Source: Hyalangium minutum (GTDB lineage Bacteria; Myxococcota; Myxococcia; Myxococcales; Myxococcaceae). Taken from it: a stretch of DNA of 64,000 bases. Shown here piece by piece: positions 1 through 64,000 of the stretch. The notes beneath the pieces were generated by a model. It saw only the letters and a list, made by a program, of their open reading frames with translations, made no database searches and had not been told where the DNA came from. Numbering within the stretch: position 1 is the first letter of the stretch; each line of letters opens with the position of its first letter. The translations under genes and the position numbers were made by a program. The stretch lies in NCBI RefSeq assembly GCF_000737315.1, contig NZ_JMCB01000002.1:372001-436000 (forward strand), given 5' to 3'.

Positions 1-13
1 GCGCGCAGTGTCC

Positions 14-886
14 TTACCCGAGCAACTGCTTCCAGTTCTGTGCGCGAGCCCAGTCCTCGAAGGAGCGCCAGCCCACCTCGGGGTAGTCCTTGCGGAGGGC
101 GGCGATGTCAGCGCTGTAACCCTTCGTGTCGAACCACTCGAACATGATGCCCATGTCCTCGTTCTGGGCACGCATCTGCGCCACGGGGACTTCCACGTAC
201 TTGAACGGCTTGCCGGAGGCGCGCGAGAAGAGCTCCGCCACCTGCTCACCGGACAGCTCGTTGGAGGCCAGGTTGATGCGCTTGCCGAGGAAGTGCTCGC
301 GCCGGTCGATGACGAGCGCGCCGAAGTTGCCGATCTCCTCCACGCTGATGTGCTGCAGGACGCGCTTGCCGGGCATGGCGAGGGCGACGACGCCCTGCTT
401 GAGGCCCCCGCCGAACCAGGAGCTCACGAGGTTCTCGGCGAAGAACACAGGGGCGATGATGGTGTAGGGGAGGCCGGACTTGACGAGGTACTCCTCGACG
501 CGGGCCTTGCTGTCGAAGTGAGGGATGCCCGTCTCTTTGTCGGCGTCGGAGACGGAGGTGTAGACGACGTGCTTGACGCCGGCGGCCTTGGCGGCGTCCA
601 CGGCGGTGATGCCCTGGCGCGTCTCGGTGTCCATGCCGGCCTCGAAGGGCGTGCTCATGATGAAGACGGCATCCACACCCGTCATGGCGCGCACGAGCGC
701 ATCGCTGTCATCGAAGCTGCCCACGGCCAGCTCGGCGCCGAGCTGCTTGAGCGCGAGCGCCCCGGCGGAGTCCGGCTTGCGCGTGAGAGCGCGGACCTTG
801 TGACCCTTCTTGAGGAGTGCGCGAGCGACCGCGCCACCCTGCTGGCCCGTGGCACCGGTGACAAGAACGGAGAGAGGCTTCGACAT
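14..886 (-). CDS. NmrA/HSCARG-family NAD(P)H-binding protein
   Basis: N-terminal LVTGATGQQGG Rossmann motif, YTSV and PHFDSK motifs; ATG at 886 preceded by AGGAGG, so the ORF-track extension is probably not translated. Confidence 0.9.
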   Translation of the reverse strand: MSKPLSVLVTGATGQQGGAVARALLKKGHKVRALTRKPDSAGALALKQLGAELAVGSFDDSDALVRAMTGVDAVFIMSTPFEAGMDTETRQGITAVDAAKAAGVKHVVYTSVSDADKETGIPHFDSKARVEEYLVKSGLPYTIIAPVFFAENLVSSWFGGGLKQGVVALAMPGKRVLQHISVEEIGNFGALVIDRREHFLGKRINLASNELSGEQVAELFSRASGKPFKYVEVPVAQMRAQNEDMGIMFEWFDTKGYSADIAALRKDYPEVGWRSFEDWARAQNWKQLLG

Positions 887-982
887 GGGGTTCCTCCTGG
901 TTTCGAGTAGACGAAAGCCTCCTAAAGCAACCGGGATGCCATCGCCAAGTCCTTGATTCGCCGTGTGACGGCGGGGCAACAG

Positions 983-997
983 CTCTCAATTTGAGAG
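983..997. promoter_or_regulatory. Perfect interrupted palindrome CTCTCAA-T-TTGAGAG, candidate operator
   Basis: 7-1-7 dyad in the divergent intergenic region between nmrA-like and Kelch genes. Confidence 0.3.
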
Positions 998-1110
998 GAC
1001 GAGACCTCAAGGCGAGGAGGGTCTGGCGGATGTGCTGCTGGGGTCGAGCTAAGCAGGTTCTGCTTGGATTGCAGATCCCTGCTCACCTCATGCCGTGCCA
1101 GAGTGCCGCC

Positions 1111-2880
1111 ATGCCCTCCTCCAAAGACCCTGTCTGCTCACGCTGGCATTTGCTGGGAGTCTCGACCGTGCTCGCCCTCACGGCGGCGGGCTGCGATCCC
1201 GTCGCTGCCAGCGCTCCCGCTGCGCCGCAGGCGCCTCTCACCCAGGCGGCCCAGAGGCTGAACTGCGAGGGCAGCGAGGTGAGCGGCTCATGCGAGTTCT
1301 ACCAGGTGGCCGAGGCCGAGGCCGACACCTACGTCAAGATCGGGTCCCAGCGTGAGCAGGACAAAAACTATGGCCACGAGGCCAGCTTCGCCGTCAGCGG
1401 CTGGTACTATACGTACGGCTACCTCCGCTTCAACCTGGGCAACCTCCCCGCTGGCGTGCAGGTCCACTCAGTGAAGCTCTCGGCCACGGCCTTCAAGGGG
1501 TACTCCCAGAACGGTGATGGCAACGTCTACGCGTACCTGGTCCCGAACAACTCGTGGAATGAGTACTACCTGACCTGGAACTACCGGCCGTGGGAAGTCG
1601 GAGATCCGCTGGGCTCATGGTTCCTGTGGTACCCCGTCGGCGACAGGACCGAGGACAAGGTCGGCGTGAACGCGGATCCGAGCCTCATCCCGGTCGTCCA
1701 GAACGCCGCGAATGCCACGGATCGGCGGATCTCGTTCCTGCTCCGGATCAATGGCGCGTACAACACGACCTACTACTCGCGCGAGGAGGCGGTCGCCTCG
1801 AGGCGCCCCAAGCTCCAGGTCGGCTACGTCTGGCCGGCCCTCACGTCCGAGGACGCCTGGGCGAGCGCGAGCCCCGCGCCTCTCGCCCTCACGAAGCAGT
1901 CCGCGACGCTGCTGGCGGATGGCCGGGTGCTGGTGGCGGGAGGAGCCGACTCCGTGGGGTGGACGGCCAGTGCGGCGGTCTACTCGCCCGCCACGCGCAC
2001 CTGGGCGTCCACGGCCTCCATGTTCGTGAAGCGCTATGGACACGGCGCCACGCTCCTGAGCTCCGGCGAGGTGCTCGTCACGGGCGGGGAGATCAGCAAC
2101 GTTCCCACTGCGACCACCGAGCGCTACAGCGCCACCACCGGCACCTGGAGCGCCGCTGCCGCGATGTCGCAGCCCCGCTTCCGCCACACCGTGACGGTGC
2201 TGAACGATGGGCGGCTGCTGGTGGCCGGTGGCTTCGATGGAACCACTGGGATTGCGACCACGGAGTTCTACGCGCCGAGCTCTGGCACCTGGACGCCGGG
2301 GCCCTCCATGTCCACGCGCCGCTTCGGGCACACCGCGACCCTGCTGCCCGATGGGCGAGTGCTGGTGGCGGGCGGACACACCGGTGGGCAGGCGCTCGCC
2401 ACCGCCGAGCTCTATGATCCGGCCACCAACACCTGGTCGGCCACCGGCACAATGAGCTCCAGCCACCACGGGCACGCAGCGGCTTTGCTTCCGGACGGCC
2501 GGGTTCTCGTGGCGAGCGGACTGACGCCCGGAGGACTCCCCACGCCGATCTCCGAGCTGTACAATCCCGCCACCGGGACGTGGGCGGCCACGGGCTCACT
2601 GACCACGGCGCGCAGCGAGTTCACCCTCGCAATGCTGCCCTCGGGCCGGGTGCTGGTGCTGGGCGGCATCAGCGGCTCGGGAGCAGTCACCTCCACGGTT
2701 GAGAGCTACGATGTCACCACGGGCACCTGGACGCAGGCCCCCGTGATGGGCACCGCGCGCCGCAACCTCTCGGCCACGGTGCTGCCCGAGGGGCGCATCC
2801 TTGTCGTCGGGGGGCAGCAGGATGGCACCACCGTGCCGCTCTCCTCCGCCGAGCTCTTCACGCCAGCAGGGGGACCCTGA
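1111..2880 (+). CDS. Lipoprotein with N-terminal DNRLRE/CBM96-like domain and seven Kelch repeats
   Basis: Lipobox LTAAGC; EADTYV...YLRFNL...RRPKL domain; seven LxxGRVLVxGG-type repeats. Start estimated. Confidence 0.85.
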   Translation: MPSSKDPVCSRWHLLGVSTVLALTAAGCDPVAASAPAAPQAPLTQAAQRLNCEGSEVSGSCEFYQVAEAEADTYVKIGSQREQDKNYGHEASFAVSGWYYTYGYLRFNLGNLPAGVQVHSVKLSATAFKGYSQNGDGNVYAYLVPNNSWNEYYLTWNYRPWEVGDPLGSWFLWYPVGDRTEDKVGVNADPSLIPVVQNAANATDRRISFLLRINGAYNTTYYSREEAVASRRPKLQVGYVWPALTSEDAWASASPAPLALTKQSATLLADGRVLVAGGADSVGWTASAAVYSPATRTWASTASMFVKRYGHGATLLSSGEVLVTGGEISNVPTATTERYSATTGTWSAAAAMSQPRFRHTVTVLNDGRLLVAGGFDGTTGIATTEFYAPSSGTWTPGPSMSTRRFGHTATLLPDGRVLVAGGHTGGQALATAELYDPATNTWSATGTMSSSHHGHAAALLPDGRVLVASGLTPGGLPTPISELYNPATGTWAATGSLTTARSEFTLAMLPSGRVLVLGGISGSGAVTSTVESYDVTTGTWTQAPVMGTARRNLSATVLPEGRILVVGGQQDGTTVPLSSAELFTPAGGP

Positions 2881-2919
2881 CCGATCACCCCCGAGGTCAA
2901 GGCGGTAGACTGCGCATCC

Positions 2920-3780
2920 ATGGAGCCATCGAAGTCAGGCGGGTTGAGCTCGATACGCACCGTGTTGCGGATCGGTGCGGGGATCGTCGTGGGTGGGGGT
3001 CTGCTCGTGGGAGTGGTGTTCTGGGCCGTCTACGGGTGGGTTCGGGACTCGGCGCCCAGCCAGGCGGCGCAGGTGTTCCTCTCCGAGCACCCCATAGTCC
3101 AGGCCGATCTCGGGGAGCACATCCGGCTGAGTGGAATGCTGCAGGGGAAGTTCTCCGACCAGAGGCAGACCGGCTCCGCCAGGTTCACCTTGCCGCTGAG
3201 CGGGAGCCTGGGAAAGGGCATGGCCGAGGTTCAGCTGGCGAAGGATGGAGGCCTGTGGCGGGTGACGTCCGGCTTCTATCAAGGACGGGATGGAGTGCGT
3301 CGGGAACTGGTCGCGCAGGAGGAGGAAGGGGACGACAGCCGGAAGCAGCTGGTGCATGCCCACAGGCTCTACAAGTCGGGCAAGAGCCAGGAGGCGATCG
3401 CGGAGTTGAACGCGCTGCTGGAGCGATTCCCGGACGACGCGGAGGCCCTGTATTGGAGGGCGCAGATCCGGGCGAGGCTTGGAGAGAACGACGCGGCGCG
3501 CGAGGACATCCTCCGAGCGGTGGCTTTGAAGGTGGACTTGAGAGAGGCCTACCAGCTCCACGACTCCCTGCTGGCGCGAGAGCACCGGTGGGAGGAGATC
3601 ATCCACGCCTGGACCGAGTACCTGGAGCGCCACCCGGAAGATGACGTGGCGCTGCTGGAGCGCGCAGGAACCTGGCACCACCAGGGCGACGAGGCGCGGG
3701 CCCTGGAGGATCTGAAGCGCTCGTGCGAGCTGGACAATGCCCAGGCCTGCGCGCTGCACAGGCGACAGACAGGGCAGTGA
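2920..3780 (+). CDS. Membrane-anchored Coa1-like domain + TPR protein
   Basis: N-terminal TM; HPIVQADLG...FTLPLSGSLGKG...W Coa1-like segment; TPR helices (AEALYWRAQIR, ALLERA) ending in a Sel1-like CELDNAQAC. Confidence 0.7.
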   Translation: MEPSKSGGLSSIRTVLRIGAGIVVGGGLLVGVVFWAVYGWVRDSAPSQAAQVFLSEHPIVQADLGEHIRLSGMLQGKFSDQRQTGSARFTLPLSGSLGKGMAEVQLAKDGGLWRVTSGFYQGRDGVRRELVAQEEEGDDSRKQLVHAHRLYKSGKSQEAIAELNALLERFPDDAEALYWRAQIRARLGENDAAREDILRAVALKVDLREAYQLHDSLLAREHRWEEIIHAWTEYLERHPEDDVALLERAGTWHHQGDEARALEDLKRSCELDNAQACALHRRQTGQ

Positions 3781-3862
3781 GCGAGGGGCTCGCTCACCTA
3801 TTTCGCAGGACGGGCAAGCCCCTGCCCTCCCCGTTGATCCCCAGAAGGCTTGGAGATGCTGC

Positions 3863-4657
3863 ATGCACTCGAAAGTGGCTCACCCTCGAACTCGTTTCTC
3901 GTCAGTCGCTGCTCTCTTCGCCACGGTCCTCGCCCTCTCTGTCGGCAGACCCACCGCCCACGCGGGGACGGAGCTCCAAGCACCGACGCAAGGCCTCGTC
4001 GGCCTGCTCGAACTGCCTGAGATCCTGGGAACCAGCGACCCGGCCGGACCTCCTGGGCAGGTGCAGGCCCAGGGCTCCGGCCGCGTTTCCGTGTTGGCCC
4101 GGCCCGATGCGAAGTCGCCCGTCGTGGCGCTGCTCGACGTGACGGGAATTACGGACCCGGCCGGGAAGCGGCTGTGCTCCTGGCGTTCAGAGACACCCAG
4201 CGCCACGCTCTGTGCCACCCTCGAACATGACTATGAAGCGGTGTCCCTGCTTGTGTATCGGACAAGCGGGGAGGGCTGGTTCGAGATCGCGCTCGACGGC
4301 CAAGGCAAGGCTCGCGGCTGGGTGAAGAGCTCGCCCCGAGCCACCTTCCGCCCCCTCGCTGTGCTCTTTCGCGATCGTCTGACGTACTTGACTCCAAGCT
4401 GGGACAGGACGCTGGCGCCGAAGCCCGGCGGAGCGGCCGCGCCGGGAGCCCCTCGGCCGGCCTTGAAACAGCCGGAGCCGGCCGTTCGGGTCAAATCGAC
4501 GGCCACCGTCCGAGGCAAGCTCTGGCTCGAGGTGGACATCCTGGATGGCGTGTGCGGACAGAGTGATTCACCGAAGGTGCTCTCCTCCGGTTGGGTGCCG
4601 GCGCACTCGCAGGCGGACGGGAGGCTCGTCGTCTGGTTCTACTCCCGGGGCTGCTGA
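3863..4657 (+). CDS. Hypothetical secreted protein
   Basis: Signal-peptide-like N-terminus (VAALFATVLALSVGRPTAHA), GC3-biased codons, no recognised domain. Confidence 0.6.
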   Translation: MHSKVAHPRTRFSSVAALFATVLALSVGRPTAHAGTELQAPTQGLVGLLELPEILGTSDPAGPPGQVQAQGSGRVSVLARPDAKSPVVALLDVTGITDPAGKRLCSWRSETPSATLCATLEHDYEAVSLLVYRTSGEGWFEIALDGQGKARGWVKSSPRATFRPLAVLFRDRLTYLTPSWDRTLAPKPGGAAAPGAPRPALKQPEPAVRVKSTATVRGKLWLEVDILDGVCGQSDSPKVLSSGWVPAHSQADGRLVVWFYSRGC

Positions 4658-4695
4658 GCGGCCGTGACAACCGCTGCAGCGCCAATGCCGGTAGG

Positions 4696-5319
4696 ATGCG
4701 CGCTTCCTCCCCAGGTGCAGTCATGGCTGCAGTGATTCTCGAAGCCCGCTGTGTCGCCCCCTTCGTCGTCCGGCTCCGCTTCAGCGATGGGCAAGAGGGC
4801 GAGGCGAACCTCAAGCCCTGCCTCTTCGATTGGGAAGCGGCGCGCGTGCCTGAGCTCTCCTCCGAGACGCGCGACTGGCTGCGCTCGCCGGAGAACTTTC
4901 AGACCGTCCGCGTGGACCCTGCGACGGGCACGCTCGCCTGGGGCGACAGGCGGCCGTTCAGTGCGTACCTGCTGTACTGGCGCGTGGAGAGGCATCGGGT
5001 GACGGCAGTCATCCGCTCGAAGGATGGGGCCGTCCTCTCCACCCAGGCGCTCGGCGGGAGGCACGAGGCCTGGACGAAGGGGCTCACCCTCGGGCGAGCC
5101 GAAACCAACATCGTCGTCGTGGATCAGGAAGGTGTGGCGCCGCACCACGCTCGGGTGACTATCGGCGGCGGTCATCACCCTCGCTATTTCATCGAGGTGG
5201 TGGAGGGAGAGACGGCCGCCGGAGGGACCCGTTCGTTCACGCCCGGCGAGCGCTGGAGTGTCCCCGCGCGGCAGCCGCTCCGGCTGGAGATGGGCGCCTG
5301 CACCGTGGAGATCGAGTGA
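4696..5319 (+). CDS. DUF2442-like domain fused to FHA-like domain
   Basis: VRLRFSDGQEGEANL...FQTVRVDPATGTLAW N-terminal domain; LTLGR...VAPHHARV FHA signature. Start 4696 or 4723. Confidence 0.7.
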   Translation: MRASSPGAVMAAVILEARCVAPFVVRLRFSDGQEGEANLKPCLFDWEAARVPELSSETRDWLRSPENFQTVRVDPATGTLAWGDRRPFSAYLLYWRVERHRVTAVIRSKDGAVLSTQALGGRHEAWTKGLTLGRAETNIVVVDQEGVAPHHARVTIGGGHHPRYFIEVVEGETAAGGTRSFTPGERWSVPARQPLRLEMGACTVEIE

Positions 5320-5325
5320 GCACGG

Positions 5326-6342
5326 CTAGGTGACGAGGCGCCCCGCGCGAGCGAGCCGGAGCAAGCCAGCGCGGGCCTCGGACCACTGCCGCGTCAGCGC
5401 CTCAGACGGCTCGCCGAGCCTGCTCGTCGCGTCGAGCAGCGGGAACGTCGAGGCCATCGCGCGTGGGCTGGGCGAGCGATCGGCCGTCGGGAGAATGGTG
5501 GTTTTCCCGGCATGGACCTGTCGCTCGACGCGCACGACGCCGTCGGGCCAGCGCTCGACGAGGGCATTGACGACGGTGGAGACGGCGGCCTCCGGCAGTG
5601 GCTGCCCGGTCGCCTCGGCCCACCGCACCAGGACTGCGAGCCCACGCAGCACATCGTAGAAGTAGAAGCGCGGGAACGTGAGCGCGCGCCAGGCCACCGC
5701 CGCGTCGCGCTCCTCTGCGTTGTGCACGGACCGCGAGCCGTGGATGAGGGCACGATCGATCATGAAGCCCCCAGCGCGAGCGACAAAGGCGCGCTGCTCG
5801 CTCGCCCCGGCTCCGCCGAGCAGCATGGCCTCGAGCGGCGCGACAGTCCCGACCATCGAGCTCGGGCACTCGCCGGTCTGGAGGTACGCGGTGTTGTCGC
5901 AGTTGAGGCCGCCATCGGCCATCTGGTACCGCACGAACCAGGGCTTGACCCAGGGCAGCGCGCTTTCGACGTCGATGCCGCACGCGGCCAGCACTGGGTA
6001 CATCGTTCCGAGGGCGCAATGACAGGCGCTGTCGCGCTGCAGGTCGGCGCCCGGAGCATCGCTCGGGTGGATCGGGAAGAGGTGCAAGAGCCGATTGATC
6101 CTCGTGGCCATTGCCGCGGAGGTCCGCGCCGGGATCTGGCGTGCTTCGCCGAGCTCGTGGAGCAGCAGCATGTGCCACCACGGGGAGTTCCACTTGGGCC
6201 AGTACGGATCGAGCTCGATGCCGCGTAGCGCGGCGTCCGAGCCGAGGTAGGCGACGGAATCGGCGATCCCATGCTCGACTTCAGCGCTCCGGAGCGGGGT
6301 GGAGCTGGGAACGGCGGCAAGGTTCTCAAGATTGATCATCAT
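5326..6342 (-). CDS. Hypothetical alpha-barrel protein (prenyltransferase/squalene-cyclase-repeat-like)
   Basis: WFVRYQMADGGLNC and FPRFYFYDVLRGL motifs; strong GC3 bias. Confidence 0.6.
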   Translation of the reverse strand: MMINLENLAAVPSSTPLRSAEVEHGIADSVAYLGSDAALRGIELDPYWPKWNSPWWHMLLLHELGEARQIPARTSAAMATRINRLLHLFPIHPSDAPGADLQRDSACHCALGTMYPVLAACGIDVESALPWVKPWFVRYQMADGGLNCDNTAYLQTGECPSSMVGTVAPLEAMLLGGAGASEQRAFVARAGGFMIDRALIHGSRSVHNAEERDAAVAWRALTFPRFYFYDVLRGLAVLVRWAEATGQPLPEAAVSTVVNALVERWPDGVVRVERQVHAGKTTILPTADRSPSPRAMASTFPLLDATSRLGEPSEALTRQWSEARAGLLRLARAGRLVT

Positions 6343-6396
6343 CGGCGGCTCTGGCTCAAGAAGCCTCTTAATGGGGGAGCCACCCCCGGGCGAGTG

Positions 6397-7311
6397 CTAT
6401 TTCAGCCGGAGGCGCTCACGCGCCTCGTGCCACGCCGGGGGAATGGACCCACGCCCCGTGTGCAGCACGACGATGCCGCCCACGATGGCGCACGTGGTGT
6501 CACGATCCCCGAGCCCAGAGACCGTGGCCCACAGTGCCTCCGCGTAGTCGTCCAGGTGGCGTGCCGCGCACCACACGCAGAAGGGCACCGTATCCTCGGA
6601 GATGACCCGCGACCCGCTGCCCAGCTCCTTCGCCGCGACTGCCGGCGATGCCTCGAGCGGCAGCGCTCGTGCTTTCTCCAGCCCTCTGCGCGTGGCTCCC
6701 GGTGGGGTGTGCTCCAGCACCGCGTCGAAGAGCTGACGCGCCGAGGGGTTCCTCTCCCGCTCCTGCCAGGCCCAGGCGGCCGCCACAGCGACGGCGATGG
6801 CCCCCGCCTGCCCCTCTGGATGGAAGTGCGTCACCTCCGCGGAGGCTCGGGCCTCGGACACCGCCCGGGCCAGATCGTCCGCGAAGTAGGCCCCCAGCGG
6901 CGCCACGCGCATGGCACCGCCGTTCCCCATGGAGCCCGTCCCCCCGAAGACTCGCGAGGAGACTCTGCGCCACGGCTCGCCCTCGTGGATCGCCTGGAGG
7001 ATCTCGTGCGCCGTGCCCCCATAGCCTCGGTAGGGATTCTCGCGGTAGCGGGCGCCGAAGACCCTCGCGAGCTGATCCGGGTCTACCCGCCCATGCTCCT
7101 CCAGCACCTGGACGAGACCCAATGCCATCTCCGTGTCGTCTGTGTAGCCCCACGGTGGCTTGGGCAGGGCCCGCTGCTCGAGCATTGGCACCAGGGTCGA
7201 CGGAGGCAGGAAGAACCGCTCGCCGAACGCATCCCCTACGGACAATCCCTCCAGCGAGAGCAGGGCGCGCTCCATTCGTACAGCATGGTCGGCAGGTTTC
7301 GAGATCGTCAT
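6397..7311 (-). CDS. ADP-ribosylglycohydrolase family protein
   Basis: SVGDAFG, YTDDTEM, GNGGAMR and GDRDTT motifs. Confidence 0.92.
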   Translation of the reverse strand: MTISKPADHAVRMERALLSLEGLSVGDAFGERFFLPPSTLVPMLEQRALPKPPWGYTDDTEMALGLVQVLEEHGRVDPDQLARVFGARYRENPYRGYGGTAHEILQAIHEGEPWRRVSSRVFGGTGSMGNGGAMRVAPLGAYFADDLARAVSEARASAEVTHFHPEGQAGAIAVAVAAAWAWQERERNPSARQLFDAVLEHTPPGATRRGLEKARALPLEASPAVAAKELGSGSRVISEDTVPFCVWCAARHLDDYAEALWATVSGLGDRDTTCAIVGGIVVLHTGRGSIPPAWHEARERLRLK

Positions 7312-7443
7312 GCCGCATGGTCCAACGGCGGGTGGCTAAGTGTCAATAAAACACTAACTAAAGGTGAAGGCGTCTTCCTCGGTCTGGCGGTGGACCCGCC
7401 TCACAAGGTAGGGTTGCATCCTCCCTACCTGCAAGGACACCCC

Positions 7444-8859
7444 ATGCACGACGACCTGCCGCCCCTCGGCGCGACCGTGGGCCCATGGCTCATCCTCAAC
7501 CGCGTCGACTCGGGCTCTTATGGGGTGGTGTTCCATGCACGGCGCACCCACGCTCCCGAGTCGCCGCCCGTGGCGCTGAAGGTCGCCAAGCAACCTGAAG
7601 ATCCTCGCTTCGAGCGGGAGACCGAGGTGCTTCAGCGCAGCCACCACCCGTCCATTCCGCGCTTCGAGGGCATGGGGCTGTGGATGGGACCGTCAGGCTG
7701 CGGCTACCCCTACCTGGCCATGGAGTCCGTGGAGGGCGTCACCCTCTATCGCTGGTTCCAGGAGCAACCGCGCTCCAGTCTGGACGTGCTGCGGGTGGTG
7801 GTGCAGTTGGCGGGGGCCCTGGCGTCCGCGCACGGCCGAGGCATCCTCCACCGTGACGTGAAGGGCGACAACATCCGCGTTACTCCTGCGGGCCGGGCGG
7901 TGCTCCTGGACTGGGGGAGCTGCTGGCTGCCCACGGCCCGGCCTCTGACGGACACGCCGGTGCCTCCGGGGACCAGCGCCTACCGCCCACCCGAGCAGCG
8001 CGGGTTCATGTACGCCTTCCACAAGGACATGGAGGCGCGGTGGGCGTCCCGGCCTGCGGATGATCTGTACGCCCTCGGAGTCACCCTCTACCGGCTTGTC
8101 ACGGGGACGTACTTGCCTCCCTGTACGGATGGGATGGGCTTGGTGGAGGTGGAGGTGCCCAAGCCCTCGGAGAGGGTGACGGTGAGCCCCGAGCTCGAGG
8201 CGCTCATCCTGCGGCTGCTCTCGGATGACCGGCAGGCTCGGGGCACGGCGGAGCAGCTCGTGCGCGAGGCGCTGGAGTGGGTGCAGGCGGCCGGAACGGA
8301 TGCGCGAGAGCCCATCCTTCCCAAGCACAGCGCGCCCTGTACCGAGGAGGGGCAGGTCTCTTCAGATGGCTCATGCGACGAAGAGATTCTCTCGGATACC
8401 GAACCCACCCCCCCGTGTAGAGCGCGCCAGCGGTTCCCCACCTTCCCTGTATTGGGGGCCGCGTTCATGTTGGGGGCTCTCGTCATGGCACTGCTGCCAA
8501 TGAGAAGGCAGCCCGTGACAGAGGAGCCGTCCGCGCCATGGATGGCCACGCCGCAGGAGGTGGAGCAGTTCACCCCAGACGGGGGTGTCGGCGAGGAGGC
8601 CTTGTCGAGCGTTCAAAATGTGCCTCGTGCAGCCGTTCCCACCAGTTTTCTCGGCTTGCGGATGCAGAAGGAGCCGCTGCCCGGGCAGAAAAAGCCGCCG
8701 TGCGAACCGGAGATTCAGACGGTCATCAACGGCGGATGTTGGGTAGGTCCACTTGGCAGGAGAAAGCCACCGTGTGGCTCCGAGGCGTTTGACTACGACG
8801 ATGGCTGTTACATGCCCGTGTTCCCCGCGCCCCGCCAGCCCACCTCGGAGCCGCCGTGA
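7444..8859 (+). CDS. Myxobacterial Ser/Thr protein kinase with TM and Cys-containing C-terminal domain
   Basis: GSYGVV, VALK, HRDVKGDN, DWG, GTSAYRPPE; TM; QKKPPC...GGCWV...CYMP tail. Start MHDDLPP; upstream extension in the track is spurious. Confidence 0.88.
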   Translation: MHDDLPPLGATVGPWLILNRVDSGSYGVVFHARRTHAPESPPVALKVAKQPEDPRFERETEVLQRSHHPSIPRFEGMGLWMGPSGCGYPYLAMESVEGVTLYRWFQEQPRSSLDVLRVVVQLAGALASAHGRGILHRDVKGDNIRVTPAGRAVLLDWGSCWLPTARPLTDTPVPPGTSAYRPPEQRGFMYAFHKDMEARWASRPADDLYALGVTLYRLVTGTYLPPCTDGMGLVEVEVPKPSERVTVSPELEALILRLLSDDRQARGTAEQLVREALEWVQAAGTDAREPILPKHSAPCTEEGQVSSDGSCDEEILSDTEPTPPCRARQRFPTFPVLGAAFMLGALVMALLPMRRQPVTEEPSAPWMATPQEVEQFTPDGGVGEEALSSVQNVPRAAVPTSFLGLRMQKEPLPGQKKPPCEPEIQTVINGGCWVGPLGRRKPPCGSEAFDYDDGCYMPVFPAPRQPTSEPP

Positions 8860-9006
8860 CGCTCATTCATCCAATGCCTCGAGCTCGGAGGTCGCCCACA
8901 TTTGCCAGGCGGCTCCAGGTTTCACGCGAAAATGCAGAAAGTGTCTCCGGGCGTTGTTAGATGCTCCGCCCGCTGCGACTCACCGGCAGCCGGCTTGAAT
9001 GAGGGG

Positions 9007-9447
9007 ATGACCGTGACGGAGAACACCACCCAGCGCATCTCGGATGCGGCGCTGGCGCACCTGGGGTTGCGGCTGGTGCTGGGCATCAATATCGCCGTCC
9101 ATGGACTCGTACGGGTGCCCGCGCCGGTCGCCTTCGCCGAGGGGATGGTCAAGGGCTTCGCGGAGACGCCGCTGCCCGCGCCGCTCGTGCTCGCCTTCGG
9201 TGTCACGCTGCCCTTCATCGAGCTCGCCGTGGGGGTGGCTGTGCTGCTCGGATTGCGCCTGCGCTGGGCGCTGTTCGGCGGGCTGCTCGTCATGGCCGGG
9301 CTGACCTTCGGGACGTGCTTGCAGCAGAACTGGAACAACGCGGGGCTGCAGCTCACATATGCAGTGGCTTACGCGGCGCTGCTCGCCACCGTCGCTCACG
9401 CGCGGTTCACGCTGGATGGGACGCTGGAGCGGCGTACGCGCTCATGA
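9007..9447 (+). CDS. DoxX family membrane protein
   Basis: LRLVLGINIAVHG, PFIEL, four TMs, QQNW motif. Confidence 0.85.
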   Translation: MTVTENTTQRISDAALAHLGLRLVLGINIAVHGLVRVPAPVAFAEGMVKGFAETPLPAPLVLAFGVTLPFIELAVGVAVLLGLRLRWALFGGLLVMAGLTFGTCLQQNWNNAGLQLTYAVAYAALLATVAHARFTLDGTLERRTRS

Positions 9448-10331
9448 GTGAAGCGCCTTCGGCCCGTCCTCGCTGGACCCTGCCCCCCATCCCCGCGGTG
9501 CTCCTGGCTGTCGTGAGCGTGCAGGGCGGCGCCGCCTTCGCGAAGGAGCTGTTCCCTGTGCTCGGTTCGGCGGGCACGGCGGGCATGCGCATTGGGTTGT
9601 CCTCGCTTCTGCTGTTCGCGGCTTTCAGGCCGCGGCTCGCGCAGTTCACGCGCGCGCAGTGGGCCGCGGTCATCCCCTATGGGGTGGTGCTCGGCACGAT
9701 GAACCTGAGCTTCTACAAGGCGCTCGAGCGCATTCCCCTGGGACTGGCTGTCACGTTGGAGTTCGCCGGTCCCCTGGGCGTCGCGGTGTTCGGGTCGCGG
9801 CGCGCCTCGGACTTCCTGTGGGTGGTGCTCGCGGCGGCCGGCATCGCCTTTATCGCGCCGTGGCGCGGAGACGTCGGCGCCGTGGACTCGGTGGGGGTGC
9901 TGCTGGCGCTCTTCGCCGGAGGATGCTGGGCGGCCTACATCGTGCTCGGCGGGCGCGTGGCCAAGGTGCTCCCCGGTGGGGGGAGCGTCGCGACGGGGAT
10001 GCTGTTCGGCTCGCTGACGGTCCTGCCTTTCTCGTTCGCGGAGGGACTCGCGACACGGCTGACGCCTTCGCTGGTCGCGGCGTCCCTGGCGGTCGCGCTG
10101 CTCTCCAGCGCGGTGCCATACACCCTGGAGATGTCGGCGCTGCGGGTGCTGTCGAGCCGCACCTTCGGCATCCTGATGAGCCTGGAGCCAGCGGTGGCGG
10201 CCCTCGCGGGCTGGGTGTTCCTGCGAGAGCAGCTCACCGGGACGCAGTGGCTCGCGCTGGTGTGCGTGAGTGCTGCGTCCGCGGGAGCCGCGCTCACCGC
10301 TCGCCGTGGGCCTCCGCCTGTGGAGGCCTGA
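9444..10331 (+). CDS. rhtA: EamA/DMT transporter, RhtA-like threonine/homoserine exporter
   Basis: SVQGGAAFAK, MNLSFY, IPLGLAVTLEFAGPL, PYTLEM, FGILMSLEPA; ATGA overlap with doxX. Confidence 0.85.
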   Translation: MSEAPSARPRWTLPPIPAVLLAVVSVQGGAAFAKELFPVLGSAGTAGMRIGLSSLLLFAAFRPRLAQFTRAQWAAVIPYGVVLGTMNLSFYKALERIPLGLAVTLEFAGPLGVAVFGSRRASDFLWVVLAAAGIAFIAPWRGDVGAVDSVGVLLALFAGGCWAAYIVLGGRVAKVLPGGGSVATGMLFGSLTVLPFSFAEGLATRLTPSLVAASLAVALLSSAVPYTLEMSALRVLSSRTFGILMSLEPAVAALAGWVFLREQLTGTQWLALVCVSAASAGAALTARRGPPPVEA

Positions 10332-10387
10332 CACGGCGGTTCGGTCCTCCCTGAGCGGGAGTCCTGGAGCCAACAGGGGCTCTTGAA

Positions 10388-11596
10388 TCAGCAGCCGGTG
10401 TTGGCGCCGGCGCTCACGCCGAGCTTGCCCGTGAAGTTGAGGTAGTTGTTCACGCGGCTCTGGACCTGGCCGGGGTTCTTGCCGCCGCACTCCAGCGCAC
10501 CGTTGATGGTGCGGATGGTCTCGCCAAAGCCCCGGTTGTTCACCATGGCGTCGTGCCCCGTCATGGAGCCCGCGCCCGTCTGCGTCATCCAGAACCACAG
10601 GCCCGTGCGCCAGGCGACGTTCGCATCGCGCGCCACGAGGTCCGGGTCATCCCTGAGGTTGAGGCCCAGCGCGTTGCCCGCCGCGCAGTAGTTGCCGTTC
10701 CACGACAGCTGGATGGGGCCACGGCCGTAGTACCGCTTGCCCGCCGCGCAGTAGCAGCCCGGGGGGCCCCAGCTCGGGTCGCACATGTCGCTCTTGTTGA
10801 TCTCCTCGGTGTACACGAGCCCGCCTGTCTCGTGCGCCACGTTGGCCAGGAAGGCGGCAACCTCGCGCTTGCGCGTGTCCGTGTCGCCCGTGGTGGCGAA
10901 GGCGGGGAAGGTGCTGGCCGCGGCCACCAGCGCCGAGTAGCTGTAGAAGCCGTTGCGGCCGGGGAACATGGAGTTGAAGGTGGCCTCGCTCAGGATGGCG
11001 GCCAGGCCCGTGCCCGTGGGAGGGGGCGTGGTGCCACCGCTCACCTTGTCCAGGGTGAAGAGCTGGTTGGGGCCGCCCGAGTACGGGTACTGCACGTAGA
11101 TGGTGCCGTTGTTGGACGAGCCCCAGTACAGGTCGATGGCCATGCCCGTGTGGCGCGGGTGGAAGCTGAACTGGTTGTTACCGCGGGCGATGAACTGGAA
11201 TTGCTGGTTGGCGCCGCCCAAGTACGACCACTGGTGGACCTCGGCGTTCTGGGCGGTGCTCACCTCCTTGATGTCGAGCCCCTTGCCACTGTTGACGTTG
11301 ATGATCTTCCAGAAGCCATCGGAGGTGGGGGAGATGTGGAACTTCTGGGCATTGGTGCCATTGCAATCCCACTGCTGGACCTTGGCGCCATCGGCGGTGC
11401 TGGAGGAGGCGACGTCAACGCACTTGCCCGTCATGGCGGAGCGGATGACATAGTCGCCCTCGGAGAGGCTGGACACGATGGCGGCGCTCTCCAACTGGGA
11501 GAGTGGCTCCAAGGTCTCCATCTCGTTGGCGCCACATCCGCCCAGTCCAATCACACCCAACAACGATATACAGCGCAGCATGCTCATTCGGGACAC
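10388..11596 (-). CDS. Lipoprotein: ricin B lectin (RICIN) + GH19 chitinase
   Basis: Lipobox GLGGC; GKCVDV/QQW/NQ ricin repeats; HETGG, YYGRGPIQLSWNGNY, INGALEC GH19 motifs; GTG at 11596 with AAGGAG 6 nt upstream. Confidence 0.95.
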   Translation of the reverse strand: MSRMSMLRCISLLGVIGLGGCGANEMETLEPLSQLESAAIVSSLSEGDYVIRSAMTGKCVDVASSSTADGAKVQQWDCNGTNAQKFHISPTSDGFWKIINVNSGKGLDIKEVSTAQNAEVHQWSYLGGANQQFQFIARGNNQFSFHPRHTGMAIDLYWGSSNNGTIYVQYPYSGGPNQLFTLDKVSGGTTPPPTGTGLAAILSEATFNSMFPGRNGFYSYSALVAAASTFPAFATTGDTDTRKREVAAFLANVAHETGGLVYTEEINKSDMCDPSWGPPGCYCAAGKRYYGRGPIQLSWNGNYCAAGNALGLNLRDDPDLVARDANVAWRTGLWFWMTQTGAGSMTGHDAMVNNRGFGETIRTINGALECGGKNPGQVQSRVNNYLNFTGKLGVSAGANTGC

Positions 11597-11636
11597 TTGG
11601 TTCTCCTTGGGGGTAAGTGAAGCTGGCGGCCCCCAA

Positions 11637-11652
11637 AGCATTCCGCGTGCCA
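11637..11652 (-). promoter_or_regulatory. sigma54 promoter of the chitinase gene
   Basis: Minus strand TGGCACGCGGAATGCT matches TGGCACG-N4-TTGCW with one mismatch and exact GG-N10-GC spacing, about 40 bp upstream of the start. Confidence 0.7.
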
Positions 11653-11890
11653 AACCTGTCTTCTTCCGGATAGACCTGAATTCAATGCTTTAGCTGCTTA
11701 GCTGGGCTTCTTCCCTGGTGACAACTGTTATCGCCATGGTGACGGCACTCACCAGACACAAAAAAGCTGCGGGAGCGCGGCGGGGTGCGTCAAGGAGGGC
11801 GTCATGCGCCGCAACCGGCCGTTCATCCGCCGTTCATCTTTCTCCGACACGTTTTGCCTGTTAACTCAACGCAACAGGGTGGGAGCGCCG

Positions 11891-12511
11891 ATGTCGTGGA
11901 GAGTTGTGGTGCCGTGGTGGTTGATGGCGGTCCTCGTGGGGGCGTGCGCCTCGTCCGCTCCGTCTGAGCGCCCGGTGGGGCCGCCGCCCAAGGTCCTCTT
12001 CCAATCTCCCCTCGCGCTGCTGCTCGAGCACCACACCGAGCTGGAGCTCACCACTGAGCAGTTGATTGAGCTGGACCGGAGGGAAGCCGCCCTTCAGGAG
12101 AAGAACCGGCCCCTGCGCGAGAAGCTCCAGATGGGGCGAGGACGTGATCCGGAGCAGGGAGAGGCTCCACCGCCCGGAGGAGGCATCAGTGGCGGCCGAG
12201 GGGACCCCAGTGGCATGAGGGGGCACGGCATGGGCGGCATGGGCGGCCGTGGCATGGGCGGTAGGGGCGGCAGGGGCAGCGGCATGGGCGGGGGGCCTCG
12301 GCGCGAAGGGGCTCCCGAGGGCGAAGAGGCCCTGAAGCAGCGACAGGCCGTGCTGCGCGAGATGGAGGACAACGAGTCCGCTGCCTACAACGACGCCGAG
12401 CCCCTCCTGAACGAAGAGCAGAAGGCGAAGGCTCGCGAGCTTGTCTCGCGGCAGCGCGAGGAGCGGATCCGCATTCGTGACGAAGGGCCAGCCGGACGGG
12501 CCCGCCCGTGA
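11891..12511 (+). CDS. Spy/CpxP-like (LTXXQ) lipoprotein with Gly/Met/Arg-rich insert
   Basis: Lipobox LVGAC; LELTTEQ and LLNEEQ motifs; GMGGMGGRGMGG low-complexity tract. Confidence 0.65.
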   Translation: MSWRVVVPWWLMAVLVGACASSAPSERPVGPPPKVLFQSPLALLLEHHTELELTTEQLIELDRREAALQEKNRPLREKLQMGRGRDPEQGEAPPPGGGISGGRGDPSGMRGHGMGGMGGRGMGGRGGRGSGMGGGPRREGAPEGEEALKQRQAVLREMEDNESAAYNDAEPLLNEEQKAKARELVSRQREERIRIRDEGPAGRARP

Positions 12512-12532
12512 GGCTGGGAAGTGCCCAGCCTC
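12510..12532. terminator. Hairpin between convergent genes
   Basis: GAGGCTGGG-AAGTG-CCCAGCCTC 9-bp stem; no U-tract. Confidence 0.35.
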
Positions 12533-12552
12533 CGAGGAAGCTCCTGGCCTCC

Positions 12553-13587
12553 TCAGTAATGGATGCGAGCGCTCTGGGCTCGATGGCCCGAGTAGTTCAA
12601 GTCTTCCCGGTCACTCCCGGTGAACTGCAGGTCAGCGGCATCCCCCTCGTTGTAGGTCACCGTGTGGCCATGCGATGAGGTCGCCGCCGCATTGAAGAAG
12701 AGGAAGTCGATGCGGCCTCCCGCCCCGCCCGTCCAGTTGTCCTCCAGGCAGCTCTGGCTCCCGGAGCAGGCTTCGTAGATCGGATCGTTCCAGCCGTAGT
12801 CGATCGTGCTCGCAATGTGGGCGTTCGCTTGCTTGTACCAGTCCTTGTAGCCGTTGCTGCCGGAGTCGCTCTCGTTGGAGTCGACACCCCAGACCATCAG
12901 GTTGGTGCCGCTGATCCCCCGCATCTTCGTGTCCGTGAGCTGGATGTTCTTCTCGGCGCACCCGGGGTCCGAGGCCGGTCCCTCCTGGTTGGTGGGCCAG
13001 TGCGACGAGCCGACGACGACCTTCTTGCCGGTGATGAGGTCCGTGAAGGCCATGCGCACGCCAATGGAGCGCGCCTGGGTGTTCATCACGCACGAGCCGT
13101 TGGCGCCCTTGTAGACCTGCCACGTCGCCTTCGTGCCCGAGATGGGCTGCAGGCGTCCGGTGCGATAGATGATGGCGTTGGTCTGGTAATCCTTCGCGGC
13201 GCCACAGGGGCTGTTCATGGCATCCGGGTTCGCCTCGGCCACGATGGAGGAGTACAGGCCGGGCAGGTTGTCCTCTATGAACTTCGCGAGCGTGGCCGCC
13301 TGGGTGGCGCCACTCATCTGGTGGACGATGAAGACGTCGGGCGAGTACGCCTGCGTCTTCATGTAATAGATGAGGTCCTGCCAGTCCCCCGCGCATTGAT
13401 CGCTGGCGGTCGGCAGGTTCTCGTAGTTCACGTTGTAGACCACCAGGAAGCCGGTGTTCTCGTTCACGCCGATCGCCTGGGGCACCGTGCCCAGCGCGCC
13501 GGACTCCTCCACGCCTTCTGCTTCGACGCCTCCACAGCCCGCCACGCACAGCGAGACCAGCACCAGGACCGCAACCTTGAAGTTCAT
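12553..13587 (-). CDS. Secreted lipoprotein of the endonuclease/exonuclease/phosphatase (EEP) fold, variant active site
   Basis: Lipobox CVAGC; VVYNV, DVFIVHQ, GVDSNE, RIDFLF, YSGHRA occupy EEP motif positions. Start 13587 or 13605. Confidence 0.65.
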   Translation of the reverse strand: MNFKVAVLVLVSLCVAGCGGVEAEGVEESGALGTVPQAIGVNENTGFLVVYNVNYENLPTASDQCAGDWQDLIYYMKTQAYSPDVFIVHQMSGATQAATLAKFIEDNLPGLYSSIVAEANPDAMNSPCGAAKDYQTNAIIYRTGRLQPISGTKATWQVYKGANGSCVMNTQARSIGVRMAFTDLITGKKVVVGSSHWPTNQEGPASDPGCAEKNIQLTDTKMRGISGTNLMVWGVDSNESDSGSNGYKDWYKQANAHIASTIDYGWNDPIYEACSGSQSCLEDNWTGGAGGRIDFLFFNAAATSSHGHTVTYNEGDAADLQFTGSDREDLNYSGHRAQSARIHY

Positions 13588-13693
13588 GGGCACCTTCACC
13601 GCCATTCGAGCTGAGGGATTCAGGCTCGATAGGAAGGAGGGCCGGACCTGGCGCGCATCCCAGGAAAAATGAGAAATCCGTGTGACGCGCTCT

Positions 13694-14125
13694 TCAGTCC
13701 CAGTGCTCGAGCTCAAGCATTGGCGGCAGCGCCCAGGAATGGCGCCTCGCCTCGTAGACAGAGACCGTGGGTGACGGAAAGCTGGGATCGGCGAAGGCAC
13801 CGACGGCAACGGAGATGAAGTCCGGCAAGGTGCTGGGCTCCCAGTACACGGTGGAGCCACACACCGGACAGAAGTGGAGGGTGGCGGAGTTACCGCTGTC
13901 TCCCACCCGCGAGAACGCGGTGGAGCGCCCTTCGATGGCAGAGACGTCCTGTCGGCGGAACCGGGCTTGCGTCCCGAAGACGCTCCCGGTCCTTCGCTGA
14001 CACTCCAGGCAGTGGCATATCGACACCCGGACGGGCTCGCCCGTGCACACCACCCGCAACTGGCCACAACTACAGGATGCTCGACGCAAGGGCGTCCTCT
14101 TTCTATAGGGAGGTGCGCAGAGCAT
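13694..14125 (-). CDS. GFA/CENP-V family Zn-binding protein
   Basis: CSCG, CHCLECQRRTG and FCPVCGS motifs. Confidence 0.92.
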   Translation of the reverse strand: MLCAPPYRKRTPLRRASCSCGQLRVVCTGEPVRVSICHCLECQRRTGSVFGTQARFRRQDVSAIEGRSTAFSRVGDSGNSATLHFCPVCGSTVYWEPSTLPDFISVAVGAFADPSFPSPTVSVYEARRHSWALPPMLELEHWD

Positions 14126-14162
14126 CAGAGCTTGCTTAGCCCCACCGCTCAAGGAGGTTCGC

Positions 14163-14954
14163 ATGCCGAAAACGATGACGCTGTCCCAGGTGATGAAGCA
14201 GCTCGAGGGGCAGGGCGACGAGAAGGTGCGCCAGCGCTACGTGCGCGATGGCGCAGGGGACAACGTTTTCGGCGTGCTGCTCGGCAAGATCCGTGGCCTC
14301 GCAGAGGCGCTCGGGACGAACCACGGGCTCGGCCTGGAGCTGTGGGCGACGGGCAACCACGAGGCGCGCATCCTCGCGTGCATGCTGCTCGATCCCGCGG
14401 CGCTCACCGAGAAGGAGGCGCGCGCGCTCCTCGAGCCGCTCTCGAATCAGACCCTGGTCGACGAGCTCGTCGGACGCGTGCTCGTGCATGCGCCCATCGC
14501 CGAGGCGCTGCAGGTGCGGTGGATGGATGGCAGCAAGGAACTTCCCCGCCGCGCTGGGTGGAAGCTCCTCGCCGGGCGCATCGCGCGCGGGCTCGCGAAG
14601 GACCTCGATGTCCGCGCGACGCTCGCGCGCATCGAGCATGAGTTGCCACCCGCCCCGTACCGGGTGAAGGAGGGCATCAACTTCTGCCTCGTCTGGATCG
14701 GCCTCCACCTGCCCGCGTACACGCAGGAGGCCATTGCCATCGGCGAGCGCCTCGGACGGTGGGACCCGCGACCGATCCCGAAGGGCTGCACGTCGAGCTA
14801 TGCGCCGGAGTGGATCGCGGCGTCACTCGCGCTGCGTCGAGGCGAGAAGACCGAGGCACGAAAGGCGATGGATGCGGCCGCAAAGGCGAAGGCCACTCCG
14901 GCCAGGAAGAAGAGCGCTGGGAAGAGGCCTCCTGCCAAGAAGAGGGCGCGCTGA
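14163..14954 (+). CDS. DNA alkylation repair (AlkD-like HEAT) protein with basic C-terminal tail
   Basis: FGV..GKIRGLA, LWATGNHEARILA, VKEGINFCL; tail AKAKATPARKKSAGKRPPAKKRAR. Confidence 0.75.
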   Translation: MPKTMTLSQVMKQLEGQGDEKVRQRYVRDGAGDNVFGVLLGKIRGLAEALGTNHGLGLELWATGNHEARILACMLLDPAALTEKEARALLEPLSNQTLVDELVGRVLVHAPIAEALQVRWMDGSKELPRRAGWKLLAGRIARGLAKDLDVRATLARIEHELPPAPYRVKEGINFCLVWIGLHLPAYTQEAIAIGERLGRWDPRPIPKGCTSSYAPEWIAASLALRRGEKTEARKAMDAAAKAKATPARKKSAGKRPPAKKRAR

Positions 14955-15029
14955 CATCGCGCGCTCTTGGGCCGGCTCTTGCCTCGCCGCTGCCCAAGGC
15001 GGGGGGAGCTCAGGCTGCGAAACACCCCG

Positions 15030-15854
15030 TCAAAGGCTCTTGAAGTGCTTTTGGAGCCATGGACAGAGCAGCATCACCGCCACCCAAGCCAGCGCGAGCA
15101 GCACCAGGCCTCCCGTGCTGCCCGAGGTGCTGCATCCACCCCAGGGTGATTCGCGCACGCAGCGCTGCTCGAGGGTGACCGGGACGGGCTCGGATCTGTT
15201 GCCGGCGAGATCCACCGCGGTGAGCGTGCCCCGAATCGTGCGATTCGCGGCGGGACACGAGAACGCCAGACTTGCCTCGGCGGGGAGCCCTGCGGCCAGG
15301 AGCGTGTCACCCTCGTGGAGAAGGTACGTGACCGCACCCGCGCTGCTGGCAGTGAGCCGGGCGAAGCCGGTTTCCACGAAGCACTCCGCGCCGCTTGCTT
15401 CCTCTTGCGGAACATAAGGGAGGATCTTCCCCACCGTGACAGACGGAGCCGCAGGCGCGGTCCCATCTTCGGAACTCCCGGTGGTGAAGGAGGTGAGGGT
15501 GATGGGGCCGCCCCCTTGCTGGAGCAACTCGATCCGGTAGCGGGAGTTCGCCGCGAGGGGCGACTCCGGGATGAGCTCGGCGTTCTCGTGAGTGCCATCT
15601 CCTGGCTTCCAGGAGAGCGTGAAGGGCACATTCTCCACGGAGCCATTCGGGCCCTCGCGCAGCCAGGCGAACGAGCGGGTTGCGCTCTTGAAGGTCAACA
15701 GGCTCACGTGAGCATTGAGTGGGACCTCGGTCTGCTGCTGCTTGGGAACGACGTGGTACCAGAGCGCGATGTCACACGCCCAGGACGGGCCCGCGGCTCC
15801 GAGGAACCCCGCCAGGGCGATGCCCCAGGCCCAGCTTGCTGAAATCCGCTTCAT
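15030..15854 (-). CDS. Secreted Ig-like domain protein with MYXO-CTERM-like sorting tail
   Basis: Signal peptide; VPLN...PESPLAANSRY Big_5-like domain; DGTAP..P; AVDLAGNRS; GGCSTS + TM. Confidence 0.75.
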   Translation of the reverse strand: MKRISASWAWGIALAGFLGAAGPSWACDIALWYHVVPKQQQTEVPLNAHVSLLTFKSATRSFAWLREGPNGSVENVPFTLSWKPGDGTHENAELIPESPLAANSRYRIELLQQGGGPITLTSFTTGSSEDGTAPAAPSVTVGKILPYVPQEEASGAECFVETGFARLTASSAGAVTYLLHEGDTLLAAGLPAEASLAFSCPAANRTIRGTLTAVDLAGNRSEPVPVTLEQRCVRESPWGGCSTSGSTGGLVLLALAWVAVMLLCPWLQKHFKSL

Positions 15855-15881
15855 GTATGGCTGCCTCCCGCGCCAGCAGTC

Positions 15882-15897
15882 AGCAATCGCTGTGCCG
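15882..15897 (-). promoter_or_regulatory. sigma54 promoter of the Ig-like gene
   Basis: Minus strand CGGCACAGCGATTGCT with exact GG-N10-GC spacing, directly upstream of GGGAGG SD and ATG 15854. Confidence 0.65.
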
Positions 15898-16199
15898 CAC
15901 CGCAAAGGGCGGGAGTTCCCAGGCGCCGCCTCGCTCCATCCACGGGGAGTGAGGCTCCAGCTCTCAGAAAAGTGAGGCGGTGCCCCTGGCCCCTGTCCGT
16001 TCCAGCTCCTCCGCCACCTCCGCTGTACTGTGCTCCAGCCGCGTCCTGCACTTACCGCAACAGCAACGCGCAGAACCCCCCATCACCTACAACCCCCACG
16101 GTGAACCAGGCCACAGAGTTCCCAACACTACCGCTGTGGAGTTCCCGCAGGGGGTGCAGCCCTGAATCGACGAGCCGCGCCGCGGCCGCCGCACGGCCT

Positions 16200-16330
16200 C
16201 CGGGAGGGACTTACGCAACAGCGTCAGCGCCGCCAGCAGCGCCGCGCCCAGCGTGACCAGCACGCCGTACGAGCCTGTCGAGGCGACCGCCGCGGCGACG
16301 ACGCCCACGAGCAGCTCTTGGACCTGAGGA
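16200..16330 (-). pseudogene. 3' relic of a membrane protein (two TM segments, MFS-like)
   Basis: QELLVGVVAAAVASTGSYGVLVTLGAALLAALTLLRK with strongly GC3-biased codons and no own start. Confidence 0.35.
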
Positions 16331-16369
16331 CGAGCTACCTCAAGGCATTGAGTGCCGATCCTTGCCACT

Positions 16370-16580
16370 TTGCGCTGGAAGGTGGCTCCACGTCCCAGCG
16401 TCAATGGCGCCGATGCTCAACCGCTCCGAGGTCGAATCCGCTCTCTCTCAGTTCCTCCCCTTCGAGCACACTGAGCTCCGATGGAGTGAACTTGATGGCG
16501 TTGTGGACGAGGTGGTCCAGACCTGATTCAGCAGGTCCTCGTCTGCGGTCTGGACCACTTCGTCGAGGCCCGCCTCGATT
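16370..16580 (-). pseudogene. Degraded sensor histidine kinase (HATPase_c) fragment
   Basis: IEAGLDEVVQTADEDLLNQVWT, then after a 1-nt deletion LVHNAIKFTP (N box), then a stop and TLGRGATF (G2 box) in another frame; G1/F boxes deleted. Confidence 0.7.
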
Positions 16581-17366
16581 TCAGTACACCTGGTACCCAT
16601 TCAGGAACAGGTCTACCTGCAGGAGATAGGAGTCCTCACCTGCATGCGCGTAAGAGTCCCAGTAGTAGAATGTGCCGTCGTTGTTCGGTTGGATGCCGAG
16701 GGAATGAGCCGTGGTCGTAGCCTGGTCATCCCATCCCCAATCCCAGTTATAGTAGCTGCCGTTTATCTGCTGAGCCCAAGGATTGTAATAGGACGCTGTA
16801 CAAGAGTTAACGTACCAATGCGTATCAACGGGATAGGGCTGGCCCGTTCCATTGTAGGGCGTGCAGTTTCCATACACATTGCTGATCCCAATCGACCCGT
16901 CGGTATAGACATACCAGAGCACATAGTTCAGAGTCGTGGCGAGATCGATCTGGGGAAGGTCCTCTGTGATGATCTTGCCCTCTGCATACCAATAGCCAGG
17001 GCTGATGGCATTCGGCGTGTAGTCCGGCACCTTTCTCCCAGTCTGGCCCTTCAACCACTCACTCGGAACCTCTTTCTTGGTGGCCTTGTAGGTTCTTGTC
17101 TTGAGATCGATTTCGAGGTGGTAATAGAGGGGAGAATCTCCGATCCGAAAGATGCCTCTCGTCTCGATGCGCGCGCCATCCTCCTCAATCGACGCATGCA
17201 GGGAGGCGTTGAGCTGTTCGCTCTGAGGGTTTGCCTTCAGTTCGAACCGACTGCCTTTCTGGGGGAGCCCTTCAAGGGACTCCCTGCTGGTACTGGATGG
17301 CTCCGCTCCTGCGAGTGCTCCCATCAGGCCATAGGCTGCGGCAAGACCGATGCTCCAGCGCTTCAT
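16581..17366 (-). CDS. Low-GC orphan secreted protein, aromatic-rich C-terminal domain
   Basis: AGGAGG SD 6 nt before ATG; signal peptide MKRWSIGLAAAYGLMGALAGA; W/Y-rich C-half with two Cys. Confidence 0.7.
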   Translation of the reverse strand: MKRWSIGLAAAYGLMGALAGAEPSSTSRESLEGLPQKGSRFELKANPQSEQLNASLHASIEEDGARIETRGIFRIGDSPLYYHLEIDLKTRTYKATKKEVPSEWLKGQTGRKVPDYTPNAISPGYWYAEGKIITEDLPQIDLATTLNYVLWYVYTDGSIGISNVYGNCTPYNGTGQPYPVDTHWYVNSCTASYYNPWAQQINGSYYNWDWGWDDQATTTAHSLGIQPNNDGTFYYWDSYAHAGEDSYLLQVDLFLNGYQVY

Positions 17367-17725
17367 CATGATCCTCCTTGGAAAATTCGTCGGATTGATT
17401 TGCGGACCACATGAGAGGTGTTTGGCTTGTCCCCGAGGCTGCTTTCGCGAAGCCAGGAAAAACTCTCTCACATGGATAGAGACTCTGAGAAGGAAAATGA
17501 TGCGAAAGAAGAGAAGTGGATAATGATCCAGCAATTCTGATCTGGTTGGAAACAAGCCATGAAAGTGTCACGCCGAGGACCGCTGAGGCATCCCTCAAAT
17601 AGTCCCAACACTTCGCGAAAGACGGGTTGCGCTGAGACGAGTTGAGCGAAGCGCTCCTTGTAAGGACGCCGGCGATGCTCGGGCATGTAGGGGATGGCCT
17701 GTGGGCGGGAGAGCTGGCCCCCGCT

Positions 17726-20182
17726 TTATGGGGCGGGACTCTGGTGGCGCTCCCAGGAGAGCATCCACGCTGGCAGCGCGAACAGCGCCGCGCTGATGCA
17801 GGTGAGCTCTCCCAGGGATGCCAGCAGCCCGAATCCCGCCAGCGCCTGGTTGTCCGCCGCCAGCAGGGATGCGTAGCCCATCATGGTGGTGCACGAGCAG
17901 AGCACGACGGCTCTGCCCGTTCCCCGGAGGATGCGCGGCAGCGAGCCGGGGCCCTCGAGCTGCCAGCGCTGGACGATGTTCACCGCGTAGTCCACGCCGA
18001 TGCCGAAGGTGATCGGGAGCACGACGAAGTTGAGGAAGTTCACCCGGGTCTGCGCCGCCGCCGCGAGCCCGACCAGCCACGCCACCCCCAGCAGCAGCCC
18101 GAAGAGCACCAGGAGCGTGGGCTTCACGCGGCGGAACACGAGGATGACCAGCAGGGTCACCGCGCCGAGCGCGAGGCCTGTCGCCCTGGGCCCATCCCGC
18201 GTGATGGCGGCCGCGATATCCGCGAAGAGCAGCGACTCGCTGACGGCCTCGGCCCGCGCCCCCGACTCCTGGATGGCCCCGCGCACCAACTGGGTGATCT
18301 CATGGAGGCTCTTGGAGTCCAGCGTGCCCACCTTGCGCGGGAAGGCGAGCGCCACCCGTCCCTCCGTGCCGTCCCTCTCCGTGAGGGCCCACAGGATGGC
18401 CCTCGGTAGATCCCGCAGCGTCACGGGCCGCACGTCCTCGGGCGGCCGGAGCTGCTCCACCTTCTGACGCTGCTGCGCGGGCAGTTGCTCCAGGCGCGCA
18501 TCGGTCAGCTCGGCCCGTAGCTCCTGGATCAGCGGGAGCTTCTCCTCCTGCCCGGAGGGAAGGACCGTCTTGAGCGTCCTCACCTCGCGCAGGGGATCCT
18601 TCGCGCCCAGCGTCGCCCGGCGTTTTTCCAGTGCCGCCACCACCTTGTCTAGATCCGCCGGTGTCTCGCCGATGATCACCACGGGCGTGAGATAGACCCG
18701 GAAGATCTCATCGATCCGTTGGCCCCAGTAGAGGGAGCCATGGAGGAGGCTTTGCCGCGAGCGCAGCCGGGTGATGTTGTACTCGATGAGCTCGCCCCGG
18801 TAGTTCAGCACCGCGGCTCCACTCAGCCCAAGCAGGACGAGCGACAGCCCCTGCAGCAACCCCCGTCGGCGGACTACCACGTGGCTCACCCAGCGTGACA
18901 GCGGTGCCCGGGGACTCTCGGAGACGTCTGCGGGCCTCCACGCCTCCATGGTGAACAGGAGCGGGGGGAGCAGCAGCGCCGCCGAGACCCAGCAGGCCGC
19001 CATGCCCACCGACCCGATGACGCCGAACTGGTTGAAGCCACGGAAGGCCGTCGCCGCGAGCGACAGGTACGCCAGGCCCGCCGCGAACGACGCTACGAAG
19101 GTTGCCGCCAGCGTGCCACGCCAAGCCCTCTGGAGGGACTGCTCCACGTCGCCTCCCGCCCTGCGCTCCTCCAGGTAGCGCGCGGAGATGATGATGGCGG
19201 CGTTGATGCCATTGCCCACGACGATGGAGCCCAGGAAGGCCGTGTTCGTGTTGAGGTGGCCCACCAGGAAGTAGGACGCTCCGAAGGTGACGGCGCAGCC
19301 CACCGCGAGCGAGCTGACGATGGCCATGATGGTGGGCCAGTGACGGAAGAAGAGCCACAGTGCCGCGAGCACGCACACCAGCACCATCACGGTGGAGGAC
19401 ACCAGGTCCTCCTGGAGCGCCTCTTGCTCCTCCACCAGCGAGGCCACCTCCCCGTCGTAGCCCACGCGCATCGTGGGATCGAAAGAGGGCGGGTCTAGCG
19501 CCTGCACCTCCTGGCGGACCCGGTCGAGGAGCTTCTTGTTGGAGGCATAGCCCGTGGCGAGCTCGGGCGGCCGGAGGAGCAGCGCCAGCAGATGGCCCTC
19601 GGGCGTCTGGTAGTAGCCGTCGCGGAAGTGCGAGGCCGCATCCCATTGCGCGCCGTACTTCTGCTCCAGGCTGCTGAAGTCCAGCGGTGGCGGCTCCTGG
19701 TCGGTGCCCAGCAGGTCCACCAGCAGCGGATTGGCGTGGCGCCGCTCCCAGGCCACGCGGTTCTGGAGTTGCTCCAGCACCGTGCGCAGGTCCTCCGTGT
19801 CCACGTAGAACAGCCCGAAGCGCTTCAGGAACGCCACGTCGGCATCCGTGCGGTACTCCACGGCTTCGAGCTCATCGCGAGGCAGCATCTTGAGCCGCGC
19901 GGCAAGCGCCTCCGCGAAGCGTTGCAAGGCGTGGGGATCCTGGCCCTCCAGCACCACCGACAGGAGGGTCACGTCGTGCAGCTTGGAGCCCCAGCGCTTG
20001 GCCGCGACCACGCTCGGTGCATCCGAGGGCAAGAGCTCTTCCACCTCGCTGCGCAGATCGCGGTACAGCAGCACCGAGAAGCAGGTACCCAAAAGGCCGA
20101 GCAGGGCTGCGGCCGCGAGCACGCCGTGGCGGTGGCGGATCAGCCAGGGCACCAGTGTTCGTGAGAGGCGCTCGACAGGCAT
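17726..20182 (-). CDS. MMPL/RND family lipid transporter
   Basis: Two TM clusters with large loops; GNGINAAII and GIGVDYAVNI motifs. Confidence 0.9.
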   Translation of the reverse strand: MPVERLSRTLVPWLIRHRHGVLAAAALLGLLGTCFSVLLYRDLRSEVEELLPSDAPSVVAAKRWGSKLHDVTLLSVVLEGQDPHALQRFAEALAARLKMLPRDELEAVEYRTDADVAFLKRFGLFYVDTEDLRTVLEQLQNRVAWERRHANPLLVDLLGTDQEPPPLDFSSLEQKYGAQWDAASHFRDGYYQTPEGHLLALLLRPPELATGYASNKKLLDRVRQEVQALDPPSFDPTMRVGYDGEVASLVEEQEALQEDLVSSTVMVLVCVLAALWLFFRHWPTIMAIVSSLAVGCAVTFGASYFLVGHLNTNTAFLGSIVVGNGINAAIIISARYLEERRAGGDVEQSLQRAWRGTLAATFVASFAAGLAYLSLAATAFRGFNQFGVIGSVGMAACWVSAALLLPPLLFTMEAWRPADVSESPRAPLSRWVSHVVVRRRGLLQGLSLVLLGLSGAAVLNYRGELIEYNITRLRSRQSLLHGSLYWGQRIDEIFRVYLTPVVIIGETPADLDKVVAALEKRRATLGAKDPLREVRTLKTVLPSGQEEKLPLIQELRAELTDARLEQLPAQQRQKVEQLRPPEDVRPVTLRDLPRAILWALTERDGTEGRVALAFPRKVGTLDSKSLHEITQLVRGAIQESGARAEAVSESLLFADIAAAITRDGPRATGLALGAVTLLVILVFRRVKPTLLVLFGLLLGVAWLVGLAAAAQTRVNFLNFVVLPITFGIGVDYAVNIVQRWQLEGPGSLPRILRGTGRAVVLCSCTTMMGYASLLAADNQALAGFGLLASLGELTCISAALFALPAWMLSWERHQSPAP

Positions 20183-20455
20183 CTCCCGCCCCGCGCCAGT
20201 TGCTTGCTGGCCATGCCGGCCCTGTTGAGTCTGTTCCCCTCCCGGCTCAGCAGCCACCGGCGCTCCGCATGGGCGCTGGAGGCACTTGCCGCGCCTCCCT
20301 GGGGAGTACAGGGGAAACGTGCATGGTCTGTTACCCACTCCGGTCGCCGGAGAGGCTCGGAGTATGGGCCTGGCGGCAGGCACCGGCGATTGCCCGTGGG
20401 GTGGAGAGGCCGTTGCTTGTTGGACGGGGCGTCAGAGAAGGCTTGGCGGCTCAGG

Positions 20456-22312
20456 CTATGGAGGCTCGGCCGGGAACAGCTGGGCGCGCAGCGTCTCCGT
20501 CTTGCGGCGGCGGTGCGCGTTGCCATCATCCAGCAGGGTGGCCAGCGAGTATTGCCGGAGCGCGGGTTCGCGCTTGCCCTCCCGGAGCAAGGTGTCGCCG
20601 CGGGCGTCGGCCAGCTCCGCCAGCCGCTTCCGCGCGGCCCTGTCCGGAAGCTCCTTGCGCGGCTTGTACGCCGTGACACAGCGCCAGCGCTTGAGCGCCC
20701 GCGGCGCCTGGTCCTCGCGGATCTCCTGCTCGAAGCGCTGAATGAGTGCCTCGAGGCCCAGGGCCAGGGTGGTCGCCTTGCCCTCGGGACAGCGCGGATC
20801 TTCCGTCGCGCTCAGCCCGTTGAGCATGAAGAAGGAGCCGCCGATGGGGTGGAACTCGGCCATCAGTTTCTGGAGGTTGACGAAGTAGCCACTCGGACCG
20901 TGCAGGTCCATGAGGATAGGAGGCCCCTCCGAGACCAGGTAGTCCTCCATCGCGCCCAGCCGCAGCCGGTGCCGCGCCACCGCGTAGTCCGCCAGTCCGG
21001 CCAGATCGATGATCTCCGCGTTGCGCATCACCATGGCCAGCCCGCCCAGGTCCGGGTACGCCACCAGCGGCCGCAGCTGCCCGAGCTGCCGCGTGGTGGC
21101 CCGCACCTGCTCGGCGAGGCCCGCGATGAACGTGTACGGCAGCTCCGGCGCGGCCTTCACCTGCGGAGATCGCTCGAGGCTCTCGCGCGCCACGCGGTTT
21201 CCCGGGATGAGCACCAGCGCCACCGCCAGGAGCCGCAGCGTGCGCGCCGGCCACACCGCGCCCCGGTTCGCGATGCGCGCGCTCCACTCGCGCAGTCCGG
21301 AGATTCCCGTGGCCACCGCCACGCCCAGCAGCGGCACCAGCGGCGCGATGAAGCGCCACTCGCGCATCCAGTCGCCCTTCGCTCGCCACACGAAGAAGAC
21401 GCCACAGCCCACGAAGAGGCAGGTGAGCGCGGTTCGGCGCACCTCGTCCCGGCCGCCGGACAGCCCCAGCACCGCGCACACCACCGCGAGCTTGCACAGC
21501 GGCCCATACGTGAGCGCGAAGGTCTCCAGGTACTGCCCCACCTGAAAGTCCATCGTGCTCTTGGCGTAGTACGTGTTGGGCAGCAGGTCCGCGAAGAGGC
21601 TCCAGCGCACCACGAGCCAGCCGCCCACCAGCGCCACCAGCCACGCGCCGATGCGCCACTCCTGCCGCCCAGGCCAGCGCCGCTCCAGGCCCCGGCTCAC
21701 CACCCAGAGCACCGCCGAGGCCCCGGCGAAGAGCACGCCCTCGGGCCGCGTGAGGCAGAGCAGCCCCAGCGCCCAGCCCGCATGCGCCGAGCGCCCCGTG
21801 CGCAGCTCCTTCAGCACGAAGAGCCCGGAGATCGCCAGCAGGAAGGCCTCCAGCCCCGTCTCCATGCCGCTGGAGATCCAATACGCATAGGTAGGGTTCA
21901 TCGCCGCCACGAGCGGCCCCAGTGCATCCTCCACTCGCAAATCCCTGCCGCGTGCGGCCGGTCCCCAATAGGAGAAGGCGGGCAGCGCGAGGACTCCGAA
22001 GATGATGCCCAACACGTGTGTGTAGGAGACCGGGTCTCGCCCCAGCGGCCGGCTCAGCCCCAGCAGCAGGGTCCACAGTGGGTTGGAGAAGCCCTCCACG
22101 GGCTGGGAGAACGGGGTGATGCGCAGGCCGTGTCCCGCGAACAGGGTCTGGCTGTAGGCCAGCGAGATGGCCGCATCATCCACGATGGGCACGGCCAGGT
22201 AGCGGCAGTGGTAGGCCAGTCCCACCGTGGCCGCGAGCACGAGCCCCACCGTGAACCAGGGCTCGAGCCGCGCCACACGTAGGGACCATGGCGAGAGGCC
22301 GGGCGAGGACAT
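20456..22312 (-). CDS. GT-C-like membrane glycosyltransferase with C-terminal soluble domain
   Basis: [52 protein letters not shown] motifs; multiple TMs. Confidence 0.75.
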
Positions 22313-22403
22313 GCCCGTGTGCCTCTATGACAGCCGAGGCGGGGAATCCAGCCTGCTCGGGAGCCCGCCAGGACGCCCAGGAAGGTGGTATGCCCAGAGG
22401 CCT

Positions 22404-23195
22404 ATGACTTCTCCCGTGGCTCTCATCACTGGCGGCTCGCGAGGCGTGGGCCGGAGTGTCTCCCTGCGGCTGGCCCAGGCCGGTTATGACATCGTCTCCA
22501 CCTACCGGCGCGATGCCGAGGCCGCCGCGTCGCTGGCCCGGGAAGTCGAGGCGCTCGGCCGCCGCTGCCGCACCGTCGTTGCCGACCAGCTGGAGCCCGC
22601 CAGCCTCCACTCCGCGTTCGACACCGTTCAGCAGGAGTTCGGCGGGTTGGATGTCTTCGTGGCCAACGCGGCCTCCACCGCCTTCGTGCCGCTGATGCAG
22701 ATGAAGCTCCACCAAATGGACAAGACGTTCAACGTCACGGTGAAGAGCTTCGTGCTCGGCGTGCAGCGCGCCGTGCCGCTCATGGAGGGCCGCCGGGGCC
22801 GCATCGTCGCGGTGTCCGGCATGGACTCGCGCACGCCGCTGCCCTTCCACGGGCTTTTGGGCGCCATGAAGGGCTCCATGGAGATTCTGGTGAAGTACTT
22901 CGCCGCCGAGCTGGCCGGCACCGGCATTCGCGTCAACGCCGTGAACCCGGGCTACATCGACACGGACTCCAGCCGCTTCTACATGGGCGACTCCTGGAAT
23001 GCCCTGGAGGCCCGTATCAAGGAGACCGTGCCGGTGGGCAACATCGCCAGCCCGGACGAGATTGCCCGCCCCATCGAGTGGCTCTGCTCCGAGGCCTCCT
23101 CCTACATCAACGGCCAGACGATCGTCGTGGATGGGGGGCTCGAGGTGAACTACGGGATGAACATGGCCGTCCAGCTCTCCCAGCCGACCCGGTGA
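22404..23195 (+). CDS. SDR oxidoreductase, FabL-like enoyl-ACP reductase family
   Basis: [31 protein letters not shown]; H-x6-K where FabL/FabI have Y-x6-K. Confidence 0.8.
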
Positions 23196-23196
23196 C

Positions 23197-23964
23197 ATGT
23201 CGAAGCGCCTGACCACCGCCGCGTTCGTCTTCTTCTTCCTGCTCACCGCGCCGGTGTGCACGGTGCTGGGCGTGTTGCTGTGGCTCGTGACGCTGCCGTT
23301 CGATCCGAACAAGGCCGTGCTGCACGCCTTCGTGTGCCGCTGGTGCCACACCCTCTATCTGGCGTGGCCCGGCTGGCGCGTGCGAATTGAAGGCCGGGAG
23401 TTGCTGCCTCGCGGGCCCGCCGTCCTCATCTCCAACCACCAGTCCGCCATGGACATCGTCACCACCATGGGGCTGTTCCATCCCTTCAAGTTCGTGGCCA
23501 AGGCCTCGCTCTTCAAGGTGCCCATGGTGGGCTGGCTGATGTCGCTGATGCGCTACGTGCCGGTGGAGCGTGGGCACGTGCACGCCATGGACAAGATGTT
23601 GGAGGACTGCCGCGGGTGGCTCCGCCAGGGCGTAGCGGTGCTCATCTACCCCGAGGGCACCTATGCGCCCCCGGGCCAGCGGCTGCCGTTCAAGCGCGGC
23701 GCGTTCCGGCTCGCCATCGAAGAGCACGTCCCCGTGGTGCCGGTGGTGGTGGAGGGCACCACGGACCTCATTGAAGGGGATGGCCCGTGGATGAACCCGC
23801 GTGCCCACCTGCGCGTGCGCGTGCTGCCGCCGCTGCCCGCGGACGCGCTGGGGAGCGATCCCCTGGCGCTCGCCGCGCGGGTCCGTGCGCTCTACTTCGA
23901 GGCGCTCGGCCTGCCGCCTCCGCCCGCCGAGCCCGTGGATGAAAGGACAGCTCAATGCGCCTGA
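23197..23964 (+). CDS. plsC: 1-acyl-sn-glycerol-3-phosphate acyltransferase family
   Basis: SNHQSAMD, FVAK, YPEGT, FKRGAF motifs. Confidence 0.88.
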   Translation: MSKRLTTAAFVFFFLLTAPVCTVLGVLLWLVTLPFDPNKAVLHAFVCRWCHTLYLAWPGWRVRIEGRELLPRGPAVLISNHQSAMDIVTTMGLFHPFKFVAKASLFKVPMVGWLMSLMRYVPVERGHVHAMDKMLEDCRGWLRQGVAVLIYPEGTYAPPGQRLPFKRGAFRLAIEEHVPVVPVVVEGTTDLIEGDGPWMNPRAHLRVRVLPPLPADALGSDPLALAARVRALYFEALGLPPPPAEPVDERTAQCA

Positions 23965-24734
23965 GCCTCTTTCAGGTGGATGCCTTCACCTCCCGCGTCT
24001 TCGGCGGCAACCCCGCCGCCGTCGTCCCACTGGATGCATGGCTGCCGGATGCCACGCTCCAGGCCATCGCGCTGGAGAACAACCTCTCGGAGACAGCCTT
24101 CTTCGTGAAGGAGGGCGAGGGCTACCGGCTGCGGTGGTTCACCCCGGCGCAGGAGGTGGACTTGTGCGGCCACGCCACGCTGGCCTCCGCCTATGTCCTC
24201 TTCCACCACCTCTCCCGGGAGCTGCAGCAGGTGGAGTTCGCCTCGCGCTCCGGGCCGCTGAAGGTGGCGCGCGAGGGGGACTGGCTGGTGATGGACTTTC
24301 CCGCGAGGCCTCCTCGGGCCTTCACTCCGCCGCTGGAGCTGGCCCAGGCGCTGGGGGCCAGCCCGCGCGAGGTGCTCGCGTCGCGCGACTGGGTGGCCGT
24401 GTTCGACTCGGAGGCGCAGGTTCGCGGGCTGAAGCCGGACCTGACGCGGCTGGCCCAGCTGGACACCTTCGCGGTGACGGTGACGGCGCCGGGCGACGAG
24501 GTGGACTTCGTCTCGCGCTTCTTCGCGCCGCGCGCGGGCGTGCCGGAGGATCCGGTGACGGGCTCGGCGCACTGCTCGCTGGTGCCCTATTGGGCCAAGC
24601 GGCTGGGCAAGACGCGGCTCACGGCCCGCCAGGTGTCCGCGCGCGGCGGCGAGCTGCGCTGCGAGGAGCGCGAGAGCCGGGTGCACATCGCTGGCCAGGC
24701 GGCGCTCTACCTAGAGGGCGTCATCACCTTCTGA
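23955..24734 (+). CDS. PhzF family epimerase/isomerase
   Basis: QVDAF, GGNPAAV, NLSETAF, EVDLCGHATLA, EDPVTGSAH. Confidence 0.95.
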   Translation: MRLSLFQVDAFTSRVFGGNPAAVVPLDAWLPDATLQAIALENNLSETAFFVKEGEGYRLRWFTPAQEVDLCGHATLASAYVLFHHLSRELQQVEFASRSGPLKVAREGDWLVMDFPARPPRAFTPPLELAQALGASPREVLASRDWVAVFDSEAQVRGLKPDLTRLAQLDTFAVTVTAPGDEVDFVSRFFAPRAGVPEDPVTGSAHCSLVPYWAKRLGKTRLTARQVSARGGELRCEERESRVHIAGQAALYLEGVITF

Positions 24735-24740
24735 GGTGGC

Positions 24741-25352
24741 TCAGCCCTCCGTCCAGCCCTTGGAGCGCCGCGAGGCCTCCTCCAGCGTGTGGGCCAGCAT
24801 GAGCGCGGGGCCGGTGAGCTCCTCCAGCTCTTCCACGGTGGAGGGGATTTTGCGGTGCTCGGCGTGGATCCACCCCGCGCGGATGTGAAAGTCCCGGTAG
24901 TGGTTGGCCATCTCGTAGAGGTGCTGCTGGACGGACTCGTTGCGCAGCACCCGGGCGGTCTCGCGGGAGACGTTGTTCAGCTCGAAGAGCCGGTCGAACG
25001 CCTTGTCGCCGATCTCCGCATCCTTCCGGCCGAAGAGCTTGAGCAGCTTGTCTCCCAGGCCCTCCTGCTCCAGCGAGAAGTCCGGGGACAGCCCTCCGTT
25101 GGTCGAGAGGCGCAGCACCGTCACCGTGTACCGCTCCTTGCCGGAGCCGCGGATCTGGAGCTCCAAACGCATGGGGTACCCTTCGTAGGAGCCCTCGATC
25201 TTCAGGCCGTCCGCGCACATGTCATGGCGGCGGGCGAACTCGGCCCAGGCCGCAACCCTCGCTTTGTGCCTCCTCACGAACAGGTACACGACAAGGACCA
25301 CGAAGGCGATGAAGGAGACGGCGATGATCACCTGCTGGACCACGTTGAGCAT
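24741..25352 (-). CDS. Hypothetical single-TM protein
   Basis: N-terminal TM followed by a basic patch and a soluble domain; GC3 bias. Confidence 0.65.
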   Translation of the reverse strand: MLNVVQQVIIAVSFIAFVVLVVYLFVRRHKARVAAWAEFARRHDMCADGLKIEGSYEGYPMRLELQIRGSGKERYTVTVLRLSTNGGLSPDFSLEQEGLGDKLLKLFGRKDAEIGDKAFDRLFELNNVSRETARVLRNESVQQHLYEMANHYRDFHIRAGWIHAEHRKIPSTVEELEELTGPALMLAHTLEEASRRSKGWTEG

Positions 25353-25452
25353 GGCCGGAATTCTGCACTCAGGCCTCGATGGGAGGAAAGGCAGGGGCTC
25401 CGGGAGCCACGTGCTTCGTGTCGCCACAGGGGGGCACTGGTAGTGTGGGCGG

Positions 25453-28116
25453 ATGCGCTCTCTTCTCGTTTGCTTCGTGTTGCTCGCGCTGTGGGCCGCT
25501 CCCTCGGTGGCGGCTGTTCCCACCGGCTTCCAGGAAACGAAGTACAGCTCCTCGGCTCTCACTCCCGCCACCGGTCTCGGCTGGGCACCGGATGGCTCGG
25601 GACGGCTCTTCCTGCTCAACAAGAATGGCACCGTGCGCATCGCGACGATGCGCGACGGGGAGCTCGTCAAGCAGGGCACCTCGCTGGCGACGGCGGTGTT
25701 CGCCACCGAGTCCGTCTACACCAACAGCGAGTGCGGCCTTATCGGCCTGGCGTTCGATCCGAACTACGCCGTCAACCGCTACGTCTACCTGTTCCTGACG
25801 GCGCCCGGCGGCACCAAGCAGATGATCGTCCGCTACACGGATGCCAATGGGGTGGGCACGGCGCGCACGGTCATCGTCGACAACCTGCCCACGGCCGGTC
25901 AGAACCATGACGGCGGGGCGCTGGGCTTCGGGCCGGACGGGAAGCTGTACTGGGCCATTGGAGACCTGGGCAATGGCACGGGAGTGAATGCGGATCTCAC
26001 CTCGCTGGCGGCCAAGGTGGGCCGCGCCAACCTGGACGGCACGCCCGCCAACGACAACCCCTTCAATGACGGGGTGGGTCCCAACAACGAGTACATCTGG
26101 GCGCGGGGCTTCCGGAACCCGTTCACCTTTACGTTCCAGCCCGCCACGGGGAAGCTGTGGGTGAACACGGTGGGCACGGGCTACGAGCAGATCTTCGTTC
26201 CCATCGAGAGAGACAACGCGGGCTACAACGCCTACGAGAACAACCAGCCGGCCAACGGGTACATCACCCCGGTCATCAAGTACCGGACCAACGGCACGGA
26301 CACGCGCACCTTCACAGCGAATGGAGCGGTGCGCAGCGGGGGCGTGGCCACCTTCACCACCACGGAGGCGCACTTCTTCCGCAAGGGCGAGAAGATCACC
26401 GTGTCCGGGGTGACGAACACGGGCTTCAACGGCACGATGTACGTGGCGAGCACCCCGAACGCCACCACGTGGACGGCGGCGCAGGCCGGTCCGGACGCCA
26501 TGAGCGGCGGAGGGCAGGCCGTCACGGACAACCTGGGCGGCTCCATCACGGGCGGTACCTTCTACGACTCGACGCTCTTCCCGGCGGAGTACCGGGGCAA
26601 CTTCTTCTTCGGCGACTACAACTCGCACCGGCTGGTGCGCGCCACGCTGGCCTCGGACAACTCGGTGGCCACGGTGGACTCGTGGGGCACGGACTTCACC
26701 CAGGCCGTGGACATGGACGTGGGGCCCGATGGCGCGCTGTATGTGGTGGGCGTCACCTCGGGCAGCGTCACCCGGGTCATGCCCGCGCAGGTGGCACAGA
26801 AGCTCATCGTCTCCGGGCTGAACCTGCGGGTCGTCGAGGGCGGCCAGCTGGTCTTCACCGTGCGGCTGGCTCAAGCGCCCACGGCGGATGTCACGGTCAG
26901 CGTGCAGCGGGTCTCGGGGGATGGGGACCTGACGGTGGCCAGTGGCGCGCTGCTCACTTTCACTCCCGCCAACTGGAACCAGCTCCAGCTCGTCACGATT
27001 GCGTCGGCCGAGGATGCGGACTCCACCCCCGATACAGCCTCCTTCGAGGTGGCCGCGCAGGGCCTGAGCACGGAGACGGTGGTGGTGACGTCCATCGACA
27101 ACAACGCGGCGCGGCTCGTGCTGTCCAACACGGCGCTGACGCTGGACGAGGGCGGGAACGGTACGTTCACAGTGGCGCTGTCCAAGCGGCCCACGAGCAA
27201 CGTCAGCGTCACGGTGGCACGGACCGAGGGGGACTCGGATGTCTCCGTCACGGGGAGCGCGACCCTGAGCTTTACGGTGGGCAACTGGAACACGCCGCAG
27301 ACAGTCACCGTGGCGGCTGCCGAGGACGCGGACAACGTGAACGACACCGCGACGCTCACCCTGGCCATCCCGGAAGCGGATGCGCGCACCGTGTCCGTCA
27401 CCGTGAGGGACAATGTGCCGTCGGCTCCGGCCATCCTCTCCACGCCCGTCACGAACGCGGTGGTGGGGGCTCCGTACCGCTACGAGGTGCAAGCCCAGGG
27501 CCTGCCCACGCCCACCTTTTCTCTGACGAGCAATGTTTCGGGGCCGGTCATCGATGCGAGTACGGGCGTCATCCGCTGGACGCCCACGGTGGTGGGCCTC
27601 GTGGACGTGACAGTCCGCGCGGCCAACGGGGTGAGCCCGGATGCGGAACAGACCTTCCAGATCACCGTCAAGGCGGACGAGCCCCCTCGCGCGGTGCTCA
27701 CGAGGCCCACGGAGGGGGAGCGCGTCGCCGGGGCGATGGCGGAGTTCTTCGGCGACTGCTTGGACGACGTGGGCTGCACGAAGGCGGAGTTCTACGTGGA
27801 CGGGGTGCTGGGGAGCACGGATGCGCAGACCTCCGGGCACTACCACTATGGTGGCGAGCACAACCGGTGGGACACGACCTCGCTGACGCCCGGGGCCCAT
27901 CAGGTCCGCATGGTCGTCTACGACACGACGGGCAGGAGCGCAGCGGCCGAGGTCAAGGTGTGCGTGGGAGACGGCCCGTGCGTGACTTCCGAGCCGGAGG
28001 AGCCGGAAGAGCCGGAGGTGCCGGAAGAGGAGGGTGGGTGTGGCTGCGGTGCGGGAGCCGGCGGTGCGGCGGCGTGGCTGGCGGTGGTGCTGTTCCTGCG
28101 GCGCCGGCGCACGTAG
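25453..28116 (+). CDS. Surface PQQ-dependent sugar dehydrogenase (GSDH) + Calx-beta + Ig domains + MYXO-CTERM
   Basis: NHDGGALGFGPDGKLY, ARGFRNPF, VGPDGALY; two FTPANWN/FTVGNWN repeats; GCGCGAG + TM + RRRR. Confidence 0.92.
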   Translation: MRSLLVCFVLLALWAAPSVAAVPTGFQETKYSSSALTPATGLGWAPDGSGRLFLLNKNGTVRIATMRDGELVKQGTSLATAVFATESVYTNSECGLIGLAFDPNYAVNRYVYLFLTAPGGTKQMIVRYTDANGVGTARTVIVDNLPTAGQNHDGGALGFGPDGKLYWAIGDLGNGTGVNADLTSLAAKVGRANLDGTPANDNPFNDGVGPNNEYIWARGFRNPFTFTFQPATGKLWVNTVGTGYEQIFVPIERDNAGYNAYENNQPANGYITPVIKYRTNGTDTRTFTANGAVRSGGVATFTTTEAHFFRKGEKITVSGVTNTGFNGTMYVASTPNATTWTAAQAGPDAMSGGGQAVTDNLGGSITGGTFYDSTLFPAEYRGNFFFGDYNSHRLVRATLASDNSVATVDSWGTDFTQAVDMDVGPDGALYVVGVTSGSVTRVMPAQVAQKLIVSGLNLRVVEGGQLVFTVRLAQAPTADVTVSVQRVSGDGDLTVASGALLTFTPANWNQLQLVTIASAEDADSTPDTASFEVAAQGLSTETVVVTSIDNNAARLVLSNTALTLDEGGNGTFTVALSKRPTSNVSVTVARTEGDSDVSVTGSATLSFTVGNWNTPQTVTVAAAEDADNVNDTATLTLAIPEADARTVSVTVRDNVPSAPAILSTPVTNAVVGAPYRYEVQAQGLPTPTFSLTSNVSGPVIDASTGVIRWTPTVVGLVDVTVRAANGVSPDAEQTFQITVKADEPPRAVLTRPTEGERVAGAMAEFFGDCLDDVGCTKAEFYVDGVLGSTDAQTSGHYHYGGEHNRWDTTSLTPGAHQVRMVVYDTTGRSAAAEVKVCVGDGPCVTSEPEEPEEPEVPEEEGGCGCGAGAGGAAAWLAVVLFLRRRRT

Positions 28117-28117
28117 T

Positions 28118-28139
28118 CCGCCGCTCCGAGGCGCGGCGG
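28118..28139. terminator. GC-rich hairpin after the GSDH gene
   Basis: CCGCCGC-N8-GCGGCGG immediately after the stop codon. Confidence 0.35.
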
Positions 28140-28146
28140 CTCGGGG

Positions 28147-28316
28147 TCAGCGGTCGATGACCCAGCGGATGGACGTGGACGCCTGGAGGTCGAGCTCCTG
28201 GCGTCCCAGCGTGCCCTCACGGCCGAAGAGCAGGGTGATGGGCCGGGCTCTCCGTCGAGCGTGTAACTCGTCGGAGTGTCCTGGTTCGTCGTGCTTCTCG
28301 GAGTCGGGAGCTTCAC
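28147..28316 (-). pseudogene. Frameshifted small gene or 3' gene relic
   Basis: VKLPTPRSTTNQDTPTSYTLDGEPG, then (one base missing) PITLLFGREGTLGRQELDLQASTSIRWVIDR-stop; the second part has a coding-like GC3 pattern. Confidence 0.35.
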
Positions 28317-28367
28317 CGTCGGTCGAATGACCGATGCGGCCAGGACCGGGGGCCTGCCGCCGGTTTT

Positions 28368-28449
28368 GGCCGAAGTGGTCTGCTTGTCAGACCAGTTTGC
28401 GCTGGCTCCGGTGGTTCGGGCCGAAGTGGTCTGCTTGTCAGACCAGTTT
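28368..28449. repeat. Two identical 31-bp palindromic repeats separated by 20 bp (REP-like)
   Basis: GGCCGAAGTGGTCTGCTTGTCAGACCAGTTT at 28368-28398 and 28419-28449; internal TGGTCTG-N5-CAGACCA stem. Confidence 0.85.
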
Positions 28450-28714
28450 TGAGCCTGCTCTGGTGGGTAGGGGCAGCGCGCATGTGGGACCTCTGCCGGT
28501 GGCCCCCTGGGCCGCAGGCCTGCTTGGCCGGCCATCCCGGCATGTGGGATCGCCTCGCTCCACCTGCGAGGGAGGGTGACCTTTGGAAGTGCTTGGAATC
28601 CTTGGCAGATCCACGAATGTCAGACCGGCCGTGTAAGCGAGCCTCCGCCCGGTGCTTGGACCGGAAGCTGGAGTGTTGGAGGCTGCGCGCGCGGCCGAGG
28701 AGGGGTGGTACTGG

Positions 28715-29956
28715 ATGCGTCTGCTGCACACGTCGGACTGGCACCTGGGGCACACGCTCTATGACGTCTCTCGCGAGGCGGAGCATGCGGCCTTTCTCGA
28801 CTGGCTCCTGGTCACCCTCGAGGCCGAGAGCGTCGATGCGCTCCTCATTGCGGGCGACATCTTCGACACCGCCAACCCCAGCGCCGAGGCCCAGGCAGCC
28901 TGGTACCACTTCATCGCCCGCGTCCGCCGTAAGCTGCACAAGCTCGATGTCGTCGTGATTGGCGGCAACCATGACTCGGCGGCTCGCCTCGATGCGCCAG
29001 ACCCCCTCTTTGCTGCCCTCGGGGTGCGCGTGGTGGGCGGGCTGCCTCGGGCCCAGGGGTCGCTCGACTTCGAGCGCCTGCTGGTGCCCCTGCATGACTC
29101 GCGCGGCCGGGTGAAGGCGTGGGTGGCCGCTGTGCCGTACCTGCGCCCCTCGGACCTGCCGATGGTGCAGACCGAGGGAGACCGGCTCATTGAAGGTGTG
29201 CGCGAGGTGTATGGCCTCACGCTGGAGTCGGCTCGCCGGCGGAAGCAGTCCGGTCAGGCCCTGGTGGCCATGGGGCACTGCTACATGACGGGCGCCGAGC
29301 TGTCCCTGCTCAGTGAGCGGAAGATCCTCGGCGGCAACCAGCATGCGCTCCCCGTGGACCTGTTCCCTGCTGACGTGGCCTATGCGGCGCTCGGGCACCT
29401 GCACAAGGCTCAGCGCGTGGGCGGCCACGAGGGCGTGCGCTACAGCGGCTCTCCCATTCCGCTCTCCCTGAGCGAGGCGCACTACCGCCATCAAGTGCTT
29501 CTGGTGGAGCTGGACGGCGAGGGGCTCGGCACGGTGCGTCCGCTGTCCGTGCCGCGCACCGCGGAGATGCTCCGCGTCCCCGCTCGGGAGGCCGTCCCAT
29601 TGGAGGAGGTGCTGGAGCAACTGGCCGCGCTGCCCGCGCTGGAGCCGGACATGCCCGAGCGGAACCGGCCTTATTTAGAGGTGTGTGTCTCCTTGCCTCG
29701 GCCTGAGCCGTTGCTGCGTCGCAAGGTGGAGGCCGTGCTGGAGGGCAAGGCGGCGCGCCTCGTGAAGTTGACGCCTTCGTACACTGGTACGGGGCATGCG
29801 CTGGCGGAGACGCAGCCGGGCATTTCGCTGCGGGAGCGCACCCCCGAGGAGGTCTTCAAGGCCCGCTACGCCCGCGACTATCAGGAGCCCATGGCGCCTG
29901 CCCTGCTGGAGTCCTTCCACACGCTGCTCACCGCCGTGCAGGAGGACGCGTCATGA
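28715..29956 (+). CDS. sbcD: Exonuclease SbcCD subunit D
   Basis: LHTSDWHLG, AGDIFD, GGNHDS, ALGHLH, YSGSP. Confidence 0.97.
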   Translation: MRLLHTSDWHLGHTLYDVSREAEHAAFLDWLLVTLEAESVDALLIAGDIFDTANPSAEAQAAWYHFIARVRRKLHKLDVVVIGGNHDSAARLDAPDPLFAALGVRVVGGLPRAQGSLDFERLLVPLHDSRGRVKAWVAAVPYLRPSDLPMVQTEGDRLIEGVREVYGLTLESARRRKQSGQALVAMGHCYMTGAELSLLSERKILGGNQHALPVDLFPADVAYAALGHLHKAQRVGGHEGVRYSGSPIPLSLSEAHYRHQVLLVELDGEGLGTVRPLSVPRTAEMLRVPAREAVPLEEVLEQLAALPALEPDMPERNRPYLEVCVSLPRPEPLLRRKVEAVLEGKAARLVKLTPSYTGTGHALAETQPGISLRERTPEEVFKARYARDYQEPMAPALLESFHTLLTAVQEDAS

Positions 29957-32900
29957 GGATCCTCGCCATCCGCGGTCAGGACCTCACCAGCCTCGCCGGC
30001 GAGTTCGCGCTGGAGCTGGACCAGCCGCCGCTCGACAAGCTGGGACTGTTTGCCATCACGGGCGCCACGGGCTCGGGCAAGAGCACCCTGCTGGATGCCA
30101 TGTGCCTGGCCCTCTTCGATCGCACGCCTCGGCTCGAGGGCCATGGGGGCGTCGCGGTGGGACGGCCCGGCGAGGACAAGGAAGAGCGGCTGCTCTCGCA
30201 TGACGTCCGGGGCCTGCTGCGGCGCGGCGCCGTCGAGGGGTACGCCGAGGTGGATTTCCTGGGGAGTGACGGGCGGCGCTATCGCTCGCGGTGGTCCGTG
30301 AGACGCGCGCGCAAGAAGACCGATGGGCGCCTGCAGTTCCAGGAGCTGACCCTCACCGATGTGGCCACGGGCCAGACCTTCGGCCGCACCAAGTCCGAGG
30401 TGCTCAAGGCCATCGAGCAGCGGCTGGGGCTGTCCTTTGATCAGTTCCGCCGTTCAGCGCTGCTGGCGCAGGGCGAGTTCGCGGCGTTCCTCCGTGCCAA
30501 CTCCAACGAGCGCGCGGAGCTGCTGGAGCGCATGACGGGCACGGAGATCTACAGCCGGGTCTCCATCGCCGCGCACGAGCGCAACAAGGAAGAGCAGGAA
30601 GAGCTGGTGCGCATGGAGGCGGGGCTGGCCGCCATCTCGCGCCTGTCGGATGAGGAGCGCGCCGCGGTCGAAGGCGCGCTCAAGACCCAGGAAGAGGCAC
30701 GGGCCGCTGCGGAGAGGGTGCTCGCGGAGGCCTCGGCTTCGGTGGAGTGGTACGCGACGCGGGCAAAGCTGGTGACCTCCGAGCGCGAGGCCGTTGAGGG
30801 GATGTCTCGGGCGGCGGAGGCGGTGGAGGCAGCGGCACCTCGGGAGGCCATGCTGGCTCGCGTGCGCGCGGCGGAGGCGTTCCGCGCTCCCGTGGCCACC
30901 ATTGAGGGCAAGGAGCGGGCGCTGGCGGAGGCCTCGGCGGCCCAGGTGCGGTTGGCGGCGGAGGCGGAGAAGGCACTGGCAGCGGCAGGGGCTCGGCAGA
31001 CGGAGCTGGGGCAGACGGAGCGGTCTCGTACTGCGGCGCTGGCTGCGGAAGAATCCGCGGGCCCGGCGCTCACCGAGGCGGCCCAGCTGGATGCGCAGCT
31101 CGCCGTGGAGCGGCAGAAAGCCACGGAGGCATCTCAGCGGGCGGCGGCGTCTCGGACGGCTGAGGAGCAGTCGGTGAAGGCCCTCGCGGCCATTGCCGGG
31201 CAGGAGGCCGCGGCGAAGTCGGCTGCGGAGGCGGCACGCACGTGGCTGGCCGGGCACGCTCCGTTGGAGGTGCTCGCGCGCGAGTGGCCCCGCTGGGAGG
31301 CCGAGCTGGGCCGCTACGAGCGGGCCGCCGTGGGAGAACAGCAAGCGAAGGCGGACGTGGCCCGGCTGAGCAAGGAGGAGCTCAAGCTGCGCGAGGCGGC
31401 GGAGCTGCGCCGTCAGGAGCGGCAGAAGGCCTCCGAGGCCATGGAGCAGGCGCAGGCCCGCGCCACCCACGCCGAGGCTGCCGTGGGCGTGGATGCGGGC
31501 GCGGCCCGGCGTGAGCTTCGCAAGTCCCTGCTCGCGCGTCAGGAGGCACTGCGGACGCTGGGCAAGGCCCAGGAGGGCACTGCCGCCGCAGCCACGGCAG
31601 AGCAGGAGGCTCGCACGGAAGCGGAGGCCGCCCAGCGCGAGGCGGAGACCGCGGCGGCCGAGGCGCGGCAGATGGCTGGACGGCGCCTGGAGCTGGAGGC
31701 GGGGCTGAAGGAGGCAAAGCGGGCGCTGGATCGGGCTCAGGCGGCCCAGGGCCTTGCCTCGCACCGAGCGGCGCTGCGCGAAGGAGAGCCCTGTCCGCTG
31801 TGCGGCGCGACCGAGCACCCCTATGGCCGCGCCGAGGCCGCGCTGGAGGCGCTCGTTGTGGAGGCCTCCACGCGCGTTGAATCGCTGGAGACGGAGCGGA
31901 CCGCAGCGGCCCAGAAGGAAGCGGCAGCGCTCGCGCGGGAGAAGGCCGCGCAGCCCCGGCAGGCTCAGGCGGAGACCCGGCGGACCCAGGCCGCCTCCAA
32001 GCGTGAGGCGCACCGCGAGGCGTGGACGAAGGCGCGCGCGCTCCTCCAACAGCCGCTGCCCCCGGAGCAGGCGGAGGATTCAGGGGCCCGAGCGTGGCTC
32101 GATGAGGCGCTGAAGGAGGCCGAGGCGCGGCTCGCCGCAGTGAACGCCGAGGAGGAGGCCGCGGAGACACGGGCTCGGGCGGCGCGAGAGGCCCGTGCCG
32201 CGCTGGAGGCCTGCCGCGATCGGCTGGAGGCCGCCAGTGATGCGCTGCGGCTCGCGGAGACCGCGTTCACGGTGGCCGAGCGCTCGCTGCGCGAGTCCGA
32301 GCGTCAGGCGGACCAGCAGGGCATCGCGCGGCGCCAGGTGCTCACCGACTTGGCTCCCGCCTTCACGGGCTGGCGCGAGTGGGAGGCCCGGCTCGCGGCC
32401 GATCCCGGTGGATTCCGGAAGTCTTGTGCGACACAGGTGGCGGACTGGAACACGCACGACGAGGCGTTCCGGAATGCCCAGGCCCGTGAGACCAAGGCCC
32501 GTGAAGAGCGGGCCGCCGCCGAGGCACGCAAGGAGGCCCAGCGCGAGACCGCCGAGGCGGATGCCCGCGCCTGGAAGCGCGCGGACGAGGCCCTCCGGCA
32601 GACGCAGGCCGCCCGTGCGAAGGTGCTGGAGGGCCGCCCCGTGGAGCAGGTCCGCACCCTGCTGCGCACGGCGGTGGAGTCCGCCACCCAGGGCTACGAG
32701 AAGGCACGGGCCGCCTCAGAGTCCGCGAGCCGGGCCGCCGCGGTGGCCACCGCTCGCGCCGAGGAGGCCGCCAAGGCGCGCACCGCCGCCGCCGAGGCCC
32801 GGGAGCAGGCCCAGGCCGCGCTCGATGCGCTGCTGCAAGGCCGGGGCGTGACGTGGGAAGAGGTCCGCCAGCTGCTCGCGAAGGATGCCGCATGGTGCGA

Positions 32901-33747
32901 GTCGGAGGCCCGGGCGCTGGCCGGACTGCACGAAGCCCACGCCAAGGCCCGCACGGTGCTCGAGGAGCGTCAGGCTTGGCGCTCCAGGCACGAGGCCTCC
33001 GGAGCGCCTGCCCTGCCCGAGCCGGAGGTGGCCGCCACCCGCGAGCGCGCCCGTTCGGAGGTGGAGGCCCATCGCGCCGCCGCCGCTGGCTCCAAGGCCC
33101 GGCTCGGCCAGGACGACGAGGCCCGAAAGCGCTACGGCGCCGAGGCCCAGGCACTGGAGGTGCGCCGCCGCGCCGCCGAGGTCTGGAAGACCCTGCACGA
33201 GCTCATCGGCTCGGCGGACGGGAAGAAGTTCAAGGTGTTCGCCCAGAGCCTCACGCTGGACGCGCTGCTGCTGCACGCCAACGCCCACCTCGAGGAGCTG
33301 GCTCGGCGCTACCGCCTCATGCGCGTGCCCGGGTATGACTTGGATCTCCAAGTGGTGGACCAGGACATGGGCGACGAGATGCGTGGCCTGGCGAGCCTGT
33401 CCGGCGGCGAGTCCTTCCTCGTCTCGCTCGCCCTGGCGCTGGGCCTGGCCTCGCTCTCCTCGGAGACGACCCAGGTGGAGACCCTCTTCATCGACGAGGG
33501 CTTCGGCACCCTGGACCCGGAGACGCTGGAGGTGGCGCTCGCCACGCTCGACGCGCTCCAGGCCACGGGCCGGCAGGTGGGCATCATCTCCCACGTGTCC
33601 GGCATGGCCGAGCGCATCGGCGCTCAGGTGCGTGTGGTGAAGCAGGGCGGGGGGCGCAGCCGCCTCGTCGTGCAGGTGGACGGAGGGCTCGCCGCGCTGC
33701 CGGAGCCACCCGCCTCGGGCTCGGGCAATGGGCGGAGGGTGGCCTAG
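29953..33747 (+). CDS. sbcC: Exonuclease SbcCD subunit C (SMC-like ATPase)
   Basis: Walker A GATGSGKS, QGEF, coiled coils, CPLCG zinc hook, LSGGE signature, IDEGFGTLD, ISH; ATGA overlap with sbcD. Confidence 0.97.
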   Translation: MRILAIRGQDLTSLAGEFALELDQPPLDKLGLFAITGATGSGKSTLLDAMCLALFDRTPRLEGHGGVAVGRPGEDKEERLLSHDVRGLLRRGAVEGYAEVDFLGSDGRRYRSRWSVRRARKKTDGRLQFQELTLTDVATGQTFGRTKSEVLKAIEQRLGLSFDQFRRSALLAQGEFAAFLRANSNERAELLERMTGTEIYSRVSIAAHERNKEEQEELVRMEAGLAAISRLSDEERAAVEGALKTQEEARAAAERVLAEASASVEWYATRAKLVTSEREAVEGMSRAAEAVEAAAPREAMLARVRAAEAFRAPVATIEGKERALAEASAAQVRLAAEAEKALAAAGARQTELGQTERSRTAALAAEESAGPALTEAAQLDAQLAVERQKATEASQRAAASRTAEEQSVKALAAIAGQEAAAKSAAEAARTWLAGHAPLEVLAREWPRWEAELGRYERAAVGEQQAKADVARLSKEELKLREAAELRRQERQKASEAMEQAQARATHAEAAVGVDAGAARRELRKSLLARQEALRTLGKAQEGTAAAATAEQEARTEAEAAQREAETAAAEARQMAGRRLELEAGLKEAKRALDRAQAAQGLASHRAALREGEPCPLCGATEHPYGRAEAALEALVVEASTRVESLETERTAAAQKEAAALAREKAAQPRQAQAETRRTQAASKREAHREAWTKARALLQQPLPPEQAEDSGARAWLDEALKEAEARLAAVNAEEEAAETRARAAREARAALEACRDRLEAASDALRLAETAFTVAERSLRESERQADQQGIARRQVLTDLAPAFTGWREWEARLAADPGGFRKSCATQVADWNTHDEAFRNAQARETKAREERAAAEARKEAQRETAEADARAWKRADEALRQTQAARAKVLEGRPVEQVRTLLRTAVESATQGYEKARAASESASRAAAVATARAEEAAKARTAAAEAREQAQAALDALLQGRGVTWEEVRQLLAKDAAWCESEARALAGLHEAHAKARTVLEERQAWRSRHEASGAPALPEPEVAATRERARSEVEAHRAAAAGSKARLGQDDEARKRYGAEAQALEVRRRAAEVWKTLHELIGSADGKKFKVFAQSLTLDALLLHANAHLEELARRYRLMRVPGYDLDLQVVDQDMGDEMRGLASLSGGESFLVSLALALGLASLSSETTQVETLFIDEGFGTLDPETLEVALATLDALQATGRQVGIISHVSGMAERIGAQVRVVKQGGGRSRLVVQVDGGLAALPEPPASGSGNGRRVA

Positions 33748-33750
33748 CGC

Positions 33751-34635
33751 TTAGGGGGCGAGGCTGGCCAGGTACCGGTCCAGCGTCTCCGCGAAGGTGG
33801 GGTCATCGCTGAGGAACGCGAGCCCCACGCCGCCCTTGTACGGATCATCCACCACGTGGACCACCAGGGCGTCTCCCTCTAGGCGATCGCCGTTGGGCAG
33901 CCTCACGTCCACCCGGACAATCGAGTCCATGGGTGGCCGGTGCGCCGTGCGCACGAAGAGGCCGCCGTTGGAGATGTTCGTCGCGTGCTCGCGCACGAAG
34001 TCCAGCTCCGTGCGGAACTCCATCTCCAGCTGCACCGGGAAGCGCTTGTAGCGGCGCAGCTCCGCGCCCGTGGGTGCGGCGGCCTCGGGCTGCCCCTGCA
34101 CCACCTCCCCCGCCTCCGCCACCTCCTCGATGGGCTCGATGGGCTCCACGTCGTCCACGGGCTCGCCCGCGACGAGCGGCTCGTCGGCCACCTCCGTCCC
34201 CAGCGGCTCGTCGACGATCTCCGCGGCCTCGACGGGCTCCGCCTCGGGGGCGGGGGCCGGGGCCGGAGCGGGCCGGTTGACGGGCGGCAGGGCCTGCTGA
34301 GGAATCAGCGGCTTCAGCCCACGCGCGACGATGCCTTCCAGGTGCTCCTTCAGGGTGCTGGCGGCCGTCCAGTAGTTCTCCGCGGTGATGATGTTGCCGG
34401 TGAAGGCCGCGGCCCGGAACGCATCGCGCTCGGCCTTGGGCATCTTCCACAGCTCTACCAGCGTGCCCTTGCTCGCCTTGATTTCCCAGGCGAAGCGGTC
34501 CATCTCCATCCGCGGGAAGTCGGACATCTCCAGCTTCAGCTCGAGGTTGGCCTCGTTCTCGCGCAGGGCGATGATGATCTCGACGGGCTGCGTGGAGGGC
34601 AGCAGCTCTTCGATGGCTTCCACGATGCCGGCCAC
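33751..34635 (-). CDS. TIGR02266-type PilZ-domain protein with acidic Pro-rich linker
   Basis: RRYKRFPV, TNISNGGLFVRT, GVGLAF C-terminal domain. Start uncertain (GTG 34635). Confidence 0.8.
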   Translation of the reverse strand: MAGIVEAIEELLPSTQPVEIIIALRENEANLELKLEMSDFPRMEMDRFAWEIKASKGTLVELWKMPKAERDAFRAAAFTGNIITAENYWTAASTLKEHLEGIVARGLKPLIPQQALPPVNRPAPAPAPAPEAEPVEAAEIVDEPLGTEVADEPLVAGEPVDDVEPIEPIEEVAEAGEVVQGQPEAAAPTGAELRRYKRFPVQLEMEFRTELDFVREHATNISNGGLFVRTAHRPPMDSIVRVDVRLPNGDRLEGDALVVHVVDDPYKGGVGLAFLSDDPTFAETLDRYLASLAP

Positions 34636-34815
34636 ATGACCGGGGATGGCGGAGCCGTTCCACAATGCTGCGAGACTGAAGGTAGCCACGGCCCAACACC
34701 ATACCCGAGGAAACCGCCCTATCCACATATCGGCAGGTGGATGTTCACCCAACCCGTCGGGGAGTGGGCGGGACACCTCCCCTCTCAGGGCTGTAGCACC
34801 TGCTGCCGGACGGGC

Positions 34816-36579
34816 TCACCTCGACTTCAGGGGGCGCAGACCCGCAGGCGGCGCGTCCAGCCGGAAGACGGGGTAGAGGTTCAGCCGCGTGTCATAGGAA
34901 GGGTGGCGTTCCTGGAAGAATTTGAGCCGGGCGCGCGCATCCTGGGCGAAGGCTGCGTCCTTCAGGCGCTCCTCCCAGGCGGCCTTCACGGCCGGGTCCT
35001 TGGCCAGCAGCTCTCGGGCGAAGGGCTCCAGCACGTACTCCTCGATGTACTCTTTTCGCTCGAAGTGGTTGTTGAAGAAGCCCCAGGTGATCAGCGAGTC
35101 CGGGCCGGCCGGCTCCAGCAGGTGGGCGACCACCTCCACCCCGGGCTGGGCCACTGGCACGTACAGCGAGCCCGCGGGCAGCGCCTGCTTCTCTCGCTTC
35201 CACGCGCCCTGGGCGGCGAGCCCCTGGCGGCCCTCGTAGGACTGGGGCTGGAACTTCACCTCGGTGGCGCGGAACGCCTCCACCTCCGCGGCGGGCACCG
35301 TCTTGTCCAGGCGCTGGAAGCGCAGGCCGTGGGCGCGCAGCTTGGGCTCCACCCAGGCCGCGTGGGCGGCGGGCACCAGGTAGCCACCGGTGGGCAGCGT
35401 CACGGTGAGCTTGGGCACCACCTCGTCATAGAAGGGCACCTTCCACACCTGGGGCTTCGTGTCGTCGTACTTCACCACCCGCTGGTTGAAGACGGGCGAC
35501 GTCTCGTGGGTGTAGGCGTAGCCGCGGAACTCGATGGTCCGGCTCTTCTGGGTGTGGTCCCAGGCGAGCGTCACCTGGCGCACCTGGCCGGCCTCGGCCG
35601 CCGCGTCCGCCGCCTTCGCCGCGGCCTGCAGGGCAGCACCGTTGGCGGCCACGTACTGGAGCGCGCCCTCCAGCACGTTGCGCGTGGTCTTCACCCGGTG
35701 GGCGTAGGGCTTCCAGGAGTGCGTCTCCACCAGCATCCCGAAGCGGTGGTTCACCGCCCAGTACGTCTGACTGAAGCGCGGAGGCGCGATGCCCGCGGTG
35801 AAGCCGGTGGCCGGGTCATCGTCCTGGATGAAGGAGGGGTAGAAGGTGACGGGGAGGTGCCCCTGGGCCTCGAGCCCTGTCACGAGCGCGTCCCGGAGCT
35901 TCAGGCCGAGGGCGCGCATTGGCTCGGGGCCGCCGTAGAGGGGCTCCATGGTGAGCGAGACGTCGTGCTCGAACTTGGCGCCGTCGGTGACGTGGAGGTC
36001 CAGGTAGAAGAGGGGGTTCCACGCGTGAAGGAAGGTGAGCAGGGCCACCGTCTCCGGGGCGTCCGCCTTCACATAGTCGCGGTTGAGGTTGAGGTTCTGG
36101 GCGGTGACGCGCCAGCCCATCTCCTCGGGGCCCACCTGGTTGGGGCGGTTGTTGGGGCCGAAGCGCTCGTGGCCGTCGATGTTGAAGACGGGGACGAACA
36201 CCGCCGTCACCTGCCCGAGCACGCCCGGCAGCGCCTTGCCCGCGAGCACGTCCCGGAGCAGCCAGAAGCCCGCGTCCTTGCCGTCAATCTCTCCGGAGTG
36301 GATGCCGCCCTGGAAGAGGACGACGGGGCGGTTCTTCTTGGCGTTGGCGGCGGGGGTGAGGGTGCCGTCCGCGCTGGCCACGAGCGCGAGCATGGGGCGG
36401 CCCTCGGGGGTGGTGCCGAACGTCTCACAGCGCACCTTGCCGGGGAAGGCCTTGGGGAAGTCGCGGCAGAGGGTTTCCACCTCCGCGTAGCGGCCGGTGC
36501 GCGTCCAGCCGGAGCGCTCGGCGGTGGTAGTGAGCGGAGCCTGCGTGAGGAGGACAGCGAGGAAGGCGGGCAGGAGCAT
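34816..36579 (-). CDS. Secreted M14 family zinc carboxypeptidase
   Basis: GIHSGEIDG, NIDGHE, NLNRD, DLHVTDG, ETH; signal peptide. Confidence 0.93.
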   Translation of the reverse strand: MLLPAFLAVLLTQAPLTTTAERSGWTRTGRYAEVETLCRDFPKAFPGKVRCETFGTTPEGRPMLALVASADGTLTPAANAKKNRPVVLFQGGIHSGEIDGKDAGFWLLRDVLAGKALPGVLGQVTAVFVPVFNIDGHERFGPNNRPNQVGPEEMGWRVTAQNLNLNRDYVKADAPETVALLTFLHAWNPLFYLDLHVTDGAKFEHDVSLTMEPLYGGPEPMRALGLKLRDALVTGLEAQGHLPVTFYPSFIQDDDPATGFTAGIAPPRFSQTYWAVNHRFGMLVETHSWKPYAHRVKTTRNVLEGALQYVAANGAALQAAAKAADAAAEAGQVRQVTLAWDHTQKSRTIEFRGYAYTHETSPVFNQRVVKYDDTKPQVWKVPFYDEVVPKLTVTLPTGGYLVPAAHAAWVEPKLRAHGLRFQRLDKTVPAAEVEAFRATEVKFQPQSYEGRQGLAAQGAWKREKQALPAGSLYVPVAQPGVEVVAHLLEPAGPDSLITWGFFNNHFERKEYIEEYVLEPFARELLAKDPAVKAAWEERLKDAAFAQDARARLKFFQERHPSYDTRLNLYPVFRLDAPPAGLRPLKSR

Positions 36580-36611
36580 GAGCCCCCGCAAACCACACCC
36601 TCCGGCCCGGC

Positions 36612-37547
36612 TCAACCCTGTTGCACGTGGAGGCTCTGGCCCACGGCGAGCACGTGGAGCTTCTCGCGCGGCCAGTGGCGCCGGCTCCACTCGGCGTCCA
36701 GGCGCTGGGGCGGCTCGTCGAGCGGCTCGTCGGTGAGCTTGAAGGTGCCCCAGTGCATGGCCAGGAAGCGCGAGGCGCCCAGGTCCTCGAAGGCCTGCAC
36801 GGCCTCCTCGGGGTTCATGTGCTGCTTGCTCATGAACCACGCCGGGTCATACGCGCCAATGGGGAGCATGGCCGCGTCGATGCCCGGGTGGCGGCGGCCA
36901 ATCTCCTTGAAGCCCTCGAAGTAGGCGGTGTCGCCGGAGTGGTAGAGGCGAGCGCTGGAGCCCTCAATCACGAAGCCGCCCCAGAGCATCTCGTTGGGGC
37001 CCGCGAGCGCGCGGCGGCTCCAGTGCTGCGAGGGGACATAGTGGACGGTGACGGGGCCGACCTTCGTGGAGCCCCACCAGTCCAGCTCGGTGCAGCCCAG
37101 CCGTGAGCCTTTGAAGACGGGCATTTGGCCGAGGCCGGTGACGATGGGGGCGCCCACGTCCTTGAGCGAGGGCAGGTCCAGGTGGTCGTAGTGGTTGTGC
37201 GAGACGAGGCTGGCGGTGATGGGGGGCAGCTTCTCGGTGGGGACACCGGTGGGGACGTTGCGGCGGATGACGACGTTGATGGCGTCGCGCAGCACGGGGT
37301 CGATGAGGAGGGAGATGCCGTCGAGCTGCACGAGCCAGCTGGCATGGCCGAGCCACGTGAGGCGCGCGCCCTGGCCGGGGGCGGGTGGAGTGGCGAGGGC
37401 AGCGAGATCCGGCTCGACGCGGGGGACGGGAGCGCGGGAGGGGGACTTGCGGCGGAGGCCTCGGAGCTTGTCACCCACGGCCCACTTGAAGACGGTGTCG
37501 AAGCCATGGGGCCCACTGCCGTCGAGGTTCTTGAAGCGCAGCGCCAT
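36612..37547 (-). CDS. MBL-fold metallo-hydrolase (NAPE-PLD/RomA-like)
   Basis: WLGHAS, SHNHYDHLD, QHWSRR, HSGDT, PIGAY, HWGTF. Confidence 0.93.
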   Translation of the reverse strand: MALRFKNLDGSGPHGFDTVFKWAVGDKLRGLRRKSPSRAPVPRVEPDLAALATPPAPGQGARLTWLGHASWLVQLDGISLLIDPVLRDAINVVIRRNVPTGVPTEKLPPITASLVSHNHYDHLDLPSLKDVGAPIVTGLGQMPVFKGSRLGCTELDWWGSTKVGPVTVHYVPSQHWSRRALAGPNEMLWGGFVIEGSSARLYHSGDTAYFEGFKEIGRRHPGIDAAMLPIGAYDPAWFMSKQHMNPEEAVQAFEDLGASRFLAMHWGTFKLTDEPLDEPPQRLDAEWSRRHWPREKLHVLAVGQSLHVQQG

Positions 37548-37786
37548 GGGGGGAACATTAGGCTCGCGAGCACCCACGATCCAGGAGCCCGGCGTGAACC
37601 CAGCGGAGAAGCGTTCAGAGTTTCCCAAGGGGCTGCAGCTGTTGCTGGCGGACTGCGATCTGGCGTGGCCGCTTGCGTTCCTGAGTGCGGACAGTCCCTG
37701 GAGCAGCCGGGCCTCCCGCATCCTGTCGGTGCTGGCGTAGCTACGGCGGTCTGCTGACTCCTGACGCCGGATATGCTCGTCATCCC

Positions 37787-38503
37787 ATGACAAGACTCCG
37801 ATGGCGCTGGATATGCCTGTGGCTGCTGGGGGCGTTGGTGGCTTGCGCCACGACGCAGCCGTCGGAACTGGAGCGTGCTCCCGATACGGATGAAGGGAAC
37901 GCTCTCTCGTTTGAGGAAGCATGCGCGCAAGAGAGCAGCCTGCTGGCGATGTGCGATGGAAGCCAGTGCGGGCTGTTTCGCTGCCAGGAAGTCATGGAGC
38001 ACGTTTCTTCGGGAATCGTGGTGCCCACGAGAGGTGGGCCGCTACTGCTCCCGAGGAGTCCAGTAAGCACGCAGCGTTACTGGGGAAGTGCGCAGGAGCC
38101 TCCTCGGGATTCTCGGCCGGTCTTCATCATCCCCTGGCGCCACAAGCCTCCATTGCTGCCCAGCCAGAAGGCGCTGCTGGAGGAAGCGGCCAAGGAACGA
38201 AGCAAGCCCCATGAGAAGCACCACATCTTTCCTCAGGCCTTCCGGGAGTGGTTTGGCAAGCAGGGCATCGCCGTCGACGCGTACGTGATACCGCTCAAGG
38301 TGGAGAAGCACCGGAGCATTCACCGAGGAGAACGCGGGGGGCCGTGGAACGAAGCGTGGAGACAGTTCATCAACGCCCGTCTGCAGGGGGCCCCGAAGGA
38401 GGAGATCTACCGGCATGCAGGCCAGCTCATCTACGAGTTCGAGCTGTTTGGGCCTGTGATGCCCTACTGGAAGCAGCCGCCATCGCTTCCCACGGAGTAC
38501 TGA
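37787..38503 (+). CDS. sitA6: SitA6-type (TIGR02269) polymorphic toxin lipoprotein
   Basis: Lipobox ALVAC; Cys-rich N-domain (C...C...CGLFRC); HEKHHIFPQ, H..IH and WNEAW nuclease-like C-terminus. Confidence 0.82.
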   Translation: MTRLRWRWICLWLLGALVACATTQPSELERAPDTDEGNALSFEEACAQESSLLAMCDGSQCGLFRCQEVMEHVSSGIVVPTRGGPLLLPRSPVSTQRYWGSAQEPPRDSRPVFIIPWRHKPPLLPSQKALLEEAAKERSKPHEKHHIFPQAFREWFGKQGIAVDAYVIPLKVEKHRSIHRGERGGPWNEAWRQFINARLQGAPKEEIYRHAGQLIYEFELFGPVMPYWKQPPSLPTEY

Positions 38504-38509
38504 GGGGCC

Positions 38510-39244
38510 ATGCGCTTCTATTGGTTACAGGACGTCGCGAGCCGCCGGTACTCCGCCACGCACACCGATGGGCACAAGTGGTGCCTGCCCGGCGCATCCT
38601 GTCCGGTGTGCCAGCGTTCCGGGGGCACCTCCGCGAGCGCCTTTCCCTCGGTGGATCTGTCTCACTTGCCGCCTCGGGAGCAGAAGAAGTATTCGGCGCG
38701 GCTGGAGGAGGACTTCGCGGAGTTCGAGCGGCTGCGCGAGCAGGTGCGCCCTTGGGTTCCCACAGGCGTCCCGCTCTGGCCAGGGACGGATTTCGGCCCC
38801 ATGACGGCTTCCATTCAGGGAGAAGTGGGCCCGTTGTTGTTGGATCACCCGTGGATCCTGCTCATGAGACGGGAGTCGCTGGAGCACTTGCAGAAGGAGG
38901 GCTTGCAAGGGCTGAAGGGGTGCCGCACGGAGCTGCGCTTCCGCACGAAGAACCCACCCGAACTGCTGGAAATGGAGTTGCTGCCTCGGGGCAGATTCCA
39001 TGCGGAGTGCCTGCCAGAACGGTCTCCTCCGTGCCCCAAGTGCGAGCGAGTGAGCCTCCAGCATCCCAAAGAGCCCGTGCTTGATGCGGCCACGCTCCCG
39101 AAGGACGTGGATGTGTTCCGGCTCGAAGACTCCGCAGGAATGATTTTGGGCACGGAGCGCTTCGTGGACGCGGTTCGCCACCTGGGGTACTCGGACGATC
39201 TCCTCTTCCGCGAGCTTCCCGTGCGCGCCGCATCGCCATATTGA
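38510..39244 (+). CDS. sitI6: Double-CXXCG motif immunity protein (SitI6-type)
   Basis: LPGASCPVC near the N-terminus and CPKCER near the C-terminus, LWPGTDFGP, DVFRL; immediately downstream of the toxin. Confidence 0.82.
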   Translation: MRFYWLQDVASRRYSATHTDGHKWCLPGASCPVCQRSGGTSASAFPSVDLSHLPPREQKKYSARLEEDFAEFERLREQVRPWVPTGVPLWPGTDFGPMTASIQGEVGPLLLDHPWILLMRRESLEHLQKEGLQGLKGCRTELRFRTKNPPELLEMELLPRGRFHAECLPERSPPCPKCERVSLQHPKEPVLDAATLPKDVDVFRLEDSAGMILGTERFVDAVRHLGYSDDLLFRELPVRAASPY

Positions 39245-39302
39245 GGCAGGCGGCTCTCCGAGCCAGTCACACCCAGCCCGTCCTCCTTATATAGAGAGGA
39301 GG

Positions 39303-40748
39303 ATGCCTGCCCCGCCTGGAATCACCCGCAAGCTGCTCTTCGCCTTCGGGGCGCTCGTGGCGCTGTTCGCCGCCGCGTCCCTGTTCGCGCTCGGGCGCAT
39401 CAACGAGATTCACGAGGGGACGCACGCCCTCCAGGCCGCCAGCGGCCGCGTCCGTGCCGCGCTGGAGCTCGCCACCGCCGTGCGAGACCAGTACGCCCAC
39501 CTGGCCCACACCATCATCCTCGGCAACGACAGCCATGCCCGCTTCCACGCCGACGCCCGGGCACGCGTGGAGGCGCTCACCCGTAAGCTCTGGGAGCAGG
39601 CCCAGGATGCCGAGGAGCGCGCCTGGGTCGGTGACATCCAGGAGTCCGGCGATGCGCTGGACCGGCTCTACCGCGACACGCTGCTGCCCGCCGTGGTCTC
39701 CAAGGATCAAGCTGCGGTGACAGCCGCCCACGGCCACGCGCTGGAGCTTGTCGCCACCATCCAGGCCCGCGCGGATGCGCTCGCCCGGCGCTTCGATGCC
39801 TCCATTGGCTCGTTCGAGGAGCACGTGGGGGCCGTGGAACATGCGAGCTTCCTGTGGGCCGTGGTGTTCCTTGGAGGCGCCACCCTGTTCGCCGCGGGCG
39901 TGGGGCTCTACATCGGCAACTCGGTGGCGCGGCCGGTGGCGCGGCTCACGGAGGGCGCCTCCCGTCTGGCTCAGGGAGACTTGAACACCCGCATCCCCGA
40001 GGGTGCTCCGGATGAGTTCGGCCGGCTCGCAGCCCAGTTCAACCGGATGACTGAGGCGCTGCGCGCGCACCAGGAGCAGCTCGTCCAGCACGAGAAGCTC
40101 GCGGGCATCGGCCGGCTCGCGGCGGGCGTGGCGCATGAGATCAACAACCCGCTCGGCGTCATCCTCGGCTATGTCCGCCTGCTCCAGCGCAAGGCCGAGG
40201 GCTCGCTCGCGGAGGATCTCAAGGTGTTGGAGGAGGAGGCCGTCCGCTGTCAGCAGATCGTCGAGGGGCTCTTGGATCTCTCCCGCCCTGGCCGGGTCGC
40301 CGTGGAGCCACTGGCCCTGCGTGAGGTCTGCACTGAAGTCGTGGCCCGCCTCCAGGAGTCGCCGAAGCTCAAGGGCGTGGAGGTGCGTGTGGAGGGAGAT
40401 GCCCCCGCCTGGGCCCATCCGCAGCGGGTGCGGCAGGTGCTCTTCAACCTCGTGGTGAACGCGGCCGAGGCGGCGAGCTCGGGCGGCCGGGTGGAGGTGC
40501 GCATCGAGCCCCAAGCCGGAGGAGGCGCGAGCGTGGCGGTGTCGGACTCGGGGCCTGGGGTGAAGCCGGAAGAGCGTCCTCGCCTCTTCGAGCCCTTCTT
40601 CACGACGAAGTCCTCGGGCACGGGGCTGGGGCTCGCGGTGAGCCAAGCCATCGCCCACGCGCACGGCGGACGCATCGAGGCGGATGCAGGCCCACTGGGC
40701 GGAGCGCGCTTCACGCTGCACCTGCCGCCGCCTCGGGAGGGCGCATGA
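39303..40748 (+). CDS. HAMP sensor histidine kinase with His-rich periplasmic domain
   Basis: Two TMs, HAMP, AHEINNPL, NLVVNA, DSGPG, FTTK, GTGLGL; 10 His in the sensor domain. Confidence 0.95.
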   Translation: MPAPPGITRKLLFAFGALVALFAAASLFALGRINEIHEGTHALQAASGRVRAALELATAVRDQYAHLAHTIILGNDSHARFHADARARVEALTRKLWEQAQDAEERAWVGDIQESGDALDRLYRDTLLPAVVSKDQAAVTAAHGHALELVATIQARADALARRFDASIGSFEEHVGAVEHASFLWAVVFLGGATLFAAGVGLYIGNSVARPVARLTEGASRLAQGDLNTRIPEGAPDEFGRLAAQFNRMTEALRAHQEQLVQHEKLAGIGRLAAGVAHEINNPLGVILGYVRLLQRKAEGSLAEDLKVLEEEAVRCQQIVEGLLDLSRPGRVAVEPLALREVCTEVVARLQESPKLKGVEVRVEGDAPAWAHPQRVRQVLFNLVVNAAEAASSGGRVEVRIEPQAGGGASVAVSDSGPGVKPEERPRLFEPFFTTKSSGTGLGLAVSQAIAHAHGGRIEADAGPLGGARFTLHLPPPREGA

Positions 40749-42145
40749 GCGCACCGGACAAGCCGAGCGTCCTGGTGGTGGACGACAAGGAGAACATGCT
40801 CAAGCTGTTCTCGCGCATCCTCGGGGACGCCTACGCGGTGACGACGGCGGCGGACGGGGAGCGGGCGCTGGGGCTGCTGGCCTCGCGCGAGTTCGACGTG
40901 GTCGTCACCGACATCCAGATGCCCGGAGCGGACGGCTTCGCGGTGCTGCGCGAGGTGAAGCGGCGCTGGCCGGCCACGGAGGTGGTGCTCGTCACGGCCT
41001 ACGCCAGCATCCCCAAGGCGGTGGAGGCCATGCGCGAGGGTGCCTATGACTATCTGGCCAAGCCGTTCGACCCTGACGAGGTGGCGCTCGTGGTGGCCCG
41101 GGCGCTGGAGCAGCGGCGGCAGCGGCGCGAGGCCGAGGGGCTCAAGCAGCAGCTCGCGGCGGCCCCGGACTTCCACGGGCTGCTCGGCACCAGCGCGGCG
41201 ATGCGGCAGACCTGCGCCCTCCTGACCCAGGGCGCCGCGAGGGACTTCACGGTGCTGCTCACGGGGGAGACTGGCACGGGCAAGGAGCTGGCCGCGCGCG
41301 CGGTGCACGCCGAGAGCCCTCGGAAGGGCCGCCCCTTCGTGGCGGTGAACTGCGGCGCGCTGCCGGCGGAGCTGGTGGAGAGCGAGCTGTTCGGCCACGC
41401 GAAGGGCGCCTTCACGGGAGCCACGGTGGCCAAGGCCGGGCTCTTCGAGGAGGCCCACGGCGGCACGCTCTTCCTGGACGAAGCCGGAGACCTGCCGCTG
41501 GCGATGCAGGTGAAGCTCAACCGCGCGCTGCAGGAGAAGGAGGTGCGGCGCGTGGGCACCACCCAGCCCATCAACGTGGACGTGCGGGTGGTCGCCGCCA
41601 CGCACCGGGATCTCCAGGCCGAAGTATCCGCGGGCCGCTTCCGCGAGGACCTCTACTACCGTCTCAATGTCTTCACCGTGCGGATGCCCGCCCTGCGAGA
41701 GCGGCGCGAGGACATTCCGCTGCTCGCCATGCACTTCCTGGCCAAGGCAGGCCGCCCTCTCGAAGGCTTCACCCCCGAGGCGCTCCGCACCCTGACGGCG
41801 TACGCGTGGCCGGGCAATGTGCGGCAGCTCGAGAACGCCGTGGCGCGGGCGGTGGCGGTGGCACCGGGGCCTCGCATCCGCCCCGAGGATCTGCCGCCCG
41901 AGCTGAGCCCGTCCTCCAGCGGTGGAGGCCCGCTGCCCGCCGAGAGCCTGGCCAAGATGCCCTACCGCGAGGCCGTGGACAGCGCCCGGGATGCCGTGTC
42001 GCGCGAGTACCTGGTGGCGCTGATGCAGGAATTCGGCGGAAACGTGACCCACGCCGCCGAGCGCGCCGGCATGGAGCGCGAGAGCCTCCACCGGCTCCTC
42101 AAGCGCTACGGCGTGCGCTCCGACGACTTCAAACGCTCGGAATGA
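40745..42145 (+). CDS. NtrC-family sigma54-dependent response regulator
   Basis: REC (VVDD, DIQMP), GETGTGKE, GAFTGA, REDLYYRL, WPGNVRQL, Fis HTH. Confidence 0.96.
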   Translation: MSAPDKPSVLVVDDKENMLKLFSRILGDAYAVTTAADGERALGLLASREFDVVVTDIQMPGADGFAVLREVKRRWPATEVVLVTAYASIPKAVEAMREGAYDYLAKPFDPDEVALVVARALEQRRQRREAEGLKQQLAAAPDFHGLLGTSAAMRQTCALLTQGAARDFTVLLTGETGTGKELAARAVHAESPRKGRPFVAVNCGALPAELVESELFGHAKGAFTGATVAKAGLFEEAHGGTLFLDEAGDLPLAMQVKLNRALQEKEVRRVGTTQPINVDVRVVAATHRDLQAEVSAGRFREDLYYRLNVFTVRMPALRERREDIPLLAMHFLAKAGRPLEGFTPEALRTLTAYAWPGNVRQLENAVARAVAVAPGPRIRPEDLPPELSPSSSGGGPLPAESLAKMPYREAVDSARDAVSREYLVALMQEFGGNVTHAAERAGMERESLHRLLKRYGVRSDDFKRSE

Positions 42146-42274
42146 CTGGGTAACGCACTGCACTGCAAAAGCCGCAGAACATGTTGCGGGAAATGTAGGT
42201 GTAGGTAGCAACTCTGGTTCTCAGCGCTCGATAAATGGGCAGGGTCTCTTTTTCCAAGAAATGAGCTTCTGCCC

Positions 42275-42958
42275 ATGACCGCCGTCAGCGCCGCCCAGCG
42301 TACCGCCCAGACCTCCTTCGCCGCCGTCGCCGCCAGCGATCCCACGCTGCGCCAGGGCGCCAAGGGTGCGTCCGTGACGCAGCTGCAGAACCTGCTGCGC
42401 AACAAGGGCTACAACATCGCGGCGGATGGGGACTTCGGCCCGAAGACGACTGCGGCGGTGAAGAGCTTCCAGTCCTCGCGCGGGCTGACTGCGGATGGAA
42501 TCGTGGGCCCGAAGACGTGGGCGGCGCTGCGCGGCGGCGTCGTGTCCAACCCGGGCACGCCCGCGGGCGGCAAGCAGGTGACGGCGTACACCAACGGCCG
42601 GCCCTCCACCATCACCGTGGTCCCCGTGGGCAACGGCCAGTACATGCGCGCGGACGCCGCCCGGAACTTCAAGGCCATGCAGGCCGCGGCCGCCAAGGCC
42701 GGCGTCAACCTGTCGGCCACCAGCGGCTTCCGCACCATGGAGCAGCAGCGGGTGCTCTACCAGAAGTACCTCAACGGCACGGGCAACCTCGCCGCCAAGC
42801 CGGGCTACTCCAACCACCAGAACGGCATCTCCATGGACGTGGGTGGCATTGGCAGCTACAGCAGCAAGGCCTTCAACTGGATGAAGAACAACGCCGCCAA
42901 GTACGGCTTCCAGAACGACGTGCGCGGCGAGTACTGGCACTGGACGTTCAAGGGCTAA
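42275..42958 (+). CDS. Peptidoglycan-binding domain + M15 (VanY-like) peptidase
   Basis: DGDFGPKT/ADGIVGPKTW; SGFRT, PGYSNHQNG.SMD, EYWHW. Confidence 0.9.
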   Translation: MTAVSAAQRTAQTSFAAVAASDPTLRQGAKGASVTQLQNLLRNKGYNIAADGDFGPKTTAAVKSFQSSRGLTADGIVGPKTWAALRGGVVSNPGTPAGGKQVTAYTNGRPSTITVVPVGNGQYMRADAARNFKAMQAAAAKAGVNLSATSGFRTMEQQRVLYQKYLNGTGNLAAKPGYSNHQNGISMDVGGIGSYSSKAFNWMKNNAAKYGFQNDVRGEYWHWTFKG

Positions 42959-43111
42959 TTTCAGCCTGTGTGAAATCCGCCTTCCCCGCACTGAGCACTG
43001 GCGATCCGAGGCCGGTGCGGATAGTCACGGCCCCGCAACGGGAGGGGCTCGTGCATGTCACGGCCTTCCGTTGGTTCCCGCGCCCACGCAGGTGGGCGCC
43101 CAGGAGGCCGG

Positions 43112-43738
43112 ATGCTCCAGAAGCTGATGCCCAAGTCGGACGAGTTCTTCGACGACTTCGACGCCCAGTGTGCCGTCACGGTGGAGGGCGCGAAGATGCT
43201 CCACGCCCTGCTGAGCGACTACAAGGACGTCGCTGCCCGCGTGCAGGCGCTCAAGGACGTCGAGCACAAGGGCGATGAAGTCACCCACCGCGCGTTCAAC
43301 CGGCTGCACCAGCAGTTCATTACCCCGTTCGACCGGACGCAGATCCACACGCTGCTGGGCCGCATCGACGACGTGCTGGATTTGACGAACGCGGCGGCGG
43401 CGCGGCTGCACTACTACGAAATACAGTCCAGCCTGCCGGACGCCGTGGAGCTGGCGCGGCTGCTGGTGCTGAGCGCGGAGAAGGTCCGCGAGGTGGTCGC
43501 GGCGCTGCGGCTCATCAAGCAGCCGCAGCAGATCCTGGATGGGTGCAAGGCCATCAAGAAGCTGGAGACGCAGGCGGACGAGGTGCTGCGCGCGGGCATG
43601 GGCCGGCTGTTCAAGAGCGGCGCGGATCCGCTCACCATCATCAAGTGGAAGGAGATCTACGATCTCATCGAGACGGCCACGGACAAGTGCTTGAGCGTGG
43701 CCAACGTCATCGAGGGCGTGGTCCTGGAGCACTCCTGA
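43112..43738 (+). CDS. DUF47 phosphate transport regulator
   Basis: EHKGD, FITPFDR, IDDVLD, ETQAD, ETATD; AGGAGG SD. Confidence 0.93.
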   Translation: MLQKLMPKSDEFFDDFDAQCAVTVEGAKMLHALLSDYKDVAARVQALKDVEHKGDEVTHRAFNRLHQQFITPFDRTQIHTLLGRIDDVLDLTNAAAARLHYYEIQSSLPDAVELARLLVLSAEKVREVVAALRLIKQPQQILDGCKAIKKLETQADEVLRAGMGRLFKSGADPLTIIKWKEIYDLIETATDKCLSVANVIEGVVLEHS

Positions 43739-43739
43739 C

Positions 43740-44768
43740 ATGCTGCTCACGGCTGTCGTCGTCATTGTCGCGGTCGCGCTCATCTTCGACTTCATCAACG
43801 GCTTCCACGACGCGGCGAACTCCATCGCCACGGTGGTGTCCACGCGCGTGCTGTCGCCGAACCTGGCCGTGGCCTGGGCAGCCTTCTTCAACTTCATCGC
43901 GGCGTTCAGCGGCGGAGTGAAGGTGGCCAACACCATGGGCAAGGGCATCATCAACTTCGACATGCTCAAGGCCCAGGGCTCCACAGCCGTGCTGATGGTC
44001 ATCTTCTCGGCCCTGGTGGGCGCCATCGCCTGGAACCTGCTGACGTGGTGGTGGGGGCTGCCGTCCTCCTCCTCTCACGCGCTGGCGGGAGGGATGATTG
44101 GCGCCACGCTGCCGGTGCTGGGCTTCGCCGGGCTGATGGGGACGGGCATCGCGACCATTGCCGCCTTCATCGTGCTGTCGCCGCTCATCGGCATGACGAT
44201 GGCCATCTTGCTGATGCTGGCCAGCACCTGGAGCGTCCGCAAGCAGACCCCGCTCAAGGTGGACACGTGGTTCCGGCGGCTGCAGTTGGTGTCCTCGGGC
44301 ATCTTCTCGTTCAGCCATGGCACCAACGACGCGCAGAAGGTGATGGGCATCATCGCCGTGGTGCTCTTCGGCACCATCTGGAAGGACCGGGAGTTCCACA
44401 TCGACTGGTGGATGATCCTCTCGTGCCACGCGGCCATCGCCCTGGGGACCTTCTTCGGCGGCTGGCGCATCGTCCGGACGATGGGCCACAGCCTGACGAA
44501 GCTGGCGCCCATTGGCGGGTTCGCGGCGGAGACGGGCGGCGGTGTCACCATCATCGCGCTGGCGAAGCTGTGGGGCATTCCGGTCTCCACCACGCACACC
44601 ATCACCGGCGCCATCGTGGGCGTGGGCTCCACCAAGGGCTGGCGCGCGGTGAAGTGGGGCGTGGCAGGCCGGATCATCTGGGCCTGGGTCTTCACCATTC
44701 CGGCTTCGGCGACCATGGCCATCCTCGTCTACGGGCTCACCTGGGCCGTGGTGCGGATGGTGGGGTAG
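43740..44768 (+). CDS. pit: PiT family inorganic phosphate transporter
   Basis: NGFHDAANSIAT, SSSHAL, HGTNDAQK, PVSTTH. Confidence 0.96.
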   Translation: MLLTAVVVIVAVALIFDFINGFHDAANSIATVVSTRVLSPNLAVAWAAFFNFIAAFSGGVKVANTMGKGIINFDMLKAQGSTAVLMVIFSALVGAIAWNLLTWWWGLPSSSSHALAGGMIGATLPVLGFAGLMGTGIATIAAFIVLSPLIGMTMAILLMLASTWSVRKQTPLKVDTWFRRLQLVSSGIFSFSHGTNDAQKVMGIIAVVLFGTIWKDREFHIDWWMILSCHAAIALGTFFGGWRIVRTMGHSLTKLAPIGGFAAETGGGVTIIALAKLWGIPVSTTHTITGAIVGVGSTKGWRAVKWGVAGRIIWAWVFTIPASATMAILVYGLTWAVVRMVG

Positions 44769-44825
44769 TTCCGGGCGGGGTGGGTGGGCGCCAGCCGGAC
44801 TCCCGGACTAGGCTCCCTCCCAGTC

Positions 44826-47800
44826 ATGGACGAGTCCGCGAAGTCCGCCCCGCCCTCGGAGGACGGGGAGGACTCCCCCCAGCCGCAATCGCGGGATGAG
44901 GTGGTGCCCTCTGCCGGGGATGCGTTCGCTCCCACGCTCCACCCGAGCCAGCGGACGGGCTCGATAGGGGGCGTGGCGCCCATGCAGGGCGGGTGGGACT
45001 TGCCCCTGGTGGAGCGCAAGCGCTACCTGCTGGATGGCATCGTCGCCGAGGGCGGCCACGGACGCATCCTGCGCGCGAAGGATCTCCACCTCGAGCGGCT
45101 CGTGGCGCTCAAGGAGCCGATTGCGCCGGGCTCGTCCACCGAGGACACCTTTCTGCGTGAGGCCCGCATCACCGCGCGGCTCCAGCACCCCTCTATCGTG
45201 CCGGTGTACGAGGCGGGGCGGTGGCCCGGCGGCCCGCCCTTCTATGCGATGAAGCTGGTGTCGGGGCGCTCGCTGGCGCACGTCGTGGAGGCCATGCGGA
45301 CGTTGGAGGAGCGCCTGGCCGCGCTGCCGCATGTGCTCGCGGTGGCCGAGGCCATGGCCTACGCGCACAGCCAGCGGGTCATCCACCGAGACCTCAAGCC
45401 CTCCAACATCCTCGTGGGCGAGTTCGGTGAGACGGTCGTCGTCGACTGGGGGCTGGCCGAGGAACTGGAACGGCCAGAGCGCCACGCTCCCGGTACCGTC
45501 CTGGGGACTCCGGCCTATATGCCTCCCGAGCAGGCCGCAGGGCAGCCCGTGGACGAGCGCGCGGACGTCTATGCGCTGGGGACGATCCTCTATCACCTGC
45601 TCTCGGGCCGGATGCCCTACACGGGCGTCACCTCCCGGGAGATCCTCAAGCAGGTGGTTCGCGAGGAGCCCGCGCCACTGGCCCAGCTTCAGCCTCGGCT
45701 CCCCAAGGAGCTGTCGGGCCTGGTCTCCCGGGCGATGGCGCGCGAGCCCTCGCAGCGCTACCCCACGGCCCGTGAGCTGGCCGAGGACTTGCGCCGCTTC
45801 CTGCGAGGCCAGCTGGTGGCCTCGCACCGCTATACGCCGTGGGAGCGCATGATGCGCTTCGCTCGGAGGCACCGCGCGGCTCTGACGGTGGCGGCGGCGG
45901 CGGTGGTGGCGTTGATGGCGGGGGTGGTACTCGACCACCAGAGAATCCTCCGGGAGCGGGACCGCGCCGAGCAGAAGCAGGCGATCGCGGAGAAGGCGGA
46001 GCGCGAGGCCACGCAGCGCGCCGATGCGCTCACGTTGATCGACGCGCGCTCGCTGGTGGCGCAGTCACCCGAGCACGTCTTCTCACAACTGGCTTCGCTC
46101 TCGGCGTCCTTCACGGCGTGGGGCCAGGCGCGCACGCTGGCCGCGAATGCGCTGGCGCAGGGGATTCCCCTCACGCTCCGAGGCCATGCCGCCGGCCTCA
46201 ACCAGGCCATCTTCTCACCCGATGGACTCCAGGTGGTCACCGCGAGCGACGACCGCACGGTTCGCCTCTGGGACGTGAAGGCGGGCACGTCACGGGTGTT
46301 GGAGACGTTCGGGGACGAGGCGTGGCGTACCCTCTTCTCGCCCGACGGGCGGAGCGTGGCCTCCAGCGGCAAGGACGGGCAGGTGCGGCTGACGGAGCTG
46401 GCCACGGGCACCTCGCGCCTGCTGAAGGGACCGACCCGGCCCGTCATGTCGCTGTTCTTCTCGCCGGACGGGCGCCGCCTCTTTACGGCTGACTACGGCG
46501 GAGAGCTCTGGGTCTGGGAGACGGCCTCGGGCGAGGGCCGCCGGGTGGGGACGCATGGCGACGAGGCGGTCGATGCAGGCCTCCTGTCCGATGGGCGGCA
46601 CCTGTTGTCGGCGGGGGCGAGGGACCTCTCCGTGCGGTTGTGGGATGTGGAGAGCGGCACGGGCCAGCTCCTCGTCCGCCGTGAGCGGCCCATCCACTCC
46701 CTGGCCACTGCGCCTCAGGGCGGCGCCTTTGCTGTCGGCGTGGATGAGGGCCAGGTGCTCCTGTGGGAGGGCATGGGCCAGCCCATGCGGGTGCTGGAGG
46801 GGAAGTCCGGGCCCATCCACTCGCTGAAGTTCTCGCCCGATGGCCGCTGGCTGGCGGCGCACGCCGCCTCGGGGCCCGTTCTGGTGTGGGAGCTGCCGGG
46901 CGGGGCTCCCAGGACGTTCGCGAGTGCTCCCGGGTGGCTGGCCTCGCTCGCGTTTTCCGAGGATGGTCGGTGGCTGGGAGCAACGGGGCGGGATGGCAAG
47001 GCCCGGGTGTGGGAGGTGGCCACCGGCAAGCCGCGCGTGCTGCACGGTGCCGTGGCGCCGATTACCTCCGTGGCCTTCTCTCGGGATGGGGCGTCGGTGA
47101 TCACCACCAGCCAGGATGGCGCGGGCCGCATCTACGACGTGGTGGATCACTCCACCCGTATCTTGGCAGTGCACACGGGGAAGCCTTCGGCGGATGCCTT
47201 CTCGCTGATGTCGCGCCACCTGCCGTTGGCCGAGCGCCAGAGCGCACTGATGAGCAAGGTGCTCGCCCTGGCTCCTACGAAGGATGGACGCCACGGGGTG
47301 TCCGTGGGAGGGCTGGACGGCCGGCTGCGCGTGTCCCGTCTGGACGGCACCTCCACGCAGGAGGTGCAGGTGGGGCCGGGCGAGCTGACCGCGGCCGATG
47401 TGTCGCCGGAGGGCTCTCGGCTGGTGACTGCGGGGCGGGACGGCACGGTGACGCTCTGGAATGAGCAGAGCCAGCGGCTCCAGCAGTTCACGGGTGCCAC
47501 GGGGCCGCTCAAGGCGGTGGCGCTCTCGGCGGACGGAAGTTGGGTGGCTGCGGGAGAGGCCTCAGGAGGCATCTGGCTGTGGGAGGCGGCCTCGGGCCAA
47601 GGGCGGGTGCTGGGGCGGCACGAAGGTGTGGTGCGCGCGCTGGCCTTCTCTCCCGGAGGTCATCAGCTGGCCTCGGGTGGAGCGGATGGGACGCTGCGCC
47701 TCTGGAGCCTGCCGAACGGTGAGGGACGTGTGCTGTACCGCCACCAGTCGGAGGTCTCGGTGGTGGTCTTCTCACCGGAGGGCCAGCGGCTGGCTTCCGG

Positions 47801-48269
47801 GAGCGACGACCACACGGCGTGGCTGCATCGGTTGGAGGGGAACACCGGGCAGCGGCTGGACCTGGGAGGCGCGGGAGTCTCCGCGCTGGACTTCTCTCCG
47901 GATGGGACGCAGCTGCTGGTGGCCAACGCGGGGAGCTCCAGCATCCAGCGGTGGGATGTCCAGACAGGCAAGCAGCGAAGCCCGCTGCTGGGGCACACGC
48001 ACATCGTGATCAGCTGGGCCTTCTCGCCAGAGGGTGAGCGGCTGGCCTCCGCGAGTGTCGATGGCACGGTGCGCCTTTGGGACCTCCAGACGGGCGAGAG
48101 CCGGCCGTTGCAGGGACACGAGGGACCGGTCATCCGCGTGGCCTTCTCCCGGGATGGGCGCCAGGTTCTGTCCGCTGGGCACGACGGCACGGTGCGGGTG
48201 TGGCGGGATGATCTGCCGCTGGAGCCTGATGAGCTGCGGGAATGGCTGAGGCAGGTGGCGTCCCGCTGA
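44826..48269 (+). CDS. Ser/Thr kinase with TM and C-terminal WD40 beta-propellers
   Basis: VALKE, HPSIVPVY, HRDLKPSN, DWG, GTPAYMPPEQ; more than 12 FSPDG...WD repeats. Confidence 0.93.
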   Translation: MDESAKSAPPSEDGEDSPQPQSRDEVVPSAGDAFAPTLHPSQRTGSIGGVAPMQGGWDLPLVERKRYLLDGIVAEGGHGRILRAKDLHLERLVALKEPIAPGSSTEDTFLREARITARLQHPSIVPVYEAGRWPGGPPFYAMKLVSGRSLAHVVEAMRTLEERLAALPHVLAVAEAMAYAHSQRVIHRDLKPSNILVGEFGETVVVDWGLAEELERPERHAPGTVLGTPAYMPPEQAAGQPVDERADVYALGTILYHLLSGRMPYTGVTSREILKQVVREEPAPLAQLQPRLPKELSGLVSRAMAREPSQRYPTARELAEDLRRFLRGQLVASHRYTPWERMMRFARRHRAALTVAAAAVVALMAGVVLDHQRILRERDRAEQKQAIAEKAEREATQRADALTLIDARSLVAQSPEHVFSQLASLSASFTAWGQARTLAANALAQGIPLTLRGHAAGLNQAIFSPDGLQVVTASDDRTVRLWDVKAGTSRVLETFGDEAWRTLFSPDGRSVASSGKDGQVRLTELATGTSRLLKGPTRPVMSLFFSPDGRRLFTADYGGELWVWETASGEGRRVGTHGDEAVDAGLLSDGRHLLSAGARDLSVRLWDVESGTGQLLVRRERPIHSLATAPQGGAFAVGVDEGQVLLWEGMGQPMRVLEGKSGPIHSLKFSPDGRWLAAHAASGPVLVWELPGGAPRTFASAPGWLASLAFSEDGRWLGATGRDGKARVWEVATGKPRVLHGAVAPITSVAFSRDGASVITTSQDGAGRIYDVVDHSTRILAVHTGKPSADAFSLMSRHLPLAERQSALMSKVLALAPTKDGRHGVSVGGLDGRLRVSRLDGTSTQEVQVGPGELTAADVSPEGSRLVTAGRDGTVTLWNEQSQRLQQFTGATGPLKAVALSADGSWVAAGEASGGIWLWEAASGQGRVLGRHEGVVRALAFSPGGHQLASGGADGTLRLWSLPNGEGRVLYRHQSEVSVVVFSPEGQRLASGSDDHTAWLHRLEGNTGQRLDLGGAGVSALDFSPDGTQLLVANAGSSSIQRWDVQTGKQRSPLLGHTHIVISWAFSPEGERLASASVDGTVRLWDLQTGESRPLQGHEGPVIRVAFSRDGRQVLSAGHDGTVRVWRDDLPLEPDELREWLRQVASR

Positions 48270-48279
48270 CTCGTCATGA

Positions 48280-48336
48280 ACTGTTCGGAAAGGTCGGGAC
48301 TTTTCGCGCTCAAAACCCCCGACCTTTCCGAACAGT
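48280..48336. repeat. Long inverted repeat (REP-like/terminator) after the kinase gene
   Basis: ACTGTTCGGAAAGGTCGGG (48280-48298) is the exact reverse complement of 48318-48336; extra TTTT/AAAA pairing inside. Confidence 0.8.
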
Positions 48337-48379
48337 GAGCCTTGAGGCCGGCCGGGGTAGCCGATCTCGCGACATCACA

Positions 48380-48400
48380 GTGTGACGTTCACGGTCACAC
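48380..48400. promoter_or_regulatory. Dyad GTGTGAC-N7-GTCACAC, candidate enhancer (UAS) for a sigma54 activator
   Basis: Perfect 7-7-7 dyad about 87 bp upstream of the predicted +1; flanked by TCACA-G-TGTGA and CACCTGGG-N3-CCCAGGTG dyads. Confidence 0.5.
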
Positions 48401-48450
48401 CTGGGATGCCCAGGTGAGAGCTAAGTCGTTGAAATGACCGGGGCGAAAAC

Positions 48451-48466
48451 TGGTACGCGGCTTGCG
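48451..48466 (+). promoter_or_regulatory. sigma54 promoter of the metal-efflux operon
   Basis: TGGTACGCGGCTTGCG matches TGGYACG-N4-TTGC exactly. Confidence 0.75.
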
Positions 48467-48480
48467 ATGGGCTTGGGTAC

Positions 48481-49725
48481 ATGGTTGCCGTGGCCCCAAT
48501 GCTCTCGATATTCCTAGTCGCTGTCCCTGCCACCGAGGGAGCGGTCTGGACGCTGGACCTCCTTGTGGGAGAGGCGCTGGAGAAGAGCCCCAAGGTGGCT
48601 GCCGCTCGTGCCGAGGAGACAGGCGCCGAGGAGGGGCTGTCGGCGGAGTCCCGGTGGATGCAGAACAACCCCCAGCTCGAGGTGGAGTACGGCACCGATG
48701 CCGTAACCCAGGATGTAGGGGAGCGGCGGATGGCGATCGCGATCAGCCAGCAGCTCCAGGTGGCTGGGCAGCGGGGCTTGAGGGTGGAGCGGGCGGAGGC
48801 GGCGCTCACGGCGGCGCGAGCCCGGCGGCGGGCGGCGGAGCTGCGCGTGGCCCGGGAGGCGGCGGATGCGGCGGCGGACTGGGGGCGGCGTGAGGCGCTC
48901 GTGAAGCTGATGGAGGAGGCGCTCGCGGCGGCTCGGACATTGGAGGAGGCTGCGGCGAAGCGCTTCGCGGCGGGAGATGTTCCGGAACTGGAGCGCAACG
49001 CGGCGGCGCTGGAGCGGGCTCGGGCCGAGGCTCGGGCCGCCCAGGCGCGTGCGGAGGAAGTCTCTGCCCGGGCCTCCTTGAACCGGCTCCTCGGGAGAGC
49101 GGCCACGGCGCCGCTGATGGTCACGACCAGCGCCGTGACCTTGCCCGAGGTGCTGGCCGCGCCACAGCCGGAGGTAGAGGAGGCCCGCGCGGAGGCCGAG
49201 GCAGCTCGGGCGGAGGTGGATCTGCTGCGCCGGGAGCGCATTCCCGATCCCACCGTGAGCCTCGGCTATGAGCAGGAGCGGCGGCCCGAGGAGCACGCCA
49301 CGGGCCCGGACTTGCACACGGCCTCGATGGTCGTGGCGCGCCTGTCCCTGCCGCTGCCGCTGTGGAACCGCAACCAGGGAGAGCTCGCCGAAGCGCGAGC
49401 CCGGCGAGCGGCCCGTGATGCGGAGCGCCAGAGCCGCGAGCGCGAGGTGGAGGCGGAGCGCGTGTCGGCACGAGAGGGTTATGAGGCAGCGCGGATTGCC
49501 GAGGCCGCGCTCACCGCGGCGCTGCCAGGCATTGAGCGCAACCTGACGCTGGTGCAGCGCGCCTACGAGGCGGGAGAGCTGAGCCTGGATGCAGTGTTGC
49601 TCGCGAGAGACCGAGCCTACGCCGCGCGAGGGGAGGCCATCGATGCCACCGCAGCGCTGGCTCGGGCCCGTGCCGCGCTGCTGAAGGCCTCGGGCCGCCT
49701 GCCGACGGGAGAGGTGCCGCGATGA
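48481..49725 (+). CDS. TolC/CzcC-family outer membrane factor
   Basis: NNPQLE, RFAAGDV, IPDPTVS, LPLWNRNQGE, AYEAGE. Start may be 48499. Confidence 0.92.
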   Translation: MVAVAPMLSIFLVAVPATEGAVWTLDLLVGEALEKSPKVAAARAEETGAEEGLSAESRWMQNNPQLEVEYGTDAVTQDVGERRMAIAISQQLQVAGQRGLRVERAEAALTAARARRRAAELRVAREAADAAADWGRREALVKLMEEALAAARTLEEAAAKRFAAGDVPELERNAAALERARAEARAAQARAEEVSARASLNRLLGRAATAPLMVTTSAVTLPEVLAAPQPEVEEARAEAEAARAEVDLLRRERIPDPTVSLGYEQERRPEEHATGPDLHTASMVVARLSLPLPLWNRNQGELAEARARRAARDAERQSREREVEAERVSAREGYEAARIAEAALTAALPGIERNLTLVQRAYEAGELSLDAVLLARDRAYAARGEAIDATAALARARAALLKASGRLPTGEVPR

Positions 49726-50276
49726 GACGCCTGTGCTCGGTGCTGCTCTGTCTGCTGGCCGCGCCGGCCTTCGCGCACGGAGGCGAGGACCATGGCGACG
49801 CCTCGAAGCCCGTGAGCTCCATAGCGGACGAGACCCATGTGCTCGGGGCCACCGGGGATGTCTTCGAGGTGGTGCTCAAGCACCCCGAGCACGGTGAGGG
49901 CGGGAAGACACCGCTGCGCGTGCTCGTCGCGGAGACGGACACCAACGCTCCGGTGTCGGGAGCCGAGGTGGAGCTGACGCTGACCGGGCCGACCGTGCAG
50001 GCGCTGAAGCCGAAAATGGAATCGCCCGGTGTGTACCAGGCGGAGGCGGAGCTGCCCGTGGGCGCCGAGTTCGCGGCCGTGGCCACCGTTACCCGAGGTG
50101 AGGCAGTGGACGTGCTCGCGCTCGGCGTGGTGCACCTGGAGCCCGAGGAGTCCACGGACCACCCCGGTGGTGCCACGTCGCGCGGGTGGCAGCTGGGCGC
50201 GGTGCTCGGGGGCCTGGGCGTGCTGGTGCTCATTTCCTGGGCGAGGGCTCGAAGGATGCGGAGGGCGGCGCCATGA
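49722..50276 (+). CDS. Periplasmic YtkA/FixH-like beta protein with N-terminal HGGEDH motif and C-terminal TM
   Basis: Signal peptide AFA|HGGEDHG; PVSGAEVELT...PGVYQA; TM + RARRMRR; overlaps both neighbours by 4 bp. Confidence 0.75.
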   Translation: MRRLCSVLLCLLAAPAFAHGGEDHGDASKPVSSIADETHVLGATGDVFEVVLKHPEHGEGGKTPLRVLVAETDTNAPVSGAEVELTLTGPTVQALKPKMESPGVYQAEAELPVGAEFAAVATVTRGEAVDVLALGVVHLEPEESTDHPGGATSRGWQLGAVLGGLGVLVLISWARARRMRRAAP

Positions 50277-51430
50277 GCCGATGGATGCACGCAGTGGGGG
50301 TGCTGCTCGTGGCGGCGGTGGCCTGGGGCCATGGCGGAGAGGACCACGGGGCGCCTCCCTCGAAGCAGGGAGTGGCCGGGCCCGGCATCTCCATCGCGAA
50401 GGAGACCCAGTTCCTGCTGGAGATCCGTACCGAGCGCGTACGGACTCGCTCCGTGGAGGCGCGGCTCGTGGCTCCGGGCAAGGTCATCCCCCGGACGGAC
50501 CGCTATGCCCAGGTGGCCTCGCCCGTGCCGGGCATCGTCATGGCCTCGGGGAGCGGCGTGCCGCTCGTGGGGCAGAAGGTGAAGAAGGGCCAGGTGCTCG
50601 CCACCGTCCAGCAGAGCCTCTCCGCCTCCGAGGCCACGGGCCTTTCCACCGGGCTCATCCAGGCCGAGGCCGAGAGCACTCGCGCGCAGGCTGCCCTGGA
50701 GCAGGCCCGGAGGGACCTGGCGCGGCTCGAGTCCCTGCAGGGCGTCGTCGCGGAGAAGGACGTGCAGCAGGCCCAGCTCGCCGTGCGCACCGCCGAGCAG
50801 GAGCTGAACCGGGCTCGCTCCGCGCGGGAGGTGCTGTCTGGAGCCCGCCAGGGGCAGGGCACCACGCGCTTCACGCTGACGGCGCCCATCGACGGGGTGC
50901 TCGTGGAGGCGCGCGCCACGGTGGGCGAGCAGGTGGATCCGTCGCGTCCGCTCTTCACGGTGCTGGACGCCTCGGTGGTCTGGGTGGAGGCGCGCGTCTA
51001 CGAGAACGACGTGGCGCGGGTGGAGGCCGCCACGGGGGCGCTCGTGCACAGCGCGGCCTACGAAGGACAGCACTTCGCCGCGCGCCTGTACCACGTGGGC
51101 CAGGTGGTGGACGAGGGTACGCGCAGCGTCCGCGTCCTCTTCGAGCTGGACAACCGCGAGGGCCGTCTGCGCCCGGGCATGTTCGTGGACGTGGCCATCG
51201 GAGCGGGAGGGCGTCAGCAGGCGCTCGCGGTGCCCGAGGCGGCGGTCATCGAGGAGGAGGGGCGCAGCTTCGTCTTCCTCCACACGGGGCCCGAGCAGTT
51301 CGAGCGGCGCGAGGTGGTGCTCGGCGTGCGCGACGGCGAGTGGCGCGCGGTGCGCCAGGGCGTGCGAGAGGGCGACCGCGTGGTGGTGAGGGGCGTGGGG
51401 ACGCTGCAGGCCACGAGAGGAGGGCGATAG
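50273..51430 (+). CDS. CzcB/CusB-family membrane fusion protein
   Basis: HGGEDHG start, GQKVKKGQ, LTAPIDG, LRPGMF, VPEAAV. Confidence 0.93.
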   Translation: MSRWMHAVGVLLVAAVAWGHGGEDHGAPPSKQGVAGPGISIAKETQFLLEIRTERVRTRSVEARLVAPGKVIPRTDRYAQVASPVPGIVMASGSGVPLVGQKVKKGQVLATVQQSLSASEATGLSTGLIQAEAESTRAQAALEQARRDLARLESLQGVVAEKDVQQAQLAVRTAEQELNRARSAREVLSGARQGQGTTRFTLTAPIDGVLVEARATVGEQVDPSRPLFTVLDASVVWVEARVYENDVARVEAATGALVHSAAYEGQHFAARLYHVGQVVDEGTRSVRVLFELDNREGRLRPGMFVDVAIGAGGRQQALAVPEAAVIEEEGRSFVFLHTGPEQFERREVVLGVRDGEWRAVRQGVREGDRVVVRGVGTLQATRGGR

Positions 51431-54400
51431 ATGCTGGACCGCATCATCCTCTTCTCGTTGCGGCACCGGCTGTTCATCGTCCTGGCGGCGGTGGCGGTGC
51501 TCCTCTATGGAGGTTGGGCCGTCACGCGGCTGCCGGTGGACGTGTTCCCGGACCTGAACCGTCCGACGGTGACGGTGATGACGGAGGCAGGAGGCCTGTC
51601 TCCGGAGGAGGTGGAGGCGCTCGTCACCCGGCCCATCGAGGTGTCGATGAACGGAGCACCGGGTGTGCGGCGGGTGCGCTCCTCGTCGGGCGTGGGGCTC
51701 TCGGTCGTCTACGTGGAGTTCGACTGGGGCACGGACATCTACCTGGACCGGCAGCTCGTGGCCGAGCGCCTCCAGGTGGCGCGCGAGGGGCTGCCCCGGG
51801 ACGCGCTGCCGCAGCTGGCGCCAGTCTCCTCCATCATGGGGGAGATCCTCCTGCTGGGCGTGCAGAGCGAGGGAGACCACTCCTCGCCACTGGAGCTGCG
51901 CTCGCTGGCCGACTGGGTGCTCCGCCAGCGCCTGCTGACCATTCCAGGCGTGGCGCAGGTGACGGTGATGGGCGGCGGGGTGAAGCAGTTCCAGGTGCTG
52001 GTGAATCCGGAGAAGCTCTTGGCCTTCGGGCTCACGCTGGAGCAGGTGGAGCAGGCCGCGCAGCTATCCCAGGGCAACACGACGGGGGGCTTCGTCACGC
52101 AAGGAGGGCGTGAGTACCTGGTGCGCAACCTGGCGCGCAGTGCTTCTGTGGAGGACCTGGCGAACACGGTGGTGGCGGTGCGGGACGGAGTGCCCGTGCG
52201 GCTCAGGCAGGTGGCCGAGGTGAAGGCGGGCCCGGCGGTGAAGCGCGGGGATGGAGGGATGAACGGGCGGCCCGCGGTCATCCTCGCGGTGCAGAAGCAG
52301 CCGGGGGCGAGCACGCTGGAGCTCACCGAGAAGGTGAAGGAGGCGCTGGCGGAGCTGCGGCGCACCCTGCCCGAGGACGTGCACGTGGAGACGCTCTTCG
52401 AGCAGGCCGCGTTCATCGAGTCCGCCATCGGCAACGTGGAGGAGGCGCTGAGGGACGGAGCCATCCTGGTGGTGGTGGTGCTGTTCTTGTTCCTGGCGAA
52501 CGTGCGCACCACGGCCATCACGCTCACGGCCATTCCGTTGTCGTTCGTCATCACCGCGCTGGTGATGAAGGCGTTCGGGCTCTCCATCAACACGCTCACG
52601 CTGGGCGGGCTGGCGGTGGCCATCGGCGAGCTGGTGGATGACGCCATCGTGGACGTGGAGAACGTCTACCGGCGGCTCAAGGAGAACCGTCAGAAGGAGC
52701 ACCCCGAGCCCGCGCTGCGCGTCGTCTACCGCGCATCCTCCGAGGTGCGGAATTCCATCGTCTTCGCCACGCTCATCGTGGTGCTCGTGTTCCTTCCGCT
52801 GTTCGCGATGGGCGGAATCGAAGGCCGGCTCTTCGCGCCGCTGGGCGTGGCCTACATCGTGTCCATCCTGGCCTCGTTGCTGGTGTCGCTCACGGTGACG
52901 CCGGTGCTGTGCGCGTACCTGTTGCCCCAGGCGCGCTTCCTGGAGCACGGGGACAGCGCGGTGGTGCGAGCGCTGAAGCAGCGGGCGAGGAGGCTCTACG
53001 AGGTATCTCTGGCCCACCCGGGCGCGGTGATGGCGGGTGCGGCGGTGCTGGTGCTGGCGGCGGTGGCCACAGTGCCGTTCCTCGGGCGCAGCTTCCTGCC
53101 GCAGTTCAACGAGGGCACAGCGACGGTGAACGTGCTGGCGCCGCCGGGCACTTCGCTGGAGGAGTCCAACCGGCTGGGGCTGTTGGCCGAGCGCCTCATC
53201 GCCTCGGTGCCCGAGGTGCATACGGTGGGCCGGCGCACGGGCCGGGCCGAGCAGGACGAGCACGCCGAAGGTGTCCACTACTCGGAGCTGGACGTGGACT
53301 TCAAGGCCGGGGGCCGCCCCCGGGGCGAGGTGCTAGGAGACATGCGGGCCCGGCTCGCGCAGCTGCCGGGCGTGTCTGTGTCCGTGGGGCAGCCCATCTC
53401 GCACCGGCTGGACCATCTGCTGTCCGGTATCCGCGCGCAGGTGGCGGTGAAGATCTTCGGACAGGACCTGGATGCGCTGCGCGCCAAGGCGGAGGAGGTG
53501 CGGCAGGTGATGGCCGAGGTACCCGGCATCGTAGACCTCCAGGTGGAGCAGCAGACGCTGATTCCGCAGCTCCAGGTCCGCCTGAAGCGCGAGGAGGCGG
53601 CGCGGCTGGGCGTGCAGCCGGGCGCCATGGCCGAGCAGCTCGAGAAGGCCTTCAACGGCGTGGTGGTGGGACAGGTGCTGGAGGGGCAGCGGACCTTCGA
53701 CGTGCTCGTGCGCTACGACGACACGGCGCGGGCCAGCGCGGAGACGTTCCGGCGGGCGTTGGTGGATACGCCCTCGGGGGCGCGGGTGCCGGTGTCGGCG
53801 GTGGCGGAGGTGGTGGAGGCGCGGGGTCCCAACCTGATCAACCACGACCACCTGCAGCGGCGCGTGGTGGTGATGGCCAACGTCGCGGGGAGAGATCTGG
53901 GCAGTGCGGTGGAGGAGGTACGCGCCCGCGTCGCCGACCGCGTGAAGCTGCCCGTGGGTGCGTCGATTGCCTACGAGGGCCAGTTCGAGAGCCAGCAGTC
54001 GGCCACGCGCCTCATCGCGCTGCTGTCGCTGGTGTCGCTGGTGGGGATGTTCGGGGTGCTGTACTCGCACTTCCGCTCGGTGCGGCTGGTGCTGCAGGTG
54101 ATGCTCAACATCCCGCTGGCGCTGGTGGGCAGCGTGGCGGCGGTGCTGCTCACGGACCGCACGCTCTCGGTGGCGACGCTGGTGGGCTTCATCACCCTGT
54201 GCGGCATCGCGAGCCGGAACACCATCATGATGATCTCGCACTACCTCCATCTGGTGGAGGTGGAGGGGGAGCGCTTCAGCCCGGAGTTGGTGGTGCGCGG
54301 CTCGCTGGAGCGGCTGGTGCCGGTGATGATGACAGCACTGACTGCAGGGCTGGCGCTGGTGCCGCTGGCGCTGGCGGCGGGCGAGCCAGGCAAGGAGCTG

Positions 54401-54598
54401 CTGCACCCTGTGGCGGTGGTCATCCTGGGAGGGCTCGTCAGCTCGACCCTCTTGGACATGGTCGTCACCCCGGCGGTGTTCTTTCGATTCGGCCGTCCGG
54501 CCCTGGAGCGGTACCTGGCGCGCAAGCAGGCGGCGCGCGAGGAGGAGGGGCTGGCGTTGGCTCCTCCCTCGGAGAGCCAGCTGCCGGGCCGTGCATGA
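51431..54598 (+). CDS. CzcA/CusA-family heavy-metal RND pump
   Basis: VDVFPDL, LGGLAVAIGELVDDAIVDVEN, FLPQFNEG, GRAEQDEHAE, RLVPVMMTA. Confidence 0.97.
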   Translation: MLDRIILFSLRHRLFIVLAAVAVLLYGGWAVTRLPVDVFPDLNRPTVTVMTEAGGLSPEEVEALVTRPIEVSMNGAPGVRRVRSSSGVGLSVVYVEFDWGTDIYLDRQLVAERLQVAREGLPRDALPQLAPVSSIMGEILLLGVQSEGDHSSPLELRSLADWVLRQRLLTIPGVAQVTVMGGGVKQFQVLVNPEKLLAFGLTLEQVEQAAQLSQGNTTGGFVTQGGREYLVRNLARSASVEDLANTVVAVRDGVPVRLRQVAEVKAGPAVKRGDGGMNGRPAVILAVQKQPGASTLELTEKVKEALAELRRTLPEDVHVETLFEQAAFIESAIGNVEEALRDGAILVVVVLFLFLANVRTTAITLTAIPLSFVITALVMKAFGLSINTLTLGGLAVAIGELVDDAIVDVENVYRRLKENRQKEHPEPALRVVYRASSEVRNSIVFATLIVVLVFLPLFAMGGIEGRLFAPLGVAYIVSILASLLVSLTVTPVLCAYLLPQARFLEHGDSAVVRALKQRARRLYEVSLAHPGAVMAGAAVLVLAAVATVPFLGRSFLPQFNEGTATVNVLAPPGTSLEESNRLGLLAERLIASVPEVHTVGRRTGRAEQDEHAEGVHYSELDVDFKAGGRPRGEVLGDMRARLAQLPGVSVSVGQPISHRLDHLLSGIRAQVAVKIFGQDLDALRAKAEEVRQVMAEVPGIVDLQVEQQTLIPQLQVRLKREEAARLGVQPGAMAEQLEKAFNGVVVGQVLEGQRTFDVLVRYDDTARASAETFRRALVDTPSGARVPVSAVAEVVEARGPNLINHDHLQRRVVVMANVAGRDLGSAVEEVRARVADRVKLPVGASIAYEGQFESQQSATRLIALLSLVSLVGMFGVLYSHFRSVRLVLQVMLNIPLALVGSVAAVLLTDRTLSVATLVGFITLCGIASRNTIMMISHYLHLVEVEGERFSPELVVRGSLERLVPVMMTALTAGLALVPLALAAGEPGKELLHPVAVVILGGLVSSTLLDMVVTPAVFFRFGRPALERYLARKQAAREEEGLALAPPSESQLPGRA

Positions 54599-54633
54599 GG
54601 GAAGTCATGGGTAGGAATGTTTGGGAGAGGCAC

Positions 54634-55752
54634 ATGAAGCACTGGATGGGGTGGCTGCTGATCGCGGGGCTGGTGGCCGCATGTGACAAGAAGACGGAAG
54701 CTCCGGGCGCTGGTGCGCCACCGCCTACCACGGCTTCGGCCTCGGCGAAGCAGGCGCATGAGAACGAGCCGCACGAACATGCGTCTCCCCACGGCGGCTT
54801 GGTGGAGTCCTCTTCACGGGGGCATGTAGAACTGGTGGCCTCGCGGGATGGGAAGTACCGCGTGTACCTGCTCGATGACGACATGAAGGTGCGCCCGGTC
54901 GAGGGCGCCAGTGGTTCCATCAAGGTGGCCAAGGCGGGCTATCCCAATGTCGTGCTCGCTCCCGAGGGAGACCACCTGGTGGGGGAAGGACCAGCCCACA
55001 CGGACGAGCACCTGGCCATGGTGGTGACGGTGGTGCAGGGCGGGAAGCCAGAGACGCTCCGCTTCAACGCGCACCTGGAGGCGAAAGGCCACGCCGCTGC
55101 GGGGGCCGAGGGCATGAAGGCGCACGACCACACGCCGCTGCAGGGCGGCATGGTGGCGATGAGCGGAGAGCTGCACCTCGAGGTGCTCTCGCAGCGCTCG
55201 GGAGAGGTGCGTGTATGGGTGACGGATGCCTTCCGCAAGCCGGTGCCGCTCGAGGGGATGAAGGGGACGGTGAACGCTGGGGGCCAGAGCGTGCCGCTCA
55301 CGCCGGAGCCCGGAGGCCAGTTCCTGACGGCGAAGCTGTCGCCATCGGATCAGGAGCGCGAGACGACGGTGCGTCTGCCGATGCCGGGAGACCCGGAATA
55401 CTTCATCACCTTCCTGCTGACGCCGAAGGATGCGCGGGCGGCGGCCGCCTCGGCTCCGATCAAGTCGGAGGGGAGGGCCGCTCCGGAGGCGATGCAGGAG
55501 GTGACCATCAACGTGGCGGGCGGCTACCAGCCGAGCGAGGTGAGCCTGAAGAAGGGAGTGCCGGTCCGGCTGCGCTTCATTCGCAAGGACACGGGTGGGT
55601 GCTCGGAGGAGCTGGTCATCCCGGACTTCGGGGTGAAAAAGGCGCTGCCGGGGCTGACGGAGACGGTGGTGGAGTTCACGCCGGACAAGACGGGCACCTT
55701 CCCGTTCACGTGCGGCATGGGGATGTTGAAGGGCCAGCTCGTGGTGAACTGA
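54634..55752 (+). CDS. His-rich metal-binding lipoprotein with C-terminal CupA-like cupredoxin domain
   Basis: Lipobox LVAAC; HENEPHEHASPHGG and AHDHTPLQGG repeated domains; GGCSEEL and FTCGMGML. Confidence 0.82.
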   Translation: MKHWMGWLLIAGLVAACDKKTEAPGAGAPPPTTASASAKQAHENEPHEHASPHGGLVESSSRGHVELVASRDGKYRVYLLDDDMKVRPVEGASGSIKVAKAGYPNVVLAPEGDHLVGEGPAHTDEHLAMVVTVVQGGKPETLRFNAHLEAKGHAAAGAEGMKAHDHTPLQGGMVAMSGELHLEVLSQRSGEVRVWVTDAFRKPVPLEGMKGTVNAGGQSVPLTPEPGGQFLTAKLSPSDQERETTVRLPMPGDPEYFITFLLTPKDARAAAASAPIKSEGRAAPEAMQEVTINVAGGYQPSEVSLKKGVPVRLRFIRKDTGGCSEELVIPDFGVKKALPGLTETVVEFTPDKTGTFPFTCGMGMLKGQLVVN

Positions 55753-55772
55753 AGGGAGCCGGAGGCGCGAGC

Positions 55773-56333
55773 ATGGAACGCATCGAGCGAGAGGACGGTG
55801 AGCCGGTGGTGAAGGCGCTGGTGGACAACCACCGGCACTTCCTCGCGTTCCTGGAGCGCCGCGTCGGTAGCCGCGCGGTGGCGGAGGAGCTGCTGCAGAG
55901 CGCCTTCGTGCGGTCGCTGGAAAAGAGCGGCGCGCTACGAGACGAGGAGCGGGCGGTGGCGTGGTTCTACCGGCTGCTGCGTAACGCGCTGGTGGACCAC
56001 TACCGCAAGCAGGCCGCCGAGGGCCGTGCTCTGGAGCACGAGGCGCGCGAGGCCACCGAGGTGGGACCGGATCCGGAGCTGAAACAGGCCGTCTGCGCCT
56101 GCGTGGGCGAGCTGCTCCCCACCCTGAAGCCCGAGTACTCGGAGCTGCTGCGTCAGGTGGAGCTGGAGGAGCGCAGCGTGCCGGAGGCCGCGGCGGCGGT
56201 GGGCATCACCCCGAACAACGCCGGAGTGAGGCTCCACCGGGCGCGTCAGGCGCTCAAGCGGCAGCTAGAGAAGAGCTGCGGCACCTGCGCCACCCACGGC
56301 TGCCTCGACTGCTCCTGCCAACGGCGCTGCTAG
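55773..56333 (+). CDS. CorE-like metal-responsive ECF sigma factor
   Basis: AEELLQSAF, WFYRLLRN sigma2; CAC between sigma2 and sigma4; VRLHRAR; Cys-rich tail CGTCATHGCLDCSCQRRC. Confidence 0.85.
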   Translation: MERIEREDGEPVVKALVDNHRHFLAFLERRVGSRAVAEELLQSAFVRSLEKSGALRDEERAVAWFYRLLRNALVDHYRKQAAEGRALEHEAREATEVGPDPELKQAVCACVGELLPTLKPEYSELLRQVELEERSVPEAAAAVGITPNNAGVRLHRARQALKRQLEKSCGTCATHGCLDCSCQRRC

Positions 56334-56540
56334 GAGTTTGTTGAGGTAGACGAGGGCTCACTCACCGCGAGGACCGCCAGTCGAGACGACGCATGTGCAC
56401 TGAGCGACCAGGCACGTTCCCCTGCGTGGGTAGGGCGGTGCGACCTGGGGCCTTCCGTCTGTAAAGCATTGCGCGGTATCCTCCCAGGTTGGGCGAGCCG
56501 TAGGCGGTCTACGCCTCGGGCAATTGGAGGAGCCGAGACC

Positions 56541-57599
56541 ATGAGCCGGGTGCTGGAGCAGAAGGTCCTCGATTTGGCGAGCGGGCTGCTCGAATCTCAA
56601 GACCTCGCGCAGTTACAGGCGCGTACGGAGTCCCTCCTAGCGAAGCTCTTTCAAGCAGACCATGTGGCGTTCTGCCGGATGCATCCGGACCTGCCCACAT
56701 TGTTCGATTGGAAGGCGAGCACGACGGGACATTTCCTTCAGAGCTATTACCAGTGGTACCAGAACGACTTCGTCTTCCGTTGGCTCTCGCAACATCCCAA
56801 CATCGCGTCGAGCGACACGGAAATGCTTCGGGGTCGGAAGCTTGAGGAGACAGAGACGTATCGGCGCAGCCGCGAGTCGCATTTGGGCTTGAGGCATGTC
56901 CTCGCGGTTTTGCTGGCTCCCGAGGGCCAGCTGGGCAGTGGTGCCGTCGCGCTGTACACCGATCGAGACAAACCTTTCCCTGAGGAGAGTCGGCGTTTGC
57001 TGCAAAGGCTCACCCCCGCCCTATCGGGGGCGTTCGTGAACTTCGCTCGATTCGGTGCGCTGTCCTCTCACAACCAGCTCCTGGAAGAGCTGCTTGACCA
57101 GCATGGAACGCATACCATCGTGGTGGATGCCCAGCGGCGGGAGGTCTTCCGAATAGGAGCTGTCAGATCGTTGCTTGAAAACTGGTTCCCCTCGCGATCT
57201 GACCGGGACGAGGGGGGAATCCCTCGGGCCTGGAGAGATCGGATGGACGCGCTCATGACGGGGAGCGTCCCTCTCAATCTCCCAGCGGACTCATGGAGGG
57301 AGAAGCGGGGGCTGAGCACCTTGGAGGTGTGCTTCACCAGACTGCCGAGCATCAATGGCCGCAGCCTCTGGGAGTTACGGCTGAAGGAGGTCCATGTGGT
57401 ACCCGAAAAGTGGCGGCAAATACTGACGCCCAGACAGTTCGAGGCGGCTGCCCTCGTTGTTCAGGGCCTGGCAGACAAAGAGATCGCCGACAAGCTCGGT
57501 ATCACCGAGGACACGGCGAAGGACCACGTCCAGTCGGCCTACAAGAGATTGAAGGTATCGGGCCGGGCCGGACTCATCGCCCTGGCCTTGCGGTCCTGA
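56541..57599 (+). CDS. LuxR-type transcriptional regulator with N-terminal GAF/ligand-binding-like domain
   Basis: LTPRQFEAAALVVQGLADKEIADKLGITEDTAKDHV HTH; GGAGG SD. Confidence 0.88.
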   Translation: MSRVLEQKVLDLASGLLESQDLAQLQARTESLLAKLFQADHVAFCRMHPDLPTLFDWKASTTGHFLQSYYQWYQNDFVFRWLSQHPNIASSDTEMLRGRKLEETETYRRSRESHLGLRHVLAVLLAPEGQLGSGAVALYTDRDKPFPEESRRLLQRLTPALSGAFVNFARFGALSSHNQLLEELLDQHGTHTIVVDAQRREVFRIGAVRSLLENWFPSRSDRDEGGIPRAWRDRMDALMTGSVPLNLPADSWREKRGLSTLEVCFTRLPSINGRSLWELRLKEVHVVPEKWRQILTPRQFEAAALVVQGLADKEIADKLGITEDTAKDHVQSAYKRLKVSGRAGLIALALRS

Positions 57600-57687
57600 G
57601 ACACTTCGGCGCCGGAGCAAGCCCTTTCCAGAAGGACCCGCCCCGGCGCCCTCCGACGCGGTGTGTGCGGGGAGCGACGCCGGAAGC

Positions 57688-57706
57688 GGGACGGGACATC
57701 CGTCCC
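57688..57706. terminator. Hairpin between convergent luxR-like and redox genes
   Basis: GGGACGG-GACAT-CCGTCCC directly after the stop of the minus-strand gene. Confidence 0.35.
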
Positions 57707-57707
57707 C

Positions 57708-58418
57708 TTAAGAGGGATGCGACGCGTTCTCGGGTGCCCCTTCCGTGAAGAGGCCCAGGTAGAGGACCCGGGTGGTGCGTGCGGACAGCAGCAGCGCGGC
57801 CTGCTCCTCCTCGTTCGTCAGGGGACTTAGCAGTGACGTCAGTTCCTCCACATGCCTCTCATCCGCGGTGCCGTGCGCCTTCAAGAAGGTGACGGCCTTG
57901 CGGATGTTGGGAATGGTGTTGGCCGCGAGCATCCGCTTCACCGACTGGCTGGCGCGGTGCACGGACAGGTACTCCAGCACGTAGGCCGTGCCCAGGAACG
58001 CCTCGGGCCGTCCGCAGCGCGAGGTGAAGCGGTTCCAGGCGACATAGGCAGTGACTGCGGGGGTGGGCACCTGCCGCTCGACGCGCTCGGCCGGCCAACC
58101 CAGGTTCTTCAGGTCCGCCAGCAGCCAGCGCTCATGCCCGCGCTCCTCGTTGGACTTCTGCAGGAGCAGGTCCCCCAATTGGGGGTGCAGGCCCAGGCGC
58201 TTCATGCGCCGGCCCGCCTCGGCCAACAGCGGAGTGGTCCACCGCGCGTAGTGATACGTCTGGATCAGGTAGTGGACGTAGCGGTCCTTGCCAATGCTGC
58301 CATCGAAGAGCCGCCGCGCCTCGGGGTGCGCGTCCAACTCCTCGAGCAGCGTGCGCGCTTCGTGCTCCAGGGCGGTGGGCCAATTCATCATGAAGGGGGA
58401 TTCGGTGTGCGAGTTCAT
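57708..58418 (-). CDS. Heme-oxygenase-like diiron oxidase (iron-containing redox enzyme, PqqC/CADD/UndA superfamily)
   Basis: All-helical; EERGH, YVLEY, HGTADERH metal ligand pattern. Confidence 0.85.
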   Translation of the reverse strand: MNSHTESPFMMNWPTALEHEARTLLEELDAHPEARRLFDGSIGKDRYVHYLIQTYHYARWTTPLLAEAGRRMKRLGLHPQLGDLLLQKSNEERGHERWLLADLKNLGWPAERVERQVPTPAVTAYVAWNRFTSRCGRPEAFLGTAYVLEYLSVHRASQSVKRMLAANTIPNIRKAVTFLKAHGTADERHVEELTSLLSPLTNEEEQAALLLSARTTRVLYLGLFTEGAPENASHPS

Positions 58419-58509
58419 GGACGTCTCCTGTTCGGGCCCCGGGATGGGGGACCGTGGGTGTGGATGTGAAGTGGGTGGGAAAGGGTGATTCGGAAGCCAG
58501 CGGCGCGGT

Positions 58510-59313
58510 TCAGCTGCGCGAGGTGCGGGCGGTCAGCTTGTCGAAGAACTTCCGCGTGCTGGCGGGAACATCATGGAGCGCCGCGACGAGTGGCAGGGAG
58601 AAGCGGCGGAAGCACGCGTCGTAGAGAGGCTCGGCGATGAAACGCGCCCCCAGCTTGCCGGAGAAGAGCGACAACACCCGGGGGAGGCACAGTCCTTCGA
58701 ACTGTCCCTGTCGAGCGCGCTCCCTCTCCTCTGGGGTGTAGATGGGCGCGGCCGGTGCCTCCGGGGGCTTGGGGTAGGCGAGCGTCCGCGCACGCCACTG
58801 GGGGCTCAGCAGGCCCTGGTGGGCCGCCACTTGGAAGAGGATGCGCGCGTCCTCGGCCGAGTCCGTCTCCGTGTTCGCGGAGGCGATCCAGTGCGTCACT
58901 CCCCGGCGGCGGCTCTCCTGATGGAGCCCGGCGTACAGCCACATGAGGACCGCGGAGTGGCGCCAGTCCTTGAGGATGCAGAAGCGGGTGGTCTCGGCGA
59001 ACACCCTGCCCGGACCCTCCAGGTCCGACAGGTCCACCTTGCTCTCCAGATCAATGCCCAGCCGGCCTCCGGTGGCGCGGGCCACCTCGGGGTTGGGCAG
59101 CAACAGGCGGGTGGTGGCCACGGGCACGCCATCCGCGTAGACGATGACGTGGGCGGTGGTCGCCAGCGTGTCGAAGCCATTGTTCTCCCGGGGCACCGCA
59201 TAGGCCGGGCGCTTGAGCAGTTCCAATTCCGTACCGAAGACCTCCCAGCGCACGCGCAGCGCATCATCGAGCTGCTGCTGGGTGGTGGCGATGTGGCAAG
59301 TCAGTGTTGTCAT
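58510..59313 (-). CDS. GNAT N-acyltransferase, FeeM/LuxI-fold (N-acyl amino acid synthase-like)
   Basis: LRVRWEVF, ENNGFD, TAHVIV, ATTRLLLP, ETTRFC; AGGAGG SD. Confidence 0.8.
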   Translation of the reverse strand: MTTLTCHIATTQQQLDDALRVRWEVFGTELELLKRPAYAVPRENNGFDTLATTAHVIVYADGVPVATTRLLLPNPEVARATGGRLGIDLESKVDLSDLEGPGRVFAETTRFCILKDWRHSAVLMWLYAGLHQESRRRGVTHWIASANTETDSAEDARILFQVAAHQGLLSPQWRARTLAYPKPPEAPAAPIYTPEERERARQGQFEGLCLPRVLSLFSGKLGARFIAEPLYDACFRRFSLPLVAALHDVPASTRKFFDKLTARTSRS

Positions 59314-59586
59314 GAACGCCTCCTGACGGCCCGGCGTCGTGCCGTGCCTTCAGGAAAATGTTCGTGGCCAGAGGCTCGAGTTCGCCGAGGCCTTCAGTTT
59401 TTCGGGCGGATAGGACGGGACGGGTAGTGTTTGTCAACCCCCCTAACAGGGTAGAGGCGTCGATCTCCCGAATGCTCCACCCTTGAACATCACCCGTGAG
59501 GTTCTGTCGAACTCCACCGCGCTGCACCGAAGAACCGGGTGAGATGCATTGACTGCATGGGCGACCAGTCCTGGCGAGGAGAGGGG

Positions 59587-60195
59587 ATGCGCAATCCATC
59601 AGCGGAAGAGGAAATGGTCTTGCACCAACGGCTCCTGGAGCGCGATCCGTTGGCCTACTTCGACGTCTTCCCCATGTACATGGAGCGGCTCGCGAAGAAG
59701 CTGGAGGGGCTTGGCTACGACGTCGATATTGCCCGCGATGCCGCCCTCGAGGCGGTCTTGGCCTACCGCAAGGCGCCGGAGCGCTACGATCCCAAGAAGG
59801 TGCACCCGTTCACATACCTTATGGTGTTGGCCAAAAATAAGGCGGTGGACCGGTGGCGCTCCGTCCAGGCACAGGCCCAACGAAATAAAAAGCAGGGCGA
59901 TGTCGAACTCTTGCTGAGGACTCCGAACGATCCCGTGGAGAGGATGGAGACCTACGTGAGGGTACGTCAGCTCGTGGATTTGCTAGAAAAAGGGGGAATT
60001 CTGAACGAGCGGGATCAGGCCATCCTCCGGCTTTTCCTGATGGGGGAAAGCTCAACCGAGGAGAAGGCGAAGGTGTTGCGGTTGCCCCCAATGTCCAAAG
60101 AGGACAGGAAATTGGAGGTGAAGCGGCACCAGGACCGCATCATGAAGTTGCTGGAGCGTTGGTTTCGGAAGGAGGATCCAGATGACGACCCCTGA
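59587..60195 (+). CDS. ECF-like sigma-70 family factor
   Basis: DAALEAV...RYDPKK...FTYLMVLAKNKAVDRWR sigma2; LNERDQAILRL...EEKAKVL sigma4. Confidence 0.8.
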   Translation: MRNPSAEEEMVLHQRLLERDPLAYFDVFPMYMERLAKKLEGLGYDVDIARDAALEAVLAYRKAPERYDPKKVHPFTYLMVLAKNKAVDRWRSVQAQAQRNKKQGDVELLLRTPNDPVERMETYVRVRQLVDLLEKGGILNERDQAILRLFLMGESSTEEKAKVLRLPPMSKEDRKLEVKRHQDRIMKLLERWFRKEDPDDDP

Positions 60196-60559
60196 CTGGC
60201 TCAAGGCCGCGGCTGAACGCAGCGCGGAGGACCCCGCGTCGCTGGCCTATGTCTTCGCGCAATACCGGAAGCATGAAGGCAAGTCCGCCGAGGAGCTTGC
60301 CGCGATGCTGGGCTGCAGCATGAAGGTGCTCGATGAGCTCTCCTTGTGCCGGCGTCCCGAGCCGGATCGCTTCGCCGAACACCTGCGGATGTTTGAGAAG
60401 CGTTTCGCAGTGGATCCTCGCCGGCTCGCGGCGGTGCTCAGGCGGGTCGAGGTGTTGGATCTTCTTCCTGCGGACAAGGAGGGAGGGACTACCGCGCGTG
60501 ATGCCTCCTACCTGCTGGCGGCGCGAGACCACTCCAGCGATGACGAGACGAACTCATGA
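60182..60559 (+). CDS. Small helical protein with XRE-like HTH segment
   Basis: YRKHEGKSAEELAAMLGCS...LSLCRRP; overlaps the sigma gene by 14 bp and the next gene by ATGA. Confidence 0.7.
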   Translation: MTTPDWLKAAAERSAEDPASLAYVFAQYRKHEGKSAEELAAMLGCSMKVLDELSLCRRPEPDRFAEHLRMFEKRFAVDPRRLAAVLRRVEVLDLLPADKEGGTTARDASYLLAARDHSSDDETNS

Positions 60560-61290
60560 GTGGAGGCTGGCTGGAAGAAGCCGTGAAGGACTGCGGCCTG
60601 CCTGCCTCCACCGTGTTTCCCAGGGACCTGGCCGAGGACATTCCCCTGGTGTTGCCGCTCACCGTGGTGCCCCTGCCGGGCCTCACTCCCCGGAAGGGGC
60701 TGGAGTGGCTGGTGTCTCACAAGCGCGCGCACGGAGGGCTCGCGGGGACGAATGACCTCAAGCATGGGTTCACGGTGGCCCATGCGGGTGTGGGAGTGCT
60801 CTTCCTGAACAGCACGGACCTGCCGAACGAGCAGCGCTTCACGCTGGCGCATGAAGTGGCCCATTTCGTCCTCGACCACCTCCAACCCCTGCGCCGGGCT
60901 CTGCATGCGACGGACGGGAGAATCCGCCCGGTGCTGAACGGTGAACGGGAGCCCACGGTCTCTGAACAACTGTTCTCCGTGTTGGAGCGCATTCCCTACC
61001 GCACCCAGGCCAACTTCATGGACCGCAACGACAAGGGAAAGCCCCGCACGGGCCAGGTGATGGAGCTGGAGCAGCGCGCGGATCGCCTGGCCTTCGAGTT
61101 GTTGGCGCCTCGGCAGGAGCTTCTGCCACTGCTCAACCGCGCGGGGCGGGAGGAACTGGAGGCCCACCTCGTCTCCCGCTTCGGGCTGCCAGTGAAGGAA
61201 GCGCGAACCTACGCGTGGTGGCTGCTGAGGGAGCGGCCTTCCCGGCGTCCCTTCCTGACGTGCGTAACGAATGATGAGGAGCGTGACTGA
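60556..61290 (+). CDS. ImmA/IrrE family zinc metallopeptidase
   Basis: EQRFTLAHEVAHF (HExxH) and ELEQRADRLAFELLAP motifs. Confidence 0.9.
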   Translation: MSGGWLEEAVKDCGLPASTVFPRDLAEDIPLVLPLTVVPLPGLTPRKGLEWLVSHKRAHGGLAGTNDLKHGFTVAHAGVGVLFLNSTDLPNEQRFTLAHEVAHFVLDHLQPLRRALHATDGRIRPVLNGEREPTVSEQLFSVLERIPYRTQANFMDRNDKGKPRTGQVMELEQRADRLAFELLAPRQELLPLLNRAGREELEAHLVSRFGLPVKEARTYAWWLLRERPSRRPFLTCVTNDEERD

Positions 61291-62471
61291 TGGTGGCTCG
61301 TAGTGGCGCAGGGGGACCGGACCGCTTCATTGGAGATGATGACTACCGGTCGAGCTTCAAGGAGGACTTGGGGTCCACGCTGGATCTCAACAACTGGTCG
61401 ACGGGACTGGACGTCGAGAAGCTGGTTGCCGACATCCGGTCCCAGATCTCCCATTCGGCGACAGCCGAGGAGAGCATCCAGAAGACTGTCCGCACCGAGG
61501 TTCTTCGCAAGCTCAAGGAGTACTCCAAGCTCGACGTGGCGGGTGTCTATCCGGCCAGTGAGGAGCGGCTGCGGACAGTGTTCGAGGCGTTGTTGTTCCC
61601 GGGACGGGTCGAGGCCGTGACCAGCGTTGTCGCCTCTCATGACAGCTTGCCCCTGGGAATCACCCAGCTGGGTGTCGCCGTCGTTGGCTATAACGGCACG
61701 TCTGGAACGTTCTCCCAGCGGCTCTTCCGCAAGGAACTGTCCACGGAGGACGAGAATCCAGTCCAAGCCGCCATGGAGTGCATTCGCGAGCGGCACGAGC
61801 GCTCCGGGATGGGGCGCCGCGACATGCTGTCCAAGCTCGCGCGCCGGGGACTTCGGGACTACGCCGAGCGGGCCATCCTCCTGGACAAGGCCCAGGCGGA
61901 GTGGCGCATCGGCCAGGGCAATCCCTGCTCCCAGGAATTGCTCTCCGGTTCAGGCTATCCCCGCCTGCTGATGGCCTCGCTCGAGATGCTGAGCAGGCTC
62001 ATTGGAGGGCACAAGAAGTTCGTGTTCGTCCCTCATGCCCTGGAAGAGCGAGGTTACCTGACGCTCGGACACGCTCTTCGGGCCGGTGAATACGCCATCA
62101 TCCAGACGCTCGAGTCCGACAGTGCCTACTTCGTCGAGCGGTGGAGCTATCCCGATGAGCAGCTCAGGGACAAGGCGCTCGAGTTCGTGAGGAAGTATTG
62201 CAGGGACATCCTCATTGGTCTCTTCCGGTCCTCCGAACACGCGCCCCCTTCTCTCTTCTTCGCGCACCGGGAGCACGTGCACGTCGCGGCACACATCGTG
62301 ATGGCGGACAGTCTCATCCACCCCAAACGAGGTTTTCCCATGCTGCTCGAAGTCGCGGATTCCTCCTGCAGGGGCGTGTTTGGCACGGACTCCTTCCAAG
62401 GGCTTGTCCAGGACGCCTACACGCGCGCGGGTGGCAAGTACGAGTACTTCAACGAGCGGCACTGGCGGTAG
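61290..62471 (+). CDS. NurA-like protein (putative, atypical active site)
   Basis: HDSLPLGITQLGV, YAERAIL, GFPMLLEVAD (cf. the NurA GYP-L-AH/D motif); directly upstream of a HerA ATPase; TGATG overlap with immA. Confidence 0.55.
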   Translation: MVARSGAGGPDRFIGDDDYRSSFKEDLGSTLDLNNWSTGLDVEKLVADIRSQISHSATAEESIQKTVRTEVLRKLKEYSKLDVAGVYPASEERLRTVFEALLFPGRVEAVTSVVASHDSLPLGITQLGVAVVGYNGTSGTFSQRLFRKELSTEDENPVQAAMECIRERHERSGMGRRDMLSKLARRGLRDYAERAILLDKAQAEWRIGQGNPCSQELLSGSGYPRLLMASLEMLSRLIGGHKKFVFVPHALEERGYLTLGHALRAGEYAIIQTLESDSAYFVERWSYPDEQLRDKALEFVRKYCRDILIGLFRSSEHAPPSLFFAHREHVHVAAHIVMADSLIHPKRGFPMLLEVADSSCRGVFGTDSFQGLVQDAYTRAGGKYEYFNERHWR

Positions 62472-62477
62472 CGGGAG

Positions 62478-64000
62478 ATGGAAGACATGGCGGATGAGAA
62501 TTTGCCGAAGTTATCGGGGGTATCCCAGGGCAACAGTCCCTCGCGAGCGGTGGGGGGAGATCCCCGAGAGGTTCCTCGCTCCGCTGGAGGGGGCCTGCCT
62601 GAAAGGCCTGTGCGTCTGGGAGCCGCGGTAGGAGCCATGGGGCAAGGTCGGCCGCCTGAGGCGACGACCCTTCCGGCCGCTGGCACACGCCAGGCACCTC
62701 GGCCCCCTGTTCGGGAGACTGCCACTCCGGGCAAGCCCGTACCTTCTCCGGCCGCGAGCGCACCTCGGAGCGAGTCCCCACGTCCCGCACAACCGGCAGG
62801 AGTCCGGGCCCAGCAGCCTCCGCGGCCCGACGGCAGCCCCAAAGAGGTTCTCCAGAGGCTTCCTGAGGCGGAAGCCCATGCGTTCACCGAGCTGCGCTCC
62901 CAGGCGAATGCGGCAGCGGCGGAACTGAACCCCGAGCTCGAGAACGCAGTGGGGTTCACTCATTTCGACACCGCGTCGAGCCAGGACAACCTCATCACCG
63001 TGCTGATGACGCGGGCTGATCTGCACAAGTTGCCCTCGCAGACACTCGTGCGGGTGAAGTCCCTGGAAGACAAGCGCTCCTACCTGGGCGTGGTCGTCCG
63101 CGGCCCCTTCTCCGAGCCGGATGCCGTGGCCGCCAACTCCAACATCGCCGTGGGCGTGGTCGTCCAGGGCAAGAAGCTCTCCTTTACCTTTGATTACCAC
63201 GGCCGGGCCGAGATCGAGATCCTTGGCGAGGAGAACGACGGCAAGGTGCTTCCCCCCGGCCACCGCCCGCGCCCCAAGAGCCCCGTCTTCCTGCTGGATG
63301 ACGAAGAGAGCGAGCACGTCCTGGGGATGAAGGGAGAACTGTGTCTTGGAATGGTCGTGGGCTACAAGCAGATGGAGGCGCGCATCGACGCCCTGGACAA
63401 GTCCATCCTGCCCCGCCATACGGGCATCATCGGGACCACCGGCGGTGGCAAGTCCACCACCGTCGCGACGCTCATCCACCGGGCCCAGTCCGCTGGAGTC
63501 GCCACCATCGTCTTCGATGTGGAAGGTGAATACACCCATGTGGACCAGGCCACCGACGAGCCGACGATGCTCGCGGCACTCCAGCGCAGGAAGCAGCGGC
63601 CCGAGGGGGTGAAGGATCTGCACATCCATCACCTGATAGGCCGTGACACCCGCAACCGCCGTCATAAGCACCGGCATCCCTTCGCGTTGAGCTTCTCGAG
63701 CCTCTCACCCCATGCCATCGCGGAGATTCTCGAGATGACGGACGCGCAGCAGGAGCGCTTCCACAAGGCCTACGAGGTCACCAAGCTGCTGTTGGAGGAT
63801 CTGAAGATCTTCCCGAAGACTCCCGAAGAGCAGCAGCAGTTGATGGAACTCGATGAGCTCTCCACGGGCTATCCGCGCATGACTCTCGAGCACCTCTTGG
63901 ATGTCGTGAGCACGTACATCTACGTCCTGAGCAGTGAGGGAAGGGCTGAGAGCAAGACCAAGACCAAAGGATCCTCCCGGCAGGCCCCGGTGCCCGGCGA
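62478..64000 (+). CDS. herA: HerA/DUF87-family ATPase, truncated by the window end
   Basis: Hand-translated frame with no stop: Pro-rich N-terminus, HAS-barrel-like region (LVRVKS...YLGVV...PRPKSPVFL), PRHTGIIGTTGGGKST (Walker A 63432-63455), IVFDVEGEY (63513). Confidence 0.85.
   Translation, partial: MEDMADENLPKLSGVSQGNSPSRAVGGDPREVPRSAGGGLPERPVRLGAAVGAMGQGRPPEATTLPAAGTRQAPRPPVRETATPGKPVPSPAASAPRSESPRPAQPAGVRAQQPPRPDGSPKEVLQRLPEAEAHAFTELRSQANAAAAELNPELENAVGFTHFDTASSQDNLITVLMTRADLHKLPSQTLVRVKSLEDKRSYLGVVVRGPFSEPDAVAANSNIAVGVVVQGKKLSFTFDYHGRAEIEILGEENDGKVLPPGHRPRPKSPVFLLDDEESEHVLGMKGELCLGMVVGYKQMEARIDALDKSILPRHTGIIGTTGGGKSTTVATLIHRAQSAGVATIVFDVEGEYTHVDQATDEPTMLAALQRRKQRPEGVKDLHIHHLIGRDTRNRRHKHRHPFALSFSSLSPHAIAEILEMTDAQQERFHKAYEVTKLLLEDLKIFPKTPEEQQQLMELDELSTGYPRMTLEHLLDVVSTYIYVLSSEGRAESKTKTKGSSRQAPVPG

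Follow-up and report, generated by a model that had tools for sequence, protein, structure and literature searches.

An apparently undescribed cassette joins genes for an ECF-type sigma factor, an M78 peptidase and a NurA-HerA pair in Hyalangium minutum and other bacteria

Near the end of a 64-kb stretch of Hyalangium minutum DNA (the window; assembly GCA_000737315.1), genes for an ECF-type sigma factor, a small XRE-like protein, an M78 peptidase, a NurA-like protein and a HerA ATPase follow one another. The locus raises the question of whether these genes form one system, and what such a system would do. The original prediction, made from the letters of the window, had read them as a damage- or phage-triggered proteolytic switch that releases sigma-driven expression of a HerA machine. 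Our results suggest, with a probability of roughly 60%, that they encode a NurA-HerA system directed against foreign DNA, driven by the sigma factor and gated by proteolysis.

One operon and its wider family

The five genes are one conserved, translationally coupled operon. Read directly in the genome, positions 59587-64000 hold five co-oriented ORFs, all on the + strand, with the junctions that had been claimed. The sigma and small-protein genes share a 14-bp overlap (ATG at 60182, TGA at 60193-60195), the small-protein and peptidase genes meet in an ATGA overlap (60556-60559), the peptidase and NurA-like genes in TGATG (61288-61292), and a 6-bp gap (CGGGAG) separates the NurA-like gene from the HerA ATG at 62478. 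The public annotation starts HerA at ATG 62487, not 62478. The -14 and -4 overlaps are found again in nearly all related loci, and thus the arrangement is far beyond chance. About 45 of 51 genome loci from Myxococcota and Chloroflexota and 44 of the 45 eligible metagenome loci share this gene order; one Chloroflexota locus carries the full cassette among unrelated flanking genes. The original prediction was to fall if the sigma/HTH/protease genes and NurA-HerA never occurred together elsewhere, and they clearly do. HerA is the last gene of the conserved unit. Further effectors had been expected downstream, but the genes 3' of HerA are restricted to the closest relatives, and in the Hyalangium genome the promoter motif does not recur after HerA.

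Lineages other than Cystobacterineae and Sorangium have a six-gene cassette. The additional gene encodes a DNA methyltransferase and was seen in 47 of 48 non-myxobacterial loci, while a homologue search found no such gene in the 64-kb window or in other Cystobacterineae or Sorangium loci. What the window holds is the myxobacterial version, without the methylase, of a widespread (DNA methyltransferase)-ECF sigma-XRE-like-M78-NurA-like-HerA cassette. This form occupies a syntenic chromosomal site in many Cystobacterineae and, since it also has no methyltransferase, looks more like a domesticated housekeeping module, which counts against a defence role.

To judge from the NurA-like marker alone, the family is large: clustering at 90% identity leaves more than 2,200 clusters, and at 50% identity about 600 representatives, in Myxococcota, Chloroflexota, Acidobacteriota and others; one relative only lies on a contig listed as viral by IMG/VR. 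The cassette is patchily distributed over several phyla, with two copies in some genomes, and behaves as a self-contained unit with unrelated neighbours in different phyla. These neighbours include a type I R-M system and a serine recombinase at one locus (L053), GmrSD and Tn7-like genes at another (L139), and PIN/Tsp45I/methylase genes, or UvrD-Cas4-like genes with a large methylase, at others; an integrase fragment is also among the associated mobile-element genes. The original prediction knew of no described system of this kind; we found no matching system in PADLOC, NCBIfam or the literature searched, and the gene cassette is apparently both widespread and undescribed.

The putative nuclease-translocase pair and a candidate sigma-dependent promoter

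The fourth gene (61290..62471, + strand) encodes a putative NurA-like nuclease of 393 aa with a predicted RNase H-like fold. It has no matches in Pfam (even at an E of 1), NCBIfam, PADLOC or PDB sequences. The top four PDB fold matches of its AlphaFold model (pLDDT 68.5) are all NurA (2ygk, 3tal, 9x1m and 3tai), followed by Argonaute PIWI; the best E is 1.4e-4, with TM-scores of 0.34/0.40 that are low and come from a medium-confidence model. Residues E108, Q126, E193, E267, H326, H331 and D340 are invariant across phyla. The fifth gene (62478..64000, + strand) encodes the first 507 of the ~753-756 codons of a HerA/FtsK-type ATPase (DUF87, 1e-19), which is cut by the window end and extends 246 codons beyond it. 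Its Walker A is intact as predicted (GTTGGGKS, 63438-63461), and the full-length protein (753 aa in L001) matches DUF87 at 4.1e-22 and HerA_C at 7e-14 and has the Walker B ALIIIEEAH. The N-terminal ~130 residues of HerA form a Pro/Ala/Arg-rich low-complexity extension, and the best NCBIfam matches are HerA models, far under their cut-offs (99.7 bits vs 800).

The first gene (59587..60195, + strand) encodes an ECF-type sigma factor of 202 aa, the orthologue of M. xanthus MXAN_4535. It matches Sigma70_r2 at 26.3 bits (cut-off 24) and TIGR02937 at 39.9 bits, just under the cut-off of 42.9, with no region-4 match in Pfam. The match of the family profile to SigE (2q1z) spans residues 18-166 with an E of 1.2e-8; the same profile also matches SigK (4nqw), and a cross-phylum profile matches SigK at 2.2e-6. 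Gene 1 thus shows what defines an ECF (group 4) factor, a sigma2 and a sigma4 domain but neither sigma3 nor sigma1 in about 200 aa.

A putative ECF-type promoter, GTCGAACTC-N13-CGAA, lies about 80 nt 5' of the sigma start (59506..59531, + strand) as an exact motif match. A second exact copy (59902..59927, + strand) falls within the sigma gene itself, in the sigma2-sigma4 linker at codons V-E-L...P-N. The window holds these two copies and one with a single mismatch, against 0.24 expected. The consensus, GTCGAACTY-N13-(C/G)GAA(TA), stands directly 5' of NurA-HerA in most lineages. Across 820 kb it has 113 matches on the operon strand and 1 on the opposite strand, and 72 of the 113 are just 5' of NurA. 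Of 64 distinct sites, 57 have a 13-nt spacer; the flanks are unconserved, and about 42 of 46 myxobacterial loci, Sorangium included, have the motif at the same upstream place. With its strand and position specificity in more than 100 loci, its AAC-containing -35 and its short -10, the motif has the appearance of an ECF promoter. From position and conservation we infer that it is the cognate promoter of the sigma factor, and that the nuclease-translocase pair would be transcribed only with the sigma active.

In myxobacteria the upstream copy would then let the sigma factor drive the whole operon, its own gene included, and the copy inside the sigma gene is likely a second, internal promoter from which the sigma drives genes 2-5. 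Within this internal copy, the Glu codon is GAA in 36/36 distinct sequences (background 22%) and the codon preceding Pro ends in T in 39/40 (background 9%); the copy also occurs in 20 non-myxobacterial sigma genes. Codon usage thus indicates that the internal promoter copy is maintained by synonymous-codon selection. The original idea of sigma-driven NurA-HerA expression gains direct support, at the level of sequence, from a conserved ECF-type promoter.

In most loci from Cystobacterineae, upstream alignments also revealed an inverted repeat, cATACCNCCNNNNGGNGGTAcAGAC, 55-60 bp 5' of the promoter motif. The window has a degenerate copy, CAACCCCCCTAACAGGGTAGAGGC (59435..59458), as a candidate operator. 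This repeat is confined to myxobacteria, and no conserved operator was found beside the NurA promoter.

The small protein, the peptidase and their known counterparts

The second gene (60182..60559, + strand) encodes a small XRE-like helical protein of 125 aa with sub-threshold HTH_31/HTH_3 matches (0.02-0.04). Its AlphaFold model (pLDDT 77) has six helices followed by a disordered C-terminal tail. Foldseek matches are uniformly XRE regulators, all non-significant (E ~1), among them the CapH N-terminal domain, SinR, C-proteins and DdrO; this statistically weak fold search returned XRE HTH proteins and zero anti-sigma domains. The HxxxCxxC of class I (ZAS) anti-sigma factors is absent, only C45 and C56 being conserved. 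The position of the small protein and its translational coupling to sigma and to M78 in all loci nevertheless fit an anti-sigma pairing, which might work through a new fold.

The tail carries an AARD motif (residues 113-116; 60518..60529, + strand) that is invariant in Myxococcota, Chloroflexota and metagenomic lineages. AARD is lost along with M78 in a two-gene variant, and it sits at the HTH-NurA junction in fusions that retain M78. The tail and M78 go together: L017 and L038 lack both, and L139 and L141 have both. AARD is thus a candidate M78 cleavage or docking site. The small protein has been fused to NurA independently (P0028, P0075/L017/L038 and P0194/P0226). We propose that it is both an inhibitor, as an anti-sigma and/or NurA-tethering subunit, and a protease substrate; its removal by the M78 protease is plausible.

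This protease, an ImmA/IrrE/CapP-like zinc metallopeptidase of 244 aa, is encoded by the third gene (60556..61290, + strand; Peptidase_M78 4.9e-13, PADLOC capP 3.6e-9). Its HExxH is intact as predicted (HEVAH, residues 99-103, 60850-60864) and is conserved together with the third-ligand motif E172-x2-AD-x5-LLAP. The peptidase profile matches CapP (7t5t) and IrrE (3dte), with only the catalytic core covered, and profile alignment to both revealed no GAF-like sensor domain.

The cassette resembles CapH-CapP, DdrO-IrrE and ImmR-ImmA in having an M78 peptidase with HExxH and a downstream Glu beside a small XRE(-like) protein, 5' of an effector operon. CapP and IrrE, which respond to DNA damage or ssDNA, cut the C-terminal region of their partners at a hydrophobic-Arg bond, and the cassette has the invariant AARD in a C-terminal tail. 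Unlike CapH-CapP, the cassette interposes a sigma factor and places the effector genes under an ECF-type promoter, its small protein repeatedly occurs as a fusion with the effector nuclease, its peptidase is without the GAF-like domain by which CapP senses ssDNA, and its M. xanthus orthologues show no induction by mitomycin C.

As in SIR2-HerA and DUF4297-HerA, a HerA/FtsK-type ATPase is encoded beside an effector partner; this partner has no SIR2 or DUF4297 match, and the PADLOC HerA models match HerA only. Archaeal and Deinococcus HerA-NurA share with the cassette a DUF87 HerA with Walker A and B; the cassette partner has a predicted NurA-like fold and fails the Pfam NurA model (PF09376). 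No Mre11-Rad50 (SbcCD) genes were found in the window or in myxobacterial loci, and SbcD/SbcC-like genes lie 3' of HerA in only 2 of 86 relatives. The cassette differs from these HerA systems by having sigma/XRE/M78 control genes of its own and, in most lineages, by a methyltransferase.

The wider family also recalls MADS and R-M systems with C proteins, which likewise combine a methyltransferase, an ATPase-nuclease effector and a small XRE-type regulator. Judged by the definition of MADS (mad1-8; bioRxiv 10.1101/2023.03.30.534895), the mad8 model gives 30 bits for the window HerA and 74 bits for that of a relative, and the methylases of relatives match mad2 weakly. No other mad model matched, so the mandatory mad6 and mad7 are missing and the cassette falls outside MADS; it also has no kinase or specificity subunit. 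The R-M pairing of a methyltransferase with a nuclease is absent from the window and present in the wider family; a sigma factor and a protease, not a C protein alone, would control the cassette. Another myxobacterial dedicated ECF sigma factor is known to switch on defence genes: in Myxococcus xanthus, the DdvS-DdvA sigma/anti-sigma pair controls a CBASS-CRISPR defence island (PMC11506125, PMC6061681). DdvA is a transmembrane anti-sigma, whereas the candidate inhibitor here is a small cytoplasmic XRE-like protein that has an M78 protease as its partner, and the genes under control would be those of NurA-HerA.

Proposed mechanism and alternatives

We then propose the following model. The small XRE-like protein would keep the system off by binding the sigma factor and/or the NurA-like protein. 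Upon an infection-related cue, the M78 peptidase would cut this protein in its tail, at the invariant AARD or close by, and the freed sigma would amplify expression of NurA-HerA and, in myxobacteria, its own. NurA-HerA would load on DNA ends and degrade invading linear DNA. The methyltransferase, where present, probably labels the DNA of the host as self in the manner of restriction-modification. It is tempting to go further and see a mobile immune module with a private ECF sigma, its promoter both inside the sigma gene and before a NurA-HerA "restriction" engine, and a cytoplasmic XRE-fold anti-sigma/nuclease tether of a new type, removed by M78 at AARD; this fuller version is clearly more speculative, and we hold it only tentatively.

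One alternative is a module for double-strand break repair or damage response, in which an IrrE/DdrO-like proteolytic switch, acting by way of the sigma factor, starts archaeal-style NurA-HerA end resection in host repair. It draws on NurA-HerA as the end-resection pair of archaea and Deinococcus, on M78 plus XRE as the IrrE/DdrO architecture, on the methylase-less myxobacterial copy with its synteny in many genera, and on some relatives in which the same promoter precedes SbcD/SbcC-like, RmuC and DUF2130 genes for recombination and end processing. However, published proteomics of the M. xanthus orthologues of the cassette, MXAN_4535-4539, reveal no induction after mitomycin C (PMC12288472): MXAN_4535 (sigma) falls by 2.5 log2 units at 10 h and MXAN_4539 (HerA) by 2.3 at 5 h, and MXAN_4537 (protease) is not induced. 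These data argue against the DNA-damage trigger that had been predicted. The missing GAF-like ssDNA sensor, the methyltransferase in nearly every non-myxobacterial locus, the restriction and mobile-element neighbours, and a patchy distribution with occasional double copies speak against host repair as well, and we regard it as unlikely. Sigma, protease and HerA are also detected in untreated M. xanthus, so that the defence model would need either a leaky off state or a gate of another kind.

The same presence without stress would suit a device mainly for signalling, in which a NurA-HerA end-processing product activates the peptidase and the freed sigma runs a wider regulon, the operon promoters being only feedback. 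Motif copies 5' of and within the myxobacterial sigma gene are typical of ECF autoregulation, and the motif scan covered the 64-kb window and 20-kb loci, so distant target promoters are possible. Such a role is improbable, because in most lineages the motif stands exactly before NurA-HerA and adjacent accessory nuclease genes and is almost absent elsewhere in the 820 kb of flanks, and because a self-contained cassette moves between phyla among unrelated neighbours. About as improbable is a selfish methylase-nuclease module for addiction or competition between elements, carried by integrative elements, which would stabilise its element, not protect the host, and be domesticated or decaying in myxobacteria: recombinase, integrase and Tn7-like genes, methylase-nuclease logic and reduced two-gene (L017, L038) or disrupted (L010, L028) copies fit it. 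In myxobacteria, however, all five genes have retained intact reading frames, coupling and promoter motifs across distances from genus to suborder, even the two-gene variant shows conservation (50% identity), and addiction and defence can coexist.

Of the original prediction, conservation, novelty and sigma-driven expression have found support, the damage trigger and the downstream effectors have not, and the sixth-gene methyltransferase and the HTH-NurA fusions had been overlooked. Since M. xanthus, a model organism, carries it as MXAN_4535-4539, the cassette lends itself to direct tests.

The promoter copy within the sigma coding sequence represents a clean case of dual coding. If the cassette is a defence system, it would be a widespread new family in which nuclease expression is licensed by a cassette-encoded sigma factor, probably freed by proteolysis, a logic not seen before in phage defence. 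The model would extend the ImmA/IrrE/CapP switch from cutting a repressor to cutting a sigma-factor inhibitor, connect archaeal-type NurA-HerA end resection to immunity and provide a natural, portable and orthogonal sigma-promoter pair. Should the mobile-module version also hold, no sigma-gated restriction-like system would have come before the cassette, and NurA-HerA would for the first time be seen as a methylation-associated anti-phage nuclease.

Composition of the cassette and comparison with known systems

Five co-oriented ORFs fill positions 59587-64000. Base-by-base reading of their junctions bore out those described in the original prediction: a 14-bp overlap, an ATGA overlap, a TGATG overlap and a 6-bp CGGGAG gap before the ATG at 62478, which public annotation moves to 62487 as the start of the last gene, herA. 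The G+C content of the window is 64-73%. The closest relatives belong to Hyalangium, Archangium and Stigmatella, hence its assignment here to a Hyalangium.

The first gene has a weak but real resemblance to ECF-type sigma factors, with 26.3 bits for Sigma70_r2, 39.9 bits for TIGR02937 (below the 42.9 cut-off) and family-profile matches to SigE (1.2e-8) and SigK. The second encodes a 125-aa small protein with sub-threshold HTH_31/HTH_3 matches only. The third encodes a 244-aa M78 peptidase with a HEVAH motif and a downstream Glu motif; its nearest solved relatives, CapP and IrrE, carry a GAF-like domain that it lacks. The fourth (61290-62471, 393 aa) is identical to a product of contig JMCB01000002.1 in assembly GCA_000737315.1 and has no sequence-family match. 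Its AlphaFold model is of medium confidence (pLDDT 68.5) and has NurA as all four best PDB matches, followed by Argonaute PIWI, and the label NurA-like, taken from this model, is reasonable but not secure. The fifth encodes a HerA/FtsK ATPase (DUF87, 1e-19), cut by the window at codon 507; the complete protein has 753 aa and both Walker motifs, A and B. Profiles searched against PDB sequences returned only noise for the NurA-like protein, and DARPin and annexin noise for the small protein.

Two features of the N-termini were observed. A W-L-x2-A helix start is common to the small protein (MT.P.WL..AA.RS, 60182-60215) and the M78 peptidase (M...WL.EA..., 60556-60590), and one docking partner for both is possible. 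Myxobacterial HerA proteins carry an extra Pro/Ala/Arg-rich low-complexity segment of ~130 residues (62478-62870; 11198-11590 in L001, the same locus extended beyond the window end, to which 51289 is added to give window coordinates), while HerA proteins of other phyla are ~615 aa long and lack it.

As the original prediction expected, PADLOC found no full system: only its models for HerA, a capP-like protein and the methylase matched, leaving the sigma factor, the small protein and the NurA-like protein unmatched. Scans with Pfam and NCBIfam likewise returned no match to the latter two proteins and none at the system level. The cassette is not MADS, since the mandatory mad6 and mad7 are absent; MADS further includes a kinase and a specificity subunit, unlike the cassette (bioRxiv 10.1101/2023.03.30.534895). 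The Aravind-type “HerA/FtsK capture systems” were rejected as a match, as those papers do not mention this architecture. A full-text literature search found no description of the cassette; most subscription journals lay outside its coverage, and an earlier description is possible.

Conservation, spread and genomic surroundings

To analyze the distribution of the cassette, we scanned one genome per species with the alignment of the NurA-like family, which gave 51 loci, and all window proteins were then run by tblastn. The order sigma-HTH-M78-NurA-HerA is the same in about 45 of the 51, including Hyalangium, Archangium, Cystobacter, Myxococcus (with M. xanthus), Corallococcus, Pyxidicoccus, Vitiosangium, Citreicoccus (two copies), Sorangium and one Chloroflexota MAG. 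The -14 and -4 overlaps are nearly invariant across related loci, and a Chloroflexota locus (L048) contains the full five genes between unrelated flanking genes. Counting annotated neighbourhoods and 80 metagenome loci, we found the canonical order in 44 of the 45 eligible metagenome loci. Conservation of the neighbourhood across phyla, a check proposed in the original prediction, was therefore found, and the five- or six-gene cassette is a conserved unit ending at HerA.

The family extends far beyond Myxococcota, and its cassettes usually have a sixth gene, a DNA methyltransferase. With the NurA-like protein of L053, an IMG/VR contig, as the query, more than 2,246 clusters were retrieved, nearly all of them unnamed metagenomic proteins without Pfam domains. 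An exhaustive profile search gave 599 representatives at 50% identity, of which 210 had values below 1e-30. Those members that carry a name derive from Chloroflexota/Dehalococcoidia, Terriglobales, Eisenbacteria and one Rhodospirillales MAG. An N6/N4 DNA methyltransferase is present in 47 of the 48 loci having enough upstream DNA and is co-oriented and directly upstream in 42 of them. This methylase is lacking from the 64-kb window and from the remaining loci of Cystobacterineae and Sorangium, but is present in two Myxococcota MAGs (L031, L032). A conserved motif was sought upstream of the methyltransferase and none was found.

Several cassettes lie among restriction or mobile-element genes: GmrSD and Tn7-like genes in L139, PIN/Tsp45I/methylase genes in L058, and a UvrD-Cas4-like gene with a 1011-aa methylase in L056. 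Searching IMG/VR with the NurA-like profile gave no match and with the M78 profile one contig only, L053, in which a complete cassette is flanked on one side by a type I R-M system and on the other by a convergent DNA methylase with a large serine recombinase. This sole contig resembles a recombinase-bearing defence island, not a phage, and from these searches we rejected a phage origin of the cassette.

Further effectors had been predicted downstream. The genes retrieved there are a nucleotide-kinase/PurA-PurZ-like fusion and an overlapping DUF7002 gene (L001 13572-15880, just past the window end). The 544-aa fusion combines AAA_33 with a short adenylosuccinate-synthetase/PurZ-like domain and scores 271 bits for PRK04293 and 217 bits for PurZ, below the PurZ cut-off of 300. 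Because the pair is confined to the closest, Hyalangium-like relatives, and with no promoter motif after HerA in this genome, we place it outside the system; the two genes may form a pair of their own, for nucleotide modification or defence.

Other genes lie upstream of the cassette. A second ECF sigma factor (55773-56333, + strand, 186 aa, Sigma70_r2 and r4_2) has a Cys-rich C-terminal tail, CGTCATHGCLDCSCQRRC, and is preceded by CusB/CzcA-type RND efflux and cupredoxin genes; we take it to resemble the metal-sensing CorE-type sigmas of Myxococcus. A 352-aa LuxR/GerE-type regulator is encoded at about 56541-57599 (+ strand); paralogues (~30-35% identity) lie on both sides of the cassette in several Archangium loci (loci listed with this observation: L008, L009, L043 and L052). 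A haem-oxygenase-like/TENA protein (57708-58418, - strand) and a FeeM-like N-acyltransferase (58510-59313, - strand) form a divergent pair adjoining the cassette; this pair, possibly a small biosynthetic unit, keeps its synteny with the cassette in many Cystobacterineae.

A probable promoter of the cassette sigma factor

Alignment of upstream regions revealed the motif cGTCGAACTC-N13-CGAAgga ~80-89 nt before the sigma start codon in myxobacteria, Sorangium included. In the window it is exact at 59506-59531 and, as a pattern search showed, again inside the sigma gene (59902-59927); with one further site at 1 mismatch, the count compares with 0.24 expected. Scanning for generic sigma-70 promoters and terminators gave no useful information.

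The internal copy is seen again in many loci and overlaps the codons V-E-L...P-K/N of the sigma2-sigma4 linker. All 36 of 36 distinct sequences use GAA for its Glu, against a share of 22% among the Glu codons of these genes (1.7e-24), and the codon preceding Pro has a final T in 39 of 40, compared with 9%; these binomial figures ignore phylogeny. Codon usage shows the internal copy to be held by synonymous codon choice. A conserved Met/Leu-Glu lies ~16 nt after this motif, and the internal copy could conceivably yield a sigma4-only product or, for genes 2-5, a leaderless transcript.

Across 86 non-myxobacterial loci the same -35 element occurs with a GGAA(TA) -10 element, with 113 matches on the operon strand versus 1 on the opposite strand. 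The M78-NurA gap or the final 50 nt of M78 holds 72 hits, the sigma linker 20, and the region just after HerA or ahead of the methylase about 15. Of 64 distinct sites, 57 have a 13-nt spacer; conservation does not extend to the flanks. In the third position (3' of HerA in L065, L083, L088, L090, L100, L101, L105 and L131; upstream of the methylase in L069, L074 and L078) the adjacent gene encodes RmuC, an SbcD/SbcC-like pair, DUF2130 or an uncharacterised ~435-aa family. L139 has three tandem copies ahead of its sigma gene. The motif is probably the cognate promoter of the sigma factor, with NurA-HerA as its main target. In the window version M78 abuts NurA, and the promoter role for NurA-HerA would pass to the upstream and internal copies.

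The small protein, the trigger and a model for the cassette

Conserved in the small protein across lineages are L39-A40, LxLCRxP (residues 53-59) and, within a C-terminal tail that varies elsewhere, an invariant AARD. AlphaFold models the protein (pLDDT 77) as six helices spanning 5-94, followed by disorder. The Foldseek matches, not significant at E about 1, are nearly all XRE regulators, including Cop, the CapH N-terminal domain, SinR, HipB, R-M controller proteins and DdrO, with no anti-sigma domain among them. DdiA (MXAN_0633) lies at a different locus and was rejected as the small protein.

At least three separate fusions join the small protein to the NurA-like protein, which points to the two working together. 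One fusion (P0075/L017/L038) has the same junction throughout and no tail, M78 or HerA, giving a two-gene variant of sigma and HTH-NurA (L017 9647-11164; L038 9677-11137). Its copies, from an Archangium MAG and Corallococcus carmarthensis, are 50% identical, so the variant is being maintained and has not freshly decayed. The tail is kept in P0028/L141 and in P0194/P0226/L139, where M78 is relocated upstream, and AARD then lies exactly between the two domains. As the tail is missing where M78 is missing and kept where M78 is kept, it goes with the protease. CapP cleaves CapH between F82 and R83, and IrrE cleaves DdrO at a Leu-Arg bond. From these cuts and the position of AARD in the fusions, it is a reasonable guess that M78 cuts the small protein at or beside the A-R bond of AARD.

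DNA damage was one of the triggers originally predicted. The M. xanthus orthologues comprise MXAN_4535 (ECF sigma), 4537 (IrrE-like metalloprotease) and 4539 (HerA-like), with 4536 and 4538 annotated “hypothetical”. In proteomics under mitomycin C, the sigma factor changed by log2 -2.5 at 10 h, HerA by -2.3 at 5 h and the protease by -1.4, not significant by the paper's criteria, and by -3.8 in a lexA mutant (PMC12288472). Unstressed cells make these proteins and mitomycin C does not induce them, which argues against both the damage trigger and a rival role in repair. In an array study of a masABK deletion, MXAN_4536 and 4538 transcripts were 60- and 34-fold lower (PMC3546991).

Together, our results partly support the original prediction of a damage- or phage-triggered proteolytic switch: its damage cue is weakened, and the promoter, the sixth gene and the fusions are added here. 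The M78 active site and the HerA motifs are intact in a conserved five- or six-gene unit that has a private ECF-type sigma factor and, probably, that factor's promoter before NurA-HerA. We favour a role in defence because of the methylase link, the restriction and mobile-element neighbours, the patchy multi-phylum spread and the precedent of HerA-based defence. We then propose a model in which the small protein would keep sigma and/or NurA inactive until, upon a cue, the M78 peptidase removes it at the AARD tail. The sigma factor would then drive NurA-HerA, and in myxobacteria also itself and genes 2-5; the NurA-HerA complex would degrade DNA from free ends, while the methylase, where present, would mark self. 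The cassette is built from known kinds of parts and is readily testable in M. xanthus.
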